Assembly (NCBI GenBank): GCA_021810565.1
Contig: JAJZIM010000002.1
Coordinates: forward strand, 18,429 to 82,428
DNA from: Bacillota bacterium
GTDB lineage: Bacteria; Bacillota; Sulfobacillia; JAJZIM01
Reading direction: 5' to 3'
DNA length: 64,000 nucleotides
The notes under the pieces: model-generated
Told to the model about the DNA's origin: nothing
The model's input: the letters and a program-made list of their open reading frames with translations, nothing else
The model's database searches: none
Program-made: the position numbers and the translations under genes
Part shown: one piece after another, positions 1-64,000 of the stretch
How the letters are laid out: each line of letters opens with the position of its first letter
Position numbering within the stretch: the first letter of the stretch is position 1

Positions 1-713
1 AGATCGGCGCTCGGCGCGCCGCGCCGCAGGGCGGTGAGCGCCGCGGTCTTCAACCCGCTGAAGCTGAAGTCCGCAGAGTCTTGCCCCAACCAGGCCCGGG
101 GCAGGGGCACGGCCGCGGGATCCCCCCCTCGGGCCAGGCGCTCGAGTGCCGCTCCGCCGGGGTATCCCAACCCCATCTCCCGCGCCAGCTTGTCGAACGC
201 CTCCCCCGCGGCGTCGTCCCGGGTGCGTCCGAGCACCGTGAGGCGCTCCGCCGCGTCCAGCACCACCAGGTCCGTGTGGCCGCCGGACACCACCAGGCAT
301 ACCGCCGGCAGGGCCGGCGCCTCCGGCAGGAAATTGGCGTAGATGTGGGCCAGCACGTGGTGCACCCCCACCAGGGGCACGTCCAGCGCCCAGGCCAAGG
401 TCTTGGCGGTGCACACCCCCACCAGCAAGGCCCCCACCAGCCCCGGGCCCTGGGTCACGGCCACGGCGTCCACCGCCTCCAGCCGCACCCCTGAGCGCTC
501 CAGCGCCGCCGTCACGGCGGGCAGCAGCAGCTCCAGGTGGTGTCGGGAGGCGATCTCCGGCACCACTCCGCCGAAGCGGCGAAACAGCTCGGCTTGGCTG
601 GCCACCACGTCGGCCAGCACCCGCTGCCCGTCGGCCACCACCGCCGCCGCCGTCTCGTCGCAGCTGGTCTCGATGCCAAGCGTCAGATGCGCTCCGGTCG
701 GCCCTTCCGGCAT
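1..713 (-). CDS. tsaD: tRNA N6-adenosine threonylcarbamoyltransferase TsaD (Kae1/YgjD), N-terminal ~237 aa; gene continues past window start
   Basis: Manual minus-strand translation from ATG (cat at 711-713): MPEGPTGAHLTLGIETSCDETAAAVVADGQRVLADVV...SRHHLELL...TQGPGLVGALLVGV. The ORF track omits it because it is truncated. Completes the tsaE-tsaB-rimI-tsaD operon. Confidence 0.85.
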   Translation of the reverse strand, partial: MPEGPTGAHLTLGIETSCDETAAAVVADGQRVLADVVASQAELFRRFGGVVPEIASRHHLELLLPAVTAALERSGVRLEAVDAVAVTQGPGLVGALLVGVCTAKTLAWALDVPLVGVHHVLAHIYANFLPEAPALPAVCLVVSGGHTDLVVLDAAERLTVLGRTRDDAAGEAFDKLAREMGLGYPGGAALERLARGGDPAAVPLPRAWLGQDSADFSFSGLKTAALTALRRGAPSAD

Positions 714-732
714 CACCGCCCTCCCTTCCCGG

Positions 733-1158
733 CTACAGCTCCTCCAGCCACATGATGATGGCGTCCTCGTGGGTATCGGTGTAGTATCCCTTGCGCAAGC
801 CGCGGTTGACGAAGCCCAGCTTCCGGTACAGCGACTGGGCCACCAGGTTGGAGCGGCGCACCTCCAGGGTCATCCGCTGGGCCCCCAACTCGGCGGCCAG
901 CAGGATCAGCTCCCGCAGCAGCCGCTCCCCCACCCGCCGTCCGCGCAGCCTGGGCTCCACCGCGATGTTGGTGATATGGGCCTCGTCCAGAACGATCCAC
1001 ATTCCCGCGTAACCCACCGGCCGCTCCTCCGACACCGCCACGATGTAGTGGGCGTAGAGGTTCTCGGTCAGCTCGGCCAAGAAGGCCCGGGAGGACCAGG
1101 GCGTCGGGAAGGACCGCAGTTCGATCTGCTGCACCGCCGGCAGGTCGCCGGGGCGCAT
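733..1158 (-). CDS. rimI: ribosomal-protein-alanine N-acetyltransferase RimI (GNAT)
   Basis: Track ORF 733..1269 trimmed to the internal ATG (M38, cat at 1156-1158): MRPGDLPAVQQIELRSFPTPWSSRAF...VAEYAGMWIVLDEAHITNIAVEPRLRGRRVGERLL. GNAT motif present and it sits in the tsa operon. Confidence 0.85.
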   Translation of the reverse strand: MRPGDLPAVQQIELRSFPTPWSSRAFLAELTENLYAHYIVAVSEERPVGYAGMWIVLDEAHITNIAVEPRLRGRRVGERLLRELILLAAELGAQRMTLEVRRSNLVAQSLYRKLGFVNRGLRKGYYTDTHEDAIIMWLEEL

Positions 1159-1204
1159 CTCCCGCACCTTGAGCCCCCGCGGCCCCACCGCCTCGGGCGA
1201 GACG

Positions 1205-1927
1205 TCATCCCTGGGCGAGCTCTGCCTGCGACGGCTTGAGATAAACGGGAAGGAGAGCCATCGGGTCATCCTGCATCCCCTCCTCCAGGCGGCGCAACCC
1301 CAGCCGGGCCACCTTGGCCCCTTGGGGCAAGCCCGCCGGTCCCGGTCTGAACAATGCCCGCCTCCCCAGCGCGTCCTGCAAGAGAAGGCGGTGCCGCACC
1401 GCCGCGTCCCCCAACAACGCCACCTCCTGCTCCTGCCGCGCCAGCCAGGCGGCCAGGTCCCGCACCGCGCCGATCCCCGGCTCTCCCGTCGCCCGGGGCT
1501 CGCCCGCCGCGCGGTGGTAGACCCGATAGTAGACGTTCTCCCGCCTGGCGTCCAGCATGGCGCAAATCAGCGGCGCCGGCGGCGGCAACTCCCAGGCCAG
1601 GGCATCCAGGCTCGGCACCCCCACCAGGGGTATGCCGCGGGCCCAGGCCAGGGCCTTGGCCGTGGCGACCCCGATGCGCACGCCGGTGAAGGAGCCGGGG
1701 CCCACGCCCACCGCCACGGCGGCGAGCCCTTCCCGGCCCACCCCCGAGCACTCCAGCACCCGGATGGTCAAGGGCAGCAGGACGCTGCCATGAATCTTCT
1801 GCCCTTCCAGACGCTCCTGGGCCAACACTCGGTCGGCGGCGACCACGGCCACGGTGCACACCGCAGTGGAGGTATCCAAGCCCAGGATCGCACCCTCGCG
1901 GATATCACCGCCCCCTTTTTCCCCCAT
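1205..1927 (-). CDS. tsaB: tRNA threonylcarbamoyladenosine biosynthesis protein TsaB (YeaZ)
   Basis: ORF 1205..2092 trimmed to M56 (MGEKGGGDIREGAILGLDTSTAVCTVAVV...). ATG overlaps the tsaE stop by 1 nt (TAATG-type coupling). Confidence 0.8.
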   Translation of the reverse strand: MGEKGGGDIREGAILGLDTSTAVCTVAVVAADRVLAQERLEGQKIHGSVLLPLTIRVLECSGVGREGLAAVAVGVGPGSFTGVRIGVATAKALAWARGIPLVGVPSLDALAWELPPPAPLICAMLDARRENVYYRVYHRAAGEPRATGEPGIGAVRDLAAWLARQEQEVALLGDAAVRHRLLLQDALGRRALFRPGPAGLPQGAKVARLGLRRLEEGMQDDPMALLPVYLKPSQAELAQG

Positions 1928-2406
1928 TATAACCCCGCGGGCTCCCCTTGGGTAGCCGCCAGGGCCGCCACCACCGCGGCGAGCGCAGTCCCGTGGGCGG
2001 TGAGGCGGATCCGGCGCACCCCGTCCGGGAGCACTTCCAGCCGCACCTCCAGCCGCCGGGGCGGCAACAGCTCCGCACACCGGTCCGCCCACTCCACCAG
2101 GGCCACCCCTTCCCCCCCCAGGTATTCTTCCCAGTCCAACGCCGTCTCGGTCTGCGGCTGCTCCAGCCGGTAGAAGTCCAGGTGGTAGACCGGACCCGGG
2201 TATTCGTGCACCAGGGAGAAGCTGGGGCTGTGCAGGTAACCATGCACCCCCAGCCCCTCCAACACCCCACGGGCGAAGGTGGTCTTGCCGGCTCCCAGCT
2301 CCCCCACCAGGGCCACCGCCGCCCCGGGGAAAAGCAGCCGACCCAGGGCGCGGCCCAGCGCCTCGGTGTCCTGGGCCGCGGGGCAGCGCACGCTCCAGGA
2401 CCTCAT
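1927..2406 (-). CDS. tsaE: tRNA threonylcarbamoyladenosine biosynthesis ATPase TsaE (YjeE)
   Basis: ORF 1927..2871 trimmed to M156 (MRSWSVRCPAAQDTEALGRALG...VALVGELGAGKTTFARG). P-loop present. ATG overlaps the thiL stop (ATGA). Confidence 0.85.
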   Translation of the reverse strand: MRSWSVRCPAAQDTEALGRALGRLLFPGAAVALVGELGAGKTTFARGVLEGLGVHGYLHSPSFSLVHEYPGPVYHLDFYRLEQPQTETALDWEEYLGGEGVALVEWADRCAELLPPRRLEVRLEVLPDGVRRIRLTAHGTALAAVVAALAATQGEPAGL

Positions 2407-3398
2407 CGGAAACTGTCCCATCCCCATCCCTCCAAGGGCCGCTCCCTTCCCGACGCCTCTACCACCCGGATGCCCTCGCCGGCCGGCAACACCTCTCCCA
2501 CCACGGTGAGCGGCGTGCCGGTGGCCCCAACCACCTCCGAAATCAACCGCCCGGCCGCTGGGACCGGGGCGGTGCACAACAGCTCGTAGTCCTCCCCGCC
2601 GAAGAGCGCCGGCTCCCAGGCCGGTCGACCCACCACGGCCGCGGCCCGACGCACGGCGGCCGACAGCGGCAACCGGTCCAAAAAGACCCGGAAGCCCACC
2701 CTCCCGGCCTCGGCCAGCTCCCGCAGCTCCGAGGCCAAGCCGTCGCTGACGTCGTCGGCGGCGGTGGCGCCCCCCGACGCCAGCCTCCTCCCCTCCTCCA
2801 GGCGGGGCAGCGGCCGGCGCTGGGCCTGGAGCAGTTCCTCTCGTGGCGGGCAGCGCCCCTCCATGGCCCACAGGCCGGCCATCCCCTTGCCCAAAGTGCC
2901 CGTGACCAAGAGCCGCTCGCCGGGATGCGCCCCCGCCCGGCGCAGGGCGCGGCCCACCGGCACCTCGCCCAGGACCGTCACGCTCACCGTCACCGCCTGG
3001 GCCCGCACCGTGTCGCCGCCCACCAAGGCCACCTCGTACCGTTCGGCCAATTCATGCAGCCCGGCGTAGAAGCCCTCGACCCAGGCCGCGGACATATCGG
3101 GCGGCAGGGCCAAGGACACCAGGCAGTAGCGGGGCGTCCCCCCCATGGCGGCCACGTCGCTCAGGGAAACCGCCAAGGACTTCCACCCGACGTCCCGGGG
3201 GCCGAAGCCGTCCCGACGAAAATGCACGTTCTCCACCAGGGTGTCGCAGGTGGCCACCTGCCAGCCGCGGGCCGGCTCCAGGAGCGCGGCGTCGTCCCCG
3301 ATGCCCAGGACGACTCCCGAAGGGGCCGGCGGCGCCGCGTCCCGGATGCGCCGCACCAGGGCGGCCTCCCCGATCTCCCGCAGCTCTTCCCTAGACAT
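2403..3398 (-). CDS. thiL: thiamine-monophosphate kinase ThiL
   Basis: ORF 2403..4094 trimmed to the internal ATG (cat at 3396-3398), 331 aa: MSREELREIGEAALVRRIRDA...LGIGDDAALLEP...VENVHF...GGDT. AIR-synthase/ThiL fold motifs. Confidence 0.85.
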   Translation of the reverse strand: MSREELREIGEAALVRRIRDAAPPAPSGVVLGIGDDAALLEPARGWQVATCDTLVENVHFRRDGFGPRDVGWKSLAVSLSDVAAMGGTPRYCLVSLALPPDMSAAWVEGFYAGLHELAERYEVALVGGDTVRAQAVTVSVTVLGEVPVGRALRRAGAHPGERLLVTGTLGKGMAGLWAMEGRCPPREELLQAQRRPLPRLEEGRRLASGGATAADDVSDGLASELRELAEAGRVGFRVFLDRLPLSAAVRRAAAVVGRPAWEPALFGGEDYELLCTAPVPAAGRLISEVVGATGTPLTVVGEVLPAGEGIRVVEASGRERPLEGWGWDSFR

Positions 3399-3993
3399 CG
3401 GCTCCCAGCGCGTCGTAGGCGGCCCGGATCTGCCGGAAGTCCTCCCACACCGGACGCTTCTTGCTCTCGTCCCGCAGCAGCGCCGCCGGGTGGAAGGTGG
3501 GGAAGTAGCGGATGCCGTCCCGCTCCACCACCTGCCCGCGCAGTCTGGTGATCCGCGCCTGCGGGTCCACCAGGGTCTGGGTGGCCAGCGCCCCCAGGCA
3601 GACCACCAGGGCCGGTCGGATGAGGGACAGCTTGAGCTCCAGCCAGGAGCGGCAGGCCGCCACCTCCCGGGGCTCGGGCAGGCGATTGCCCGGGGGGCGG
3701 CACATGACCACGTTGGTGATGTAGACCTCCTCCCGCCGGAAGCCCGCCGCGGCCAGGATGCGGTCCAGGAGCTGCCCCGCCGCCCCCACGAAGGGCCGGC
3801 CAACCTCGTCCTCCCGGGCGCCGGGTCCCTCCCCCACCAACACCAGCGCGGCATGGGGATCCCCCTCTCCGAAAACCACCCCCCGACAACCCTCGCGCAG
3901 GCCGCAGCGCCGGCAGCGCCCGGCCTCGGCGGCCAACTCCGCCAAGGTGCCCCGCTCCACGAAACCCAACCGCTGTTGCTCCGGCATCGCCAT
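3391..3993 (-). CDS. family 4 uracil-DNA glycosylase
   Basis: 200 aa containing CRRCGL...VVFGEGDPHAALVLVGEGPGAREDEVGRPFVGAAGQLLD, the classic family-4 UDG motifs GEGPG and PFVG. Confidence 0.85.
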   Translation of the reverse strand: MAMPEQQRLGFVERGTLAELAAEAGRCRRCGLREGCRGVVFGEGDPHAALVLVGEGPGAREDEVGRPFVGAAGQLLDRILAAAGFRREEVYITNVVMCRPPGNRLPEPREVAACRSWLELKLSLIRPALVVCLGALATQTLVDPQARITRLRGQVVERDGIRYFPTFHPAALLRDESKKRPVWEDFRQIRAAYDALGADV

Positions 3994-4115
3994 CCCTCCC
4001 GAGGAGGAGAATACGACCCGGCCCAGGCAAATCCTGCTCCCCCGGCGGCAGGAACCGTCTCCGCCCCCGTCGAAGAGGGCCTCAAGACGGACAATTACCC
4101 TGAGGCGGTGCCCGG

Positions 4116-5225
4116 TTGCTGCATTATCTTGTGCTGCAGCTTCGCTATATCGTGCTCCCGGACGTGACGGCCACCACGCAGACCATCCTGCTGGAGGCCG
4201 CCTTCTGGCTGGTGTTGACCTTCCTGCTGGGCGGCCTGATCCGCGGCCTGATCCCCCTGAACTGGCTGCGCCGGCGGCTGGGCGGCCGGGGTGCGCGGCC
4301 AGTGGCCTGGGCCACCTTCCTGGGGATGTTGCTGCCCATGTGCAGCTGCGGCGCCATCCCCTTGGGGATCAGCCTGTACTACTTCGGCGCCCGGCTGCCC
4401 ACCGCCCTAGCCTTCATGGGCGCGAACCCCATCATCAACCCGGCGGCAGTCCTGCTCTCCTACGCGCTCTTGGGCCCGCGCTGGACCGCGGCCTACCTGG
4501 CGGCGGGTTTCCTGGTGCCCGTGCTCATGGGCGTGGTCGCCAGCCGCTTCGGGGGGCTGGAGCTGGAGGCCGCCAAGCGCACCGGGGCGCCGCTTTTGAG
4601 CTGGGGGGACGCCGCCGGCCTGAGCCTGCCCCGCCGGGTATTCCACGGCCTGCGCTGGGGCTTCCTCGAGTTGGGTCCTTTAGTGAGCCTGTACGTGCTC
4701 CTGGGCGCCGTGCTCACCGGCGTGGTCACCGCCATCTACCCCCGGGGGATGTCCCTGGACGCGGCGTCGCTGCCCTCCCTGCTGCCCGTGGCCGCCGTGG
4801 CGGGCCTGATGTATGTGTGCGCCGTGGCCTTCATCCCCGCCGTGGCCTATGCCGTGGTGGCCCTGGGGCTGTCCCCCGGCGGCGCCATGGTCTTCCTGAT
4901 CGTGGGGGCCGCCACCAACCTGCCGGAGCTCTTGAGCATCTGGCGCCTCATCGGCCGACGGGCGGTGCTGATTTACGGCCTGGTCTTGATCGGCCTGGCG
5001 CTGGTAGCCGGATGGCTGGTCAACCGCTGGCTGGGGCCGTCCTTCTTTCCGGCGGTGGCGGCGCCGGCCGCCCATGCGGCCCGCCATGCCGCCGCCTTCC
5101 TCTACCCGACGGCGCCCCTGCCCCTGGACCAGGCGGCCATGGGGCTGGTCATCCTGCTGGGCCTATGGGGCCTGGCCGGACGGGTGGCCCGCCGGCTGCG
5201 CCCGAGCGCCCCTCAGCCCAGGTAG
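4116..5225 (+). CDS. DUF318/YraQ-family predicted permease
   Basis: 369 aa with multiple TM segments and the conserved CSCGAIP motif typical of COG0701 permeases. The exact start is uncertain. Confidence 0.65.
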   Translation: MLHYLVLQLRYIVLPDVTATTQTILLEAAFWLVLTFLLGGLIRGLIPLNWLRRRLGGRGARPVAWATFLGMLLPMCSCGAIPLGISLYYFGARLPTALAFMGANPIINPAAVLLSYALLGPRWTAAYLAAGFLVPVLMGVVASRFGGLELEAAKRTGAPLLSWGDAAGLSLPRRVFHGLRWGFLELGPLVSLYVLLGAVLTGVVTAIYPRGMSLDAASLPSLLPVAAVAGLMYVCAVAFIPAVAYAVVALGLSPGGAMVFLIVGAATNLPELLSIWRLIGRRAVLIYGLVLIGLALVAGWLVNRWLGPSFFPAVAAPAAHAARHAAAFLYPTAPLPLDQAAMGLVILLGLWGLAGRVARRLRPSAPQPR

Positions 5226-6220
5226 ACGGCCAGGTGGCGGGCCGCCGCCGCCTCCCAAGTGTGCCGCTCGCAGTAGGCCCGAGCCGCCTGGATGAGGGCC
5301 GCCTGCGCGGCCGGATCCCCCAACAGCTGGGCCACCCCGGCGGCGATGGTGTCGGCGTCCCCCGCCGGCAGCTTGCGCACCTCGGGTCCCAGGTCGGAGA
5401 AGAAGGAGGTGTCCGTGACCAGGACGGGCCGGGCGGCGGCCAAAGCCACGCGCACCGCGGCGGAGGTGCCCACGGCCCGGTGCTCGCGGTAGGGCAGGAC
5501 CACCAGGTCCAAGGCGGACAAGCGCCGCACCGCCTCCTCCTCCGGCAGGTAGCCCTCCCACATCGTCACCCCTCCCAGCCGGCGCTCCCGGAGGTGATCC
5601 AGGAAATGGGCCAGGCTACGCCGCGAGGTGTCGTTAGGCGCCGCGCTGGTCAGGAAAAAGGCGCCGAGCTCCGGGCGGCTCTCCTGCAGCTTCGCCACCG
5701 CGTCCAGGAGCGGGATCATCGCCTTGTGCGGGTAGGCGAAGCCGAAGAACCCCACGGCGGGGCCGTCTCCCACCCCGAGCTCCCGGCGCAGCCCCTCCCG
5801 GGGCACTACGGCGGGGCGCGGCGTCGGCATAGCGATCAACTCGATGCGCCCGGGGTCCGCCCCCGCCGCGATCAGCCCTCGGCGCACCAACTCGGAATGC
5901 ACGATGATCCGGGAGCAGGCGCAGATCAGGGCGTTGTGGTCGGCAAGCTCGGGCGCGAAGGAGTGCGCCGTCACCACCGCGCCCCGGCCGCGCCGGTGCA
6001 GCCGGCGCAACAGCTCCCGCAGCGCGGTCGGGTCGTGCAGGCTGTACTCGTATTGCAGATGGACCCGTCTGCCCCGTGCGCGCTGCTCCAAGCCGTCCAC
6101 GCTGCCGACCACCTCCACCGGGTGGCCCAGCCCCTCCAGGGCCGCCGTCAGGGACCGGGCATACTCCGCCACCCCGCAGGGCCTGCCCCAACTGGGCACC
6201 ACCATCACCGTCCCGTTCAT
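5213..6220 (-). CDS. glycosyltransferase, GT-B fold (GT4-like)
   Basis: ORF 5213..6322 trimmed to M35 (MNGTVMVVPSWGRPCGVAEYARSL...). It is the last gene of the 22-gene co-directional glycosylation locus. Confidence 0.7.
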   Translation of the reverse strand: MNGTVMVVPSWGRPCGVAEYARSLTAALEGLGHPVEVVGSVDGLEQRARGRRVHLQYEYSLHDPTALRELLRRLHRRGRGAVVTAHSFAPELADHNALICACSRIIVHSELVRRGLIAAGADPGRIELIAMPTPRPAVVPREGLRRELGVGDGPAVGFFGFAYPHKAMIPLLDAVAKLQESRPELGAFFLTSAAPNDTSRRSLAHFLDHLRERRLGGVTMWEGYLPEEEAVRRLSALDLVVLPYREHRAVGTSAAVRVALAAARPVLVTDTSFFSDLGPEVRKLPAGDADTIAAGVAQLLGDPAAQAALIQAARAYCERHTWEAAAARHLAVYLG

Positions 6221-6314
6221 GGGACAAACCTGCGGCCCCGCCCGGGGCGCCACGCGCTCATAGGTGATGGTGCCCCAATGCAGCCCCTTCTCGGCCCTGA
6301 CCACGCGCACCTCG

Positions 6315-7433
6315 TCAGGCATCGCCCGCCACCACCTTCAGCCGCCCGACCATCCGAGGGGCCACCTTCCGCCAGTCCAGGCGGGCCATGTCGGCCGCCG
6401 CTCGGCGTCCCGTCTCCCTGACCTGAGCCGGGTGGGTGAAGACCCAGCGCATGGCCGCCTTGAGCGCCTCCGGATCCGGGCGCGCCCAGCGGCTGCCCGC
6501 GTAGATCTGATCGTTGGGGTGATCGCAGGGCGGTACCCGCTCCAGACCGGCGACGGCCACCGGATAACCGTTGGCCGCGTCGACGAAATCCCCCGGCGCC
6601 GACCAGGCCGGCAGGATGCAGGGACGGGCGCAGGCCATGGCCTCCGCCGCCGGCAGGTTCCATCCCTCGCCGCGGCTGGCGCTGACGTAGCAGTCCACAG
6701 CGGTGTAGACGGACCCGATCCGCGCCACGCTCACCATTCCCGGCAACAGGACCACCCGCGGTGGCCGGGGAAAGGGCTCGAGCAGCCGCTCCATCTCCCG
6801 CCGGATCTTTTCGCCCCGGGGATCGAAATCAGGCCCGTTGGAGTAGGCCTTGATGAACAGGCAGACGTCCTCCTCCCGCCGGAACTCCCCGGCATAGGCC
6901 GCCAGCAGCAGGTCATACCCCTTGCGGGGCACCCACTCGAAGCTGGACAGAAAGTTGAAGGAGGCCCGCCCCGGCAGCGGCACCGGCGCCAAGCCGGGGT
7001 GGAAACGGCGGGTGTCCACCCCCACCGGCATGAGCTGCAGCCGCTCGGGAGCCACCCCGCTGGCCCGGAAGGTACCCAGGTTGAAGCTGGACGGCACCCA
7101 TACCTCGTCCAGGTCGTTGCAGCGCTCCACCCACAAGGGCGGGATGCGGTCCACCTCCAGCATGGTGTAGCCGATGCACGGCCTGCCCGGCACCCGCTCG
7201 AAGAAGTTGGCCACACTCACGTAGATCACCGGACCCCGCGGGTCCTCCGGGCGCCCTCCCATGCACTCCAACCGGCGCCGCAGCGGTGGATCCAGCTCCA
7301 CCCCGGCATAGCCCCAGGGCAGCGCCCGCAGCGCCACCTCCACCCCCTGCTCCTCCAGATGCACCGCCACCTGGCGCGTCAGTTCCGCGTATCCCGATGC
7401 GTCATATACCGGTCCCTTGACCGTCACCCGCAT
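6315..7433 (-). CDS. glycosyltransferase, GT-B fold (GT4 / 'group 1')
   Basis: ORF 6315..7625 trimmed to M65 (cat at 7431-7433): MRVTVKGPVYDASGYAELTRQ...RGEGWNLPAAEAMACARPCI. EX7E-like C-terminal GT4 motif. Confidence 0.75.
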   Translation of the reverse strand: MRVTVKGPVYDASGYAELTRQVAVHLEEQGVEVALRALPWGYAGVELDPPLRRRLECMGGRPEDPRGPVIYVSVANFFERVPGRPCIGYTMLEVDRIPPLWVERCNDLDEVWVPSSFNLGTFRASGVAPERLQLMPVGVDTRRFHPGLAPVPLPGRASFNFLSSFEWVPRKGYDLLLAAYAGEFRREEDVCLFIKAYSNGPDFDPRGEKIRREMERLLEPFPRPPRVVLLPGMVSVARIGSVYTAVDCYVSASRGEGWNLPAAEAMACARPCILPAWSAPGDFVDAANGYPVAVAGLERVPPCDHPNDQIYAGSRWARPDPEALKAAMRWVFTHPAQVRETGRRAAADMARLDWRKVAPRMVGRLKVVAGDA

Positions 7434-7446
7434 GCGTGCTCCTCCT

Positions 7447-8136
7447 CTAGACCCGGGGGCCCGGCCCCCAGCGGCGGAAGTAGCGGTCCATGTTGAGCCC
7501 GGGCGCCTCCCCCTGCCCGATCCGGCCGCGGGTGCCCATCCCCTGGTGCCAAACCGCTCCGGCGCGACTGACCTCGACCGCGAAGCCCGCCTCCAGCACC
7601 CGATTGTTGTAGTCCCAGTCCTCATAGCCGCCGCAAGCCAGGTAGCCCTCGTCGAAACCCCCCACCCGCCGCACCACCCTGACCGGCATCACCCAGGGAC
7701 AGCCGTTGCCCGGCTCCCGCTCATCCCGATGCTCCCGCATGAAGGCCGAGGCCCGCTCGTCGTTCCACTCTTCCCGCCGCCCCGGCAGGTTCCAGGCCGC
7801 CACCTTCCCTATCTGCGGCTGCCTTTCCAGGACCCCCGCCAATCCCTCCAGCCAGCCCGGGAAAAAGACCATGTCGTTGTGGACCCAGGCCACGTAGGGC
7901 AGCTTCTCCGCCAGCAGCGTGCGCAGTCCCTGGTTCAAGGCCTGGGCCAGGGAGATGCCCTCCGGATTGGCCAACACCTCGATTCCCCGGCGGCCCAGCA
8001 GCTCCACCGTCGCGTCCGCCGAGCCCCCGTCCACCACCAAGAGCCGCGGCTGCCCACCGGCGCGCTCCAGGCTGTCCAAGGCCTCCCGCGTCATCTCCCA
8101 GAAGCCGCAGGTGGTCAGGATGATCCCGATCCGCAT
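7447..8136 (-). CDS. small GT2-family glycosyltransferase, paralog family A (copy 1 of 4)
   Basis: Trimmed to M51: MRIGIILTTCGFWEMTREALDSL...LLVVDGGSADAT...WVHNDMVFFPGWLEGL...YEDWDYNNRVLEAG. The same signature recurs at 21759, 23482 and 27108. Confidence 0.75.
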   Translation of the reverse strand: MRIGIILTTCGFWEMTREALDSLERAGGQPRLLVVDGGSADATVELLGRRGIEVLANPEGISLAQALNQGLRTLLAEKLPYVAWVHNDMVFFPGWLEGLAGVLERQPQIGKVAAWNLPGRREEWNDERASAFMREHRDEREPGNGCPWVMPVRVVRRVGGFDEGYLACGGYEDWDYNNRVLEAGFAVEVSRAGAVWHQGMGTRGRIGQGEAPGLNMDRYFRRWGPGPRV

Positions 8137-8834
8137 GAGGCGTCCTCCTTGCGCCGCACAAACTCCCGGATCGCCTCGGGATGCTCCCGGGTGAAGGGCC
8201 GCACCGGCCGGTCGTCCAGGATGGTGTCCGGGTTCACCCCGGCATAGCGATCCGGATCGCCCTCCAGCCGGGCATACTTCTCCCACCGCCGGAAGATGGC
8301 CCGGGGCGGCTTCACGTAGCCGTAGTGCACGAAAAAGATGCCCGCGTCCCGCACCCGCGGTCCCACCCCCACCGGATGTTCATGCACCGCCCCTTCCCAG
8401 TGCAAGGCGGCCGTGCGTCGGATCAGGACCAGGCGCCGGTACTGCTCATCGTGGTCGGCGGCGTTCTGCACGTGGCCGAAGTCCCGCATCAGATGGAAGA
8501 AATAGCTGTAGTAGGCGTCGGCGTCGGAGGCGACCAGCTGCGGGATCCGCCGGGCGGCGTCGGCATAGAACACCATGTCGGCGTCCATGGGCATGACCCA
8601 CCGACCCACGCTGGCCGCCAGGGCCAGGTTCCGCAGCGCCGCGTAGTTCTCGACCCGGGAGCGCAAGAGGCGCACCTTGGGAAAGGCCCGGGCGACGGCA
8701 TCGGTGCCGTCCGAGGAGTAGCCGTCCACCACCACCACCTCGTCCGCCGCCTCGTGCACCGACCGGAGGGAGTACGGCAGGTACTCCGCCTCGTCTTTCA
8801 CGATGTACAAGACACTCAAAGCCCGCTCGCGCAC
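8115..8834 (-). CDS. GT2-family glycosyltransferase
   Basis: 239 aa: MRERALSVLYIVKDEAEYLPYSLRSVHEAADEVVVVDGYSSDGTDAV. GT-A N-terminal DxD-region architecture. Confidence 0.7.
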   Translation of the reverse strand: MRERALSVLYIVKDEAEYLPYSLRSVHEAADEVVVVDGYSSDGTDAVARAFPKVRLLRSRVENYAALRNLALAASVGRWVMPMDADMVFYADAARRIPQLVASDADAYYSYFFHLMRDFGHVQNAADHDEQYRRLVLIRRTAALHWEGAVHEHPVGVGPRVRDAGIFFVHYGYVKPPRAIFRRWEKYARLEGDPDRYAGVNPDTILDDRPVRPFTREHPEAIREFVRRKEDASCGSGSS

Positions 8835-9865
8835 CTTGGACCTCCTCGTCTCGACAGATCTGCCGGTCCCACCCGCCGTCCCGCAGGGATCCGTACGTCG
8901 GGCGGCACCCGCGTGTTCGGCTCCACCGTGCTTCCCGCCCCCAGGGTCACCCGAGCACCCAGCATCGCCCGGGCGCCCACCCGGGCACCCTCACCCACCA
9001 CGCAGCCGTCGGCCAGCACGCAGCGCTCCAGCACCGCTCCCGCCTCCACCTGCACCCCGTCCCACAGCACGCATCCCTCCAGCCGGGCGCCGCGCTCCAC
9101 GCGGCAGCCCCGACCCAGCACCACCGGCGGCTGCAGTTGCGCCGTCGCCTCCACCCGGCTGTCCGCGCCCAGCAGGAGTCCGGGGCCAGGGGTCAGCATG
9201 TCCCCCTGGACCGCCAGATAATCCCGGACCTCCCCCACGTCCCGCCAGGCGCCCCGCAAGAGACACCCGCGGACGGACCCGGCCTCGCAAAGCCGCGGCA
9301 GGACTTCCCGCCCGAAATCCCGCCGCTGCCCCGGCGGCAGCCAGGACAGGGCCGCCGGCTCCAAAACGTAGATCCCCGCGCTGGCCAGGAAACCGGGGGC
9401 CACCCTGCCCGGCTTCTCCACGAACCGCTCCACCGTGGCGCCGCGGCAGCGGGCATACCCCAGCCGACCCGGATCCCGCCGGCGCAGCAGGGCCAGCGTG
9501 ACCAAGCCGCCCGCCTCCCGGTGGTGCCGCACCAGCCGCCGCAGGTCGAGCCGCAACCAAAGGTCCCCCATCAGCACCAACAGCGGCCGGCGGCTCCCCT
9601 CGACCACGGCCCGCACCGCCCCAGCGGTGCCCAGCTCCCGAGCCTCCCGCCGCACCGTCAGGCGCATCCCCGGGGGGAAGGCCTCCCTGAAGCCGTCCCG
9701 GGCCCCGGCAAGCAGCTCCACCCGGGGGAAGCCCTGCGCGCGCAACTGCTCCAGCAGGTGGGCCAAAAGCGGTCGATCCCCCACCGGCAGCATGGGTTTG
9801 GGCCGGGAGAGGGTCAGCGGCCACAGGCGCCGGCCCCGCCCCCCCGCCAAGATCAGCACGCGCAA
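8816..9865 (-). CDS. NDP-sugar pyrophosphorylase (nucleotidyltransferase domain plus C-terminal left-handed beta-helix; mannose-1-P guanylyltransferase / G1P-thymidylyltransferase-like)
   Basis: TTG start: MRVLILAGGRGRRLWPLTLSRPKPMLPVGDRPLL (the GXGXR NTP-transferase motif). The C-terminus is rich in hexapeptide-like repeats (VGEGARVGARAMLGARVTLGAGSTV). Confidence 0.8.
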   Translation of the reverse strand: MRVLILAGGRGRRLWPLTLSRPKPMLPVGDRPLLAHLLEQLRAQGFPRVELLAGARDGFREAFPPGMRLTVRREARELGTAGAVRAVVEGSRRPLLVLMGDLWLRLDLRRLVRHHREAGGLVTLALLRRRDPGRLGYARCRGATVERFVEKPGRVAPGFLASAGIYVLEPAALSWLPPGQRRDFGREVLPRLCEAGSVRGCLLRGAWRDVGEVRDYLAVQGDMLTPGPGLLLGADSRVEATAQLQPPVVLGRGCRVERGARLEGCVLWDGVQVEAGAVLERCVLADGCVVGEGARVGARAMLGARVTLGAGSTVEPNTRVPPDVRIPAGRRVGPADLSRRGGPRCASGL

Positions 9866-9993
9866 GCGTCAGCCCCCCTTGCCGTCTCCGGCGCTCGCAG
9901 GTTATGTATCATCCTCGGGGAAGGTGCCGTTCGTCGGGCCGCGGCGCAAGGAACCATCCGTTCCGTCCGCGGATATTATGTAACCGGGGTCCG

Positions 9994-11013
9994 TCAGTCC
10001 AAAGCGGCCCGGTACACGGCGCAGGTCTCCCGAGCCGTGCGCTCCCAGCTGAAGTCCCGGGCGCGGGCGCGGCCCCGCTCGGCCAACTCGCTGCGCCACC
10101 GGGGATCCTCCAGCGCCCGGACCATGGCCGCCGCCAACTGGACCGGGTCCGCCGGATCCACCGCCGCGACGGCATCCCCCCCCACCTCCCGCAGCACCTG
10201 GATCCGCGAGGCGATGACCGGCGTGCCCAAGCTCATGGCCTCCAGCACCGGCAGGCCGAACCCCTCCCCCCGGCTGGGATACAGCAGGGCGACGGCCTGG
10301 TCCATCAGGGCCGCCAGGGTCGCGGAAGTCAGATAGCCCGTGAGCACCAGCCGGGGATCACCGGCGAGGCCCGCCGCCTGAACTTGCTGCACCACCCGCC
10401 GCCGCGCGTCCCGCGGGCAGCACATCAATAGCCGGCAGGGCAGGGAGGGCGGCAACCGGCGCCACGCCTCCAGCACCCCGGAGAGGTTCTTGCGGGGAAA
10501 GGCGCCCGCCAGGTGCAGGAAGAAGGAGCCGTAAAGAGCGTACCTTGCGCGGACCTGATCCCGCTGGGCCGGATCGGGAGGCCGCAAGGTCGGCGCCAAG
10601 GGCACCACCGCTATGCGTTCGGCCGCCACCCCCGCTCGCTGCCGCAGCTCGTGAGCCGTGACCTGGGAAGGTGCCAGCACCCGTCGCGCCTGAGCCACGG
10701 CCCGACGCAGCGACTCTTTCAGCAGCCGCCGCACCCGAGGTGGATACTCCTCCGGAAGCTCCTCAAAGAGCAGGTCGTGGACGCTCACCACCAGGGGATG
10801 CGCCAGCCCCACCCGGGGCGAGAAGAAAAGCGGATGGTGCACCAGATCCACCCTCGTCGGCGGCCCGGCCAATTCGGAGCCCTTCCAAAGCACCACCCCG
10901 ACCCCCGTCGCCCGGTCCAAGGCTTCGGCCAAGCGCCGGGGGTATAACTGCAGGCCGGTGGCCTCCCCGCCCAGGGCCGCCAGGTCCAGCGCCACCCGCA
11001 GCGGCCTAGTCAT
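9994..11013 (-). CDS. glycosyltransferase GT4
   Basis: 339 aa: ...SRGEGFGLPVLEAMSLGTPVIASR... (GT4 EX7E region). Its start overlaps the stop of the upstream 654-aa ORF by 8 nt. Confidence 0.8.
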   Translation of the reverse strand: MTRPLRVALDLAALGGEATGLQLYPRRLAEALDRATGVGVVLWKGSELAGPPTRVDLVHHPLFFSPRVGLAHPLVVSVHDLLFEELPEEYPPRVRRLLKESLRRAVAQARRVLAPSQVTAHELRQRAGVAAERIAVVPLAPTLRPPDPAQRDQVRARYALYGSFFLHLAGAFPRKNLSGVLEAWRRLPPSLPCRLLMCCPRDARRRVVQQVQAAGLAGDPRLVLTGYLTSATLAALMDQAVALLYPSRGEGFGLPVLEAMSLGTPVIASRIQVLREVGGDAVAAVDPADPVQLAAAMVRALEDPRWRSELAERGRARARDFSWERTARETCAVYRAALD

Positions 11014-12967
11014 CCGGTCGGATGACCAGGTCCCACAGGCGATATTCCACCGCGAGGAGGCACTCCCAGCCCTCCGCAGCGGGACCGGTCTTTGCGGCCC
11101 GGGTCCGCAGGCAAACCCGCATACCCGGTCTGGCGGTCTCCACGGGCAGCCGAAGGTTGAAGGGCGCCTCGCGCCACCAGTGCAGCGCCTCCCAACGCAG
11201 CCGGCCCTGGACGAGGACGAAGCCGCGCCCAGCCGTGCCCCTGATCTCGCGCACCCTTGCCGTCAAGCCACCCTCCGCCGCCGGCGGCTGCCAACGCACC
11301 GGCACCGACAGCTCCCCCCGCTCCCGCAATCGCGCCGCCGTCCGCAGCCGGGTGGGCGCACCGGTTCCCTTGCTGCGAAGCCTAAGCGGCGTCTCCCGCA
11401 GGAGCAGCGCCTGGGCCTCCACCACCAGCCAGCCGCGTACTCCCCCCGGCACCGCCTCCCAGCGTTCCCCCACCAACCGCACTCGGCCCAGCGCCACCCC
11501 TCCCGGTCCCGGTGCCGGGCCAGGCAGGTGCACCTCCACTCGCCGCCTCGTCTCCCAGCGGCTCGCACGCCCCAGAGGGTCCGCCGCCGCGAGCTCCACC
11601 CGCAACCAGCCGCCTACCAGCACCCCGCCCGCCGTGACCCAGGCCCCGCGGGAGCGCAAAGTGCCCGAGGCGTTCAACCCCGTGGCGGCCGACACGGGTC
11701 GGCGCACGAATATCCGGCGCACCGTGCGCCGCCGGAGTCTGGCGATCAGGCGCGGCAGCAGGCAGCTGACGCCCGACCCCTGGGCTTCCTCGACCAATAG
11801 CGGCAGCAGCCGGGAGCGGCTGACCTCCAGCTGCACGGATACCACCAGCCGCACCGTGCTCCGAGGGACGCCCATGCCTTCGAGTTGCAAGCGGGGCCGG
11901 GCACGCATGCCCCTCTTGGCCTCGGGCACGCCCAGCACGGTTTCCCATCGCCGCGCCACGCTAAGCCGGCGCAAGACACCGTCGCCCTCCGCCAGCAACT
12001 GTCCGCCCACCCTGGCCTCCACCAGCACCCTGCCGGAAAGGACCCGTGCCAGGGCAGGCCCCGCCTCGGGGATGAAGCGCAACGCCCGCCACCCCGGCGG
12101 CAGCTCCAGAGGCAGTTCCAGGAGGGTGCTGGAGCTTTTCCGAGTGACCAACTGCTCCGCCGCCACCAGCGCCCGGGGCAGCCCGGAGCCGCGCCGCGTA
12201 CAGGCCACCTCCCGCCACCCGACGCTAAGCCGGCGCACCCGCACCGTCAGGGGGATCGCCAGCAACATCCACCAGCCGCCGGCGGCCAACCGCGCTTCGG
12301 GTTCCCCCGGCCGCGCTTCCCAGCGCACCTCGTCCCCCGGCACGCATCCCGCCAGGGGCAGGAAAACGTCCCAGGAGGTGCGCCCCTCGAACCGGTGCAT
12401 GGTGCCGTCGAAGGCCGTACAGGCCACCCGCAGCGCCAGAGTGCCCGCAAGGCGTATGCCACCGACCAGCGCCTCGCCCCGCACCGCCTCCGACCGGGCC
12501 CGCACCGTGTTCAGATCCCGGGCCCGGGCTTGCAGCAGCCGGCCCACGCTCACCAAGAGTTCGGTTCCGGTCTGCCCCGCCGGACAGGGCAGCCGGATGG
12601 TGACCCAACGCACCGCATCCCGCGGCTCGGAGGGAACGGACTCCAGCTCCAAGCGGGTGTGCAGGGTGACCCATGCGGGATCCGTATCCTCCAGCACGTA
12701 GGCCACGGCCCCGGAGCGCACCGTCAGCTCCCAGCCCTCCTCCGACAGGAAGGGACAGGGGATGCCGAACCGCATCTCCCCCGCGCAGCGTTCCACCGAA
12801 CCGTCGGTGGCCAGGTAGCGCATGGCCCAGCTCCACACGCCCTCCACCACCCCTGCCGCCTCGCCGTCGTGCCACCACCGCTCCACCCTGCCCAGCACCT
12901 CGCTCACGCCGGCCGCCGGCTTCGCCAACGCCACCCGGCACAGCAGCGGAAAACCGCGCCCCGGCAT
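11006..12967 (-). CDS. hypothetical protein, 654 aa, no family recognised by me
   Basis: ORF 11006..13705 trimmed to M247 (cat at 12965-12967), because the first 246 codons overlap the clearly real GT4 at 12979..13962 in another frame. Composition is protein-like (W/F/Y/C/D/E present, alternating hydrophobics). The opposite-strand ORF 11022..12701 is an S/T/R/P low-complexity artefact. Tightly coupled to both neighbours. Confidence 0.55.
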   Translation of the reverse strand: MPGRGFPLLCRVALAKPAAGVSEVLGRVERWWHDGEAAGVVEGVWSWAMRYLATDGSVERCAGEMRFGIPCPFLSEEGWELTVRSGAVAYVLEDTDPAWVTLHTRLELESVPSEPRDAVRWVTIRLPCPAGQTGTELLVSVGRLLQARARDLNTVRARSEAVRGEALVGGIRLAGTLALRVACTAFDGTMHRFEGRTSWDVFLPLAGCVPGDEVRWEARPGEPEARLAAGGWWMLLAIPLTVRVRRLSVGWREVACTRRGSGLPRALVAAEQLVTRKSSSTLLELPLELPPGWRALRFIPEAGPALARVLSGRVLVEARVGGQLLAEGDGVLRRLSVARRWETVLGVPEAKRGMRARPRLQLEGMGVPRSTVRLVVSVQLEVSRSRLLPLLVEEAQGSGVSCLLPRLIARLRRRTVRRIFVRRPVSAATGLNASGTLRSRGAWVTAGGVLVGGWLRVELAAADPLGRASRWETRRRVEVHLPGPAPGPGGVALGRVRLVGERWEAVPGGVRGWLVVEAQALLLRETPLRLRSKGTGAPTRLRTAARLRERGELSVPVRWQPPAAEGGLTARVREIRGTAGRGFVLVQGRLRWEALHWWREAPFNLRLPVETARPGMRVCLRTRAAKTGPAAEGWECLLAVEYRLWDLVIRPDD

Positions 12968-12978
12968 GCCCGGCTTCC

Positions 12979-13962
12979 TCAGCGCTCCAGGCACGAGCGA
13001 TACACCTCCAGGGTGCGCCGGGCGGTGAGGGACCACGAGAACCGCCGCAGGCGCCGCCCGGCCCGCCCGGTACGCGGCTCCCGCCAGGCCGCCAGCACCG
13101 CTTCCCGGATGGTCTCGGGCCGCCCCGGATCGCAGTAGCGGGCGTGAGGCCCCAGGTAGGCGGCGGCGGTCCCCCGATCGGTGCTCACCACGTTGCACCC
13201 GGCCACCGCCGCCTCCAGGCTGGCCAGGCCGGGCAGCTCGTACCAACTGGCCAGCGCATGCACCCGTGCTCCGACGAAGGCCGCCCCCAGCGCCGTCCCC
13301 CGGGCCGGGCCGCAAAAGCGCACCTGTTCCCCCGCGGCCGCCCGGCACCGCCGGAGGTACCAAGGATCGTTGACCGGCCCCAGGATCACCAGCGGCAGCC
13401 CGAGCGGCCGCAGCGCCTCGATGAGCGCCAGTTGATTTTTCTGGGGGGTGATGCGGCCCACGCACAGCACGTAGGCGCCCTCTCCCGACGCCGAGGCAGG
13501 CCGGCCCTCCTGGTCGCAGGCCAGGGGCACCACCGTGCTGGGTACCCCCTCGGAGCGCAATAGCGCCGCCTCCGCCTCCCCCGTGGTCAGCACGGCCCGG
13601 GCGTGGGACAGCACCTTGCGCCGCCAGGGCAGGTCCCGCCGCCAGCGCAGCACCTCCTCGCCCTCCGCCTGGGGGCAGCGGCACATATATTCCTCCAGGT
13701 CCCAATACATGGGGGTTAGCACGTAGGGGACGCCGTGCTCCGAGGCGTGCTGAGCCATCAGTCCGAGCTCATGGATGCGGGACAGGTTGAACAGGTGCAC
13801 CAAGTCGCAGCCCCTCAGGTCCGGCCGCAGCTCGGTGGACACCTGTGCCGCGACCCCCCGCTCCCGCAAGGCCGCCACGGTGCGGCGCACCAGGAGGGTG
13901 TCCCCGGCCGGCAGCGCCCACAGGTCGGGTCTCCCCTGCAGCAGCACACGCAAGGGCCTCAC
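12979..13962 (-). CDS. glycosyltransferase GT4
   Basis: 327 aa: MRPLRVLLQGRPDLW...ITPQKNQLALIEAL...WYELPGLASLEAAVAGCNVVSTDRG. Confidence 0.8.
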   Translation of the reverse strand: MRPLRVLLQGRPDLWALPAGDTLLVRRTVAALRERGVAAQVSTELRPDLRGCDLVHLFNLSRIHELGLMAQHASEHGVPYVLTPMYWDLEEYMCRCPQAEGEEVLRWRRDLPWRRKVLSHARAVLTTGEAEAALLRSEGVPSTVVPLACDQEGRPASASGEGAYVLCVGRITPQKNQLALIEALRPLGLPLVILGPVNDPWYLRRCRAAAGEQVRFCGPARGTALGAAFVGARVHALASWYELPGLASLEAAVAGCNVVSTDRGTAAAYLGPHARYCDPGRPETIREAVLAAWREPRTGRAGRRLRRFSWSLTARRTLEVYRSCLER

Positions 13963-14029
13963 CTCCCAACGAAAAACAGGTATCTGCGGGTGGATACCTG
14001 TTTCCCCTCCCCAGCGCAGGCGCTACGGC

Positions 14030-15637
14030 TCAAGGATCGCACACGTGGAGCTGTTGGAACTCGGTCACCGTGACGTCGCAATGGATGATGACCTTCTGGG
14101 TCAGCGCACCGGTGTCCGGAACGAACTCCCACAGCAGGTTCTCCACGTGGCAATGCTCGTGCTCCTGCATGCCTTCCTGGACCGGCACCTCCGGGTTCAG
14201 GGGGGTGACCTCCACCATCTCGCTGAAGTCCACATCCTCGAACTCGTGGTGCACCAGGCCGTCGGTCTTGCCCACGAAGTAGATCTGCTTGTGCAGCACG
14301 CCCTGGATGATCACCTTGCCCGCCTTGACGATGGAGACTACGTCCCGCAGGGTGGCGGTGATGTCGACGATCTTCAGGCCGGGAATGGTGATGGTACGCT
14401 CGATGAATTTCTGCTTGTGGCCGCGCCCGATCACCACCGGGGTCTTGATGAAATATCCGTAGGGGGACAGGCACACGGGGATCTCGCGGAACTCATCCAC
14501 CGTTACCTGCACCAGGATGATCACCTTCTGGATCAGCTGACCCGTGGCGGGATCGAACTCCCAGATCAGGTTCTCCACCACGGAGTGGTCCTGCTCGTGC
14601 ATCCCCTCCCGCACCGGCACCGCCGGGTCCAGGGGGGCAACCTCCACCATCTCGCTCCAGGGAACGTCCTCGGCCACGTGATGCACGATGCTGTCCGTGC
14701 CCACGTAGTAGATTTGCTTGTGCAAGGTGCCCTGGACGATGACCTTGCCGGTCTTGACGTGAGAGTGCACCCCGGTAAGCTTCGCCTCGATGTCCACGAT
14801 CTTGACCGCATCGGGGAGCAGGGTCTCGTGGCGCAGGAACTTCTGCTTCTGACCATGCCCGACCACCAGCTTGGCTTCGATGTACGGACCGAAGGGATCC
14901 TCCAGCACGCTGATCTCTTGGGTCTGGGTGACCTTGATGCACAGGTTCAGAATGACCTTCTGGATCAATTGCGCGGTGGCGGGATCATACTCCCAGATCA
15001 GGTTCTCCACGTAGGAGTGGTCCTGCTGGTTCATCCCCGGCTGCACCGGCACGGCGGGATCCACCGGGGGTATCTCCACCAACTCGCTCCACTCGATGTC
15101 CTCGGCCAGGTGGTGCTCCAGGTTGTCTGGTCCGACATAGTAGATCTGCTTGTGCAGGGTGCCCTGCACGATCACCTTGCCTTCCTTCACTATCGAGCGC
15201 ACGTGCACCAAGCTAGGGACGATGTCGACGATCTTCACCGCTTCCAGGCTGATGATCTCCTCGATGAACTTCTGCCTGCAGTTCTCTCCGACGACCACCT
15301 CGGCCTTGATGAGCACCTTCTCCGGCGTCTCCACGCTATCCATGGCTATCCCCCCTTCGCCTCCCGCTCCCGGAACGACCGCTTCCACCACCACGCTGGC
15401 ACCCCGGATCTCCTCCTCCTGCATCGGTTTGGCCGCCTCTTCCTCCCCCGGCTCCGCCTCCTGGCCAGGAGGCATCGCCGCGTCCGGGCCGATGAGCGAC
15501 CCCTGCACCTCGGGCGGCTCCTCGACTAGCAGGTGCTCCCGCGCCGCTGCCGCCTCCGCCGCCATCGCTCCCGCCAACCGGCCGCCCCCCAGGGCGCTCC
15601 GCGCCCGCGACACCCAATCCCTCAGCAACCTGTGCAC
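14030..15637 (-). CDS. tandem-repeat DUF3794/SPOCS-like protein (spore-coat-assembly-type domain), 3 x ~144-aa modules
   Basis: 535 aa. The motif KIVDI...GKVIVQGTLHKQIYYVG..HH.AEDV.WSEMVEV.PLDP.VPV.EGM...DH.VENLIWEFDP.TG.LIQKVI starts at aa 135, 279 and 422. The acidic N-terminal linker and the true start (several in-frame M) are uncertain. The SPOCS assignment is from memory of Pfam PF12673. Confidence 0.7.
   Translation of the reverse strand: MHRLLRDWVSRARSALGGGRLAGAMAAEAAAAREHLLVEEPPEVQGSLIGPDAAMPPGQEAEPGEEEAAKPMQEEEIRGASVVVEAVVPGAGGEGGIAMDSVETPEKVLIKAEVVVGENCRQKFIEEIISLEAVKIVDIVPSLVHVRSIVKEGKVIVQGTLHKQIYYVGPDNLEHHLAEDIEWSELVEIPPVDPAVPVQPGMNQQDHSYVENLIWEYDPATAQLIQKVILNLCIKVTQTQEISVLEDPFGPYIEAKLVVGHGQKQKFLRHETLLPDAVKIVDIEAKLTGVHSHVKTGKVIVQGTLHKQIYYVGTDSIVHHVAEDVPWSEMVEVAPLDPAVPVREGMHEQDHSVVENLIWEFDPATGQLIQKVIILVQVTVDEFREIPVCLSPYGYFIKTPVVIGRGHKQKFIERTITIPGLKIVDITATLRDVVSIVKAGKVIIQGVLHKQIYFVGKTDGLVHHEFEDVDFSEMVEVTPLNPEVPVQEGMQEHEHCHVENLLWEFVPDTGALTQKVIIHCDVTVTEFQQLHVCDP
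14033..15328 (-). repeat. three ~432-nt tandem direct repeats inside the SPOCS-like CDS
   Basis: Nucleotide-level repeats, e.g. ctgcttgtgcag(c/g)(a/g)(c/t)gccctg(g/c)a(t/c)gat(c/g)accttgcc at ~14283, ~14712 and ~15146 (spacing 429/434). Confidence 0.8.
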
Positions 15638-15805
15638 ACCTCCTGGCCCACACCGCTTCTCGCCCGCCCGCCACGGTTGCCGATACCACGATATGCCGGG
15701 CCACCGCTTATGTTACAGCGGCTGATTTTTCTCTTTCGGGAAACGACTGATCCCGTCATGCGACGGTTGCAGCCGGCCTCTCCCGCAGGCCGGACGCGGA
15801 GTGGG

Positions 15806-16861
15806 TCAGGGGGAGAGCACCACCTCCGTGACCACCTGCAAAGGCATCAGCCGCTCGGTGCCGTCTTCCACCACGTCCACCCACACCGTGCGACGCTCCA
15901 CCCGGACGATCCCCGGCCCCGTGACGTCGGTGGCCACCTCCACCGTCCGGCCGTCCTGACGGATGGCCACCCGGGACACCCGGATCCCCGGCCCGCGCAC
16001 GTCCTGCACCACCTGCACCACCTCGTCGAAAATGATGGCCACCACCTCGATCAGCAGCACCGCCTTCAGACGCAGCAGGCCCCGCACCGGCAGGAGTTCC
16101 GGGATCAAGAACTCCACCTTCACCGCCACCTCCACCGAGGCACCCGGCTGCAAAGCCGGCAGCGGCAGCGCGTGGGTGAAGGCGACATCCTCGACGGCCA
16201 GTCGCACCACGCCTTCTGTCGTCACGTAGTAGAGCTGCTGGTGCAGCACGCCGCTCACCACCACCGACCCGTTGATCTGGCGGTAGGTCACGTCTTGCAC
16301 CTCGGCCGTGACCCCCTTGATCTTGACGGCCACCAGCGGCAGCTCCCGCACCAGGAGGACCTGCGCCCGGGTCTCGAAGACCGCTCCCACCAGGATAGGC
16401 CGCTTCAACACGCAGATGAACTCCCGGATGTGCTCCACCAGCACCTGCCGGCTGGCCTCCCCCACCACGGTCCCGTCCGCGGCGAAGACCCGCGCCTGCA
16501 CCACCAGCACGATCTGCTGCAAGAGCCGCGCATGGTCCGTGCTGAGGCGCCAGATCAGGTATTCCACCTCGGCCCTGGCCACCACTCCCATGCCGGGGGC
16601 CGTCCCGGGCACCTCCAACGCGCAGCTGAAGGGCACCTCCTCCGCCTCGTGGCGGACGATGTTGTCGACCCCCACATAGAAGACCTGCTTTTGCACCATC
16701 CCCTGAATGATGACTTGGTTGGTGACCGGCTGCGCGGCGAGGTTTTGGACCTGAGCGGTCACCTCCTTGATCTTGCGGACCGGACAGGTGCCGGCCTGAG
16801 CGCGCTCCCCCGCCAGTTGCCCCGCCGTGCCGTTCAATCCCCCCTCCTCCCTTCCCTCCAT
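15806..16861 (-). CDS. DUF3794/SPOCS-like protein (2 modules), paralogous to 14030..15637
   Basis: 351 aa containing VIIQGMVQKQVFYVGVDNIVRHEAEEVPFS and VVVSGVLHQQLYYVTTEGVVRLAVEDVAF, the same module signature as the neighbouring gene. Confidence 0.65.
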   Translation of the reverse strand: MEGREEGGLNGTAGQLAGERAQAGTCPVRKIKEVTAQVQNLAAQPVTNQVIIQGMVQKQVFYVGVDNIVRHEAEEVPFSCALEVPGTAPGMGVVARAEVEYLIWRLSTDHARLLQQIVLVVQARVFAADGTVVGEASRQVLVEHIREFICVLKRPILVGAVFETRAQVLLVRELPLVAVKIKGVTAEVQDVTYRQINGSVVVSGVLHQQLYYVTTEGVVRLAVEDVAFTHALPLPALQPGASVEVAVKVEFLIPELLPVRGLLRLKAVLLIEVVAIIFDEVVQVVQDVRGPGIRVSRVAIRQDGRTVEVATDVTGPGIVRVERRTVWVDVVEDGTERLMPLQVVTEVVLSP

Positions 16862-16943
16862 GGTTATGTAAAAAGCGTCCCGATTGCCCCCGACAAAAAA
16901 AGGGCCGCCCCGGGGGGGGGGCGACCCTTTGGATCCGGTCTGG

Positions 16944-18521
16944 TCAGTTGCCGGAGGCCTGGCTCAACAGCAGCGCCTGCTCGTCGCCGATGTTCTTGAC
17001 CTCCTCGGTGGTTATACCGCTGGCGATGCCGGCGTAGAAGGCGATGAGGCTGCCCACCGCCACCACCACCATGTCCCAGGGATACGGCAGGAGCTTGATT
17101 CCGCCGAAGCTGCCCAGATAGGAGACCACGATCATGAAGATCAGGAAGGCGATCAGCCAAATCCCGGCCTTGGCGTGGGAAACCTCCAGTTTGTTCTTGA
17201 CGTGGAAGTAGTAGTACAAGGGCAGGCCCACGGCCATGGCGATGAGCACGTCGCCGGTGATGGGCCAGCCTGCCCAGTAGATGATCAGGCTGGCGATTAC
17301 GAAGGCCACCGGAGCGATGATGGACATTCCGGCCAGGTGCAGGGGGCGGCGGGCCTGGGGCGCGGTGCGCCGCAGGACCAGGGCGGCCACCGGCCCCACG
17401 ATGTAGGTGAAGACGACGGCGGTGGATACGATGCCCACCAGCTTGCTCCAGCCCGGGAAGGGCAAAAGGAGCAAGAGGCCGATGACGGTGCTGGTGATCA
17501 GGCCGACGTAGGGCACGCCGCGGGCGTTGAGGATGGCGAAAGAGGACGGCCAGTAGCCGTTCTTGGTCAAGGCCAGGGACACCCGCGGCGTGGAGGCGGT
17601 GTATACGATGCCGGTGCCGCCCGGGGACAGCACGGCGTCGGCCAAAAGCAGCGAGGCCAGCCAGCCCAGGCCCAAGGCGCCCGCCACATCGGCGAAGGGA
17701 GCGCTGAAGGACAGCTTGGCCCAGCCGTGGGCCAGCGCCGCAGGCTGCACCGCGCCTATGAAGGCCACCTGCAGCAACACGTACAGCACGATGCCGATGA
17801 TGATGGCGATGATCACCGCCCGGGGCACGTCTCGTTGCGGGTTCTTGGCCTCCCCGGCCATGTCTACCGCCTGGCGAAAGCCCAGGTAGGCGAAGACCAC
17901 CCCACCGGTGGCGATGGCGGTGAGGACGCCGGACGATCCGCTGGGAGCGAACCCGTGGCTGGAGAAGTTGCTGGCGTGGATCCCCACCGCGAACAGCACG
18001 ATCAGGGTCAAGGATGGCACCAGGAACTTCAGGATGGTGATCTTGGTGTTCACCGTGGCGAACAGTCGCACGCCGTAGAAATTGACGAGAAAGAAGACGA
18101 CCATCAACAGCGCCGACACCAGGATGCCGGTGGGCGTCAGGCTGCCCTTGGCGAACAAGCCGTGGAGCCAGTGGTTGGCGTACTGGGTCACCGCCTCGGC
18201 CTCGATGGGCGGCACGGTGCAGTAGCCGATCCAGGCGGCCCAGCCCATGAGGAAGCTGACCAGCGTGCCGTGGGAGTACTGGGGATAGCGCACCACGCCG
18301 CCGGCCTGGGGCAGCATGCCCCCCAACTCCGCATAGACCAAGCCGATGAGCATCACGGCGATGCCGCCGATGATCCACGAATAGATGGCGGCGGGTCCGG
18401 CCAGGTTGGCGGCCACCAGTGCCCCGAACAGCCAGCCGGAACCGATGATGGCGCCCAGAGAGGACATGGTCAAATCCAATAGGCCAAGCTCGCGTTTCAG
18501 ACCGCCCGATCCTGAGGTCAT
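16944..18521 (-). CDS. APC-family amino-acid/polyamine permease
   Basis: 525 aa, 12-TM pattern, SLGAIIGSGWLFG N-terminal consensus of APC transporters. Confidence 0.85.
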   Translation of the reverse strand: MTSGSGGLKRELGLLDLTMSSLGAIIGSGWLFGALVAANLAGPAAIYSWIIGGIAVMLIGLVYAELGGMLPQAGGVVRYPQYSHGTLVSFLMGWAAWIGYCTVPPIEAEAVTQYANHWLHGLFAKGSLTPTGILVSALLMVVFFLVNFYGVRLFATVNTKITILKFLVPSLTLIVLFAVGIHASNFSSHGFAPSGSSGVLTAIATGGVVFAYLGFRQAVDMAGEAKNPQRDVPRAVIIAIIIGIVLYVLLQVAFIGAVQPAALAHGWAKLSFSAPFADVAGALGLGWLASLLLADAVLSPGGTGIVYTASTPRVSLALTKNGYWPSSFAILNARGVPYVGLITSTVIGLLLLLPFPGWSKLVGIVSTAVVFTYIVGPVAALVLRRTAPQARRPLHLAGMSIIAPVAFVIASLIIYWAGWPITGDVLIAMAVGLPLYYYFHVKNKLEVSHAKAGIWLIAFLIFMIVVSYLGSFGGIKLLPYPWDMVVVAVGSLIAFYAGIASGITTEEVKNIGDEQALLLSQASGN

Positions 18522-18642
18522 ATGTATCCCTCCCGCAGATTATTGGCACCCCCCCCTCGTGCTTTCTGTCGGCCTCACCCCCTCTGCGCAAATTATGCTC
18601 GCTTGCGTTAAGATTTCTACGCCTCGCTCTATTCTCCTTTTT

Positions 18643-19014
18643 TCAGTCCGTTGTCGATCCGTCCCGCGGCGCGATGTCCGGCCGGTGCGGATCGTATTCC
18701 CTGGACAGGAGCACCGCCAGGACGCTGGCCTGCAGCGCCCACACCCGGTGCTCCTCCCCCGGGCGAACGATGAAATACCAGCCGGCCGCGATCTCCTCCC
18801 GGGCCAGCCGGCCGGTACGCCCGTCCCGCACCTCCAGGCGCACCCGACCGGACACCACGTAGAAAAGTTCCTCGGTGCGGGCATGGAGATGCCCGCCGCG
18901 GCAGGCGCCCGCCCTCAGGCGCAGGACGTTCAGCTGCCGCCAGCGGCCCTGGGCCACCTGCACCAGTTCCCCGCGCTCGTCCGCCCGCCGCTGCTGCGGC
19001 CGCCGCCTTCTCAT
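18643..19014 (-). CDS. small cupin-domain protein (possibly sugar ketoisomerase/epimerase-like given context)
   Basis: ORF trimmed to M28 (ATGA overlap with upstream epimerase stop). Cupin motif 1 is GGHLHARTEELFYVVSG (G-x-H-x-H-x3-E-x6-G). Confidence 0.6.
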   Translation of the reverse strand: MRRRRPQQRRADERGELVQVAQGRWRQLNVLRLRAGACRGGHLHARTEELFYVVSGRVRLEVRDGRTGRLAREEIAAGWYFIVRPGEEHRVWALQASVLAVLLSREYDPHRPDIAPRDGSTTD

Positions 19015-19973
19015 CGCAACTGCGCCGCCGGTCGGGTCCGCCAATGCTCCAGCACGTCGGCCAGGCTGCGCTCCCAGGGGATGGCCGGCACCCATCCCGT
19101 GGCTTCCCGCAGTTTCCCGGCGTCACCCCGGATGTCGGGCAGGTCCACCGCCCGCACCCGCCGCGCCTCCTGCTCCACCCGCACCGGAACCCGCGCCAGA
19201 CGGCGCAGGGACTCCAGCACCTCGGCCACCGATCGGCTGTGTCCCGTGGCCAAGTTGTATACCTCGCCCACCCGGCCACCGGTGGCCGCCAGGAGGTAGC
19301 CGCGCACCACGTCCCGCACGTCGCCGAGGTCGCGCCGCGGCGCGAGATTCCCCACCCGCAGCACCGGCGGGCCCAGGCCCCGCTCCGCCGCCGCCACCTG
19401 CCGGGCCAGGTCGGGTACCAGGTGGCGGCGGTCCTGGCCGGGGCCGGTGTAGCTGAAGCTGCGCACCACCACCACCCCCAAGCCCCAACGGCGGGCGTAG
19501 CTAAGCCCCAGCAGGCTCTGGCACAGCTTGCTGATCCCGTAGGGGGTGCACGGCCGCAGCCGGCTGTCCTCGGTGAGCGGCAGCTCCGCCCGGGGCGCGG
19601 GGCCATACTCCTCGCAGGACCCTATCAGGAGGACCCGGGCCTCGGGTGCCTGGCGCCGCACCGCTTCCAGCAGCCGGGCGGCACCGGTCGCGTTGGTCCG
19701 GAGGGTGGCCAGGGGGTCTTCCCAAGAGGCCGGCACCGAGGTCCTCCCCGCCAGATGGAAAACCACCCGCGGCGTCGCCTCGGCCACGATCTCCTCCCAT
19801 CCCTTGGCCGTGAGATCCGCCCGCCGCATTCTAACGCGGTCCCGAAAGGGAGTCACCCGGTCCAGGCTGCCGGCCGAGCGGGCCGTGCCCCACACCTCCC
19901 ATCCCTCACCCAGCAGCAACCGGGCCAGATGGCTGCCGGCGAATCCGTTGATGCCGGTGATCAGCGCCCGCAT
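19011..19973 (-). CDS. NAD-dependent epimerase/dehydratase family protein (GDP-4-keto-6-deoxy-D-mannose reductase Rmd-like), copy E1
   Basis: ORF 19011..20732 trimmed to M254 (cat at 19971-19973): MRALITGINGFAGSHLARLLLGEGWEVWG...YGISKL (Rossmann GxxGxxG plus catalytic YxxxK). Paralog of 25243..26214. Confidence 0.8.
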   Translation of the reverse strand: MRALITGINGFAGSHLARLLLGEGWEVWGTARSAGSLDRVTPFRDRVRMRRADLTAKGWEEIVAEATPRVVFHLAGRTSVPASWEDPLATLRTNATGAARLLEAVRRQAPEARVLLIGSCEEYGPAPRAELPLTEDSRLRPCTPYGISKLCQSLLGLSYARRWGLGVVVVRSFSYTGPGQDRRHLVPDLARQVAAAERGLGPPVLRVGNLAPRRDLGDVRDVVRGYLLAATGGRVGEVYNLATGHSRSVAEVLESLRRLARVPVRVEQEARRVRAVDLPDIRGDAGKLREATGWVPAIPWERSLADVLEHWRTRPAAQLR

Positions 19974-20692
19974 CCGCGCGTCCCCCGATTGCACTCGAAC
20001 AACTCGCCCTTGCGATCGTCCCAGCGCTCCCGCAGCAGCCGGTCGTGGTCCGCCATCAGCCGCTCCACGTTCTCCACGTAGCGGGCGCTGGTGGCGTGCG
20101 CATGGTGGCACACCGCCGCTTGATGCACCTCCAGCCGTAAGCCTTGGGCCTTGAGGCGCAGGCAGAAATCTGCCTCCTCGTTCCAGAAAGGACCAAAGGC
20201 CCAATCGTAGCCGCCGATCTCGGCGACCAGGTTGCGGAAGAGGAAGCAGTAGCCCACCAGCACGTCCACCCGCAGGCCCTCCCGCCGATCGGGAGACAGC
20301 TGCCAACTCTGCACGGCGTGCGCCCAGGCATTGTCGAAGCACACGCCCTCCACCCCCGTGCCCCCCACCCCGGGCTCGGCCAGGGGGGCCAGGAGCGCTT
20401 CCAGCCAGCCTTCCCCCACCTCGGTGTCGTTGTCCAAGGTGCAGATGAACTCCCCCCGGGCCTGGGCGAACCCGAAGTTGCGGGCGCACACCCCATAGTT
20501 GCGCTCCCGCGCCACCGCGTGCACCCGCGGGTCCCGCCTGGCCAGGCTTTGGAAATAGGCGGCGGTGCCGTCGGTGGAGCCGTTGTCCACCAGGATCAAC
20601 TCGTAGGCGGGTCGGGTGTGGGCGAGCACGCTCGCCACGCAGCGCCGACTGACCTCCCGGTTGTTGTGGGCCAAGACCACGATGGATACCAC
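19961..20692 (-). CDS. GT2-family glycosyltransferase (type B, copy 1)
   Basis: MVSIVVLAHNNREVSRRCVASVL...LILVDNGSTDGT...LDNDTEVGEGWLEALL. Paralog of 26290..27114. Confidence 0.8.
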   Translation of the reverse strand: MVSIVVLAHNNREVSRRCVASVLAHTRPAYELILVDNGSTDGTAAYFQSLARRDPRVHAVARERNYGVCARNFGFAQARGEFICTLDNDTEVGEGWLEALLAPLAEPGVGGTGVEGVCFDNAWAHAVQSWQLSPDRREGLRVDVLVGYCFLFRNLVAEIGGYDWAFGPFWNEEADFCLRLKAQGLRLEVHQAAVCHHAHATSARYVENVERLMADHDRLLRERWDDRKGELFECNRGTRGCGR

Positions 20693-20695
20693 CGT

Positions 20696-21742
20696 TCACG
20701 CCCCTCCCGCCGCGGCGATGCGGGCCAGCCAACGCCGCGCTGTCCGATGATAGGAGAAACCGCGGGCCCGGCGCCGCGCCTGCCGCGACAGCCGCGCCAG
20801 CCGTGGCGGGTCTGCCAGGAGGTCGGCGACCGCTCCAGCCATCCGCAAGGTGAAGTCACCCTCCCCCGGCCATCCGGGAAGCAGGATGCCGGTGGCCCCG
20901 TCGGCCACCGTGGTGGTGAGCGCCCCCAGGCGAGTGGCCACCGTGGGCGCCCCGGCCGCCTGGCACTCCAAGGCAGCCAGACAGAACAGCTCCGGCACGG
21001 TGCATGGATACAGGTGCATGGCGGCGGTCATCTGCTCCCGCACCAACCGGGAGCGGGAGACCTTGCCCAGATACTCCACTCCCGGCAGTCCGGCCAGCCG
21101 CCGCCGGTGCTCCTCGTCCCCCGGAGGGCGGCCCCACAGGGAGAAATCGCTGGTGACCACCAGGTGCGCCGCGGCGCAGCGCCGCTGGATCTCCTCCAGG
21201 ATCGGCCCCAGGTGCTCGGCCCCCCGGCCCGGCACCGAGCAGTAGAGCAGCTTCGCCGGATCCCGCCGCGGCCCGGCGCGGTAATCGGAGAGGTTCACCC
21301 CCAGGGGGATCTCCCACAAGAGCGCCGGGGACAACCCCGAGCGGCGCGCCAACTGGGCCGTGTGGTAGGGGCTCAGGGTGACCACCGCCCGCAGGTGGGG
21401 CAGCAGGTGCTCCCAGTCCCCCACCAACACGGCATCTTCCTCACAGGACCAAAACAGCTTGACCCGCGAGCGCACCCCGGGCAGGCACTCCACCGGGCCC
21501 CGCATCCCCACGAAGGCATCCCACCCCTCCCCCTTTCCGAGGCTGCCCCGGGGCCGGTAGCACACCCCCCGATGCACCTCGGGCCGGCCCACGCCGCAAA
21601 ACACCGTCACCGCCGCGTGCCGGGCCAGGTGCCGCACCAGCAAGATCAGGGCCGTCTCCGTGCCGCCCAATCCCCGGCCCTCCAGATCGGCGCCACGCCA
21701 GCCCCAATCCCCGGGGGCGTCATAGTAGAAGGCGATGCGCAC
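20696..21742 (-). CDS. glycosyltransferase GT4 (type G, copy 1)
   Basis: MRIAFYYDAPGDWGWRGADLEGRGLGGTETALILLVRHLA...ELFCLAALECQAAGAPTVATRLGALTTTVADGATGILL. Paralog of 24197..25246. Confidence 0.8.
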   Translation of the reverse strand: MRIAFYYDAPGDWGWRGADLEGRGLGGTETALILLVRHLARHAAVTVFCGVGRPEVHRGVCYRPRGSLGKGEGWDAFVGMRGPVECLPGVRSRVKLFWSCEEDAVLVGDWEHLLPHLRAVVTLSPYHTAQLARRSGLSPALLWEIPLGVNLSDYRAGPRRDPAKLLYCSVPGRGAEHLGPILEEIQRRCAAAHLVVTSDFSLWGRPPGDEEHRRRLAGLPGVEYLGKVSRSRLVREQMTAAMHLYPCTVPELFCLAALECQAAGAPTVATRLGALTTTVADGATGILLPGWPGEGDFTLRMAGAVADLLADPPRLARLSRQARRRARGFSYHRTARRWLARIAAAGGA

Positions 21743-21758
21743 CCCCGCACCCTCCTTT

Positions 21759-22457
21759 TCAGTACAGATTGGTTACCCGTGGCGCGTCCGACCCCCACCG
21801 CGCCACGTAGCGGCGGCGGTTGGCCGCCTCGCCGTCCAGACGCACCGCATAGCGGGTGGCGGCGGCACGGTGCCACACCACGCTGCCCTTGGTCACCAGC
21901 ACGGCGTAGCCGGCCGCCAGGAGGCGGTTGTTGTAGTCCCAATCCTCGTACTCGGCGTGGTTGACATAGCCCTCGTCGTGGGGACCCACCGCCTCGGCCG
22001 CCGCCCGGGGGATCACCCACGGGTTGCCGTTGCCGGCTTCCAGAAAAGCGCCCTGGGTCCGGACGAATTCCGCCACCTCCGCCTCGGTGTATTCCCGGTC
22101 CAACAGGTTCCAGGAGGACACCTTGCCCGCCCCGGGCCGGCGCTCCAGGACCGCCAGCAATCCCGACAGCCAACCCGGGTAGAAGACCATGTCGTTGTGG
22201 ATCCAACAAAGGCAATCCACGACCGGATCGGTCAGCAGATGGGAGCGCGCCCGGTTCTGAACCCAGGGCAGCGATCGGGGAGCACGGCCCGTCAGCACCT
22301 CCACCCCCTCTCGGCGCAAAAACTCCGGCGTCCCGTCCCGGGATCCGTTGTCCACCGCGATCAGGCGGTGCGGCGCGTCCACGGTACGTCGAAAGCTCTC
22401 CAGGCAGCGCCGGGTGAGCGGCAGGAAGTCGAAACAGGTGAGGAAGACGCCCACCAT
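21759..22457 (-). CDS. small GT2-family glycosyltransferase, paralog family A (copy 2)
   Basis: MVGVFLTCFDFLPLTRRCLESF...LIAVDNGSRDGT...WIHNDMVFYPGWLSGL...YEDWDYNNRLLAAG. Confidence 0.75.
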   Translation of the reverse strand: MVGVFLTCFDFLPLTRRCLESFRRTVDAPHRLIAVDNGSRDGTPEFLRREGVEVLTGRAPRSLPWVQNRARSHLLTDPVVDCLCWIHNDMVFYPGWLSGLLAVLERRPGAGKVSSWNLLDREYTEAEVAEFVRTQGAFLEAGNGNPWVIPRAAAEAVGPHDEGYVNHAEYEDWDYNNRLLAAGYAVLVTKGSVVWHRAAATRYAVRLDGEAANRRRYVARWGSDAPRVTNLY

Positions 22458-22460
22458 GGC

Positions 22461-23468
22461 TCACGCCACCAGCTCCAGATAGCGGCGGGCCACCTGGTCC
22501 CAGCAGTTGGCATCGATGAAGGCCTGCTGGCGGCGCTCCCGCTCGGGGTCCACCAAGCCGTGCTGCAGCCAGACGGCCAGCTCCCCGGGATCACGCAGCT
22601 TGACGAACACATCTGCCGGCAGGTCTTGGAACCAGGGTACCCCGTTGTTCACCAGCACCAGGCGGTGCGCGGCCACGGCCAGTTGCGCCGCGCTCGAGAC
22701 CACCTGGGCGTCCACCGGCGGATACCACAACACGGTGGCGTGGGCCGCCGCCAGCCGACCCACCAATTCGCGCTGGTCGAACCAATCGCGCAGCAGGATC
22801 AGGTCGGCGGCGTTGGGCAGGGTGCAGGAATACAGGGGATCGAAGGCCAGGGTGGTCCAGCCGATGCTCCGGGCCGCGCCGTAGATCAGCCGGTAATCCA
22901 CCTTTCCCATTCCCAGGGTGGCCACCAGGTCGGCGGGCCAGCCCTCCCGGTGCTGCACCTCCCGCCGGGGCACCTCGGGCAGCCGCTGCACCCCCTGGGG
23001 GATCACCGTAGCCCCCGGCAACCGACGGAGAAGGCTGGCGCCATGCACCACCCGAACGTCCGCCAACTCGGGCAGCCCCGAGGGGATGTACGAGTCGTGG
23101 AAGGTCACCACCCGCCGCAGCCCCCGGGCGGCGCAGCGAGCCAACAGCTCGGTCAGAAAAGCCCCCGGATAGATGGAGGCCTGGTACTCCACCAACAGGG
23201 CCCGGATCTCCCAGCCCATGATCTGGCGCCAGACCAGCTCAAGGTCGTAGCCCGCCCCCCGGGACCACGGCTGCACCTCGAAGCAGGCCACCGCTTCCGG
23301 TTCGGAGCGGGTCAGCCGTCCCCGGTGCTCGGGGCGGATGCGCCCGTCGGTCCAATTGCCGAAGATGGTCACCGCGTGTCCCTGCTCCCGCAGTTTGCCG
23401 GCCAACTCCACCGCGTTCTCGGCCACCGCGCACTTGATGCCGTGGGAGGACAGGATGCCGATGCGCAA
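22461..23468 (-). CDS. glycosyltransferase, GT-B-like (GT1/GT4 superfamily, divergent)
   Basis: 335 aa: MRIGILSSHGIKCAVAENAVELAGKLREQGHAVTIFG... Two Rossmann-like halves; weaker similarity, hence lower confidence. Confidence 0.55.
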   Translation of the reverse strand: MRIGILSSHGIKCAVAENAVELAGKLREQGHAVTIFGNWTDGRIRPEHRGRLTRSEPEAVACFEVQPWSRGAGYDLELVWRQIMGWEIRALLVEYQASIYPGAFLTELLARCAARGLRRVVTFHDSYIPSGLPELADVRVVHGASLLRRLPGATVIPQGVQRLPEVPRREVQHREGWPADLVATLGMGKVDYRLIYGAARSIGWTTLAFDPLYSCTLPNAADLILLRDWFDQRELVGRLAAAHATVLWYPPVDAQVVSSAAQLAVAAHRLVLVNNGVPWFQDLPADVFVKLRDPGELAVWLQHGLVDPERERRQQAFIDANCWDQVARRYLELVA

Positions 23469-23481
23469 GGGGGTCCCTCCT

Positions 23482-24192
23482 TCAAAAGGGTGCGGGCAGG
23501 CGCAGGTGCAGGCTGCCCCATTTCCCGATGTAGCGCGCCTTGTTGCTCTCGTCCCAATCCGGCCGGTGGGTGTGACGTCGGGTGCCGGCCTGCTCGTGCC
23601 GCACCGCGCTGGCCTTGGTGATCATCACCGGGTATCCGGCCAGGAGCAGGCGGTTGTTGTAGTCGTGGTCCTCGTAGATGCAGTCGCCCACGTAGCCCTC
23701 GTCGTGCAGGCCCACCTCCTCCACCACCGCTCGGGGCATGATCCAGGGCACCGCGTTTCCCAGCTTGAGGTAGCCGCCGGACAGGCGCATGAAGCGTCCC
23801 ACCTCCTCCTCGGTGAAGTCTCTGGACTCGGTCAACTCCCACGGGGAAAGCTTGCCGATCCACGGCGCGCGCTGAAACACCTGCCCCAGGTTCGCGAGCC
23901 ACCCCGGGAAGAAGCGCATGTCGTTGTGGATCCAGGCCAGGTGGGTCACCCCCGGATCCGCCAGGAGCCGGCATAACCCCAGGTTGATGGCCGCCGCCTG
24001 GCTGCACGGCGCCGCCACGGCGATCACCTCGTAGCCCCGGGAAAGCAGGTATTCCCGGGTGCCGTCCTCGGACGCGTTGTCCACCACCACCAGGCGGTGG
24101 GGCGTGTGGTCGGACCCGTAGTGGAAGCTGTCCAGGGCCGATCGGGTCTTCTCCAGGAAATTGTAGGTGGTGAGCACCACTCCCGCCAACAT
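23482..24192 (-). CDS. small GT2-family glycosyltransferase, paralog family A (copy 3)
   Basis: MLAGVVLTTYNFLEKTRSALDSF...LVVVDNASEDGT...WIHNDMRFFPGWLANL...YEDHDYNNRLLLAG. Confidence 0.75.
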   Translation of the reverse strand: MLAGVVLTTYNFLEKTRSALDSFHYGSDHTPHRLVVVDNASEDGTREYLLSRGYEVIAVAAPCSQAAAINLGLCRLLADPGVTHLAWIHNDMRFFPGWLANLGQVFQRAPWIGKLSPWELTESRDFTEEEVGRFMRLSGGYLKLGNAVPWIMPRAVVEEVGLHDEGYVGDCIYEDHDYNNRLLLAGYPVMITKASAVRHEQAGTRRHTHRPDWDESNKARYIGKWGSLHLRLPAPF

Positions 24193-24196
24193 CGCA

Positions 24197-25246
24197 TCAT
24201 CTCCCCTCGGACAACGCGGCCAGTTTCGCCGTCCAGTCCCCCGCCACCGCCTCCCAGGAAAAACCGCTCAGGGCCCGGCAATGGGCCGCCTCCCCCATGG
24301 CCTGCAGCCGCTGGGGATCGCGCAGCAGGGCCAACACCGCCTCGGCGAAAGCGCGATGGCCTTCGGGATCGGCGTGGGGGGAACGCTCCAGGAGGATCCC
24401 CGTGACCCCGTCCGCCACCGTGGTGGCCAGGGCTCCGATCCGCGGCGCCACCGTGGGCGCCCCCGCCGCCTGGCACTCCAGGGAGGCCAGGCAGAACAGC
24501 TCCTGCACCAGACACGGGTACAGGTGCACCACGCTCTCACCCTGCAGCCGCACCAGCTCGCGCCGCGGCAACTTTCCCAGATAGCGCACCCCCGGCACCC
24601 CGGCCAAGGTGGCCCGATAAGGGGCGTCCCCCGGATCCGAGCGGCCCCACAGTCGAAAGTCGCCGGTGACCACCAGGGAGGCGGCCGGATATGCTTCCCG
24701 GATCATCCCGAAGATGGGCGCCAGATGCTCCGCCCCGCGGTCGGGCACCGAGCAGTAGATCAGCCGGCCCGGCACCTTGCGCGCCGGCGCGGCATACTCC
24801 GCCGGGGACACCCCCAAGAAGCCGGTGTGCAGCTTCCCGGGGGGAATGGCGAAACGTCGGGACAAAAGCTCGGCATGAAAGGGGCTCAAGGCGAAGACGC
24901 AATCCAGGTGGGGCAGGTAGTCGCGGTAGCTTTTCACCCGCACCTGGTCATCCTCCAAGGACCAGTGCACCTTGACCCGGGCGGGAAGCTCCCGGATGCC
25001 GGGGGTGTAGGACAGGCTGACGAAGGCGTCCCAAGGGCCGCCGCGCTCCAGCAGTCCGACCGGCAGGTAGGTGACGCCGGCGTGCCGGCCCGGGCGGCGC
25101 GTGCCGTTGTACACCGTGACCCGGTGGTGGCGGGCCAGCTCCCGGGCCAGGAAGACCAGGGCGGCCTCCGTGCCGCCCAGGCCCCTTCCCTCCAGATCCT
25201 CTCCCCGCCAGTCCCAGGTGTCCGCCAGGTAAAAGGCGATTTTCAT
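24197..25246 (-). CDS. glycosyltransferase GT4 (type G, copy 2)
   Basis: ORF 24197..26140 trimmed to the internal ATG (cat at 25244-25246), 349 aa: MKIAFYLADTWDWRGEDLEGRGLGGTEAALVFLARELA...ELFCLASLECQAAGAPTVAPRIGALATTVADGVTGILL. The upstream 298 codons of the track ORF are an antisense/alternate-frame artefact over the epimerase gene. Confidence 0.8.
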   Translation of the reverse strand: MKIAFYLADTWDWRGEDLEGRGLGGTEAALVFLARELARHHRVTVYNGTRRPGRHAGVTYLPVGLLERGGPWDAFVSLSYTPGIRELPARVKVHWSLEDDQVRVKSYRDYLPHLDCVFALSPFHAELLSRRFAIPPGKLHTGFLGVSPAEYAAPARKVPGRLIYCSVPDRGAEHLAPIFGMIREAYPAASLVVTGDFRLWGRSDPGDAPYRATLAGVPGVRYLGKLPRRELVRLQGESVVHLYPCLVQELFCLASLECQAAGAPTVAPRIGALATTVADGVTGILLERSPHADPEGHRAFAEAVLALLRDPQRLQAMGEAAHCRALSGFSWEAVAGDWTAKLAALSEGR

Positions 25247-26214
25247 GCCGTCCGCCTGCCGCCCAGCCGTTCCCGCCAATATTCCAGGAGGTCGGCCAGC
25301 GTGCGCTCGAAGGGAAGCTCGGGACCCCAGCCGGTGCGCTCCCGGAACCGGCCCGCGTCCCCCAGCAGCACCGGCACGTCGGAGGGACGCAGCCTGGTCG
25401 GATCCCGGCGCACCTCGATGGGCACCCGCGCCAGGTCCAGGAGGATATCCACCACCTCGCCGATGGAGTGGGCCTGGCCGCTGGCTAGGTTGTAGACCGC
25501 CCCGGGCTCCCCCAGCTCCAGGGCCAGCCGGTAGGCGCGGACCATGTCCCGCACGTCGGTGAAATCGCGGCGGGCGGAAAGGTTCCCCACCCACAGCACC
25601 GGCTCCTTGAGGCCCAGTTCGATCTGAGCCACTTGGCGAGCGAAATCGGAGGTGGCGAACACCTTGCCCCGCCGCGGGCCGGTGTGGTTGAAGGCCCGGG
25701 TGCGCACCACCGCCAGACCGTAGCTGGCGAAATACTGGTATCCTAGGTAGTCTTGGGCCACCTTGCTCACGGCGTAGGGGGAAAGGGGACGCAGGGGATT
25801 CTCCTCCCCGATGGGCAGTTCCTCCTCCCGCACCAGTCCGTACTCCTCCGAGGAGCAGGCCACCAGGATCCGCGGGGCGGGATCGAGCCGGCGGGACGCC
25901 TCCAACAGGTTCAACTCCCCCAGCACATTGGTGGCGAAGGTCTCCTCCGGTTCCCGCCAGGAGGTGGGCACGAAGCTCTGGGCCGCCAAGTGGAAGATCC
26001 CCTCGGGAGCCACCTCCGCCACGGCCCGCCAAGTCGCCCAGGAATCGCGCAGGTCCGCCTCCACCAAGTGCACCCGTCCCGCCAAGTGGCGGATGTTGTC
26101 CAGGGGGCTGCGCCAGCGCACCAGGCCCCATACCTCCCAACCGGACTGCTCCAGGAGATGCTCGGCCAAGTGACTGCCCGCGAAGCCGGTGATACCCGTG
26201 ATCAGCACCCGCAA
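25243..26214 (-). CDS. NAD-dependent epimerase/dehydratase family protein (Rmd-like), copy E2
   Basis: MRVLITGITGFAGSHLAEHLLEQSGWEVWG...YAVSKV. Paralog of 19011..19973. ATGA overlap with the downstream GT4. Confidence 0.8.
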   Translation of the reverse strand: MRVLITGITGFAGSHLAEHLLEQSGWEVWGLVRWRSPLDNIRHLAGRVHLVEADLRDSWATWRAVAEVAPEGIFHLAAQSFVPTSWREPEETFATNVLGELNLLEASRRLDPAPRILVACSSEEYGLVREEELPIGEENPLRPLSPYAVSKVAQDYLGYQYFASYGLAVVRTRAFNHTGPRRGKVFATSDFARQVAQIELGLKEPVLWVGNLSARRDFTDVRDMVRAYRLALELGEPGAVYNLASGQAHSIGEVVDILLDLARVPIEVRRDPTRLRPSDVPVLLGDAGRFRERTGWGPELPFERTLADLLEYWRERLGGRRTA

Positions 26215-26289
26215 GGATATCTCCTCCGTCCCTTCGTTATGTCACCACATGCTATGCACCTGCCCTTCCGCCGGTCACCCTTGGTCGGC

Positions 26290-27114
26290 TCAAAGGTCCG
26301 TGATCACCGCGTTGGACCACAGCGCCGCCGATTCGGCCTGGCCCACCGAACCCCATTTGCGCAGGAAGGCCTTGCGGGCGGCGGCATCGGAACCGGACGG
26401 CAGGTGGCGGTCCGTGGCCCCGCCGAAATGGTGGACGTACACCCCGCCGTAGACGTAGACCCGGGAGCAGCGAGGATGGCGCTGGGTGCGCAGGAAGTAG
26501 TCAATGTCCTCGTACCAGGCCGGGCCGAAGCTCTCGTCGAAGGGACCCAGCTCCTCCACCAACTCGCGGCGCAGCAGCATGCACGCGGCGTTGTGCATCG
26601 CCAGGCGCACTCCGGCGTGCCGCTCGCCGAAGGCTGCGGCGAAGGCGTCGAAGCTGCCGCCGTAGGCCCCGTCCAGGTCGTCCCAGGTGCGACCCGACCC
26701 GATGCGCTCCCGCTCCGGGAACAGATCCGGCCGCAGGCTCAGACGCCAGTTGTCGCAGGCGCACACGATGCCAGCTGTGGGGTGGCCTTCCATCTCCCGC
26801 AGCAGTCCCTCCAGCCATCTCGGCGACAACACCACGTCGTTGTTGCAGATGCACACGTGCCGAGCGCCGGCGGCGGCCAGCCCCTGGTTCCACGCCCGGG
26901 CCACTCCCAGGTTGCCCCGGTTGCGGATGACCCGGGCACCGGCGGCGGCGAACAGCGCCGCGGTGTCGTCGTCGGAGCCGTTGTCCACCCCGATCAACTC
27001 GGTTGCGCCTGGGGTGTGGCGCCGGAAGGAGCCCAGGAACCCCCGGGTGAATTCCCGTTGGTTGTGGGCGGCCACCACCACCGCGCAGGACGCCTCCCCG
27101 CCCGCCCTCACCAC
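26290..27114 (-). CDS. GT2-family glycosyltransferase (type B, copy 2)
   Basis: Track ORF 26290..27399 has an ATG start that would overlap the upstream gene by ~140 nt. I propose a GTG start at ~27111-27114, overlapping the upstream TGA: VVRAGGEASCAVVVAAHNQREFTRGFLGSF...LIGVDNGSDDDT...CNNDVVLSPRWLEGLL. Confidence 0.65.
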   Translation of the reverse strand: MVRAGGEASCAVVVAAHNQREFTRGFLGSFRRHTPGATELIGVDNGSDDDTAALFAAAGARVIRNRGNLGVARAWNQGLAAAGARHVCICNNDVVLSPRWLEGLLREMEGHPTAGIVCACDNWRLSLRPDLFPERERIGSGRTWDDLDGAYGGSFDAFAAAFGERHAGVRLAMHNAACMLLRRELVEELGPFDESFGPAWYEDIDYFLRTQRHPRCSRVYVYGGVYVHHFGGATDRHLPSGSDAAARKAFLRKWGSVGQAESAALWSNAVITDL

Positions 27115-27836
27115 AGGCGGCGCTCCAGGGCCGCCCCCGGGTGGCACCAGCCCCAGTGCAGGTGACCCCACTTGCGGCTGTAATAGGCGCGGTTTTGCTC
27201 CTCCGCCCCGACCGGCTGCAGGGCGCCACGGGTGGTGGCGTTGCATCCGTGCCACACCAGGCTGCGGCGGGTAACCATGACCGGGATCCCCCGCTCCAGC
27301 AGGCGGTTGTTGTAGTCCCAATCCTCGTAGGCCCCCCCGTGGACGAACCCCTCGTCGTGGGGACCGACCTCGGCGACGGCCCACTTGGGCATCAGCCACG
27401 GGATGGCGTTCCCCAGGCGCAGCCAGTTTCGCTCCCGCTCGATGCGCGCCAGGACCTCGCCGTCGTCGGGCACCTCCCCCGTGAGATGCGTGGCCCCCAG
27501 CTTGCCGATCTCGGGGTGTTCCCGCAGCACGGCCACCAGATTGTCCAGCCAGCGGGGCAAAAGGATCATGTCGTTTTCAATCCAGCCGATGTACTCCACC
27601 TCCGGATCGTCCATGAAGGCGGCGGTACCCAGGTTCATGGCCCGGGGCAGGCTCACGCGCTCCGGGCTGATCCACACCTCGTGGCCCATCTCCCGCAGCC
27701 GCTGCGGCGTTCCGTCGTCGGAACAATTGTCCAGGATCAAGAGGCGGCACCGGCCCTCGGTGCAGCGCCGAAAGCTCTCCAGACAGCGTTGGGTCTGTTC
27801 CCAAAGGTTGAAGGTGGTCAGGAATATCCCCACCAA
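27108..27836 (-). CDS. small GT2-family glycosyltransferase, paralog family A (copy 4)
   Basis: Track ORF 27108..27908. By analogy to the other three copies (MVGVF/MRIGII/MLAGVV), the probable start is TTG at ~27836 (or GTG at 27833) with GGAGGG 8 nt upstream: (M)VGIFLTTFNLWEQTQRCLESF...LLILDNCSDDGT...WIENDMILLPRWLDNL...YEDWDYNNRLLERG. Confidence 0.7.
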   Translation of the reverse strand: MVGIFLTTFNLWEQTQRCLESFRRCTEGRCRLLILDNCSDDGTPQRLREMGHEVWISPERVSLPRAMNLGTAAFMDDPEVEYIGWIENDMILLPRWLDNLVAVLREHPEIGKLGATHLTGEVPDDGEVLARIERERNWLRLGNAIPWLMPKWAVAEVGPHDEGFVHGGAYEDWDYNNRLLERGIPVMVTRRSLVWHGCNATTRGALQPVGAEEQNRAYYSRKWGHLHWGWCHPGAALERRLW

Positions 27837-27949
27837 GGTTGAAACCCTCCTTCCCCTCCAGGATATGTTCCGGCCGCAGCAGCGTGACCCCCGGCGACCG
27901 GACAGCAAAAAAAGGCCGCCCCCGAGGGCGACCGGCAGGTCTAGGCCCG

Positions 27950-29074
27950 CTAAAAGCTGATCTTGCGGCGGTGGGCGTACACGTTTAGCAAGAGGCCCAG
28001 GGCCAGGAAGTTTGCCAGCATGGCGGAACCGCCGTAGCTGACGAAGGGCAGCGGCACCCCCACCACCGGCAACAAGGCCACCGCCATGGCCGCGTTGACC
28101 AACACATGGAAGGCAAAGAAGGACACCACGCCCGCCGCCAGCATGCTGCCGTAAAAATCCCGCGCCAGCACGGCCACCCGCAGTCCGCGGATCAGCAGGT
28201 AGAAGTAGAGCAAAAGCAGCAGTCCCGCGCCCAAAAAGCCCAGATCGCGGCCCACCACGGCGAAGATGAAGTCCGTCTGATTGGACGGCAGGAAGCTCAG
28301 CAGCACGCCATGGTAGGCCTGGATGCCCGCCCCCGTCAAGCCTCCTGATCCCAGAGTGATCATGGCCTCCACGATCTGGTACCCCGAGCTTTGATAGTAG
28401 GCATACGGATTGAGGAAGACCAGCAAGCGCTGCAGCTGGTAGTCATGCAGGGGAATGGGCACACCGTAGCGCAGGTGCAGCACGATGTCCAGGATCACCA
28501 GCGCCGCGCCGCCACCGTAGATGCCGAGGAGGGTGGGCAGCGGCGCCCCGGCCATGATCAGCATGCCGAAGAGGATCCCCGCGAACACCATGGCCGTGCC
28601 CAGATCCGGCTGCTTGAAGATGAGCAGCATGGGAACGCCCACGTGGGCGAAGAAGGGCAACAGGTCCCGCGCCCGCTTCAGTTGCCCCTGCTTCAGGGTC
28701 AGATGGTGGGCCAAGGTCAGGATGATCACCACCTTGGCCACCTCCGAAGGCTGCAGTTGGAAGGGCCCCAGGTTGATCCAGCGCTCGCCCCCCAAGACCG
28801 AGGTTCCCTTCACCAGCACCCAAAGCAAAAGAAAGATCATCAGCCCGTAGAGATAGTAGGACAGCCGGGGCAAAGCCTCGTAGTTCATCGAGAGCATGAT
28901 CAGGAAGCCCACCACGCCCACGGCCACCCAAACCGCCTGGTGCACCATGTAGTAGTGCCCGCCGGGTTGCGTGGTGGACATGACCGCCAGTCCCAAGGCA
29001 ACGATCAGCGCCACCGTCACCAGGATCTGGTAGTCCAGGTTGCGCAGCACCCGCTTCAGCGCCAAGGGCCTCAA
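27950..29074 (-). CDS. rodA: rod shape-determining protein RodA (SEDS family, FtsW/RodA/SpoVE)
   Basis: 374 aa, 10-TM protein with FtsW/RodA consensus ...GGERWINLGPFQLQPSE..., ...FIFAVVGRDLGFLG..., ...VGVPLPFVSYGGSAML... It sits downstream of minCDE. Confidence 0.9.
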   Translation of the reverse strand: MRPLALKRVLRNLDYQILVTVALIVALGLAVMSTTQPGGHYYMVHQAVWVAVGVVGFLIMLSMNYEALPRLSYYLYGLMIFLLLWVLVKGTSVLGGERWINLGPFQLQPSEVAKVVIILTLAHHLTLKQGQLKRARDLLPFFAHVGVPMLLIFKQPDLGTAMVFAGILFGMLIMAGAPLPTLLGIYGGGAALVILDIVLHLRYGVPIPLHDYQLQRLLVFLNPYAYYQSSGYQIVEAMITLGSGGLTGAGIQAYHGVLLSFLPSNQTDFIFAVVGRDLGFLGAGLLLLLYFYLLIRGLRVAVLARDFYGSMLAAGVVSFFAFHVLVNAAMAVALLPVVGVPLPFVSYGGSAMLANFLALGLLLNVYAHRRKISF

Positions 29075-29165
29075 CTCCTCGACAGCCGACGGGCGGGCTC
29101 AGCCCGCCTCCTTCCCGATTATAGCACAGGAAGGCCGGGGCGGGCACCGCAAATTTTGCGGCCCC

Positions 29166-29453
29166 TCAGGCGTTGGAGAAGCGCTTCAGCCGCTTGACGG
29201 GGATGTTGGCCACCAAGGCCACCTGGTTCTCGGTGGTGGTCAGGTTCACATCCATATCCCGGTCGTCGATGTCCATGTAGCGGCTGATCACCAGCAGCAG
29301 ATCCTCCCGCAGGCTCTGCAGAAATTGCGGCGACACGCTGGAGCGATCGTGCACCAGCACCAGACGCAGCCGCTCCTTGGCCACCTCCTTACTGGGGGTC
29401 TCGCGCCCGAAAACCCGATTGATCAGGTCCAGCAAGTCCTCCACCCCCTTCAA
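29166..29453 (-). CDS. minE: cell division topological specificity factor MinE
   Basis: Tail of track ORF 29166..30266: (M)KGVEDLLDLINRVFGRETPSKEVAKERLRLVLVHDRSSVSP...NIPVKRLKRF. There is no in-frame ATG. Start is TTG at ~29453 (or GTG at ~29444), overlapping the minD stop. Coordinates here may be off by 1. Confidence 0.75.
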   Translation of the reverse strand: MKGVEDLLDLINRVFGRETPSKEVAKERLRLVLVHDRSSVSPQFLQSLREDLLLVISRYMDIDDRDMDVNLTTTENQVALVANIPVKRLKRFSNA

Positions 29454-30250
29454 TTCTGCCCGAACCCCATGATCTTGCGCAGCCGCTGGAAGATGCCTCC
29501 ATCCAAAGCCAACGGCTGGATGGGCACCACCTCTCCCTGGAGCCGGCGGGTGATGTCCCGGTAGGCCTCGCCCGCCTTGGAGCTGTGGCTGAGCACCGCG
29601 GGCTCGCCCCGGTTGGTGGAAATCACGATCTGCTCGTCCTCGGGCACCACCCCCAAAAGATCCACCGCCAAGATCTCCAGCATGTCCTCGATGTCCATCA
29701 TGTCGCCGCGGCGCACCATGCTGGGGCGCATCCGGTTGATGATGAGATGCGGCGAACGCATGTTGGCCGCCTCGAGCAGCCCGATGATGCGGTCCGCGTC
29801 GCGCACCGCCGCCACCTCGGGCGTGGTGACGATGATCGCCTTGTCCGCCCCGGCCACGGCGTTGCGAAAGCCCTGCTCGATGCCGGCCGGCGAGTCGATC
29901 AGGACGAAGTCGAACTCGCCGCGCAGCTCCTGGCACAGCCCCCGCATCTGGTCCGGGGTCACCGCGGTCTTGTCCTTGGTCTGGGCCGCGGGCAAGAGGT
30001 AGAGGCTCTCCATGCGCTTGTCCTTGATCAGTGCCTGCTTCAGACGGCAGAACCCCTCCACCACGTCCACCAAGTCGTAGACGATGCGGTTCTCCAGCCC
30101 CATGACCACGTCCAGGTTGCGCAGGCCGATGTCCGCGTCCACCAGCGCCACCTTGTTGCCGCTCATGGCCAGGCTGGTGCCCAGATTGGCCGTGGTGGTC
30201 GTCTTGCCCACCCCACCCTTGCCGGAGGTAACCACCAAAACTTCTCCCAT
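29450..30250 (-). CDS. minD: septum site-determining ATPase MinD
   Basis: MGEVLVVTSGKGGVGKTTTTANLG... deviant Walker A, 266 aa. Confidence 0.95.
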   Translation of the reverse strand: MGEVLVVTSGKGGVGKTTTTANLGTSLAMSGNKVALVDADIGLRNLDVVMGLENRIVYDLVDVVEGFCRLKQALIKDKRMESLYLLPAAQTKDKTAVTPDQMRGLCQELRGEFDFVLIDSPAGIEQGFRNAVAGADKAIIVTTPEVAAVRDADRIIGLLEAANMRSPHLIINRMRPSMVRRGDMMDIEDMLEILAVDLLGVVPEDEQIVISTNRGEPAVLSHSSKAGEAYRDITRRLQGEVVPIQPLALDGGIFQRLRKIMGFGQN

Positions 30251-30316
30251 GCGCGCCCGACCCCACCTTGCGGCGGGTCGGCCCTCACCTCCTCCTACAA
30301 GCTCCTCCCGTGCGCC

Positions 30317-30898
30317 TTATCCGGAGCCGTCCGCGCCGTGCCGCTCGCCGCGGGGCAGGTAGCCCTCGATCACCACCTTGCCGCTGCGCACCCGCGCCAC
30401 CTCCGGCAATCCCGGCGGGCTCTCCCCCTCGGGCGGCCGGCTGATGAGCCGACCAATGCGCAGTTGCATGGGCTGCAGGCGAAAGGCCGCCACGATGGCC
30501 CGGCTGTTTCCCATGGCTCCAGCGTGGGCCACGCCCCGCAGGGTTCCCAGCACCAGGATGTCGCCCCGCGCCACCACCTCCGCCCCGGGGTTGACGTCCC
30601 CCAGGACCACCACGTTGCCGCGGCAGCTTATCCGCTGCCCGGAGCGCAACGTGCGCCGCCACAGGAGGGTGCTGCGCTCCTCCGGGCAGCCGGCGTACTC
30701 CCTGGCCCGCCCCGGCGCGCTGCGCTCCCCCGCGGCACTCAGCACCTGATCCAGTCCCAGGCCCGCCTGACGCAGATACCGTTCGGTCGCCGCCAACTTG
30801 CTCTGCATGCGTTCCTTCAGCTCCGGGGCATCCTGCTCCTGCATGAAGAGCGCCAGCAGTCCCTCCTCCCCCTCGATGGTCGACTCTTCCTTGCCCAC
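30317..30898 (-). CDS. minC: septum site-determining protein MinC
   Basis: Track ORF 30317..31438 trimmed to a GTG start (V181; RBS GAGAGGATGGGGGGG upstream): (M)GKEESTIEGEEGLLALF... (compare B. subtilis MKTKKQQYVTIKGTKNGLTLHL). C-terminal beta-helix domain ...NVVVLGDVNPGAEVVARGDILVLGTLRG... Confidence 0.7.
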   Translation of the reverse strand: MGKEESTIEGEEGLLALFMQEQDAPELKERMQSKLAATERYLRQAGLGLDQVLSAAGERSAPGRAREYAGCPEERSTLLWRRTLRSGQRISCRGNVVVLGDVNPGAEVVARGDILVLGTLRGVAHAGAMGNSRAIVAAFRLQPMQLRIGRLISRPPEGESPPGLPEVARVRSGKVVIEGYLPRGERHGADGSG

Positions 30899-31005
30899 CG
30901 TCGACCCCCCCCATCCTCTCTCTTGTTTCCACGCGGGAGGGCCAAGTCCTTCCGGGGAAACCGCAAAAGAGTGCGACAAATATGGACGGCCTTTTTCGCC
31001 GAGGA

Positions 31006-31509
31006 TCAGCCTCTCATGCCCAGCCGCACCGGTCGGCGGCGACACCGGAAAACGCCATGCACCGGGATGGCCAGGAACATGTCGTAGACGGCCACCAACC
31101 CTGCCGTGTGCAGGAGCACGTCCACCGGCAGCCGTCCCCGAAAGACCGCCTCGTACACCAGGCCCAGGATCCCCTCCTCCAGCGCTCCGGCCAGGAAGAC
31201 CGCCAACATGACCACCAGCAGGTTTTCCCGCACCATCCGGCGGCCCAGCGCCCCGCTCAAAAGGCCCGCCGCCCCCAGGGCCAGGGCATGGAGGCCCAGG
31301 AGCCGGCCGGTCAGCAGGTCCTCCAGCAGGCCCGCCCCCAGGCCCAGGGCCACGCCGGCGCCCTCGCTCCCCAGGCCGTAGATGGCCACCACCACCAGCA
31401 CCAGATCCGGCCGGATTCCGAAAATGGTAAGCTGCCACACCACCGTGGTCTGCAACAGCACCGCCCCCAGGACCACCAGGCCGGGCACCGCCCGTCGCAA
31501 GGCCGCCAC
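31006..31509 (-). CDS. mreD: rod shape-determining protein MreD
   Basis: 167-aa hydrophobic tail of track ORF 31006..32322 (...LTIFGIRPDLVLVVVAIYGLGSEGAGVALGLGAGLLEDLL...). Start is GTG at 31509 overlapping the mreC TAG (or TTG 4 codons in). Start confidence is low. Confidence 0.65.
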   Translation of the reverse strand: MAALRRAVPGLVVLGAVLLQTTVVWQLTIFGIRPDLVLVVVAIYGLGSEGAGVALGLGAGLLEDLLTGRLLGLHALALGAAGLLSGALGRRMVRENLLVVMLAVFLAGALEEGILGLVYEAVFRGRLPVDVLLHTAGLVAVYDMFLAIPVHGVFRCRRRPVRLGMRG

Positions 31510-32315
31510 TATCCTTCCTGCACCAGGACGTACTCCAAGCGGTTGAAGGACACGGCCGGCCGCAACACGGCGTAGCGCACCAGGCCGTACTCCTGGTAGC
31601 CCGTCTTGACCACCCGCCCGATGAGCAGCCCGGCCGGATAGATGGTGCTGATGCCGGAGGTTACCACCGTGTCCCCCACCTTGACCTTGGCCTGGCGCCC
31701 GAAAAACTTCATCTGAAGCTCGGCCTTGCCCGGCACCCCCTCCACCACGCCCGTCTCTCCGGTCTGCGCCACCGTCGCCCCGGCGCCGGAGTCGTCGCTG
31801 GTGAGCAAGAGCACCGTGGCGGTATGCGCCGTCACCGAGATCACCCTCCCGACCACGCCGGCGGCGGTGACCACCGGCTGGTTGCGGGCCACCCCCGAGG
31901 CGGCTCCCCGATCCAGGGTCAGGGTGTCGAACCATTGGCTGGGGTTGCGTCCGATCACCCGGGCGGCCAGGTAGCGGCGACGGGGATGCGCTCGCACCAA
32001 GCCCAGGAGTGTCTCCAAGGACCGTTTCTGGCTGCGCAGGGTCTGCACCTGCGCCTGCAGCGACCCCACCCCGGCAAGCTGCCGCCGGAGGGCCTGGTTC
32101 TGGCGCTCGGTGGTCCCCAAGCCGGCCACGAATCCGACGGCGTGGTAGACGGCGCCAGACACCGTCTGGATGCCGCCCTGCAGGGGAGCCAGCGCCTCCT
32201 GCGCCGCCGTGCTCAGGGGGCCGGGGGTCTTCTCCCGGGCCGTCAGGCTGAGCAGCACGATCAGGGCCAGGGCCGCCGCTCCGATGAGCAGCAGTCGGCC
32301 ATGTTTGAATTCCAC
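31509..32315 (-). CDS. mreC: rod shape-determining protein MreC
   Basis: 268 aa. N-terminal TM segment and coiled coil, then ...VVTAAGVVGRVISVTAHTATVLLLTSDDSGAGATV...GISTIYPAGLLIGRVV... Confidence 0.9.
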   Translation of the reverse strand: MEFKHGRLLLIGAAALALIVLLSLTAREKTPGPLSTAAQEALAPLQGGIQTVSGAVYHAVGFVAGLGTTERQNQALRRQLAGVGSLQAQVQTLRSQKRSLETLLGLVRAHPRRRYLAARVIGRNPSQWFDTLTLDRGAASGVARNQPVVTAAGVVGRVISVTAHTATVLLLTSDDSGAGATVAQTGETGVVEGVPGKAELQMKFFGRQAKVKVGDTVVTSGISTIYPAGLLIGRVVKTGYQEYGLVRYAVLRPAVSFNRLEYVLVQEG

Positions 32316-32340
32316 GCTTCACCGCCCTTCCACAGCTGCG

Positions 32341-33369
32341 CTAGCGGCGGTTTCTCCGGCGCAGGAATTGCAACAGGTTGGAATATTCCAGGCACTTGCC
32401 CGTCCCTCGCACCACGCACAGGAGGGGTTCCTCCGAGAGGTTCACCGGCATCCCCGTCTCCCGCGTCACCAGCCGGTCGAAATTGCGCAGCAGGGAGCCG
32501 CCGCCGGTCATGACGATCCCCCGGTCCATGATGTCCGCCGCCAGCTCCGGAGGGGTCTTCTCCAGGGTGACCTTGATGGCCTCCACGATCTGCCCCACCG
32601 GTTCCTCCATCGCCCTTTGAATCTCCGTGGCCTTGACCTGCAGGGTCTTGGGCAGCCCCGTGACCAGGTCGCGGCCACGCACGTCCATGGAGCCCTCCCC
32701 CGGGTCGCAGGCGGCGCCGATGCGGATCTTGACCTCCTCCGCCGTGCGCTCCCCGATCATCATGTTGTAGGTGCGCTTGATGTAGTTGATGATCGCCTCG
32801 TCCATCTCGTCCCCGGCCACCCGGATGGACCGGGCGGTGACGATGCCTCCCAGGGAGATGATGGCCACCTCGGTGGTGCCGCCGCCGATGTCCACCACCA
32901 TGTTGCCCATGGGCTCCTCCACCGGCAGCCCCGCCCCGATGGCCGCCGCCATGGGCTCCTCGATCACGTAGGCCTCCCGGGCGCCCGCCTGCTCCGCCGC
33001 CTCCTTGACCGCCCGCTCCTCCACTCCCGTGACCCCCGAGGGGACGCAGATCACCACCCGCGGGTGGATGATGTTGTTCTTGCTCTGGGCCTTGCGGATG
33101 AAATATTTCAGCATGCTCTGGGTCACGTCGAAGTCGGCGATGACCCCGTCCTTCATGGGGCGGATGGCCACGATGTTGCCCGGCGTGCGGCCGATCATCT
33201 GTTTGGCCCCCTCCCCCACGGCCAGCACCGCCCCGTTGCTGCGGTCGATGGCCACCACCGAGGGCTCCTGGAGCACGATGCCCCGGCCCTTAAGATACAC
33301 CAGGGAGTTGGCCGTCCCCAGGTCTATGCCCATGTCCCGCGACAGATGCCGGTAGATGAATTCGAACAC
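32341..33369 (-). CDS. mreB: rod shape-determining actin homolog MreB
   Basis: [41 protein letters not shown]...[16 protein letters not shown]... The start may be M1 or M13. Confidence 0.95.
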
Positions 33370-33388
33370 CCTTATCCCCTTTCCCCGC

Positions 33389-34069
33389 TTAGAATCCCCA
33401 CTCCAACCCTTGCTCCCGCAGGCTCACGTACCGGTTCTCCCCGATCACCAGGTGGTCCAACACCTCGATCCCCAACAATCGCCCGGCCCTGCCCAGCCGA
33501 CGGGTCAGGTCCTTGTCCTCGGTACTGGGCGTGGGATCCCCGCTGGGGTGGTTGTGGGCCAGGATCACCGCCGCCGCGTTGCGCCGGATGGGTCCCTTGA
33601 AGATGTCCCGGGGATGCACCGGCACGGCGGCCAGACTCCCCACGCAGACCGTCTCCACCGCCAGCACCCGGTGCCGGGTGTCCAAGGCGATGGTCTGGAA
33701 ATGCTCCTGCTCCAGGTAGCGCATCCGCTCCATCAGCAGCCTGGCCGCATCGCCGGCGCCCCGGATCAGGGTGCGCTCCTCCCGCCACGCGGCTAGCCGA
33801 CGCCCCAGCTCCAAGGCCGCCAGCAGGCGCGCCACTTTGGCCGGTCCGAGCCCGCTCACCCGCAACAGTTCCGGCCCGGACAGGCTCGCCACGGCGCGGA
33901 GGCTGCCCCCGGACAAGAGGCGCTGGCCCAGTTCCACCGCCGTCGCCGTGCGGGTGCCGCTGCCGATCAGGATGCCCAACAGCTCGGCGTCGGAAAGCAC
34001 CCCCGCCCCCCCGGCCAGCAGCCGTTCCCGCGGTCGCTCGGCCGCCGGCAGGTCCTTCAGCTTGAGGTG
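33389..34069 (-). CDS. radC: RadC-like JAB-domain protein
   Basis: 226-aa tail of track ORF 33389..34579: (H)[17 protein letters not shown]...[14 protein letters not shown]...[28 protein letters not shown] (JAMM HNHPSG). There is no canonical ATG/GTG/TTG where homologs start (M..IKDLP). The nearest ATG is ~80 codons upstream inside maf. Start is uncertain. Confidence 0.7.
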
Positions 34070-34665
34070 GGCGCTGCGGTGGGCAGCACTTCCAGCCCTG
34101 CCGCGCGCAAAAGCCCCGCCAGCCGGAACAGCGGCAGCCCCACCACGTTGAAGAAGCAGCCCTCGATCCGCTCGACGAAGATGGACCCCAGCCCCTGGAC
34201 GGCGTAGGCCCCTGCCTTGTCCAGGGGTTCGCCGCTGTCCACATAGGCCGCGATCTCCCACGGCTCCATCGGGCGCATGTACACCCTCGTGACCTCGCTG
34301 GCCGTCAGGCATCTCCCCGTCTCCACCTCCTTCAGCGCTATACCCGTGTGCACCATATGGGAGCGTCCGGACAAGAGGGTGAGCATCCCTCGGGCCGCCG
34401 CGGCGTCCACCGGCTTGCCCAGAATGCGCCCCCCGACCGCCACCACGGTGTCCGCCCCCAGCACCACACCACCGGTGCGTCCGGCGGCCACCGCCTCCGC
34501 CTTGGCCCGGGCCAGCCGGCACACCGCCTGCTCCGCCGGCAACCCGGGCGGCACCTCCTCCGGCACCCCGCTTCGGCACACCTCGAAGGTCAGCCCCAGT
34601 TGGCGCAAGAGCTGAGCGCGCCGCGGCGAGGCCGAGGCCAGCACCAAGGCGACGGGCCTAGGCAC
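34057..34665 (-). CDS. maf: Maf-like nucleoside-triphosphate pyrophosphatase (septum formation protein Maf)
   Basis: MPRPVALVLASASPRRAQLLRQLGLTFEV...ADTVV...GKP...AGAYAVQG. Confidence 0.9.
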   Translation of the reverse strand: MPRPVALVLASASPRRAQLLRQLGLTFEVCRSGVPEEVPPGLPAEQAVCRLARAKAEAVAAGRTGGVVLGADTVVAVGGRILGKPVDAAAARGMLTLLSGRSHMVHTGIALKEVETGRCLTASEVTRVYMRPMEPWEIAAYVDSGEPLDKAGAYAVQGLGSIFVERIEGCFFNVVGLPLFRLAGLLRAAGLEVLPTAAPTSS

Positions 34666-34987
34666 GCCGCACCAGCAGCCACAAAGCCACCACCGCGGCG
34701 GCTATCCCGGCCAGGTTGACGTGCAGCCAGATGGACAGCCCCAGGATGTACAGGTTGAGCCCCGTCAGAGAGAAGCCGTAGGGCTTGGCCAGGAAGGGGG
34801 CATAGGGGGCCGCAAGGCTACCGATCACCGATCCGGCCAGGAGCGCCACGAACAGACTCAGGACGAACAGCCACCCGTTGATCGACCTTCCGCGCACCGC
34901 TTCGCCTCCCACACCCGGGCAATGCCTAGGGGAATTCGTCCCGAGCGGGTCAAAATCCTGTCTACCTGCCTCTGACGCGCTCCCCAC
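34658..34987 (-). CDS. small hydrophobic membrane protein (possibly DUF4321-like; start uncertain)
   Basis: 2-3 TM segments (...WLFVLSLFVALLAGSVIGSLAAPY...LNLYILGLSIWLHVNLAGIAAAVVALWLLV). The track ORF start overlaps the tnpB 3' end by 130 nt. An internal GTG (~34849) would give a 63-aa protein. Confidence 0.4.
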   Translation of the reverse strand: MGSASEAGRQDFDPLGTNSPRHCPGVGGEAVRGRSINGWLFVLSLFVALLAGSVIGSLAAPYAPFLAKPYGFSLTGLNLYILGLSIWLHVNLAGIAAAVVALWLLVRRA

Positions 34988-36672
34988 GGCTGAAGCCGGG
35001 GGGTTCTACCGGAGGACCCCATTACGCCTTTTCCGGGCTCTCCTGGCCCCGTGGTCCCATGCCTCAGGCCGGCAAGGCCAGGGGCACGGACCTCAGCATC
35101 ATGGCTTCCACGATTTCCGACCGTGGCTCCGGCTTTCGTCGCGACGGGCTCAGACCCGAAGCCCAGGAGTCGAGCCTCCTTGAGCCCCAGGGAGGCAGGA
35201 GTCCAGTTCCCGCCGACTCGCCCGTTGGTTTCGGCCTGCAGCCGCTCGAACGCCGCACGCAGGAGGTCGTCCCCACCCGGCCAGGCCTCTTGTGCTCGGC
35301 CCGCGTTCAGCAGCCATATCTGCCGGTCGCATGACAGCGCCATGGGTTCCACGAAGGACGCCAGGTAGGCGCTGTACAGGTCGCGCTGGGCCACCGCGCC
35401 GCAGGCCGGGCAGCGGTGCCAGCGAAGGGACCGGGGCTTTTTCTCCCGGTGTCCGCAGTGGCAAACCTGGGACAGGGCGGTGGTCCGCGTGGGGAAGGCT
35501 CGCACGGCTCCGCCGGCACTCTCAGCCTTGCGGGAAAGCCGGGCGAAGAACATCCCCGGAGCGCGGAAGCCCACCGATTTGCCGAAACGCTTCTGCCAGC
35601 CCCTAATCGACACGTCCTCGTGGAGGAAGACATCCCCGAGGGCGAGCACCCGGTTAACCAGACGCCCCTGCAATGATTTGCGGTGTGCCGCCAGGGTGCG
35701 ATGGGCATCTCCCAAAGCCGCCTGCGTCTTCTTCATCCCCAGGGACGTGCGCCATTTCTTCGGTCCCTTGCGGATGGTGCCGTTGGGGTGGTAGTTCCCG
35801 GGGTTGTTGGCCCGGCGCTGCCGGTCCAGCTTGCGGGAGAGCCGCCGGATCTCCAGGTGCTTCGGCATCAGTTCCCCGCAGAAGGGAGTGACGAGCACAT
35901 GGTCCTCTCCCACGGCGGCCAGGGCGGGGGGCCCCGCGTCCAGGCCCACGGTCCCCTTCCCCAGGGGATATTTGACCGAGCCGTCCGGGTTCAGCTTACG
36001 GTACGGCTCGCCCTCTAGGACCAGTTGGGCAGAAAAACGGTTGCGCATCCCCATCTTCCGGCGCACGATACGCACGTACTTCACCCGGCAGGACAGCCCA
36101 TGATTGACCACGGGATCATTCCGATCGATGACGGCGTCAAGCGCCAACCCCCTCCACTCCACGGCGCCGTCGCGCCAACGGATGCCGGCGTCGTTGCTCT
36201 TGCCCTCCACGGTGTCCATTTGATTCTTCCCCTTGAACCTGACGCGCCGGGCCAGGCCGAGGGTTACCCGCTGCTGGGCACCGAAGGCCCGGGTGGCCAG
36301 CTTCTGGGCGACGTGGACGTCCAGGTGTTCTCCCAGCCAACTGCGGCGTACCTGCACGGCGTATCTCTGCAGGCCGTAGTCGGAAAAGCCGTGGGCCTTT
36401 TTCGCCCGGGAAAATGCCTTGGCCCTTTCCTTTCGTTCCTCGTCGGTGCTGTGCGGCATGGCCGTAGCGGCCCGGTAGGCTTTGGACTGACGAACCAGTT
36501 CCCAGCGACGGCAGGCCTCGCCCAGGCAGGCATTGTACAACTGCCGCGCCGCCTCCAGGCCGGCGTTGAGCACCCGCTCGTCCACCGGGCTGGTCCGGAG
36601 CGGGACCTCGCACACGAAGGATGGAGTTTCAGGCCGACTTTTGGTCTTCAACGTACTGCTTGATGAAGGCAA
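34858..36672 (-). CDS. tnpB: TnpB-like RuvC nuclease (IS200/IS605 OrfB, IS1341-type; solo, no tnpA seen)
   Basis: TTG start. N-terminus ...FVCEVPLRTSPVDERVLNAGLEAARQLYNACLGEA... is the typical OrfB N-terminal region. The zinc ribbon plus RuvC-III is ...CHCGHREKKPRSLRWHRCPACGAVAQRDLYSAYLA... 604 aa, i.e. ~170 aa longer than usual at the C-terminus (Gly/Arg-rich). Confidence 0.75.
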   Translation of the reverse strand: MPSSSSTLKTKSRPETPSFVCEVPLRTSPVDERVLNAGLEAARQLYNACLGEACRRWELVRQSKAYRAATAMPHSTDEERKERAKAFSRAKKAHGFSDYGLQRYAVQVRRSWLGEHLDVHVAQKLATRAFGAQQRVTLGLARRVRFKGKNQMDTVEGKSNDAGIRWRDGAVEWRGLALDAVIDRNDPVVNHGLSCRVKYVRIVRRKMGMRNRFSAQLVLEGEPYRKLNPDGSVKYPLGKGTVGLDAGPPALAAVGEDHVLVTPFCGELMPKHLEIRRLSRKLDRQRRANNPGNYHPNGTIRKGPKKWRTSLGMKKTQAALGDAHRTLAAHRKSLQGRLVNRVLALGDVFLHEDVSIRGWQKRFGKSVGFRAPGMFFARLSRKAESAGGAVRAFPTRTTALSQVCHCGHREKKPRSLRWHRCPACGAVAQRDLYSAYLASFVEPMALSCDRQIWLLNAGRAQEAWPGGDDLLRAAFERLQAETNGRVGGNWTPASLGLKEARLLGFGSEPVATKAGATVGNRGSHDAEVRAPGLAGLRHGTTGPGEPGKGVMGSSGRTPRLQPWGARQRQVDRILTRSGRIPLGIARVWEAKRCAEGRSTGGCSS

Positions 36673-36947
36673 GCGGCGCCCCCCCCACTAAAGACGTTGC
36701 CGTTGGGCTTGAATCGGCGAACCATGGACAAAGCATACCACGCACCCCCGTATGATAGCAACCCGCAGGTGGCTGTTCCCCAAGGCTGAAGCCCGGGGCT
36801 TGCGCCGCCCTGCTCTTTGGTCATATAGTGCCGCGGATGAATTTTTCCTGCCAGCGTCCCCGGGCCGTCCAGCTTCCGGCAACGCGCCGGCCGGCTCCGG
36901 GAGCTTTCCCGAACCGGCCGGATAGGGGTCAGGAAAACCGTTCCACT

Positions 36948-39524
36948 TTAGGCCGCCTGCAGCACGATCTCCCCGCCCTGGGCGTCCACCCGCACCTTCT
37001 GTCCCTCCTGGAACTCCCCCTTCAGCAGGGCCATGGCCAGCCGGTCCTGGATCTCCCGCTGGATGATCCGCTTCAAAGGCCGCGCCCCGAAAGCCTGATC
37101 GTAGCCGTGCTCCGCCAGCCAGTCCTTGGCCTGATCCGTAAGCTCCAGGGCGATCCCCCGCTCTCCCAGGCGTCGCTCCAGCAGGGCCGCTTGGATGTCG
37201 ATGATCTGCCGCAGGTCGTCTTGGGTGAGGGCCCTAAAGATCACGATCTCGTCGATGCGGTTCAGGAACTCCGGACGGAAGTGGCCGTGCAGCACTTCCA
37301 GCACCCGCTGACGGGTCACCTCGGCGGTGCCGGCACCGAAAAGCTCGCTGCCCAGGTTGGAGGTCATGATCACCACGGTGTTGCGGAAATCCACCGTGCG
37401 CCCCTGCCCGTCGGTCAGGCGTCCGTCGTCCAAGAGCTGCAGCAGGACGTTGAAGACCTCCGGATGGGCCTTCTCGATCTCGTCCAGGAGCACCACCGAG
37501 TAGGGATGGCGGCGCACCGCCTCGGTTAGCTGGCCGCCCTCCTCGTAGCCGACATATCCGGGAGGCGCTCCGATTAGGCGGGCCACCGCGTGGCGCTCCA
37601 TGTACTCGCTCATGTCCAGGCGCACCATGGCCCGCTCGTCGTCGAAGAGAAATTCCGCCAGGGCCCGGGCCAGTTCCGTCTTGCCCACCCCGGTGGGTCC
37701 CAGGAAGATGAAGGACCCGATGGGCCGGTTGGGATCGGAAAGCCCGGTACGGGCCCGCCGCACCGCGTTGGCCACGGCCTCCACGGCCTGGTCCTGGCCC
37801 ACCACCCGCCGGTGCAGCCGTTCCTCCATCCGCACCAGCTTGTCCATCTCTCCCTCCATCAGGCGCGCCACGGGGATGCCGGTCCACTTGGCCACCACCT
37901 GGGCGATGTCCTCGTCGTCCACCTCCTCCTTGATCATGCGCCCCTTGGCCTGCCGCTCCTCCAAGCGCGCCTGCTCCGCGGCCAGCTCCTTGGTCAGGGC
38001 GGGCAGCTCGCCGTAGCGCAGCTGCGCAGCCCGCTCCAAGTCGCCCTGGCGCTCGACCCGCTGCTCCTCGTTGCGGATGTCCTCGATGCGCGCCTTCAAG
38101 GTTTGCAGCCTGACGACCACCGCCTTCTCCGCCTCCCAGCGGGACTTGAGGCCGGCCGCGCGCTCCCGCAGTTCGGACAGTTCCCGCTCCAGCTTGGCCA
38201 GCCGCTCCCGGGCCGCCCCCTCCGACTCCTTGGACAGGGCCTGCCGCTCTATCTCCAGCTGCCGGATGCGCCGCTCCACCTCGTCCACCTCCGCCGGCAC
38301 GGAGTCGATCTCGATCCGCAGCCGGGACGCCGCCTCGTCCACCAGGTCGATGGCCTTGTCCGGCAGGAAGCGGTCGGCGATGTAGCGGTGGGAGAGGACG
38401 GCGGCCGCCACCAGGGCCGAGTCCTTGATGCGCACCCCGTGGTGCACCTCGTATCGCTCTTTTAGTCCCCGCAGGATGGCGATGGTGTCCTCCACGTTGG
38501 GCTCGCCCACGAAGATGGGCTGGAAGCGCCGCTCCAAGGCTGCGTCCTTCTCCACATGCTTGCGGTACTCGTCCAGGGTGGTGGCCCCGATGGCCCGCAA
38601 CTCGCCCCGGGCCAGGGCCGGCTTCATCAGGTTGGCCGCATCCACGGCACCCTCGGCGGCTCCGGCTCCCACCAGGGTGTGCAGTTCGTCGATGAACAGG
38701 ACGATCTTGCCCTCCGCCGCCTGGATCTCCTTCAGCACGGCCTTCAGCCGGTCCTCGAACTCCCCCCGGTACTTGGACCCCGCGATGAGCGCCCCCACGT
38801 CCAGGGCCACCACCCGCTTGTCCTTCAGGCCCTCCGGCACATCCCCGGACACGATGCGCTGGGCCAGCCCTTCGGCGATGGCCGTCTTGCCCACCCCGGG
38901 CTCGCCGATGAGCACCGGGTTGTTCTTGGTGCGCCGGGACAGCACCTGGATCACCCGCCGGATCTCCTCGTCCCGACCGATGACCGGGTCCAGCTTGCCG
39001 CGCTTGGCCTGCGCCGTCAGGTCGCGGCTGTAACGCTCCAAGGCTTGGTACTTGTCCTCGGGGTTCTCGTCGGTCACCCGGTGGCTGCCCCGCACTTCCG
39101 CCAAGGCGCGATAGATGTTCTCGTGGTCCACCCCCGCCTCGCGCAGGATGCGCCGCACCTCCCCGCCGTCCTCGGAGGCCAGGGCCAAGAGCAGGTGCTC
39201 CGTGCTGATGTACTCGTCCCGCAGGGCCTCCGCCTCCCGGCCAGCCCGCTCCAGGACCTTGGCCAGGCGCGGCGAGAGGTACTGGCTCGCCCCGGCCCCC
39301 TGGACCCGCGGCAATCTGCCCACCGCCGCTTCGGCCTGCTCCCGCAACCGTTGCGGCTTGGCCTCCAGCCGCTCCAGCACGGGGGCGACCACCCCCTCCG
39401 GCTGCTCGATCAGGCTCAGCAGCAGGTGCTCCGGCGTGATCTCCTGTTGGCCGTGCTCCGCCGCCCGGCGCTGGGCGTCTTGAAGCGCCTCTTGGGACTT
39501 CACGGTCAAGCGATCCGTGCTCAC
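36948..39524 (-). CDS. clpB: ATP-dependent chaperone ClpB
   Basis: 858 aa: [38 protein letters not shown]..., two AAA+ modules (GEPGVGKT..., GPTGVGKT...). 4-nt overlap with the upstream J-protein gene. Confidence 0.95.
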
Positions 39525-40405
39525 GACCCGCCACCTCCCGACCGCAATTGGGCCAGCTCCCGGTACAGATCCCGCTCCCGCTCGCTAAGATTGCGGGGCA
39601 CGCTGATGCGCACCCGGACCAGTTGGTCCCCCGATCCGCCCGCCAGGCGCGGCATCCCCAGCCCCCGCAACCGGAACACCCTGCCGTCCTGGGTCTCCGC
39701 CGGCACCTTCATGGCCACGTTGCCCTGCATGCTGGGCACCTGTATCTCGCCGCCCAGCACCGCCGTGGTCACCGGCACCTGGATCTCCGTCTCCAGGTCA
39801 TCCCCCCTCCGGTGGAACCGGTGGTGCGGCTGGATGTGGACGCGCAGCAATAGGTCCCCCATGTGGCCGCCCAGGCCCCGCTGCCCCTGGCCGGCCAGGC
39901 GCAGCTTGGTGCCGTCCCGCACGCCGGGTGGCACCTTCACGTCCACCAGGCGGCTGCGATCACCCTCCTCCAGCCGAAACTGGCGCGTGGTGCCGCGGTA
40001 AGCGTCCTCCAGGCTGATCTCCAGGGTGGCCTCCACGTCGCGGCCGGCCCCGCCCCAGGCCGCAGCCCCCGTCCGGCCCTCAAACCCGGCGCCCTGGCCG
40101 CCGAAAAAGGCCCGAAAGAAGTCCGAGAAGCCGTCGTCCGCCCCGCCCCAGGTGAAATGTGCCTGGCCGAAGCCCGGCTCGCGGCTCTTCTGATCCCAAT
40201 CGCGGCCCAGAAGGTCGTACTTCTGGCGCTTCTCCGGATCCCGCAGCACCTCGTAGGCTTCGTTGATCTCCTTGAACTTCTCCTCGCTGCCGCGGTGGGT
40301 GTCCGGATGGTGCTCCCGCGCCAAGCGGCGAAAGGCCCGCTTGATGTCTTCCTGGGAGGCGTCGCGTGCCACCCCCAGGAGCTTGTAGTAGTCCTTGAAT
40401 TCCAT
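39521..40405 (-). CDS. DnaJ-class J-domain co-chaperone lacking the CxxCxGxG zinc-finger (CbpA-like)
   Basis: [37 protein letters not shown]... (J domain, HPD), 294 aa, with C-terminal client-binding domains but no Cys-rich repeats. Confidence 0.85.
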
Positions 40406-40493
40406 CGTCTTAGCGCGGCCGTTGGCGCTGGGCCGCCTTCCCTCCTCTCCCCCGGGCCGCCGGCCCCCACTGTTCCCTTGACGAGGAAAGGTC

Positions 40494-41021
40494 CTACGCC
40501 GTCCCGATCGGCGGCGCCGGGCGCACCACCCGCACCCGCGCCGGGCGCAAGAGCTCCCCCTCGTAGGTGTAGCCCTTCTGCAGCTCCTCGCTCACCCGCT
40601 CCGCGTCGGCGTCCAGGCTCTCCCACACCTCCACCGCCTCGTGGCGCGCCGGGTCGAACTCCTGCCCCACGGTCTCCAAGGAGGCCACCCCTTCCGCGGC
40701 CAAAAGCTCCTTCAGCTGCCGGAAGATGATCTCCACTCCCGTCCGCAGAGTCTGAACGTCGCCCCCGGCATTAAGCGCCCGCTCGAAGTTGTCCACAACG
40801 CCCAGGATGCCCAGCAACAGGCGCCGCTTGCCGCGGCGGATGTTTTGCGCCAGATCGCGCTCCACCCGCCGGCGGTAGTTCTCAAAGTCCGCCTGCACCA
40901 GCAGGCTCTGAGCACGGTACTCCTCCGCCTGGCGCCGCCAGCCGTCCGCCTCCTCGCGGAGGGCCTCCAGCCGCTGTTCCTCCCGCTCCTCGGGCAACTC
41001 CCCGTCACCTTTCTCGCTCAC
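40494..41021 (-). CDS. grpE: nucleotide exchange factor GrpE
   Basis: Track ORF 40494..41120 trimmed to a GTG start (V34) with RBS GGGAGGAGG 6 nt upstream: (M)SEKGDGELPEEREEQRLEALREEADGWRRQAEEYRAQSLLVQADFENYRRR... The untrimmed start would overlap hsp20. Confidence 0.85.
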   Translation of the reverse strand: MSEKGDGELPEEREEQRLEALREEADGWRRQAEEYRAQSLLVQADFENYRRRVERDLAQNIRRGKRRLLLGILGVVDNFERALNAGGDVQTLRTGVEIIFRQLKELLAAEGVASLETVGQEFDPARHEAVEVWESLDADAERVSEELQKGYTYEGELLRPARVRVVRPAPPIGTA

Positions 41022-41109
41022 CTTGAACCTCCTCCCGCTCTCAAGATCTAAAGCCGGGGCGAGAGCCCCGCCCCCGCCCCGGCACCCGCTGGGAAAGTGT
41101 TCACGAGCT

Positions 41110-41556
41110 TCAGCTGGCACTTACCTGGATCTTCTTGGGGCGGACCTCCTCGGCCTTGGGCAACTCCAAGTGCAGCACGCCGTCCTTGTAGGTGGCCTTG
41201 ACCGCATCCGCCTTGACCGGGTTGGAGAGGGTGAAGGCTCGGCAGAAGCTGCCCTGCCGGATCTCCCGGCGCAGGTAGTTCTCGCCCTTCTCCTCCTTCT
41301 CCTCCTTGCGCTGTGCCTTGATCACCAACTGGTCGCCCACCAGCTGCACCTCGATGTCCTCCTGCCTCATGCCCGGCAACTCGGCATCGATCACCATGGT
41401 GTCTTCCGTCTCCTGGACGTTCACCGGGAACTCCCAGTCCCCCGCCAGCAGCTCGTCGTCGTGCCAGCGGCGCGGCAGCACCTGTCCGAAAATGCGTCCT
41501 ACGGACCGTTGAAAGTCCTCCATCTCCCGGAAGGGATCCCACCTAACCAGCGCCAT
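41110..41556 (-). CDS. Hsp20/alpha-crystallin family small heat-shock protein
   Basis: MALVRWDPFREMEDF...ELPGMRQEDIEVQLVGDQLVIKAQRK...GSFCRAFTLSNPV... RBS GAAGGAGGTG upstream. Confidence 0.9.
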   Translation of the reverse strand: MALVRWDPFREMEDFQRSVGRIFGQVLPRRWHDDELLAGDWEFPVNVQETEDTMVIDAELPGMRQEDIEVQLVGDQLVIKAQRKEEKEEKGENYLRREIRQGSFCRAFTLSNPVKADAVKATYKDGVLHLELPKAEEVRPKKIQVSAS

Positions 41557-41614
41557 CCCGGGGCACCTCCTTCATCGATCGATCATATCCGGCTATTTCC
41601 CAGCGGGAAACCCC

Positions 41615-43513
41615 TTACTTCTCGTCGGTGGTCTTGAACTCCGCGTCCACCACCGGCTCCTCCCCCGGCGGGGGCGTTGCGGCCTCGGGACCGCCCGCGC
41701 CCTCGGCCCCCTTCTGCTTGTACAGCTCCTCGGCCAGGTGGTGGGAGGCCTGCTGCAACTCCTCGGTCGCCGCCTTGATCGAGTCCGTGTCGCCGCCGGA
41801 GAGCGCCTCCTTCAGCTTGCCCAAGGCGGCCTCCACCTTGGCCCGCTCCTCGGCCGGGAAGCGGTCTCCCACCTCCCGCAGGTTCTTCTCGGTGTTGTAT
41901 GCCAGGCTGTCCGCCTGGTTGCGCGCCTCGACCTCCTCCCGCTTGCGGGCGTCCTCGGCGGCGTGTCCCTCGGCCTCCCTCACCAGCCGCTCCACGTCGT
42001 CGCGGCTCATCTGGGTGGAGGCGGTGATGGTGATCCGCTGCTCCCGCCCCGTGCCGCGGTCCTTCGCCGAGACGTTGACGATGCCGTTGGCATCGATGTC
42101 GAAGGTGACCTCTATCTGGGGCACCCCCCGGGGAGCCGAGGGTATGCCCTCCAAATGGAAGCGCCCCAGCGTGCGGTTGTCCGTCGCCATCTGCCGCTCC
42201 CCCTGGAGCACGTGGATCTCCACGCTGGTCTGGCCGTCGCCGGCGGTGGTGAACACCTCGCTCTTGCGGGTGGGGATGGTGGTGTTGCGGTCGATCAGGC
42301 GGGTCAGCACGCCGCCCAGGGTCTCGATGCCCAGGGAGAGCGGGGTGACATCCAGGAGCACCACGTCCTTGAGCTCTCCCGCCAGCACGCCGCCCTGGAT
42401 GCCCGCACCCACGGCCACCACCTCGTCGGGGTTCACGCCCCGATGGGGCTCCTTGCCCGTGAGCTTGCGCACCAGCTCCTGGATCACGGGCATCCGGGTG
42501 GAGCCGCCCACCAGGATCACCTCGTCGATATCCTTCTCGCTAAGTTTGGCGTCGGCCAGGGCCTGCTTGAAGGGGCCCACGGTGCGCTCGGTTAGGTCCG
42601 CCGTCAGCTCCTCAAACTTGGCGCGGGTCAGCTTGGACTCCAGGTGCTTGGGGCCGGCCTGGTCGGCGGTGATGAAGGGCAGGCTGATGGTGGTCTCCGG
42701 CACCGTGGAAAGTTCCGTCTTGGCCTTCTCCGCAGCTTCGATCAGCCGCTGCAGCGCCTGCCGGTCCTTGCGCAGATCGATGCCCTGCTCCCTCAGGAAC
42801 TCATCGGCCAGGTAGTTGACCACCCGCTGATCGTAGTCGTCGCCCCCCAGGTGGGTATCCCCCGAGGTGGCCTTGACCTCGAAGACCCCCTCGCCCACGT
42901 CCAGAACGGACACGTCGAAGGTGCCGCCGCCCAGGTCCCAGACCAGGATGGTCTCGTTCTTCTTCTTGTCCAGCCCGTAGGCCAGGGAGGCCGCCGTGGG
43001 CTCGTTGATGATCCGCAGCACCTCCAGGCCGGCGATCTTGCCCGCGTCCTTGGTGGCCTGGCGCTGAGCGTCGTTGAAATAGGCCGGGACGGTGATGACC
43101 GCCTGGGTCACCGGCTCGCCCAGATACTTCTCCGCATCCTCCTTCAGCTTGCGCAACACCATGGCCGAGATCTCCTCCGGGGTGAGGGCCTTGCCTCCCG
43201 CCGGCAGGTTGATCCGCACGCCCCCGCCGGGACCCTCCCGCACCTCGTAGGGAACCAGCTTGCGCTCTTGGCTAACCTCCTCGAAGCGCCGTCCGATGAA
43301 GCGCTTCGCCGAGTACACCGTGTTCTCGGGGTTGAGCACCGCCTGCCGGCGGGCCAACTGCCCCACCAGACGCTCCCCGTCCTTACGGAAACCCACCACC
43401 GAGGGGGTCAGCCGACTGCCCTCGGCGTTGACGATCACCGTCGGCTTGCCGCCCTCCAGGACGGCGATGACCGAGTTGGTGGTCCCCAGATCGATCCCCA
43501 CTACCTTGCCCAC
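41615..43513 (-). CDS. dnaK: molecular chaperone DnaK (Hsp70)
   Basis: Track ORF trimmed to a GTG start (V33; RBS AGGAGGG + 6 nt): (M)[31 protein letters not shown]... (compare [14 protein letters not shown]). Confidence 0.95.
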
Positions 43514-43524
43514 ATCGATCCCTC

Positions 43525-43791
43525 CTACTCGCTGCCCTGTTCGCGCTCCAGGGTCAGGATGATCTTTATCCCCGCCAGGTTCACCTTTTGGTCTTTCAGC
43601 AACACGCAAATCCGGTGCAAGATGATGAGCTCGTTCTGAGAGTAAAGGCGCGTGTTGCTCGACGTCCGGGCGGGGTAGACCAAGCCCTCCCGCTCCAAGG
43701 AGCGCAAGAGTTGGGCCGACACCCCGAGGATCCGCGCGGCCACGCCGATGGTGTAGACCGGCTCGTCTTCCCCATGCATTGCTCCTCTCAT
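43525..43791 (-). CDS. hspR: MerR-family heat-shock repressor HspR
   Basis: ...[70 protein letters not shown]... (HTH_MerR). Start is M12 or M16 of track ORF 43525..43824, since M1 sits on the -10. It is the first gene of the dnaK operon. Confidence 0.8.
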
Positions 43792-43819
43792 CTTTCCTCC
43801 CACCTCGACTCCCTTGCAG

Positions 43820-43885
43820 GTCATATGCTAGAACATTTGCGGTGTGCTTGTCAAGTGCCTTGATGCGATTCCTTCAAGGTATTTA
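43820..43885 (-). promoter_or_regulatory. putative sigmaA promoter of the hspR-dnaK operon plus HAIR-like inverted repeat
   Basis: Minus strand: TTGACA (plus 43849-43854) - 18 nt - TAGCAT (plus 43825-43830). IR CCTTGA-N10-TCAAGG at 43858-43879 (compare HAIR CTTGAGT-N7-ACTCAAG = CTTGA-N11-TCAAG). A palindrome CTTGTCAAG overlaps the -35. Confidence 0.45.
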
Positions 43886-43951
43886 CTCAGGAAGACGCGG
43901 GCTTAGTTTTACCGCCGGCAGGGCAGGGATATTCCCGCGGCGCGGTCCGCG

Positions 43952-43980
43952 TTGACATCCCCGTCCCGGCGCGCTATACT
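43952..43980 (+). promoter_or_regulatory. sigmaA-type promoter for tRNA-Ser
   Basis: TTGACA (43952-43957) - 17 nt - TATACT (43975-43980), 12 nt before the tRNA 5' end. Confidence 0.6.
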
Positions 43981-43992
43981 CGAGAGTGCTTC

Positions 43993-44085
43993 GGAGGGGT
44001 ACCCAAGCGGCCGAAGGGGCGGGTTTGCTAAACCTGTAGTAGGGTTTTGGCTCTAGCGAGGGTTCGAATCCCTCCCCCTCCGCCA
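43993..44085 (+). tRNA. tRNA-Ser (anticodon GCT), class II with long variable arm, encoded CCA
   Basis: GGAGGGGTACCCAAGCGGCCGAAGGGGCGGGTTTGCTAAACC...GGGTTCGAATCCCTCCCCCTCCGCCA. Acceptor stem GGAGGGG/CCCCTCC, anticodon loop TTGCTAA, T-arm GGTTCGAATCC. Confidence 0.9.
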
Positions 44086-44102
44086 TCCAAATCTGCGGAA
44101 GC

Positions 44103-44130
44103 CGACCAGCCGGTCGGTTTCTTTCATTGA
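44103..44130 (+). terminator. rho-independent terminator after tRNA-Ser
   Basis: CCGACCAGCCGGTCGG hairpin followed by TTTCTTTC. Confidence 0.6.
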
Positions 44131-44388
44131 GGATACGGTCCTCCTCGCCGCGCTCCCCGCGGCAGGGCTCGCCCAAAGCCCGCCAGCCGAGTCGTCGTTG
44201 TCCCTCTCGCGGGTGCTCGGCGGAAAGCTTCCCCGCCCGCAGGTTCCGCGGCCGTCAGCCGGCACCCGCCGGTGGACGGGAGGAGCGCCCCCTCGGCCTT
44301 TGAGCCGCCGCCGCAACCGCTCCCGGATTCCCGCCGGGCGCCCACCTCGGAGCATAAGCAGTCCCCCCGGTGATGCCGAGGGGAGCCG

Positions 44389-44880
44389 TCATCGCTCCGT
44401 TTGCGCCAGGGCCTCGTCCAGGAAGCGCCCAAAATCCGCCAACTCGGTTCGTACCAACGTCATCGTGTCATTCACCGTCAGCACCAGTCGTTCCATGTGC
44501 TCCCAGTTCAGGGGGCGTCGGTATATCCTGTACACCACGTGGCGGAAACTGCGCAACTCGTCAAGTTTGTCGTAGGTGGCCTCGGAGATGACCGCTGGCC
44601 GTTCCGGAGTCTTGGACGCGGCCAGCCGGAGCAAGCCCGTGTGCCAACTGGGACCCTGGGGCTTATACTCATCGAACACGCTCACGATGTGCTCCAACAC
44701 GTCCTCTACCGCCGTGTAGAAGCGCGCTATGTTGAGAGCCACCGCCAAGACCAGTTCTATCTGTGGATCGGCCGAAGCCACCCGTGCGCTCATCTCTTCG
44801 ATGGCCTGGTGCAGTTCCCCGGCAACTCTCAGGATGAAGTCCATTTCGGCTAGGAGTTCACGCAACTGTCCCTTGCTCAA
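44389..44880 (-). CDS. HEPN-type (HepT/NTase-substrate-binding-like) putative toxin, partner of the upstream MNT
   Basis: Track ORF 44389..45237 trimmed to a TTG start whose TTG overlaps the MNT TGA (cTTTGAgc). 163 aa, all-helical: (M)SKGQLRELLAEMDFILRVAGELHQAIEEM...DELRSFRHVVYRIY... The RxxxH motif is not a perfect Rx4-6H. Confidence 0.5.
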   Translation of the reverse strand: MSKGQLRELLAEMDFILRVAGELHQAIEEMSARVASADPQIELVLAVALNIARFYTAVEDVLEHIVSVFDEYKPQGPSWHTGLLRLAASKTPERPAVISEATYDKLDELRSFRHVVYRIYRRPLNWEHMERLVLTVNDTMTLVRTELADFGRFLDEALAQTER

Positions 44881-45278
44881 AGCAGCCGCACCCCCTGCCT
44901 TAGGAACCGTTGCAGCAACCGATCGTCCAACTCCTCCCAAGGGATGAGGTCCACGGCGAACTCGCCCTCGGTTAGGCGTTCCGCCACCGCTCCGGCGCGA
45001 TAATACGCGTCCGGGGACAACCCATGCACCAACAGGTCTATGTCCGTAGACGGATACACGGGGCTGTCCGGCCGCGCCAGGGAGCCCACCAGAAGCACTT
45101 GATCCACCGAGAAATCCGCCGCCAGGGAGGCGGCGATGGACCCGGCCACAGCTACGCCCCGCTCCCGCCGGGCCCGCATCCACCGCTCCCATTGCTTGAT
45201 CCGACGCGCGGCGTTTTCCACTTGCTCTTGGGTCCACATCGCGGCATCACCTGGCTTCATTATACCAGAGCGCGGCAT
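44877..45278 (-). CDS. minimal nucleotidyltransferase (MNT/MntA-like) putative antitoxin
   Basis: ...VAGSIAASLAADFSVDQVLLVGSLARPDSPVYPSTDIDLLVHGLSPDAY... (GS...D.D NTase fold motif), 133 aa. Confidence 0.65.
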   Translation of the reverse strand: MPRSGIMKPGDAAMWTQEQVENAARRIKQWERWMRARRERGVAVAGSIAASLAADFSVDQVLLVGSLARPDSPVYPSTDIDLLVHGLSPDAYYRAGAVAERLTEGEFAVDLIPWEELDDRLLQRFLRQGVRLL

Positions 45279-45304
45279 CGAGAGCCAGTTGGTCCCATGC
45301 TTTG

Positions 45305-45665
45305 GTCACCTCGCACCGCCGCAAGTCCCCGGTAGGGCAGACCGCTCCAAATCAGCCTCTAAGCGGCGAACGTCCGGATAGCCCGCCAAACCCCGGCGGG
45401 CCTGCTCCAACCTGACGGGCGAGGCATCGACGAAGTCCCCAAAAGCCGCTGGATACAGACGCAGCAACACCTCCCCCGTTACCCCGTCCCCGCAACCCGG
45501 ACCCAGGATCCGCTGCGGCGGACGCCCGAGTCGGAGCGCAGTTCCCGCACCACCTCCAGCCGCTCGCCGACGAGCGGCATGCCGCCGCGGAGGCGCTGAA
45601 AGGCCCGAACCGTCTCGGAGTTCCTCCAGCCGCTATGCGTCCGATCCGCCCCTCCAGGTTCCACG
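45305..45665 (-). pseudogene. frameshifted and truncated fragment of a class I SAM-dependent methyltransferase
   Basis: Frame 1 (track ORF 45479..45664): MPLVGERLEVVRELRSDSGVR. After a frameshift, frame 3 gives RILGPGCGDGVTGEVLLRLYPAAFGDFVDASPVRLEQARRGLAGYPDVRRLEADLERSALP*. Only ~120 aa remain. It resembles the N-terminus of the intact MTase at 61874..62533. Confidence 0.5.
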
Positions 45666-46058
45666 CCGGCGCACCGTGGCCGCGAACATCAGGTTCAGGA
45701 TGGCCATGAGCAGGTTCAAGGCCAAGTCGTGCGGCTCTTTGAACCCCAAGGTCAGGAGAAAGATCAGGTTCAGCGCAAATAAAAGCAGCGCGGCCGGCCG
45801 TAGGAGCCACCCCGCCGCGAGGGCCAACCCGCCCGATAGCTCCAGGGCCGCCAACACCCAGCCGAAGAGGACGGCGTGGGGCAGGATGAAATGTCTGATC
45901 ACCGGCGCCAGAGGGGTGGTGGGCAGGGCGGGCACCACGCGGGGAAAAAGCCAGACCGCGGGACCGTTCAGGACCTTGAACAGCCCGCGCCAGACGAAAT
46001 AGCCGCCGTCCACCACCCGCAGCAGTTGCAGCCACCCGTCAGGAGGTCGCGCGTTCAT
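45633..46058 (-). CDS. DoxX-family membrane protein
   Basis: Track ORF trimmed to M92: MNARPPDGWLQLLRVVDGGYFVWRGLFKVLNG...FGWVLAALELSGGLALAAGWLLRPAALLL..., 141 aa, 4 TM segments. Confidence 0.65.
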   Translation of the reverse strand: MNARPPDGWLQLLRVVDGGYFVWRGLFKVLNGPAVWLFPRVVPALPTTPLAPVIRHFILPHAVLFGWVLAALELSGGLALAAGWLLRPAALLLFALNLIFLLTLGFKEPHDLALNLLMAILNLMFAATVRRRGTWRGGSDA

Positions 46059-46062
46059 CCCC

Positions 46063-47358
46063 TCATGCCTCCCCGCCGTACCGGACCGCCGCAGCGCGCA
46101 GGGCTCCCACCAGGTACAAGGAGCCCGCCGCCACCACCAGTTCCTCCGGATCCGCCTCGGCCAGGGCGCGCTCCAGGGCGGCGGCAGGCTCGGGCTCCAC
46201 CACCGTGACGAAGCCGCGGGCGCGGGCCAGGGCGGCCAATTCCTCGGGCGGCAGCGTGCGCGGATTGGGCACCCGGGTGCACACCAGCTGCGGTCCCGCC
46301 TCGGCCAGGGCGTCCAGGATCCCCGGGGCATCCTTGTCCGCCAAGACCCCCAGCACCAAGCGCACCCGCCGACCGGGGAAGTGCTCCCGCAGGGCCGCCG
46401 CCATGGCCGCCGCCCCCGCCGGGTTGTGGGCCCCGTCCAAGATCAGTTCCGGCCGTCCCGGAAAGAGCTCCAGGCGCCCCGGCCAGCGAACCGCCGCCAG
46501 GCCCCGCCGCACCGCGTCCTCCCCCACCGGCAGGCCCTCCTCCATCGCCAGCTCCGCCGCCCCCACGGCAAGCATGGCGTTCTCCAGTTGGTGGCGTCCC
46601 AGGAGCGGCAACGTGACCCCCCGGTAGATGCCCCGCCGCCCCTGCAGGGTCCCCTGCCAGCCCCGGTCGGTGGGCCGGGCCTCCCGCCAGGCCAACTCCT
46701 GGGCCGCGAAATGCAGGGGAGCTCCGGCCGAGTGCGCCGCCGCCTCCAGCACCCGGCGCACTTCCGGACCTGCGGGAGCCGAGAGCACCGGCCGTCCCGG
46801 CTTGATAATCCCCGCCTTCTCCCCGGCGATGGCGGCCAAGGTGTCGCCCAGCCGGTCCTGGTGATCCAGCCCGATGCTGCAGATGACCGACACCAGGGGC
46901 GACTCCACCACGTTGGTGGCGTCGTGGCGCCCCCCCAGCCCCACCTCCAGCACCACCGGATCCGCCTCGGCCCAGGCGTAGTAGGCGAAGGCCAGGGCGG
47001 TGACCGCCTCGAACTCGGTGGGAGACTCCGCCAAGCCGGCGGCGGCCTCCCGCACCCGCTCTGCCCAGCGCCCCACCTGGGACGGCGGGATCTCTTCCCC
47101 CGCCAAGCGGATCCGCTCGGTGAAGCGCTCCAAATAGGGCGAGGTGTAAAGCCCGGGCCGGTACCCGGCCGTGCGCAGGATGGAGTCCAGCATGGCGCAG
47201 GTGGAGCCCTTGCCGTTGGTGCCGGCGACATGCAGCACCCGCAAGCGCCGCTGCGGGTCGCCCATCCGGGACAGCATCGCCCGGACGCGCTCCAGCCCCA
47301 GCCGGATGCCGAAGCGGTTCAGACCCTCCAACCAATCCAAGGCTTGCTCGTATTGCAT
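46063..47358 (-). CDS. folC: bifunctional folylpolyglutamate synthase/dihydrofolate synthase FolC
   Basis: Trimmed to M72 (cat at 47356-47358): MQYEQALDWLEGLNRFGIRLGLERVRAML...VAGTNGKGST... Sits 13 nt after the valS stop. Confidence 0.9.
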   Translation of the reverse strand: MQYEQALDWLEGLNRFGIRLGLERVRAMLSRMGDPQRRLRVLHVAGTNGKGSTCAMLDSILRTAGYRPGLYTSPYLERFTERIRLAGEEIPPSQVGRWAERVREAAAGLAESPTEFEAVTALAFAYYAWAEADPVVLEVGLGGRHDATNVVESPLVSVICSIGLDHQDRLGDTLAAIAGEKAGIIKPGRPVLSAPAGPEVRRVLEAAAHSAGAPLHFAAQELAWREARPTDRGWQGTLQGRRGIYRGVTLPLLGRHQLENAMLAVGAAELAMEEGLPVGEDAVRRGLAAVRWPGRLELFPGRPELILDGAHNPAGAAAMAAALREHFPGRRVRLVLGVLADKDAPGILDALAEAGPQLVCTRVPNPRTLPPEELAALARARGFVTVVEPEPAAALERALAEADPEELVVAAGSLYLVGALRAAAVRYGGEA

Positions 47359-47371
47359 GTCTGCCTCTCCT

Positions 47372-49990
47372 TCAGCGCAAGGCCAGCAGGGTTTCCTCCA
47401 GCTTGCGCAACCGCTCCCCCAGGTCCTGGCGTCGGGCGCGCTCCTTCTCCACCACCTGGGCGGGCGCCTTGGCCACGAAGGCCGGGTTCTCCAGCTTCGC
47501 CGTGACGCGCTCCAGCTCCCGGCGTGCCGCCGCGGCCTCCCGCTCCAGCCGGGCCGTCTCCCGGACCACATCGATCAGTCCCTCCACCGGCAGCAACAGC
47601 TCCAGGCCCCGGGCCCGCCCCGACACCGAGCGCAGCGGCGGTGCCTCGGCGGCGATAAACCGCGTCACGGACAAGTCCGCCAGTTGCCGCACGTAGGGCA
47701 GGCCCGGACGCAGGAACTCCTCCACCTCCGGGGAATCCGCCCGCAGGTACAGCTGGGCCGGACGGCCCGGCGGCACGCCCACCACCTGGCGCAGATTCCG
47801 CGCCGTCCGGGTGACCTCCTGGACCAATTCCATCCGCTCCAAGGCGTCCGGGTAGCTCTCCGCCCCGCCCTCAGGCCAGGCGGCCACCGTCAGGCTCTCT
47901 CCGGTGCCCGGCAGACGGTGCCAGATCTCCTCGGTCACGAAGGGCACGAAGGGATGCAATAGGCGCAAGGTCCCCTCCAGCACCCGGTACAGCGTGGCCT
48001 GGGCCGCCGCGCGTCCCGGGGCGCGGCCCGCCAGCCGCTCCTTGACCAACTCGATGTACCAGTCGCACAGCTCCCCCCAGAAGAACTCCTGCAGCACCCG
48101 CCCCGCCTCGCCCAGCTCGTAGGACTCCAGCAGTTCGGTGGCCTGGGCGGCCACCCGGTGGTGGCGGGAGAGGATCCAGCGGTCGGCCAGCTCCAGCTCC
48201 TCCGACCGCGCTCCCGGGTCGAAGTCTCGCAGGTTCAGCCAGGCGAAGCGGGCGGCGTTCCAGATCTTGTTGGTGAAATTGCGGCCGGCCTCCACCCGCT
48301 CCCAGGAGAAGCGCAGGTCGTTGCCGGGCGAGTTGCCGGTGATCAGGGCGAAGCGCAGCGCGTCCGCGCCGTACCGGTCGATAACCTCTGCAGGATCGAT
48401 GCCGTTGCCCAAGGATTTGGACATCTTGCGCCCCAACTCGTCACGGACGATGCCGTGGATCAGCACGTCCCGGAAAGGCACCTGCCCCGTGAGCTTTAGA
48501 GCCTGGAAGATCATCCGCGCCACCCAAAAGAAGATGATGTCGTAGCCGGTGACCAGCACCGCGGTGGGGTAGAAGAAGCGCAGTTCCGGCGTGTCCTCCG
48601 GCCATCCCAGGGTGGAGAAAGGCCACAGGGCGGAGCTGAACCAGGTATCCAAGACATCGGGATCCTGTACCAGCTGCGTGCCCCCGCACTTGGGGCACCG
48701 AGTCGGCTCCTCCTCGGCCACCACCGTCTCCCCGCAAGGACAGTACCAGGCGGGAATGCGATGCCCCCACCAAAGCTGACGGGAGATGCACCAGTCCTCC
48801 ACCCGCTCCAGCCAGTTGAGGTAGACCCGGGTGAAGCGCTCCGGCACGAAGCGCACCTGCCCGGTCAGCGCCGCCCGGGCCGCCGGCTGCGCCAGGGGGC
48901 CCATCCGCACGAACCACTGGTCCGAGACCAAGGGCTCCACCACCGTACCACAGCGGGAGCAATGCCCCACGGCGTGGGTGTGCTCACGCACTTCCTCCAG
49001 CAGGCCTTGGCGCTCCAACTCAGCCACCACCGCCCGACGCGCCTCGTAGCGGTCCAGGTCCCGGAAGGGACCGGCCTCGGGGGTCATGCGGGCATCCAGA
49101 CCGATGACCACGATCCTGGGCAAGCCGTGGCGCTCTCCGATCTGGAAGTCCGTCGGGTCGTGGGCCGGCGTCACCTTCACCGCCCCGGTCCCGAACTCCC
49201 GCTCCACCGCCTCGTCCGCCACCACCGGGATCTGCCGACCCAGAAGGGGCAGGCGCAGGCTTCTCCCCACCAGGGAAGCGTAGCGGGGATCCTCCGGGTG
49301 CACGGCCACCGCCGTATCGCCCAGCATGGTCTCCGGTCGGGTCGTCGCCACCGTGACTTCCCCGGAGCCGTCGGCCGCGGGATACCTTATGTGCCATAGG
49401 TGGCCGGGCAGCTCCCGGTGCTCCACCTCGATGTCCGACAGCGCGGTGCCGCAGCGGGGGCACCAGTTGATGATGCGCTGACCCCGGTAGATCAGCCCCT
49501 GACGGTACAGGCGCACGAAAGTGGTCCGCACCGCCCGGGACAGGCCGGGGTCCAGGGTGAAACGCTCCCGCGACCAGTCGCAGGAGGCGCCCAGGCGTTG
49601 CAGTTGGCGGGGGATGATTCCGCCGTAGCGCTCCTTCCAGGCCCACACCCGCTCCAGGAAGGCCTCCCGCCCCAGCTCCTGGCGCGTCAGGCCCTCGCGC
49701 CGCAACTCCTCCTCCACCTTGGTCTGGGTGGCGATGCCGGCGTGGTCGGTGCCGGGCAGCCACAAGACCGCGTACCCCTGCATCCGCCGCCAGCGCGCCA
49801 GGATGTCCTGGAGGGTGCTGTCCAAAGCGTGCCCCAGGTGCAGGATGCCGGTGACGTTGGGCGGCGGGATGACGATGCAAAAAGGCGTCCGGTCCGGATC
49901 CACCTCGGCCCGGAAGTAAGCGCCCTCCAGCCAGCGGTGGTACCAACCCTCCTCCACCGCCTGCGGGTCATATGCCTTGGGAAACTCCAA
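47372..49990 (-). CDS. valS: valine--tRNA ligase ValS
   Basis: 883-aa track ORF. The annotated ATG lies inside the T-box terminator U-tract. The likely true start is TTG at 49990 (RBS GAGGAGGG + 7 nt): (M)[19 protein letters not shown]... Class I motifs: HLGH, KMSKS, plus a C-terminal coiled coil. Confidence 0.9.
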
Positions 49991-50010
49991 ACCGGCGCCC
50001 TCCTCATCAA

Positions 50011-50232
50011 CACTAAAAATCAATCCCTCTCACCGTCAAGGGCGAAAGGGATGCTTCCGCGGTACCACCTTGTTTTCCGCCGCAGCGGGCGCTGTGTGGG
50101 CTTTAACGGGCCCGCCGCTCGGCTCGGGGGCGACCTTCGAGCTGCCCGAAACCTGGGGAGCCTTCCACCCGCGGACTCCCCTCGCTGCAGGGCGGCAGCC
50201 CTACTCCTCCCCCTCCTGGCCGTTATCCCTAT
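50011..50232 (-). promoter_or_regulatory. T-box riboswitch leader of valS
   Basis: Minus-strand T-box consensus AACAAGGUGGUACCGCGG (plus 50057-50072) followed by terminator AUCCCUUUCGCC/GGUGAGAGGGAU (plus 50023-50052) and then UGAUUUUUAG. A GGUC (Val GUC) lies in the upstream leader. Confidence 0.75.
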
Positions 50233-50239
50233 CGTCCCG

Positions 50240-50268
50240 AATATACCGGAAAGCCCGCCCGCTGTCAA
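50240..50268 (-). promoter_or_regulatory. sigmaA promoter driving the valS T-box leader
   Basis: Minus strand TTGACA (plus 50263-50268) - 17 nt - TATATT (plus 50240-50245). Confidence 0.65.
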
Positions 50269-50347
50269 CGCGCCCCGCCGACCGGGTCATGCCCCCCGGC
50301 GCGGGGGCATAGCTTCTGAAAGACCACGGTCCGAAAGGAGCTGAGGG

Positions 50348-51853
50348 ATGCGCGGCAACACCGTCCTGCAGGGCACCCTGATCCTGCTGGCCGCCGGCCT
50401 GTTCACCCGCTTCCTGGGCTTCTTCTACCGGATCCTGCTCTCCCGCCTGGTCGGTCTGGAAGCCATGGGCCTCATCCAGATGGTCTTCCCCGTGCTCCTG
50501 TTTGCCACCACCCTGGCCACCGCCGGACTTCCGGTGGCCATCGCCAAGCTGGTGGCCGAGAAGAGCGCCCGGGGCGACACCCGCGGCATCGCCGCCGTGC
50601 TGCGCGCCTCTACCCTGCTGGTGCTGGCGACCTCCGGCACCTTCTCCCTGGCCATCCTCTTGAGCGCCCGCTTCCTGTCCACCCACCTCCTCTCGGATCC
50701 GCGCTCCTACTACCCGCTGCTGGCCCTGGGGCCCGGCATCGTGATCATCTCCCTGGGTTCCATCCTGCGCGGCTACTTCCAGGGACTGCAGAGCATGACG
50801 CCCGCCGCCGCGGCCCAAGTGGTGGAACAGGTCACCCGCATCGCCGGCGCCCTGATCCTGCTGGGCTTTTTCCTGCCGCTGGGCCCGGGCTATGCCGCCG
50901 CCGGGGCGGTCCTGGGCATGATGCTGGGAGAGGTGGGCGGAGTGCTGACCCTGCTGCTGTTTTTCCGGGCTCGCCCCCGTCTCCTCCCCGGCGGTGCCGT
51001 GCCCGGCCTGGGTTCGCTGCGAGAGGTGCTCTCCCTCTCGCTGCCCGTGACCCTCACCCGCTTGGTCAACTCCGGCACGGAGGTCCTGGACGCCACGGTG
51101 ATCCCCCGTCGCCTGGAGGCCAGCGGCATGCCCCGGGACGCCGCCACCGCCTTCTTCGGAGCCCTCACCGGGATGGCGGTGCCGCTCTTGTTCTTCCCCG
51201 CCGTCATCACCTCCTCCCTCTCCACCGCCCTGGTGCCGGCCATCTCCGAAGCCACCGTCGCCCGGGATCTGCGCCTGGCCCGCCGCCGCGCCGAGCAGGC
51301 CATCTTCGCCACCATCCTGGTGGCCCTGCCTTCCGGCGCCGCGTTCCTGGTCCTGGGCCATCCCCTGGGGCAGCTGTTCTACGGCCACCGGGAGGTGGGA
51401 GACCTGATGGTCCCCTTGGCCGTGGCCGCCCCTTTCCTGTACTTGGAGCAAACCCTGTCCGCGGTTTTCCGAGGTCTGGGGCGCCCCACCGTCCCCATGG
51501 GCAACGGGATCGTCGGCTCCACCCTGCGCCTGGGCATCATCTATTTCTTGGCCGCCGTCCCCGCCTTGGGAGTGCGAGCGGTGCTGTGGGGCATCGTGGC
51601 CGACCTGGCCCTGTGCTTCTCCCTGAACTTCGCCGCTTTGGGCCGAGTGCTCTCCCTGGGCGTGGACCTCAAGAACTGGCTGGGCAAGCCCCTTTTGGCC
51701 ACCGGGGTGATGCTGGTCGCCACCTGGTGGGGCTACACCACCCTGGCTCAGCGGGGCGAGCTTACCGCCGTGGGCGGTGCCCTGGTCCTCGGCGGGGCGG
51801 GCTACCTGCTCTGCCTCCTGGGCACCCGAGGCCTGCGCCCGTTGCGCTCGTGA
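50348..51853 (+). CDS. spoVB: stage V sporulation protein B-like MOP-superfamily (MurJ/Wzx-like) polysaccharide transporter
   Basis: MRGNTVLQGTLILLAAGLFTRFLGFFYRILLSRLVGLEAMGLIQMVFPVLLF... (compare B. subtilis SpoVB MSKQTFLKGTLILIAAGMVTRMLGFVNRVVIAR), 501 aa, ~14 TM. Confidence 0.75.
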   Translation: MRGNTVLQGTLILLAAGLFTRFLGFFYRILLSRLVGLEAMGLIQMVFPVLLFATTLATAGLPVAIAKLVAEKSARGDTRGIAAVLRASTLLVLATSGTFSLAILLSARFLSTHLLSDPRSYYPLLALGPGIVIISLGSILRGYFQGLQSMTPAAAAQVVEQVTRIAGALILLGFFLPLGPGYAAAGAVLGMMLGEVGGVLTLLLFFRARPRLLPGGAVPGLGSLREVLSLSLPVTLTRLVNSGTEVLDATVIPRRLEASGMPRDAATAFFGALTGMAVPLLFFPAVITSSLSTALVPAISEATVARDLRLARRRAEQAIFATILVALPSGAAFLVLGHPLGQLFYGHREVGDLMVPLAVAAPFLYLEQTLSAVFRGLGRPTVPMGNGIVGSTLRLGIIYFLAAVPALGVRAVLWGIVADLALCFSLNFAALGRVLSLGVDLKNWLGKPLLATGVMLVATWWGYTTLAQRGELTAVGGALVLGGAGYLLCLLGTRGLRPLRS

Positions 51854-51885
51854 GGCGGCCTGGCCGCCCGCCCCGGGCCGGCGCC

Positions 51886-52407
51886 CTACGGGCCCAGCTT
51901 CAGGGAGTTCCCGACCGCCGAAGGCGCCCGCAGCCGCTGAAGCCCCTCCGGGCGGCGCAGGCTCATCAGGAGCAGCGGACGTTCCACCCGGCCCCCGCCG
52001 CGCAGGAGGCCCTCCTTGACGAAGCCGCACTTCAGGTAGCAGCGCACGGCCGGCCGATTGTCGGCGTGCACCCGCAGGTAGACCCGCTCCAGGCCCAGGA
52101 CCTCGAAGGCGTAGCGTACCGCGGTGCGCACGGCGTCCGTGCCGTAGCCCCGGCTCCGCTGGGATTCCTCCCCGATATGGACCCAAAGCTCCGCGGTGCG
52201 CTGCCGCCAGGCGATGTGCTCCAGGGCGATCTGCCCGATGAATTCCCCGCCGCGGGTGTCGATGGCCAACACCCGCCGATCGGAGCGCCGGCCGAAGCCC
52301 GCCTGGGCCACGCCGGCGTTCCCCTGGGCCGCCTCCCGCCACTGCCGCAGCCGCGGCCCGTCACCGGCACCGACGGGTCGCAGCCTGATATGCTCACCTT
52401 CCAGCAA
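51886..52407 (-). CDS. GNAT-family N-acetyltransferase
   Basis: 173 aa: ...IGQIALEHIAWRQRTAELWVHIGEESQRSRGYGTDAVRTAVRYAFEVLGLERVYLRVHADNRPAVRCYLKCGF... Confidence 0.8.
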   Translation of the reverse strand: MLEGEHIRLRPVGAGDGPRLRQWREAAQGNAGVAQAGFGRRSDRRVLAIDTRGGEFIGQIALEHIAWRQRTAELWVHIGEESQRSRGYGTDAVRTAVRYAFEVLGLERVYLRVHADNRPAVRCYLKCGFVKEGLLRGGGRVERPLLLMSLRRPEGLQRLRAPSAVGNSLKLGP

Positions 52408-52496
52408 GATCCGCCACCCTTTCCTCCGGTTGATCGACCCTGAATTCGCCGGAGTGGCGGCCCCCTCCTCCAGAAACTGTTTGCCAATTCATTCCG

Positions 52497-53054
52497 TCAC
52501 GACGCCGAGTTGCCTTCCACTGCCCCCACGGCGTAGTCCGCCAGATCCACCTCCCGGAAGTTCCCGGGCTTTAGCGCCTTCAGCAGCACTCCCGGCGCCT
52601 CCCGGTCCGACTCGAGGGTTAGGATCTCCAGATCGGCGAAGATCCGGACGCAGTCCGCCAACTCGAACCGCCAGCAGTCTTCGGGAAAGTCGTGGCGGGG
52701 AAAGCCCCGGGAACGGGTGGTGAGCAGCAGCACCCCGCCCGACCGCAGCACCCCCTTCAGGTTATGCACCGCCTCCCGCCAGCGTCGGGCGTGCTCCAGC
52801 ATCTCCGTGCACAGGACGAGGTCGAAGGAGGCCTCTCCGAAGCGGGCCAAGAGGTCGCAGGCGTCGCAGATCTCGTCCACGCCCGGACCCGGCTGCAGAT
52901 CCACCCCCAGATAGCGGCGCGGCTGCATGGCCTGCACCACCCCCCGCAGGCTGCCGTTAACATCCAGGGCACCCACCTCCAACACCTCCCGCCCGTCCAC
53001 CTCCGCTGGCGTCAACTGGCGGGCCCCGAAATCCAGGCAGGCGGCATGGCACAC
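52497..53054 (-). CDS. class I SAM-dependent methyltransferase
   Basis: Track ORF 52497..53276 trimmed to a GTG start (V75; RBS GGAAGGAGGAG + 5 nt): (M)CHAACLDFGARQLTPAEVDGREVLEVGALDVNGSL... 22 nt downstream of the GT2 stop. Confidence 0.7.
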   Translation of the reverse strand: MCHAACLDFGARQLTPAEVDGREVLEVGALDVNGSLRGVVQAMQPRRYLGVDLQPGPGVDEICDACDLLARFGEASFDLVLCTEMLEHARRWREAVHNLKGVLRSGGVLLLTTRSRGFPRHDFPEDCWRFELADCVRIFADLEILTLESDREAPGVLLKALKPGNFREVDLADYAVGAVEGNSAS

Positions 53055-53076
53055 CGTCGCTCCTCCTTCCGTTCGA

Positions 53077-53874
53077 TCAGGGCAGCTCGTGCCGCAGGGT
53101 GAAGTCCTCCTCCGCGTACACCGGCATGAACCAGCTCCATTTCTCCTGCAGGTAGGCGAAGTTGCGATCGAACTCCGCCCGGTCCCCCTCCTCTCCCCCG
53201 AGACGCTCGTCGATCCAACGCCGATAGGCGGGGGAGCAACTGGTGGTGCCGCCCGGGTGGTGGCAGGAAACGCCAACCACCGCGTTGCGGTAGCCCGCCG
53301 CCAAGGAGGCCAGGGACGCGTCGCAGTCGTAGAAATGGTGGTAGCGAAAGTGGGGATCGAAGCCGCCGGTGCGCTCCAGGCACTCCCGCCGGAAGATCAG
53401 GCAGCAGCCGTCCAACAGAACCACGGGCAGGTACGCCCGCTGGAGGCGTGCCCCGTGGTTCTCGGCGTTCACCAGGTTGGAGCAGGGCTCCACCCGGCTG
53501 CCGCCGTTGGAGGTGCCCCGGGAACCGTGAAAGCCGGCCATCCCCAGGAAGGGTAAGCGCGCGAACAGGTCCAGTACCCGCTGATCCCAGCCGCGCTCGT
53601 AGATGTGCAGGTCGTTGTGGAGACAGGCGACGATCTCCCCGTCTGCCGCCGCGCAGCCCTGGCGCAGGGCCGCCACCACCCCCACGTTCTCCGCATTGCG
53701 CAAGACCCGCAGCTCGGCCACTGCCGGACGCACCTGGCGTTCCAGGTAGGAGGGGGTGTCGTCGGTGGAGCCGTTGTCCACCACCACCAACTGGAACGGG
53801 GCGGTCGAGTTGCGCCGCAAAAGCTCCCAAGTGGCGGCGGTGGTCTCCAGTTGGTTCAGCACCGGGATCACCAC
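53077..53874 (-). CDS. GT2-family glycosyltransferase
   Basis: [23 protein letters not shown]...[12 protein letters not shown]...[14 protein letters not shown]... (GT-A), 265 aa. Confidence 0.75.
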
Positions 53875-53942
53875 GGACAGCCGCAGCGGACCTCCCCCCT
53901 TCCGCCGAGATTGCTACATAATATGCGGAGGGGATCCGGGGG

Positions 53943-53971
53943 TTGACTTTGGCCGTCCGGGAATTTATAAT
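53943..53971 (+). promoter_or_regulatory. sigmaA promoter for padR-MFS operon
   Basis: TTGACT (53943-53948) - 17 nt - TATAAT (53966-53971). RBS AAGGGGGAA precedes the ATG at 54021. Confidence 0.65.
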
Positions 53972-54020
53972 GCACGTAACACTGTAAATAGCAGTATTAC
54001 CGGCCAAGGGGGAACTCACC

Positions 54021-54380
54021 ATGGCCCGACGGCCCGCCGGCAAACAATACCGGCATCTGCCCGCCTTCCTGCTGCTGCTCTTGGCCGAGGAGTCCGAGGC
54101 CTACGGCGGCCGGTTGCTGGAGCTTTTGCGCTTTCTGGTCCCCCCCCAGCTGCCGCTGGACAGCGGTGCCGTCTACCGCTGCCTGCACGATCTGGAGGCG
54201 CGGGGGGCGGTCGCCTCTCAGCCGGCGCCGGGGGAGCGGGGCATGCCGCGGCGCATGTACCGAATCACCGCCGCCGGACGAAGGGAACTGGCCGATTGGC
54301 GGGAGGACCTCCGGTTGCGCCGCGACCTTTTGAACCGCTTCCTGGACCGCTACGCCGCTTTGCCCAAGGGGGAGGTCTGA
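54021..54380 (+). CDS. PadR-family transcriptional regulator
   Basis: 119 aa: ...[13 protein letters not shown]...[22 protein letters not shown]...[14 protein letters not shown]... (winged HTH, PadR). Confidence 0.8.
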
Positions 54381-54383
54381 TCG

Positions 54384-55529
54384 ATGCGCCTCATAGTGGT
54401 GTTCCTGATCCACATCATCAACGACGGCTACATGAACTTCCTGCCGCCGCTATTGCCCTTCCTGCTGCCGGCCCGCCATCTGACCATCGTGGAGGGGGCT
54501 TTGCTCATCTCCGCGTTCAACCTGATCTCGGCCGTTTCCCAGCCGCTGATGGGCTACCTGGTGGACAACCGCGGCCAGCGCTGGCCGATCTTCGTGGGCA
54601 CGGCCTGGATGGGCACCCTGCTGGGGATCACCGGCCTGGTCCCGTCCTATGCCCTCCTGCTGCCCCTGGTGGCGCTGGCCGCTTTCGGCACCGCCGCCTT
54701 CCACCCCCAGGCGACCTCCCTGGTGGCCCGGCTGTCCTCGGTGGCCCGCCGCGGTCTGGTCATGTCGCTGTTCATCGCCATGGGCAACATCGGCTGGTCC
54801 CTGAGCCCCCTGCTGGAGACCCCGTGGCTGAAGGACCACGGCCTTCCCGGCACCACGATCTTCGTGATCCCCGCCCTGATCGCCGGCGTCCTGCTGCTGG
54901 TCTGGGGCCCGCGGCGCCCGGACACCCGGCCGACCACGGTGCCCTTCAGGGATCTTTGGCGGGCCGTGCGCCGGAAGACGGGACCTTTGAGCGCCCTGAT
55001 CTCCGTGGTGGCGGTGCGCTCCTGGACCTATTTCGGCTTCGTGGCCCTCTTGCCCCTGTACCTGGAGGGGCGCGGCCTGCCGGCGGTGGCCGCCGGCCAG
55101 TCCCTGTCGCTGATGCTGTTCGCCGGCGCCTTCGGCGGCTTCGCGGGCGGGTATCTCTCGGACCTGCACGGCCGGCGGGTGGTCATCGCCACCTCCCTGA
55201 TCCTGACGGTACCCTGCTTCTACCTCTTCCTGCACAGCACCGGCCTCATGTCCATGGTCTTCCTGGCGCTGGCCGGCGCCACGCTCCTGGCTTCCTTCTC
55301 CGTGACCGTGGTCAGCGCCCAGGAGATCCTGCCCAAGAACGCCGCCCTGGCCGGCGGGCTGGTGCTGGGACTCTCCGGCGGCCTGGGCGCCCTGGGCTTG
55401 GCCGCCATCGGCTACCTGGCCCAGGTCCTGGGCCTGCCGACAGCATTGGAGTACGTGACCTTCCTGCCCCTGGCCGCGGCGGCGCTGTCCTTCCTGCTGC
55501 CCGGCAAGCCCAAGGCCACAGCGGCCTAA
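54384..55529 (+). CDS. MFS transporter
   Basis: 381 aa, 12-TM pattern. 3-nt gap after padR. Confidence 0.8.
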
Positions 55530-55774
55530 GCGCCGCCAAGCCCGCGCCGCAGGAGGGCCGCCGCCAGGAAGCCGCTGCCGGCGACCGCCGCCAGCCGCAA
55601 GGCCGTCCCCGGCACGGAGCCCGGGTCGTGGCCGAAGAGCAGCACCGCCGTGGTGATGGCCGTCAGGCAGCCCGCCGCCAGGTCGTCCGGCAGCCCCGCG
55701 TATCCCTCTTGTCGGATGTCCCAGGCGACCACGCCGCCCGCCGCCGCCAGGAGCAGGAGGAAAAGAACGATCAT
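55526..55774 (-). CDS. hypothetical small membrane protein
   Basis: 82 aa with two hydrophobic stretches. It lies between the convergent MFS and lon genes. Coding status is doubtful. Confidence 0.3.
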
Positions 55775-55969
55775 CGACGGCCCTCCTTTATGCAGAATAT
55801 TCTGGTTTTTTCTTTGACAGGACCCCGCCCCCCGCTTCCCCCTCCCCCGGTCGACAAAATGGCCCCCGACCTCCTAAGGCCAGGAGTCATCAACTTTGCC
55901 GTCCTGGTTTCTAAGAAAATTCTAACCGAAGGGCGCCACCCCTGTCAAGATGGTCGCCCAAGTCGAAGA

Positions 55970-55985
55970 GGGCCCGGCCGGGCCC
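55970..55985. terminator. perfect 16-nt GC palindrome (GGGCCCGGCCGGGCCC), candidate bidirectional terminator between lon and MFS
   Basis: ~20 nt 3' of the lon stop. Followed on the minus strand by UCUUCGACUU, a weak U-tract. Confidence 0.4.
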
Positions 55986-56004
55986 CCTCCTTCCTCGCCG
56001 CCGC

Positions 56005-58380
56005 TCAGTGGCTGATGGGCAGCGGACCCTCCAGGCGCTCCTCGGCGGCCGCCGGGATGGCCATGGTCAGCTCGGGCACCAGGGCTCCCCCCAGCACCTG
56101 GTCCATATGCTCCACCAGCACGAAGTGCATCCGCCGGCGCACGTTGGGCGGGATCTCCTCCAGGTCCTTTCGGTTGTCCGCCGGAATGATCATGGTGGTG
56201 ATGCCCGCCCGGTGGGCCGCCAGCACCTTCTCCTTCAACCCGCCGATGGGGAGCACCCGGCCCCGCAGGGTGATCTCCCCGGTCATGGCCACGTCGTGGC
56301 GTACCGGTCGTCCCGACAGGGCCGACACCAGGGCCGTGGCCATGGTGATGCCGGCCGAGGGGCCCTCCTTGGGCGTCGCCCCTTCGGGCACGTGCACGTG
56401 GATGTCGTAATGCTCGTGAAAGTCCTCGGGGATGCCCAGGGTCGCCGCCCGGGACCGGATGTAGCTGAAGCCGGCCTGAGCCGATTCCCGCATGACCTCC
56501 CCCAGCTTGCCGGTCAGGAGCAGGTTCCCCTTGCCCTTCATCACGGAGACCTCGATGGGCATCACGTCGCCCCCCATCTCCGTCCAGTACACCGCCGTGG
56601 CCACACCCACCTCGCTGGCCGTCTCGGCGTAGCCGGTGCGGTAGCGCGGCGCCCCCAGGTAGCGGTGCAGGTTCTGACGGGTGATGCGCACGGGGGGCTT
56701 CTCCCCCTGAACGATGGCCCGGGCCGCCTTGCGGCAAAGGGCCGCCAGCTCCCGCTCCAGGTTGCGCACCCCCGCCTCCCGGGTGTACTCCCCGATCAGG
56801 GTGCGGATGGTGTTGTCGGACACCTCCAGGTCGTGCTCCCCCAGACCGTGCTGGCCCTTCTCCTTGGGCAGGAGGTAGCGCCGGGCGATGCCGATCTTCT
56901 CCTCCTCGGTGTAGCCGGAGATGTTGATGACCTCCATGCGGTCCAGGAGGGGGCGCGGGATGTTGTAGGCGGAGTTGGCGGTGGTGATGAACATGACCTT
57001 GGACAGGTCGTAGGGCAGCTCGATGTAGTGGTCGCTGAAGTTCTGGTTCTGCTCGGGATCCAGGACCTCCAGCAGCGCCGACGAGGGGTCGCCGCGGAAA
57101 TCGGAGGAGAGCTTGTCGACCTCATCCAGCAGGAACACCGGGTTGCGGGAGGCGGCCTGCCGCATGCCCTGGATGATCCGTCCCGGCAGGGCCCCCACGT
57201 AGGTGCGCCGGTGCCCGCGGATCTCCGCCTCGTCCCGCACGCCGCCCAGGGAGATGCGCGCAAAGTGGCGCCCCAGGGCGCGGGCGATGGAGCGGCCCAG
57301 GGAGGTCTTGCCGACCCCCGGCGGCCCCACCAGGCACAGGATGGGACCCTTCATGTTCTTGACCAGCTTGCGGATGGCCAGATACTCCAGGATCCGCTCC
57401 TTGACTTTGGACAGGCCGTAATGGTCCTCCTCCAGAATGCGTTCCGCCTGCGTCAGATCCAACTGGTCCTGAGTCTCCACCTCCCAGGGCAGGGCCAGGA
57501 TCCAATCCAGGTAATTGCGCACCACCACCGCCTCGGCGCTCATGGGCGGCATCTTCTCCAACCGCTCCAGCTCCCGCACGGCCTTCTCCCGGGCTTCCTG
57601 CGGCAGGGCCAGGGACTCGATGCGCGAGCGCAACTCCTCGGTCTCGCTGCCCTTCTCGTCGCGCTCCCCCAGTTCCCGCTGGATGGCCTTGATCTGCTCC
57701 CGCAGGTAGTACTCCCGCTGGGTGCGCTCCATCTGCTTGCGCACCCGCACGTTGATGCGCCGTTCCATCTCCTGCAGTTCCACCTGCCGGTTCAGGATCT
57801 CCTGGACCTTGTCCAGCCGCTCGCGCACCGAGAAGGCCTCCAGCACCGCCTGCTTCTCCTCCGTCCGCACGTCCAGCTGGCTGGTGATGGTGTCCGCCAG
57901 CCGGCCGGGAGACTCCACGCTGAAGTTGGCCAGACCCTCCTGAGCCATCTTCTTGGATGCCTTCATGTACTGCTCGTAGTTGTGCACCAGGCTTCTGGCC
58001 GAGGCCTCCGTCTCCTTGGAGTGGTCCCGCTCCTCCCGCACCTCCCGAATGCGCACGCTGAAATGGGGCTCGGTCTCCAGGTACTCCAGGATCTCCACCC
58101 GGCTGACGCCCTCCACCACCACCTTGAAGGTGCCGCCGGGCAGCTTCACCATCTGCTTGATCTCCGCCAGGGTGCCCACGTCGTAGATATCCTCGGGTCG
58201 AGGGGTGTCGGTGTGCACCTCCCGCTGACTGGCGAACACCAGCAGCCGGTCCCGATCCGCCACCGACTCCAAGGCGCTGATGGACCGCTGCCGGCCCACT
58301 TCCAGGGGCACCACCAGATGGGGAAACGCGAACACCCCGCGCAGGGGTAGCAAAGGATACACGTCCCGCCTGCCGCTCAT
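56005..58380 (-). CDS. lon: ATP-dependent protease Lon (LonA)
   Basis: 791 aa. LON N-domain, AAA+ (GPPGVGKTS), S16 protease (...[19 protein letters not shown]...). Confidence 0.95.
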
Positions 58381-58420
58381 TGCAGATCACCTCGCTAGTT
58401 CCAACGCTCTCACCTCCTCC

Positions 58421-58429
58421 ATTTTAACA
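58421..58429 (-). promoter_or_regulatory. extended -10 (TGTTAAAAT) candidate promoter for lon
   Basis: Minus strand ...tatgTGtTAAAATggaggaggtg... ~40 nt upstream of the lon ATG. The -35 is weak. Confidence 0.4.
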
Positions 58430-58506
58430 TAGACGGGCCGGAAAAGCTCCTGGCAACCATCCCTCGTTCGATGGCAAAAGCTGCCCCCGGGGGCGAAGCT
58501 ATGGCC

Positions 58507-60183
58507 TCAATGGAAACTCACCGGGGCCGCACTGGCCGGCAGCGGCGCGTTAGCGCCCGGCACCGCCGCCGGACGCAGCAAGGCCGCCTCCAGCACCTCC
58601 TGGAAGGTGCCCACCGGGATCACCTGCATCCCGTCGCCGCGCGACGACTCCGGCCTGTTTTCTCGGGGGATCAGCACCCGCTGGGCCCCGGCCCGCCGCG
58701 CCGCCTCCAACTTGGCCGGGATCCCCCCTACCGCCTTCACCAGGCCCTGCACCGACAGCTCCCCCGTGAGGGCCACCCGGTTGTCGACCGCCTGGCCGAC
58801 GACGGCCGAGTAGACCCCCAGCGCCATGGCGACCCCGGCCGACGGACCGTCCACCGGCGTGCCGCCGGGGAAGTTGATGTGTATGTGGTAATCCGTGGGA
58901 TCCCGCGGCAGGTAGCGGCGCAGCACCGTGAGCACGTTCTCCACGGCGGTTCTGGCCGTGCCGCGCCGCTTCAGCCGGCGGCCCGGCGCACCGGTCTCCT
59001 CCTCGTCCACCACCCCCGTCACGGCCAAGGTACCGCACCCCGGCGTCGCCTCCCCGGCGACCACCTCCAGCTCCAGCAGCGCCCCCAAGTTCGGCCCGTA
59101 CACCGCCAGGGCATTCACCCGCCCCACCTGAGGGCGCTCCGGCACCCGCCGCTCCGGCCGCGGCTGGTACTGGCCGTGGTTGACCACCCACTCCAGCGCC
59201 GCCGCTCCCACCCGTCCCCGAGCGGCGGTCTCCTCCAGGCCCGCCGCCAACTGCACGATGTTCACGGCCTCCCGCCCGTTTACGGCATAGCGCCGCACCA
59301 CCTCCAGGGCCGCCGGCTCCAGGGGGCAGGCCACCTTCCGCCCGGCCGCTTCCGCGATGCGGCCCACCTCCTCCGGCGCAAGCTGGCGGAAGAACACCTC
59401 CACGCAGCGGGAGCGCAAGGCGCTCGGCAGCTCGGAGGGCATGCGGGTGGTGGCGCCCACCATGCGAAAATCCGCCGGCAGCCCCCGGTCGAACAGGTCC
59501 TTGATGTGCCCCGGCACGGCGGGATCCTCGGCGTTGTAGTAGGCGCTCTCCAAGAAAACCTTGCGGTCCTCCAGCACCTTCAGGAGCTTGTTCATCTGGA
59601 TGGGATGCAGCTCCCCGATCTCGTCGATGAACAGGACCCCCCCGTGGGCCCGGGTCACGGCCCCCGGCTTGGGCTGGGGCACGCCCGCCATGCCCAGCGG
59701 CCCCGCCCCCTGGTATATGGGGTCGTGCACCGAGCCCAGCAGGGGATCGGCGATGCCCCGCTCGTCGAAGCGCGCCGTGGTGGCGTCGATCTCCACGAAC
59801 CTGGCGGCTTCCTTGAAGGGAGAGCGCGGGTTGCGCTTGGCCTCCTCCAGGATGAGCCGGGCCGCGGCCGTCTTGCCCACCCCCGGCGGGCCATACACCA
59901 GGACGTGCTGCGGATTGGGACCGCAAAGGGCCGCCCGCAGGGCCCGGATCCCCTCCTCCTGCCCCACCACCTCGGCCAGGGAAGCCGGCCGCGTCTTCTC
60001 CGCCAGGGGCTCAGTCAAGGAGATCTCCCGCAGCCGGCGCCATTTCTCCCGCTCCTTGCGCGACTCCCGCTCCACCGCCGTCCGGGTGCCCTGCTGGCCG
60101 CGCAGCAGGTTCCAGAAGTACAGGCCGACCACCACGGCGAAGAACAACTGCACGAAGGTGACCAACTCGCCCGCCCAGTTCAC
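58507..60183 (-). CDS. lonB: sporulation-type membrane-anchored Lon-like protease LonB
   Basis: Track ORF trimmed to a GTG start (V81; [14 protein letters not shown] + 7 nt): (M)NWAGELVTFVQLFFAVVVGLYFWNLL... (compare B. subtilis LonB MSWTGIALFIQLFFGIIIGLYFWNLL). AAA+ [15 protein letters not shown]16 DGPSAGVAMAL. Confidence 0.9.
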   Translation of the reverse strand: MNWAGELVTFVQLFFAVVVGLYFWNLLRGQQGTRTAVERESRKEREKWRRLREISLTEPLAEKTRPASLAEVVGQEEGIRALRAALCGPNPQHVLVYGPPGVGKTAAARLILEEAKRNPRSPFKEAARFVEIDATTARFDERGIADPLLGSVHDPIYQGAGPLGMAGVPQPKPGAVTRAHGGVLFIDEIGELHPIQMNKLLKVLEDRKVFLESAYYNAEDPAVPGHIKDLFDRGLPADFRMVGATTRMPSELPSALRSRCVEVFFRQLAPEEVGRIAEAAGRKVACPLEPAALEVVRRYAVNGREAVNIVQLAAGLEETAARGRVGAAALEWVVNHGQYQPRPERRVPERPQVGRVNALAVYGPNLGALLELEVVAGEATPGCGTLAVTGVVDEEETGAPGRRLKRRGTARTAVENVLTVLRRYLPRDPTDYHIHINFPGGTPVDGPSAGVAMALGVYSAVVGQAVDNRVALTGELSVQGLVKAVGGIPAKLEAARRAGAQRVLIPRENRPESSRGDGMQVIPVGTFQEVLEAALLRPAAVPGANAPLPASAAPVSFH

Positions 60184-60215
60184 GCCAAGCCCTCCCTCCC
60201 GTAATTTGCGCCGTT

Positions 60216-60245
60216 TAGTATGTCCCGGCCCGCAAGGGAAAATGC
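60216..60245 (-). promoter_or_regulatory. candidate forespore (sigmaF/sigmaG-type) promoter of lonB
   Basis: Minus strand GCATT - 18 nt - CATACTA (compare sigmaG GHATR-N18-CATXHTA), ~35 nt upstream of the lonB GTG. Confidence 0.35.
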
Positions 60246-60440
60246 CGCATAGGCCTTGACAGGACGGGCCGGGCAAGGCGATAATGGAGCGTGGGAATAG
60301 GCGGAACCTTGTATCATGCACGAAAAATCTGTCCCGCCTTAGGCGGGCAACCCGTCGCGGCCCGGCCGCGGGAAGGAGGGGCGATGCGTCCCGGCCGAGG
60401 GACCTCGAGCGGGAAAAAAGCAAGTGAGGTGGCTTATTCC

Positions 60441-61112
60441 ATGGGGTGGAGGAGATGGACCCTGGTCCTGTCCGGCTCGATCCTGCTGACCCTGCTCCTG
60501 GGCGGCCTGGTTTTCGCCGCCAAGGCGCCGCCGCAGTTGACGGCGGCCATCGGCGCGGTCGGCGCGGCCAAGGCCGTGGTGCCCCTGATGCTCACCGGTG
60601 CCTTCTTCATCATGGCCAACGCCATGCTGCACCTGAACCCCGAGCGCACCAAAGTCTCGGTGGCCTCCGTGGGCACGGTGGGCATCGTCGCCGGTCTCAT
60701 CTTTCTAGCCAACCTGTTCGTGATGATGCTGACCAACTTCACCGGCGTGGCCTCGCCCTCGAACCTCGGTCCCCTGACCAACTTCGTCGGCGGTCTGGCC
60801 ACCATGTACGGCTTCTTCTTCCTGGTGGTGGGCCTGAACCAGCTGCTGGGCCTCAAGCACAACGTGCTGGGCCCCATCGCCATCCTGATCGCCTTCCTGA
60901 CCCTGGGCTACGCCTGGATGTTCTTCGCCGCCGGTTGGTACTACCACATGACCATAGCCCTGGTGTGGTTCGTGGCCATGCTCTTCGCCGGCCTTTTTCA
61001 GGTGGGCAAGCTCTCCGAGAAGACCCTGGGCTACTGGCTGCTGTTCACCGCGGTGTGGACCTTCGCCATCCCCGGCTTCATCTGGGCCTCGTCCATGCCG
61101 GGCGCGTTCTAG
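60441..61112 (+). CDS. AmiS/UreI-family-like membrane channel protein
   Basis: Track ORF 60291.. trimmed to M51 (RBS GTGAGGTGG upstream): MGWRRWTLVLSGSILL..., 6 TM. Motifs NFVGGLATMY and FAIPGFIWAS resemble UreI NFFVGGLS / AWIPAWLLF. Confidence 0.5.
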   Translation: MGWRRWTLVLSGSILLTLLLGGLVFAAKAPPQLTAAIGAVGAAKAVVPLMLTGAFFIMANAMLHLNPERTKVSVASVGTVGIVAGLIFLANLFVMMLTNFTGVASPSNLGPLTNFVGGLATMYGFFFLVVGLNQLLGLKHNVLGPIAILIAFLTLGYAWMFFAAGWYYHMTIALVWFVAMLFAGLFQVGKLSEKTLGYWLLFTAVWTFAIPGFIWASSMPGAF

Positions 61113-61133
61113 CCTGAGAGGAGGAGAGTAGAT

Positions 61134-61307
61134 ATGTGGGCAGTGCCCTTCCCCGTGAGCATCGGCATGTGGCTGGTGGTCATCGGGTGGTTGGTGGCGA
61201 TGTGGGCCATGTTCGGCCAACTGGGGCGGGAGAATTTCGACGCCAGCAACGAGACCAGCCTGGCCAAACACTCCGCCAGCCAAGGCAAAGGCTTGGGCGC
61301 CTGAGCG
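61134..61307 (+). CDS. unannotated 57-aa small membrane peptide
   Basis: ATG at 61134 preceded by GAGAGGAGGAGAG (5-nt spacer): MWAVPFPVSIGMWLVVIGWLVAMWAMFGQLGRENFDASNETSLAKHSASQGKGLGA*. Missing from the ORF track (<60 aa). The track's overlapping 61136 GTG frame is low-complexity. Confidence 0.5.
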
Positions 61308-61416
61308 CGGAAAGATAGCCCCTGAACCGATCGAGGGCCCCCGGTGTCAACCGGGGGCCCTTCCTGATCTGGTGACCGGGGCACGGGGGCAGGTCTGGGC
61401 AGGGAGGTCGATCCGG

Positions 61417-61896
61417 GTGATCACGCCCGAACTCTTGGAGCGCTGGGGAACCAGCCGCGGGGAACTTTCCTGGTTCGCCGCCCGTTTCGGGACGGCCACC
61501 GCTCTTTTGCCCCTGGCGGAGGCTTTGGCGTCCGAGGGCCGCTTCCATTGGCTGCGTCGGATATACCGGGGGTACCTGGACCAGTTGGAACCCGGACCGG
61601 CGGCGGACCTGGCGGTATTCGCCGCCTCGCTGGTGGTGGAAGACTCCTCCGGCGACCTGGAGCACGTCTCCCCCGCCGATCCCGGATACCACACCGCCGG
61701 CGCGGCCCTTTTCGCCCTGCAGGCCGCGGCTAGAGCCGAGACGGGGCAGGAGGGGCAGGTGGTGACCTGGTCCTTGACCGCCGCCGAGTTCGCCGCCGAC
61801 GCCGTGGCGGCCCAAGCCGACATGCGCGAGGTGGCGGCCTTCTGGCTGATGCTCTTCCGGCGCCTAAGCTTCCTCAGGCCGGCCCTGCCGCCTTGA
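61417..61896 (+). CDS. hypothetical protein
   Basis: Track ORF 61372..61896. Likelier start is GTG at ~61417 (RBS GGGAGG upstream): (M)ITPELLERWGTSRGELSWFAARFG... No family recognised. Confidence 0.4.
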   Translation: MITPELLERWGTSRGELSWFAARFGTATALLPLAEALASEGRFHWLRRIYRGYLDQLEPGPAADLAVFAASLVVEDSSGDLEHVSPADPGYHTAGAALFALQAAARAETGQEGQVVTWSLTAAEFAADAVAAQADMREVAAFWLMLFRRLSFLRPALPP

Positions 61897-62533
61897 CCCC
61901 CGTGACCACCGCCCAGCGGCCCACCGATCGCACCGCCACCTCCTGAAAGCCCGCCGCCGTGGCCTGCTCCCGCAGCTGGGCGGCACCGTACGGACCGGCC
62001 CCGTGGGCACCCCGCAGGGGCGGGGCCAGCCGGGTCAGGGCGTTCGTCTGGAAGTCGCTGACCAAGACCCTGCCGCCCGGGCGCAGCAGCCGGTGGGCCT
62101 CCGCCCACAACCCCCCGGGGTCGGACAGCTCGTGCAGCACATTGTTGGAGTAGACCAGGTCCGCCGCGCCGGAGGGAAGTCCGGTCTTGGTGACTGAGGA
62201 GCGCGTCAGCGTCAGGCGCTCGGCAAGGCCCCGCCGCCTAGCCCGCGCCGCCGCCTGGCGCAGCATCTCGGAAGACAGGTCAACCCCCAGCACCCGGCCC
62301 TGCGGCAAGCGCGCCGCCACCCGCAGGGCAAAGTATCCCGAACCCACCCCCAAGTCCACCGCCGTGACCGCCCCCGGACAGGCGGCCACCTCCCGCTCCA
62401 GGCAGGGCCAGGGATCCCCCAGGAGCCAGCGCTCCAAGCCGCGACGCAGGGGGCCCGCCAGGAACCGCCCCCCCAGCTTACCTTTCAAGCCCTCCCAGGT
62501 GGAACGCTCCACGCCCATCCCTCCCCAGGGCAA
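61874..62533 (-). CDS. class I SAM-dependent methyltransferase
   Basis: ...VTAVDLGVGSGYFALRVAARLPQGRVLGVDLSSEMLRQA...LVYSNNVLHELSDP...GGRVLVSD (motifs I, post-I, II, III). Confidence 0.8.
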   Translation of the reverse strand: MPWGGMGVERSTWEGLKGKLGGRFLAGPLRRGLERWLLGDPWPCLEREVAACPGAVTAVDLGVGSGYFALRVAARLPQGRVLGVDLSSEMLRQAAARARRRGLAERLTLTRSSVTKTGLPSGAADLVYSNNVLHELSDPGGLWAEAHRLLRPGGRVLVSDFQTNALTRLAPPLRGAHGAGPYGAAQLREQATAAGFQEVAVRSVGRWAVVTGVKAAGPA

Positions 62534-62563
62534 GGCCCCGGGGCTGCCCCCGGGGCCGACCGG

Positions 62564-63835
62564 TCAGGCCGTCTCCTCGTGGTGCTTCTTGCGCGGCACC
62601 TTGCGGTCCACCGTCACCAGCAGGGGCTCTTCCCGCTTGGTGACCACCTCGCGGGTGACGATGCACTTGGACACGTCGTCGCGGGAGGGCACATCGTACA
62701 TCACGTCCAGCATGATGTCCTCGATGATGGCCCTAAGGCCCCGCGCCCCGGTGTTGCGGCTCATGGCCTCCCGGGCGATGTTGCGGATGGCGTCCTCCTT
62801 GAACTCCAGGTCCAGCCCGTCCAGCTCGAATAGCTTCTGGTACTGCTTCACCAGCGCGTTGCGCGGCTCCAGCAGGATGCGCACCAGATCGCTCTCGTCC
62901 AAGGCATCCAGGGTCACGATGATGGGCAGGCGTCCCACGAACTCCGGGATCAGCCCGAATTTCAGGAGGTCCTCGGGCAGCACATGGCGCAGGATCTCCC
63001 CGATCTTCTTGTCACCCTTGCTGCGCACGTCGGCCCCGAAGCCCAGGCCCTTCTTGCCCACGCGGTTCTGGATGATCTTGTCCACCCCGTCGAAGGCCCC
63101 GCCGCAGACGAACAGGATGTTGGTGGTGTCGATCTGGATAAACTCTTGGTGCGGGTGCTTGCGGCCACCCTGGGGCGGCACGCTGGCCACCGTCCCCTCC
63201 AGGATCTTCAGCAGCGCCTGCTGCACTCCCTCCCCCGACACGTCCCGGGTGATGGAGGGGTTCTCGGACTTGCGGGCGATCTTATCCACCTCGTCGATGT
63301 AGACGATGCCCTTCTCGGCCTTCTCGATGTCGTAGTCGGCGGCCTGGATCAGTTTTAGGAGGATGTTCTCCACGTCCTCCCCCACGTAGCCCGCCTCGGT
63401 CAGGGAGGTGGCGTCGGCCATAGCGAAGGGAACGTTCAGGATCCGCGCCAGGGTCTGAGCCAGGAGCGTCTTGCCGCAGCCGGTGGGACCCAGCATGACG
63501 ATGTTGGACTTCTGCAGCTCCACGTCGTCCACCTTGCTGCCGGTGTTGATCCGCTTGTAGTGGTTGTAGACCGCCACCGCCAGCGTGCGCTTGGCCCGCT
63601 CCTGGCCGATGACGTACTGGTCCAGGACATCCTTGATCTCCCGCGGCTTGGGCACGTCCTTCAACTCGAAGTCCATGTCCTCGTTCAGCTCTTCGTCGAT
63701 GATCTCGCTGCAAAGCTCGATGCACTCGTCGCAGATGTACACGCCCGGGCCGGCGATCAGCCGCTTCACCTGGTCCTGATACTTTCCGCAAAAGGAGCAT
63801 TTGAGCTGCCCTTTGTCGTCGGTGAACTTGAACAC
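62564..63835 (-). CDS. clpX: ATP-dependent Clp protease ATP-binding subunit ClpX
   Basis: [42 protein letters not shown] (C4 zinc finger) ...[17 protein letters not shown]... Confidence 0.95.
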
Positions 63836-63880
63836 TTCTACGCCCCCCTTAATGGCGTGTCCGGGACCCGTGCCTCATGC

Positions 63881-64000
63881 CTACTGTGCAGCCGCCTTCG
63901 TCCTGATCTGGGACATCATGACCTCGTCGATCAGCCCGTATTCCTTGGCCTCCTCCACGGACATGAACTTGTCCCGCTCGGTGTCTTCGACGATCTGCTC
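63881..64000 (-). CDS. clpP: ATP-dependent Clp protease proteolytic subunit ClpP, C-terminal 39 aa (5' part beyond window)
   Basis: Manual translation: EQIVEDTERDKFMSVEEAKEYGLIDEVMMSQIRTKAAAQ*. clpP-clpX order. Confidence 0.8.
   Translation of the reverse strand, partial: EQIVEDTERDKFMSVEEAKEYGLIDEVMMSQIRTKAAAQ

Follow-up and report, generated by a model that had tools for sequence, protein, structure and literature searches.

The segment described here lies in a window of 64,000 nucleotides from a Thermaerobacter-like bacterium, the whole stretch of DNA that was analysed. It carries, in order, hspR, tRNA-Ser(GCT), a HEPN gene, a minimal nucleotidyltransferase (MNT) gene, a methyltransferase fragment and doxX; folC is located nearby and housekeeping operons flank the segment on both sides. 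Between tRNA-Ser and doxX, the HEPN gene, the MNT gene and the methyltransferase fragment were the only supported ORFs. The features are as follows.

43952..43980, plus strand: sigma-70-type promoter of the tRNA-Ser gene, TTGACA-17 nt-TATACT (consensus scan, 11 of 12 matches)
43993..44085, plus strand: tRNA-Ser, anticodon GCT (ARAGORN; Rfam RF00005, 53.5 bits)
44097..44122, plus strand: hairpin resembling an intrinsic terminator of the tRNA gene, with a U-rich run after it (RNAfold)
44123..44388: non-coding spacer from the tRNA terminator to the HEPN stop codon, 72% GC
44389..44880, minus strand: HEPN toxin candidate, 163 aa, TTG start, a member of Pfam HepT-like_2
44877..45239, minus strand: MNT antitoxin candidate, 120 aa, best start ATG 45239, in agreement with the NCBI, ENA and Logan gene calls
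45247..45267, minus strand: candidate expression signals of the pair, read from the sequence
45306..45664, minus strand: 5′ fragment of a class I SAM-dependent methyltransferase pseudogene (three-frame translation)

Genes and signals between tRNA-Ser and doxX

An initial annotation of this DNA had assigned a promoter and a terminator of its own to tRNA-Ser(GCT), and both were recovered. The -10 element of the promoter ends 12 nt 5′ of the tRNA gene; in the region as a whole the consensus scan returned three promoter-like sites where 0.3 were expected. The terminator hairpin has the core stem CCGACC/GGUCGG, which runs into UUUCUUUC. Its folding energy is -18.1 kcal/mol (z -3.47) and none of 200 shuffled sequences was equally stable; a simple terminator scanner did not call it. 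The tRNA sequence is identical in a sister strain that is ~95% identical to the window, and the spacer at 44123-44388 differs there by scattered substitutions and two 5-nt indels. The 303 nt between the tRNA and the HEPN gene (44086-44388) were searched for the missing 3′ half of the methyltransferase gene or for any other gene, and no Pfam-supported ORF or Rfam family was found in them. A sub-threshold Rfam match antisense to the tRNA (Plastid-psbl-rps4) was dismissed as a tRNA artefact.

The catalytic signature of the MNT protein is intact. It reads G52-S53-x12-D66-x-D68, with a third acidic residue in VDL, so that the GS-x(n)-DxD and third acidic residue of the MNT fold are all present; G52, S53, D66 and D68 are invariant across the MNT alignment. 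On its own the protein stays under the Pfam and NCBIfam thresholds, scoring 15.3 bits against a cut-off of 60 with the equivalog model NF047752 (MntA). It is an MNT-fold relative, not an MntA equivalog.

The MNT stop codon and the TTG start of the HEPN gene share 4 nt, TTGA, as had been annotated for this minus-strand pair. The overlap was read directly from the sequence and the gene callers agree with it, giving the same TTG start on more than 20 contigs. HEPN is translationally coupled to MNT through the stop/start overlap. The nearest HEPN homologs are likewise found downstream of an MNT gene, with a GTGA overlap, and an NTGA overlap recurs in the closest homologous pairs. Six of the top 150 HEPN relatives are MNT-HEPN fusions of ~300 aa (P0062, P0088, P0117, P0120, P0140 and P0153), which supports a functional link between the two proteins. 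For expression of the pair, a candidate Shine-Dalgarno sequence, AGGTGA, is present at 45252-45247, 7 nt before the MNT ATG, and a candidate extended -10 element, TGGTATAAT, at 45267-45259. There is no good -35 element and the promoter scanner made no call in this region; the promoter is a guess from sequence.

The HEPN protein matches PF20797 (HepT-like_2) at E=1.6e-30, with 105.9 bits against a gathering threshold of 27 and over profile positions 1-109 of 110. Its relatives in large databases bear the same Pfam label, and the closest of them is 42-43% identical when the near-identical copies of the same and the sister strain are set aside. Searches against Pfam PF01934 (DUF86/HepT) and the NCBIfam HepT models gave nothing at E<=1, PADLOC and NCBIfam returned no match for the protein, and its profile-to-sequence link to 5yep_B is weak (E=0.016). 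The earlier reading of the pair as MntA/HepT-like had been made to depend on a HEPN fold in the downstream protein. That fold is present in the toxin candidate, and the reading is further sustained by the PF20797 membership, by the catalytic motifs and by the way the two genes are conserved as a pair.

A frameshifted and truncated class I SAM-methyltransferase fragment had also been annotated at this locus. Motif I (RILGPGCGDG), the frame break and the early stop agree with this, homology support being weak. The two frames join within about 45506-45523 and the premature stop is at 45306-45308; possible starts are GTG 45664, which overlaps the doxX stop, or ATG 45580. When corrected for frame, the 119-aa product matches Pfam Methyltransf_25 at E=6.8e-4 over profile positions 1-59 of 97, its 20.7 bits lying below the cut-off of 27, and weak BioC and Tam matches were seen. 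With motif I only, a broken frame and an early stop, it does not form a complete class I methyltransferase domain. The sister strain has the identical frameshift and stop. The fragment is a dead gene and stands outside the mechanism of the pair. The resemblance once proposed to the intact methyltransferase at 61874-62533 did not hold, as BLASTP found nothing (best E=1.8) and the two have only the general class I fold signature in common; a paralogous origin was therefore rejected. The fragment lies directly behind doxX on the same strand and resembles the final gene of an operon.

Origin of the segment and decay of the pair in a sister strain

The segment 44086-45665 had been viewed as a small islet that entered by site-specific integration at the tRNA-Ser 3′ end and brought in the toxin-antitoxin pair together with the methyltransferase fragment. 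We consider such an insertion unlikely. The segment does begin immediately 3′ of the tRNA gene, and toxin-antitoxin modules are typically mobile (PMC2701414). GC3 is low in HEPN (0.756), MNT (0.785) and the methyltransferase fragment (0.77) compared to the long ORFs of the window (0.869 +/- 0.048, minimum 0.77), values at the low edge of the window ORFs that by themselves make no outlier. The 11-mer TCCAAATCWGC occurs only twice in the 64 kb, at 44086, directly after the tRNA, and at 45346. However, this 11-mer lies outside the tRNA, its copy at 45346 is inside the methyltransferase reading frame, and in the sister strain both copies differ (TCCAAAAAATGC and TCCAGGTCAGC), for which reason it was rejected as an att boundary. 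As there are 14 such short repeat families in 2.2 kb, one beside the tRNA end is unremarkable. A search for a direct repeat of the tRNA 3′ end yielded only short two-copy repeats and none with tRNA sequence; the tRNA is not duplicated even in part. Between hspR and doxX there is neither an integrase or recombinase nor any other gene for mobility, the flanks are housekeeping operons, and the position of the methyltransferase fragment behind doxX is that of a last operon gene.

Every contig of the species, like the sister strain, moreover has the segment in place, and no relative without it was found. In the search for syntenic relatives, a FolC scan of genome contigs gave only distant taxa at <=50% identity and an HspR scan of metagenome contigs only unrelated MerR proteins. 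DoxX homologs at 51-62% identity (P0007, P0008, P0011, P0013) were all in unrelated neighbourhoods and were set aside as paralogs. The module was probably acquired horizontally; its integration at the tRNA is not demonstrable.

Every contig read for the species carries the pair in intact form (120 + 163 aa); these contigs come from several MAGs and samples. A TnpB remnant occupies the 5′ end of the operon in the sister strain, where it replaces the promoter and start region, exactly the segment of the candidate signals (45247-45267), and both the MNT and the HEPN copies there carry frameshifts. The remnant has no counterpart in the window. The locus thus offers a natural before-and-after pair, in which the module is intact in one lineage and decayed in a ~95% identical one after a TnpB element removed the operon 5′ end. 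The decay shows a safe route to the loss of a chromosomal toxin-antitoxin module, namely the silencing of both genes at once.

The HEPN active-site motif and comparison with known systems

The motif of the window HEPN reads F112-R113-H114-V-V-Y117-R118-I-Y120. The canonical RNase motif R-phi-x-x-x-H (Rx4-6H) is not present, since R113-H114-V-V-Y is followed by R118 at the position of the canonical catalytic His; the Tyr expected two residues past this position is retained as Y120. In a profile alignment to the Shewanella HepT (LRNIAVHDY), R113 aligns with the motif Arg, and Y120 with Y104, the Tyr that is AMPylated in that protein (PMC7641770, PMC13000451).

Residue counts for the family were taken from 149 representatives of HepT-like_2. 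R113, E59 and R94 are each conserved in 148 of them, H114 in 146 and Y120 in 141, and the window HEPN retains all the invariant or near-invariant positions (Y55, E59, W79, H80, R94, F112, R113, H114 and Y120). It departs from the family at position 117, with Tyr in place of the Arg found in 129 of 149. At position 118, the family itself varies: Asn in 65 of 149, His in 62 (42%) and Lys in 7. A basic residue (K/R) at 118 is common to the nearest intact relatives (P0018-P0021), with Lys at 40-43% identity, and is an old trait shared by a subclade. The initial annotation had singled out LRSFRHVVY as a deviation from the canonical Rx4-6HxY. Sequence and deviation are both real. It is no private oddity of this protein, however, as position 118 varies throughout the family and Lys or Arg is common to its nearest relatives. 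The site, R-H-x-x-x-R-x-Y instead of R-phi-x-x-x-H-x-Y, is non-canonical, and RNase activity by the canonical mechanism is not assured with Arg118 at a position where only 42% of the family has His.

The characterised type VII HepT/MntA systems resemble the pair in several respects. The two genes are tightly coupled on one strand, with MNT preceding HEPN. The MNT fold carries GS-x(10-12)-DxD; the HEPN protein has the four-helix fold, in which helix 3 ends with the motif Arg, and, two residues past the canonical His position, the Tyr that is the AMPylation acceptor in those systems. They are also the best structural matches of both predicted models of the window proteins. In contrast, identity to the window proteins is only 10-16% for HEPN and ~18-21% for MNT, and the window HEPN has Arg at the catalytic His site (R-H-V-V-Y-R-I-Y). 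Both predicted models also have additional N-terminal helices, an extra long one at residues 3-33 in HEPN and one of 40 residues in MNT. Minimal nucleotidyltransferase pairs of the HI0073/HI0074 and TTHA MNT (1WOT) type are also among the closest known systems. FhepTA of Shewanella is a fused MNT-HEPN protein (PMC13000451), and relatives of the window HEPN also occur fused behind an MNT domain, whereas in the window the two are separate genes. FhepTA further differs in having the canonical R-phi-xxx-H-x-Y and redox-sensitive cysteines, neither of which is found in the pair described here.

Proposed function of the MNT/HEPN pair

The pair at 44389-45239 (minus strand) is likely a functional chromosomal two-gene MNT/HEPN module of type VII (MntA/HepT-like). 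By analogy with the characterised systems of Shewanella, Aphanizomenon and Legionella, the HEPN protein would dimerise and act as a growth-arresting RNase, and the MNT protein would neutralise it by ATP-dependent addition of AMP units to Tyr120. This putative acceptor is the conserved Tyr that lies beside the R113/H114 site, two residues past the canonical His position. By the same analogy, the toxin would be freed once the antitoxin or the ATP supply fails. Given the non-canonical site, catalysis probably relies on the family-invariant R113-H114, with E59, R94, H80 and Y55 probably contributing.

Two other readings of the pair were weighed. It could be a two-subunit nucleotidyltransferase, in which HEPN is a substrate-binding or regulatory partner without catalysis or toxicity, as proposed for HI0073/HI0074 and for the C-terminal domain of kanamycin nucleotidyltransferase. 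The absence of the canonical HEPN His, both here and in much of the family, is in keeping with such a role, and so is the existence of MNT-HEPN fusions, as fused HEPN domains are mostly inactive according to Anantharaman et al. (PMC3710099). Later work showed that fused MNT-HEPN proteins are toxic and AMPylate themselves (PMC13000451), and a mere binding subunit would not need the near-invariant polar set around the motif (R113, H114, E59, R94, H80, Y55 and Y120). In the sister strain the two genes decayed together after loss of the 5′ end, a pattern expected of a dispensable toxin-antitoxin module. A non-toxic enzyme of two subunits is therefore quite improbable.

The other reading takes the pair to be inactive and decaying, a relic comparable to the methyltransferase pseudogene and the sister-strain copy. 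The ratio dN/dS between window and sister is 1.1 for MNT and 1.5 for HEPN, compared to 0.17 for folC and doxX; a value of ~1 from two copies cannot alone prove purifying selection on the window copy. R117Y and R118 diverge from the family consensus R-[NH], and the locus does hold a pseudogene, with an IS remnant in the sister strain. Against this, neither ORF is shortened on any contig of the species, start, Shine-Dalgarno sequence and 4-nt coupling are intact there, and every family-invariant residue is retained. The 22 differences between the two HEPN copies are also polarised. At family-preferred positions the atypical residue is in the sister copy in all but one case (Y55H, L83W, H114R, W126R), and the window HEPN holds the conserved states at these four. 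The basic residue at 118, being shared with the nearest intact relatives, is an old change. Decay of the window pair thus seems very unlikely, and a working toxin-antitoxin module is the preferred reading.

Among prokaryotic toxin-antitoxin systems, MNT/HEPN modules are considered the most abundant type, and thermophiles are particularly rich in them; a further copy therefore adds little by itself. Overall, the module is of a common type and an ordinary find, its one small oddity being the active-site motif of the toxin. Through this motif the locus points to HepT-like_2, a large and uncharacterised family of Pfam in which the pattern of conserved residues breaks the textbook Rx4-6H rule. At least 1556 representative clusters belong to the family, and no experimental characterisation of any member turned up when the literature was searched for PF20797/HepT-like. 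We tentatively raise the possibility that HepT-like_2, always partnered by MNT and with the window protein in its K/R118 subclade, represents HEPN toxins with a mechanism of their own. The site might be built on the invariant adjacent R113-H114, aided by E59, R94, H80 and Y55, with the His position free to be N, H, K or R. If so, RNA would be cleaved by a relocated catalytic His, or the toxin would act non-catalytically, with control still exerted via the conserved Tyr120.

The locus beside tRNA-Ser and its neighbours

The GC content of the window is 69%, and sequence identical to it was found in one JGI metagenome contig and in several MAGs labelled Thermaerobacter sp. The minus-strand gene order before the locus is valS-folC-doxX. 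Beyond it, tRNA-Ser on the plus strand is followed by the minus-strand genes hspR-dnaK-hsp20-grpE-dnaJ-clpB. The features of the locus are:

43952-43980, tRNA-Ser promoter TTGACA-17-TATACT
43993-44085, plus strand, tRNA-Ser(gct), the sole tRNA of the window
44097-44122, 11-bp hairpin leading into UUUCUUUC
44389-44880, minus strand, HEPN gene (candidate toxin)
44877-45239, minus strand, MNT gene (minimal nucleotidyltransferase, candidate antitoxin)
45306-45664, minus strand, methyltransferase (MTase) fragment, between doxX and the MNT gene

tRNA-Ser was detected by ARAGORN and also recognised by Rfam (53.5 bits). Its promoter matches the consensus at 11/12 positions, and a promoter scan of the 2.7-kb region returned 3 promoter-like sites against 0.3 expected. 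The hairpin has a dG of -18.1 kcal/mol (z -3.5) and none of 200 shuffles was as stable; a simple terminator scanner made no call in the tRNA-Ser region. ARAGORN, Rfam, the promoter and the hairpin fold thus agree with the initial annotation, in which the tRNA had its own promoter and terminator. A sub-threshold Rfam match to Plastid-psbl-rps4 antisense to the tRNA (44028-44082, minus strand; 35.1 bits, gathering score 68) is almost certainly spurious, caused by tRNA-like sequence in the model.

A promoter-like TTGACA-18-TAGCAT (43825-43854, minus strand) precedes hspR and points away from the tRNA-Ser promoter, and the operon from hspR to clpB is of the HspR-regulated and not the hrcA type. 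Just past clpB, a 604-aa ORF (34858-36672, minus strand) encodes a large TnpB/Cas12-like protein, in which Pfam recognises a Cas12f1-like TNB domain (E=1.5e-8). An adjoining ORF (33389-34579, minus strand) has UPF0758_N and RadC-like JAB domains (E=1.8e-43).

Three-frame translation of the MTase fragment gave a reading through WRNSETVRAFQRLRGGMPLVGERLEVVRELRSDSG in one frame and then from RILGPGCGDGVTGEV to RRLEADLERSALPGTCGGAR in another, with the frame shift at ~45506-45523 and translation ending at 45306-45308. Once joined, the 119 aa match Methyltransf_25 positions 1-59 of 97 below threshold (E=6.8e-4), and weak BioC and trans-aconitate MTase matches were also seen. Thin but coherent, this evidence fits the 5' portion of a class I SAM methyltransferase gene, frameshifted and truncated as proposed from the sequence. 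The likeness to the MTase at 61874-62533, claimed at the same time, was not detectable (BLASTP E=1.8).

Organisation and active-site motif of the MNT/HEPN pair

The MNT ORF has three possible ATG starts. The ATG at 45239, giving a 120-aa protein, is the start chosen on >20 contigs in the NCBI, ENA and Logan annotations, and has AGGTGA 7 nt upstream and an extended -10, TGGTATAAT. The HEPN ORF is started at an internal ATG (151 aa) in the JGI annotation. The TTG at 44880 (163 aa) is better supported, because the alignments of relatives begin at residue 2-4, residues 3-33 form a confident first helix in the model, this start and the MNT stop share the sequence TTGA, an overlap noted initially, and the equivalent overlap in the nearest homologous pairs is GTGA.

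Alone, the MNT protein scored below threshold (Polbeta E=0.002; NCBIfam MntA 15.3 bits, cut-off 60). It was aligned to the MNT genes upstream of the closest homologs of its partner and to the N-terminal half of each of six MNT-HEPN fusions. In this alignment G52, S53, D66 and D68 (GS-x12-DxD) are invariant and the third acidic motif is VDL. The resulting profile matched the T. thermophilus minimal nucleotidyltransferase 1WOT (1.8e-8), MntA (0.0099) and HI0073 (0.019), and PADLOC ties the protein to the candidate defence system PDC-S09 (3.6e-6). The fusions are single chains of ~290-320 aa among the top 150 HEPN relatives (P0062, P0088, P0117, P0120, P0140, P0153). Beyond the species, the closest homolog of the HEPN protein has as its partner a 197-aa antitoxin (L054:847-1440) in which a ribbon-helix-helix-like N-terminal segment (ITLRLPVSLKYQVQQIAE...) is fused to the MNT domain, whereas the window MNT has only a long N-terminal helix there.

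The HEPN protein matches Pfam PF20797 (HepT-like_2) over the whole domain (E=1.6e-30); DUF86/HepT, NCBIfam and PADLOC models gave no match. An exhaustive HMMER search found 1556 representative relatives at E<=1e-3 and just four at E<=1e-30, the best beyond its own species cluster at 42-43% identity. An AlphaFold model built with 60 relatives as input has a pLDDT of 97, and HepT chains top its Foldseek list, which upholds the HEPN fold assumed initially.

Conserved residues of the HEPN protein, with the number of HepT-like_2 representatives keeping each
Y55: 147/149
E59: 148/149
W79: 140/149
H80: 144/149
R94: 148/149
F112: 147/149
R113: 148/149
H114: 146/149
Y120: 141/149

The consensus over the 149 representatives is F-R-H-x-x-R-[N/H]-x-Y. 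In a profile alignment to Shewanella HepT this motif falls on LRNIAVHDY; therefore R113 is the motif Arg, 118 the canonical catalytic His position and Y120 the counterpart of Y104, the residue of HepT AMPylated by MntA (PMC7641770; PMC13000451). The window protein reads F-R-H-V-V-Y-R-I-Y and keeps every family-invariant residue. Position 117 is Tyr (Arg in 129/149) and position 118 is Arg (N in 65, H in 62 and K in 7 of 149), so that the departure from Rx4-6H first noticed in the sequence is real. Since the nearest relatives have HK, QK, RK and SK at 117-118, the basic residue at 118 marks a subclade and is no lesion. In HepT-like_2 as a whole the canonical His is not conserved and the His directly after the Arg is, giving an R-H pair in place of Rx4-6H. 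Among MNT-linked HEPN domains, Anantharaman et al. (PMC3710099) had already described cases with alternative histidines, or with no such motif, that are nevertheless toxic.

The pair thus has the MNT-then-HEPN order, translational coupling, both folds and an intact NTase catalytic signature, and its HEPN protein has a conserved polar cluster and acceptor Tyr. It adds a rather divergent new member to the known and very common MNT/HEPN toxin-antitoxin modules, within an existing Pfam family. Because the Rx4-6H histidine, one defining feature of canonical HepT, proved absent, the protein is filed under HepT-like_2 and not as a HepT ortholog. By analogy with characterised type VII systems, the pair would work like the HepT/MntA module: the HEPN dimer would act as a toxic RNase, which the MNT protein would block by oligo-AMPylating Y120 with ATP. 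The sole unusual aspect is the non-canonical active-site pattern of HepT-like_2, here with the canonical His position occupied by a basic residue. The pattern may mean that the catalytic His has been relocated or that the toxin is non-catalytic. A literature search found no experimental work on HepT-like_2.

Decay of the pair in a sister strain

The sister strain is represented by two contigs of one ENA sample (ERZ27237162), L034 and L044, which overlap by 10 nt and jointly span the locus at 94-96% identity. Its MTase fragment shares the frameshift and the stop with the window copy, and the pseudogene is therefore older than the strain split. In place of window positions 45227-45293, which contain the MNT start codon, SD and -10, the sister strain has 279 nt (L034:2929-2994 joined to L044:1-223) between the MTase fragment and MNT. 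This insert encodes an internally deleted TnpB, an RNA-guided endonuclease of IS200/IS605 type (48% identity to annotated TnpB genes, E=8e-8; weak NCBIfam IS200_TnpB match). The 604-aa protein past clpB is unrelated to it in sequence. Several sister-strain contigs end in this region, suggesting that a repeat disturbed the assembly.

Both sister genes are frameshifted, MNT by a 2-nt and HEPN by a 1-nt deletion, and the HEPN substitutions include Y55H, L83W, H114R and W126R. Window-sister dN/dS is 1.11 for MNT and 1.49 for HEPN; for folC and doxX it is 0.17. Where the family preference is clear, the typical residue is in the window copy and the atypical one in the sister copy, with the single exception of K90E. 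In our reading, the sister strain lost the 5' end of the operon to an IS element, which shut off toxin and antitoxin at once, and drift of both genes followed. Such a history also argues that the window copy represents the maintained, functional state.

Origin of the pair

The initial annotation had taken 44086-45665 for an islet inserted at tRNA-Ser. This was not borne out: between hspR and doxX there is no integrase or other mobility gene, and the search that it proposed for a direct repeat of the tRNA 3' end, run over 2.2 kb, returned no repeat that includes tRNA sequence. The 11-mer TCCAAATCWGC has just two copies in the whole window, one directly after tRNA-Ser and one at 45346 within the MTase frame. 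As an islet boundary it was set aside as chance, because 14 such short repeat families occur in the 2.2 kb and neither copy is conserved in the sister strain. GC3 is 0.756 in HEPN, 0.785 in MNT and 0.77 in the MTase fragment. For the long ORFs of the window the mean is 0.869 +/- 0.048 and the minimum 0.77; the three values sit at the low end of this distribution, which is compatible with foreign origin and not decisive. Horizontal acquisition of the pair is plausible.

In a comparison covering contigs of this species and the sister strain, all contigs examined that carry the exact HspR or MNT protein of the species have the intact pair in place. Within the species, polymorphisms of the module are confined to the HEPN gene (0 in MNT) and none is frame-breaking; one is a common A/G site (44758), and three further ones are in contig L047 (44412, 44470, 44653).
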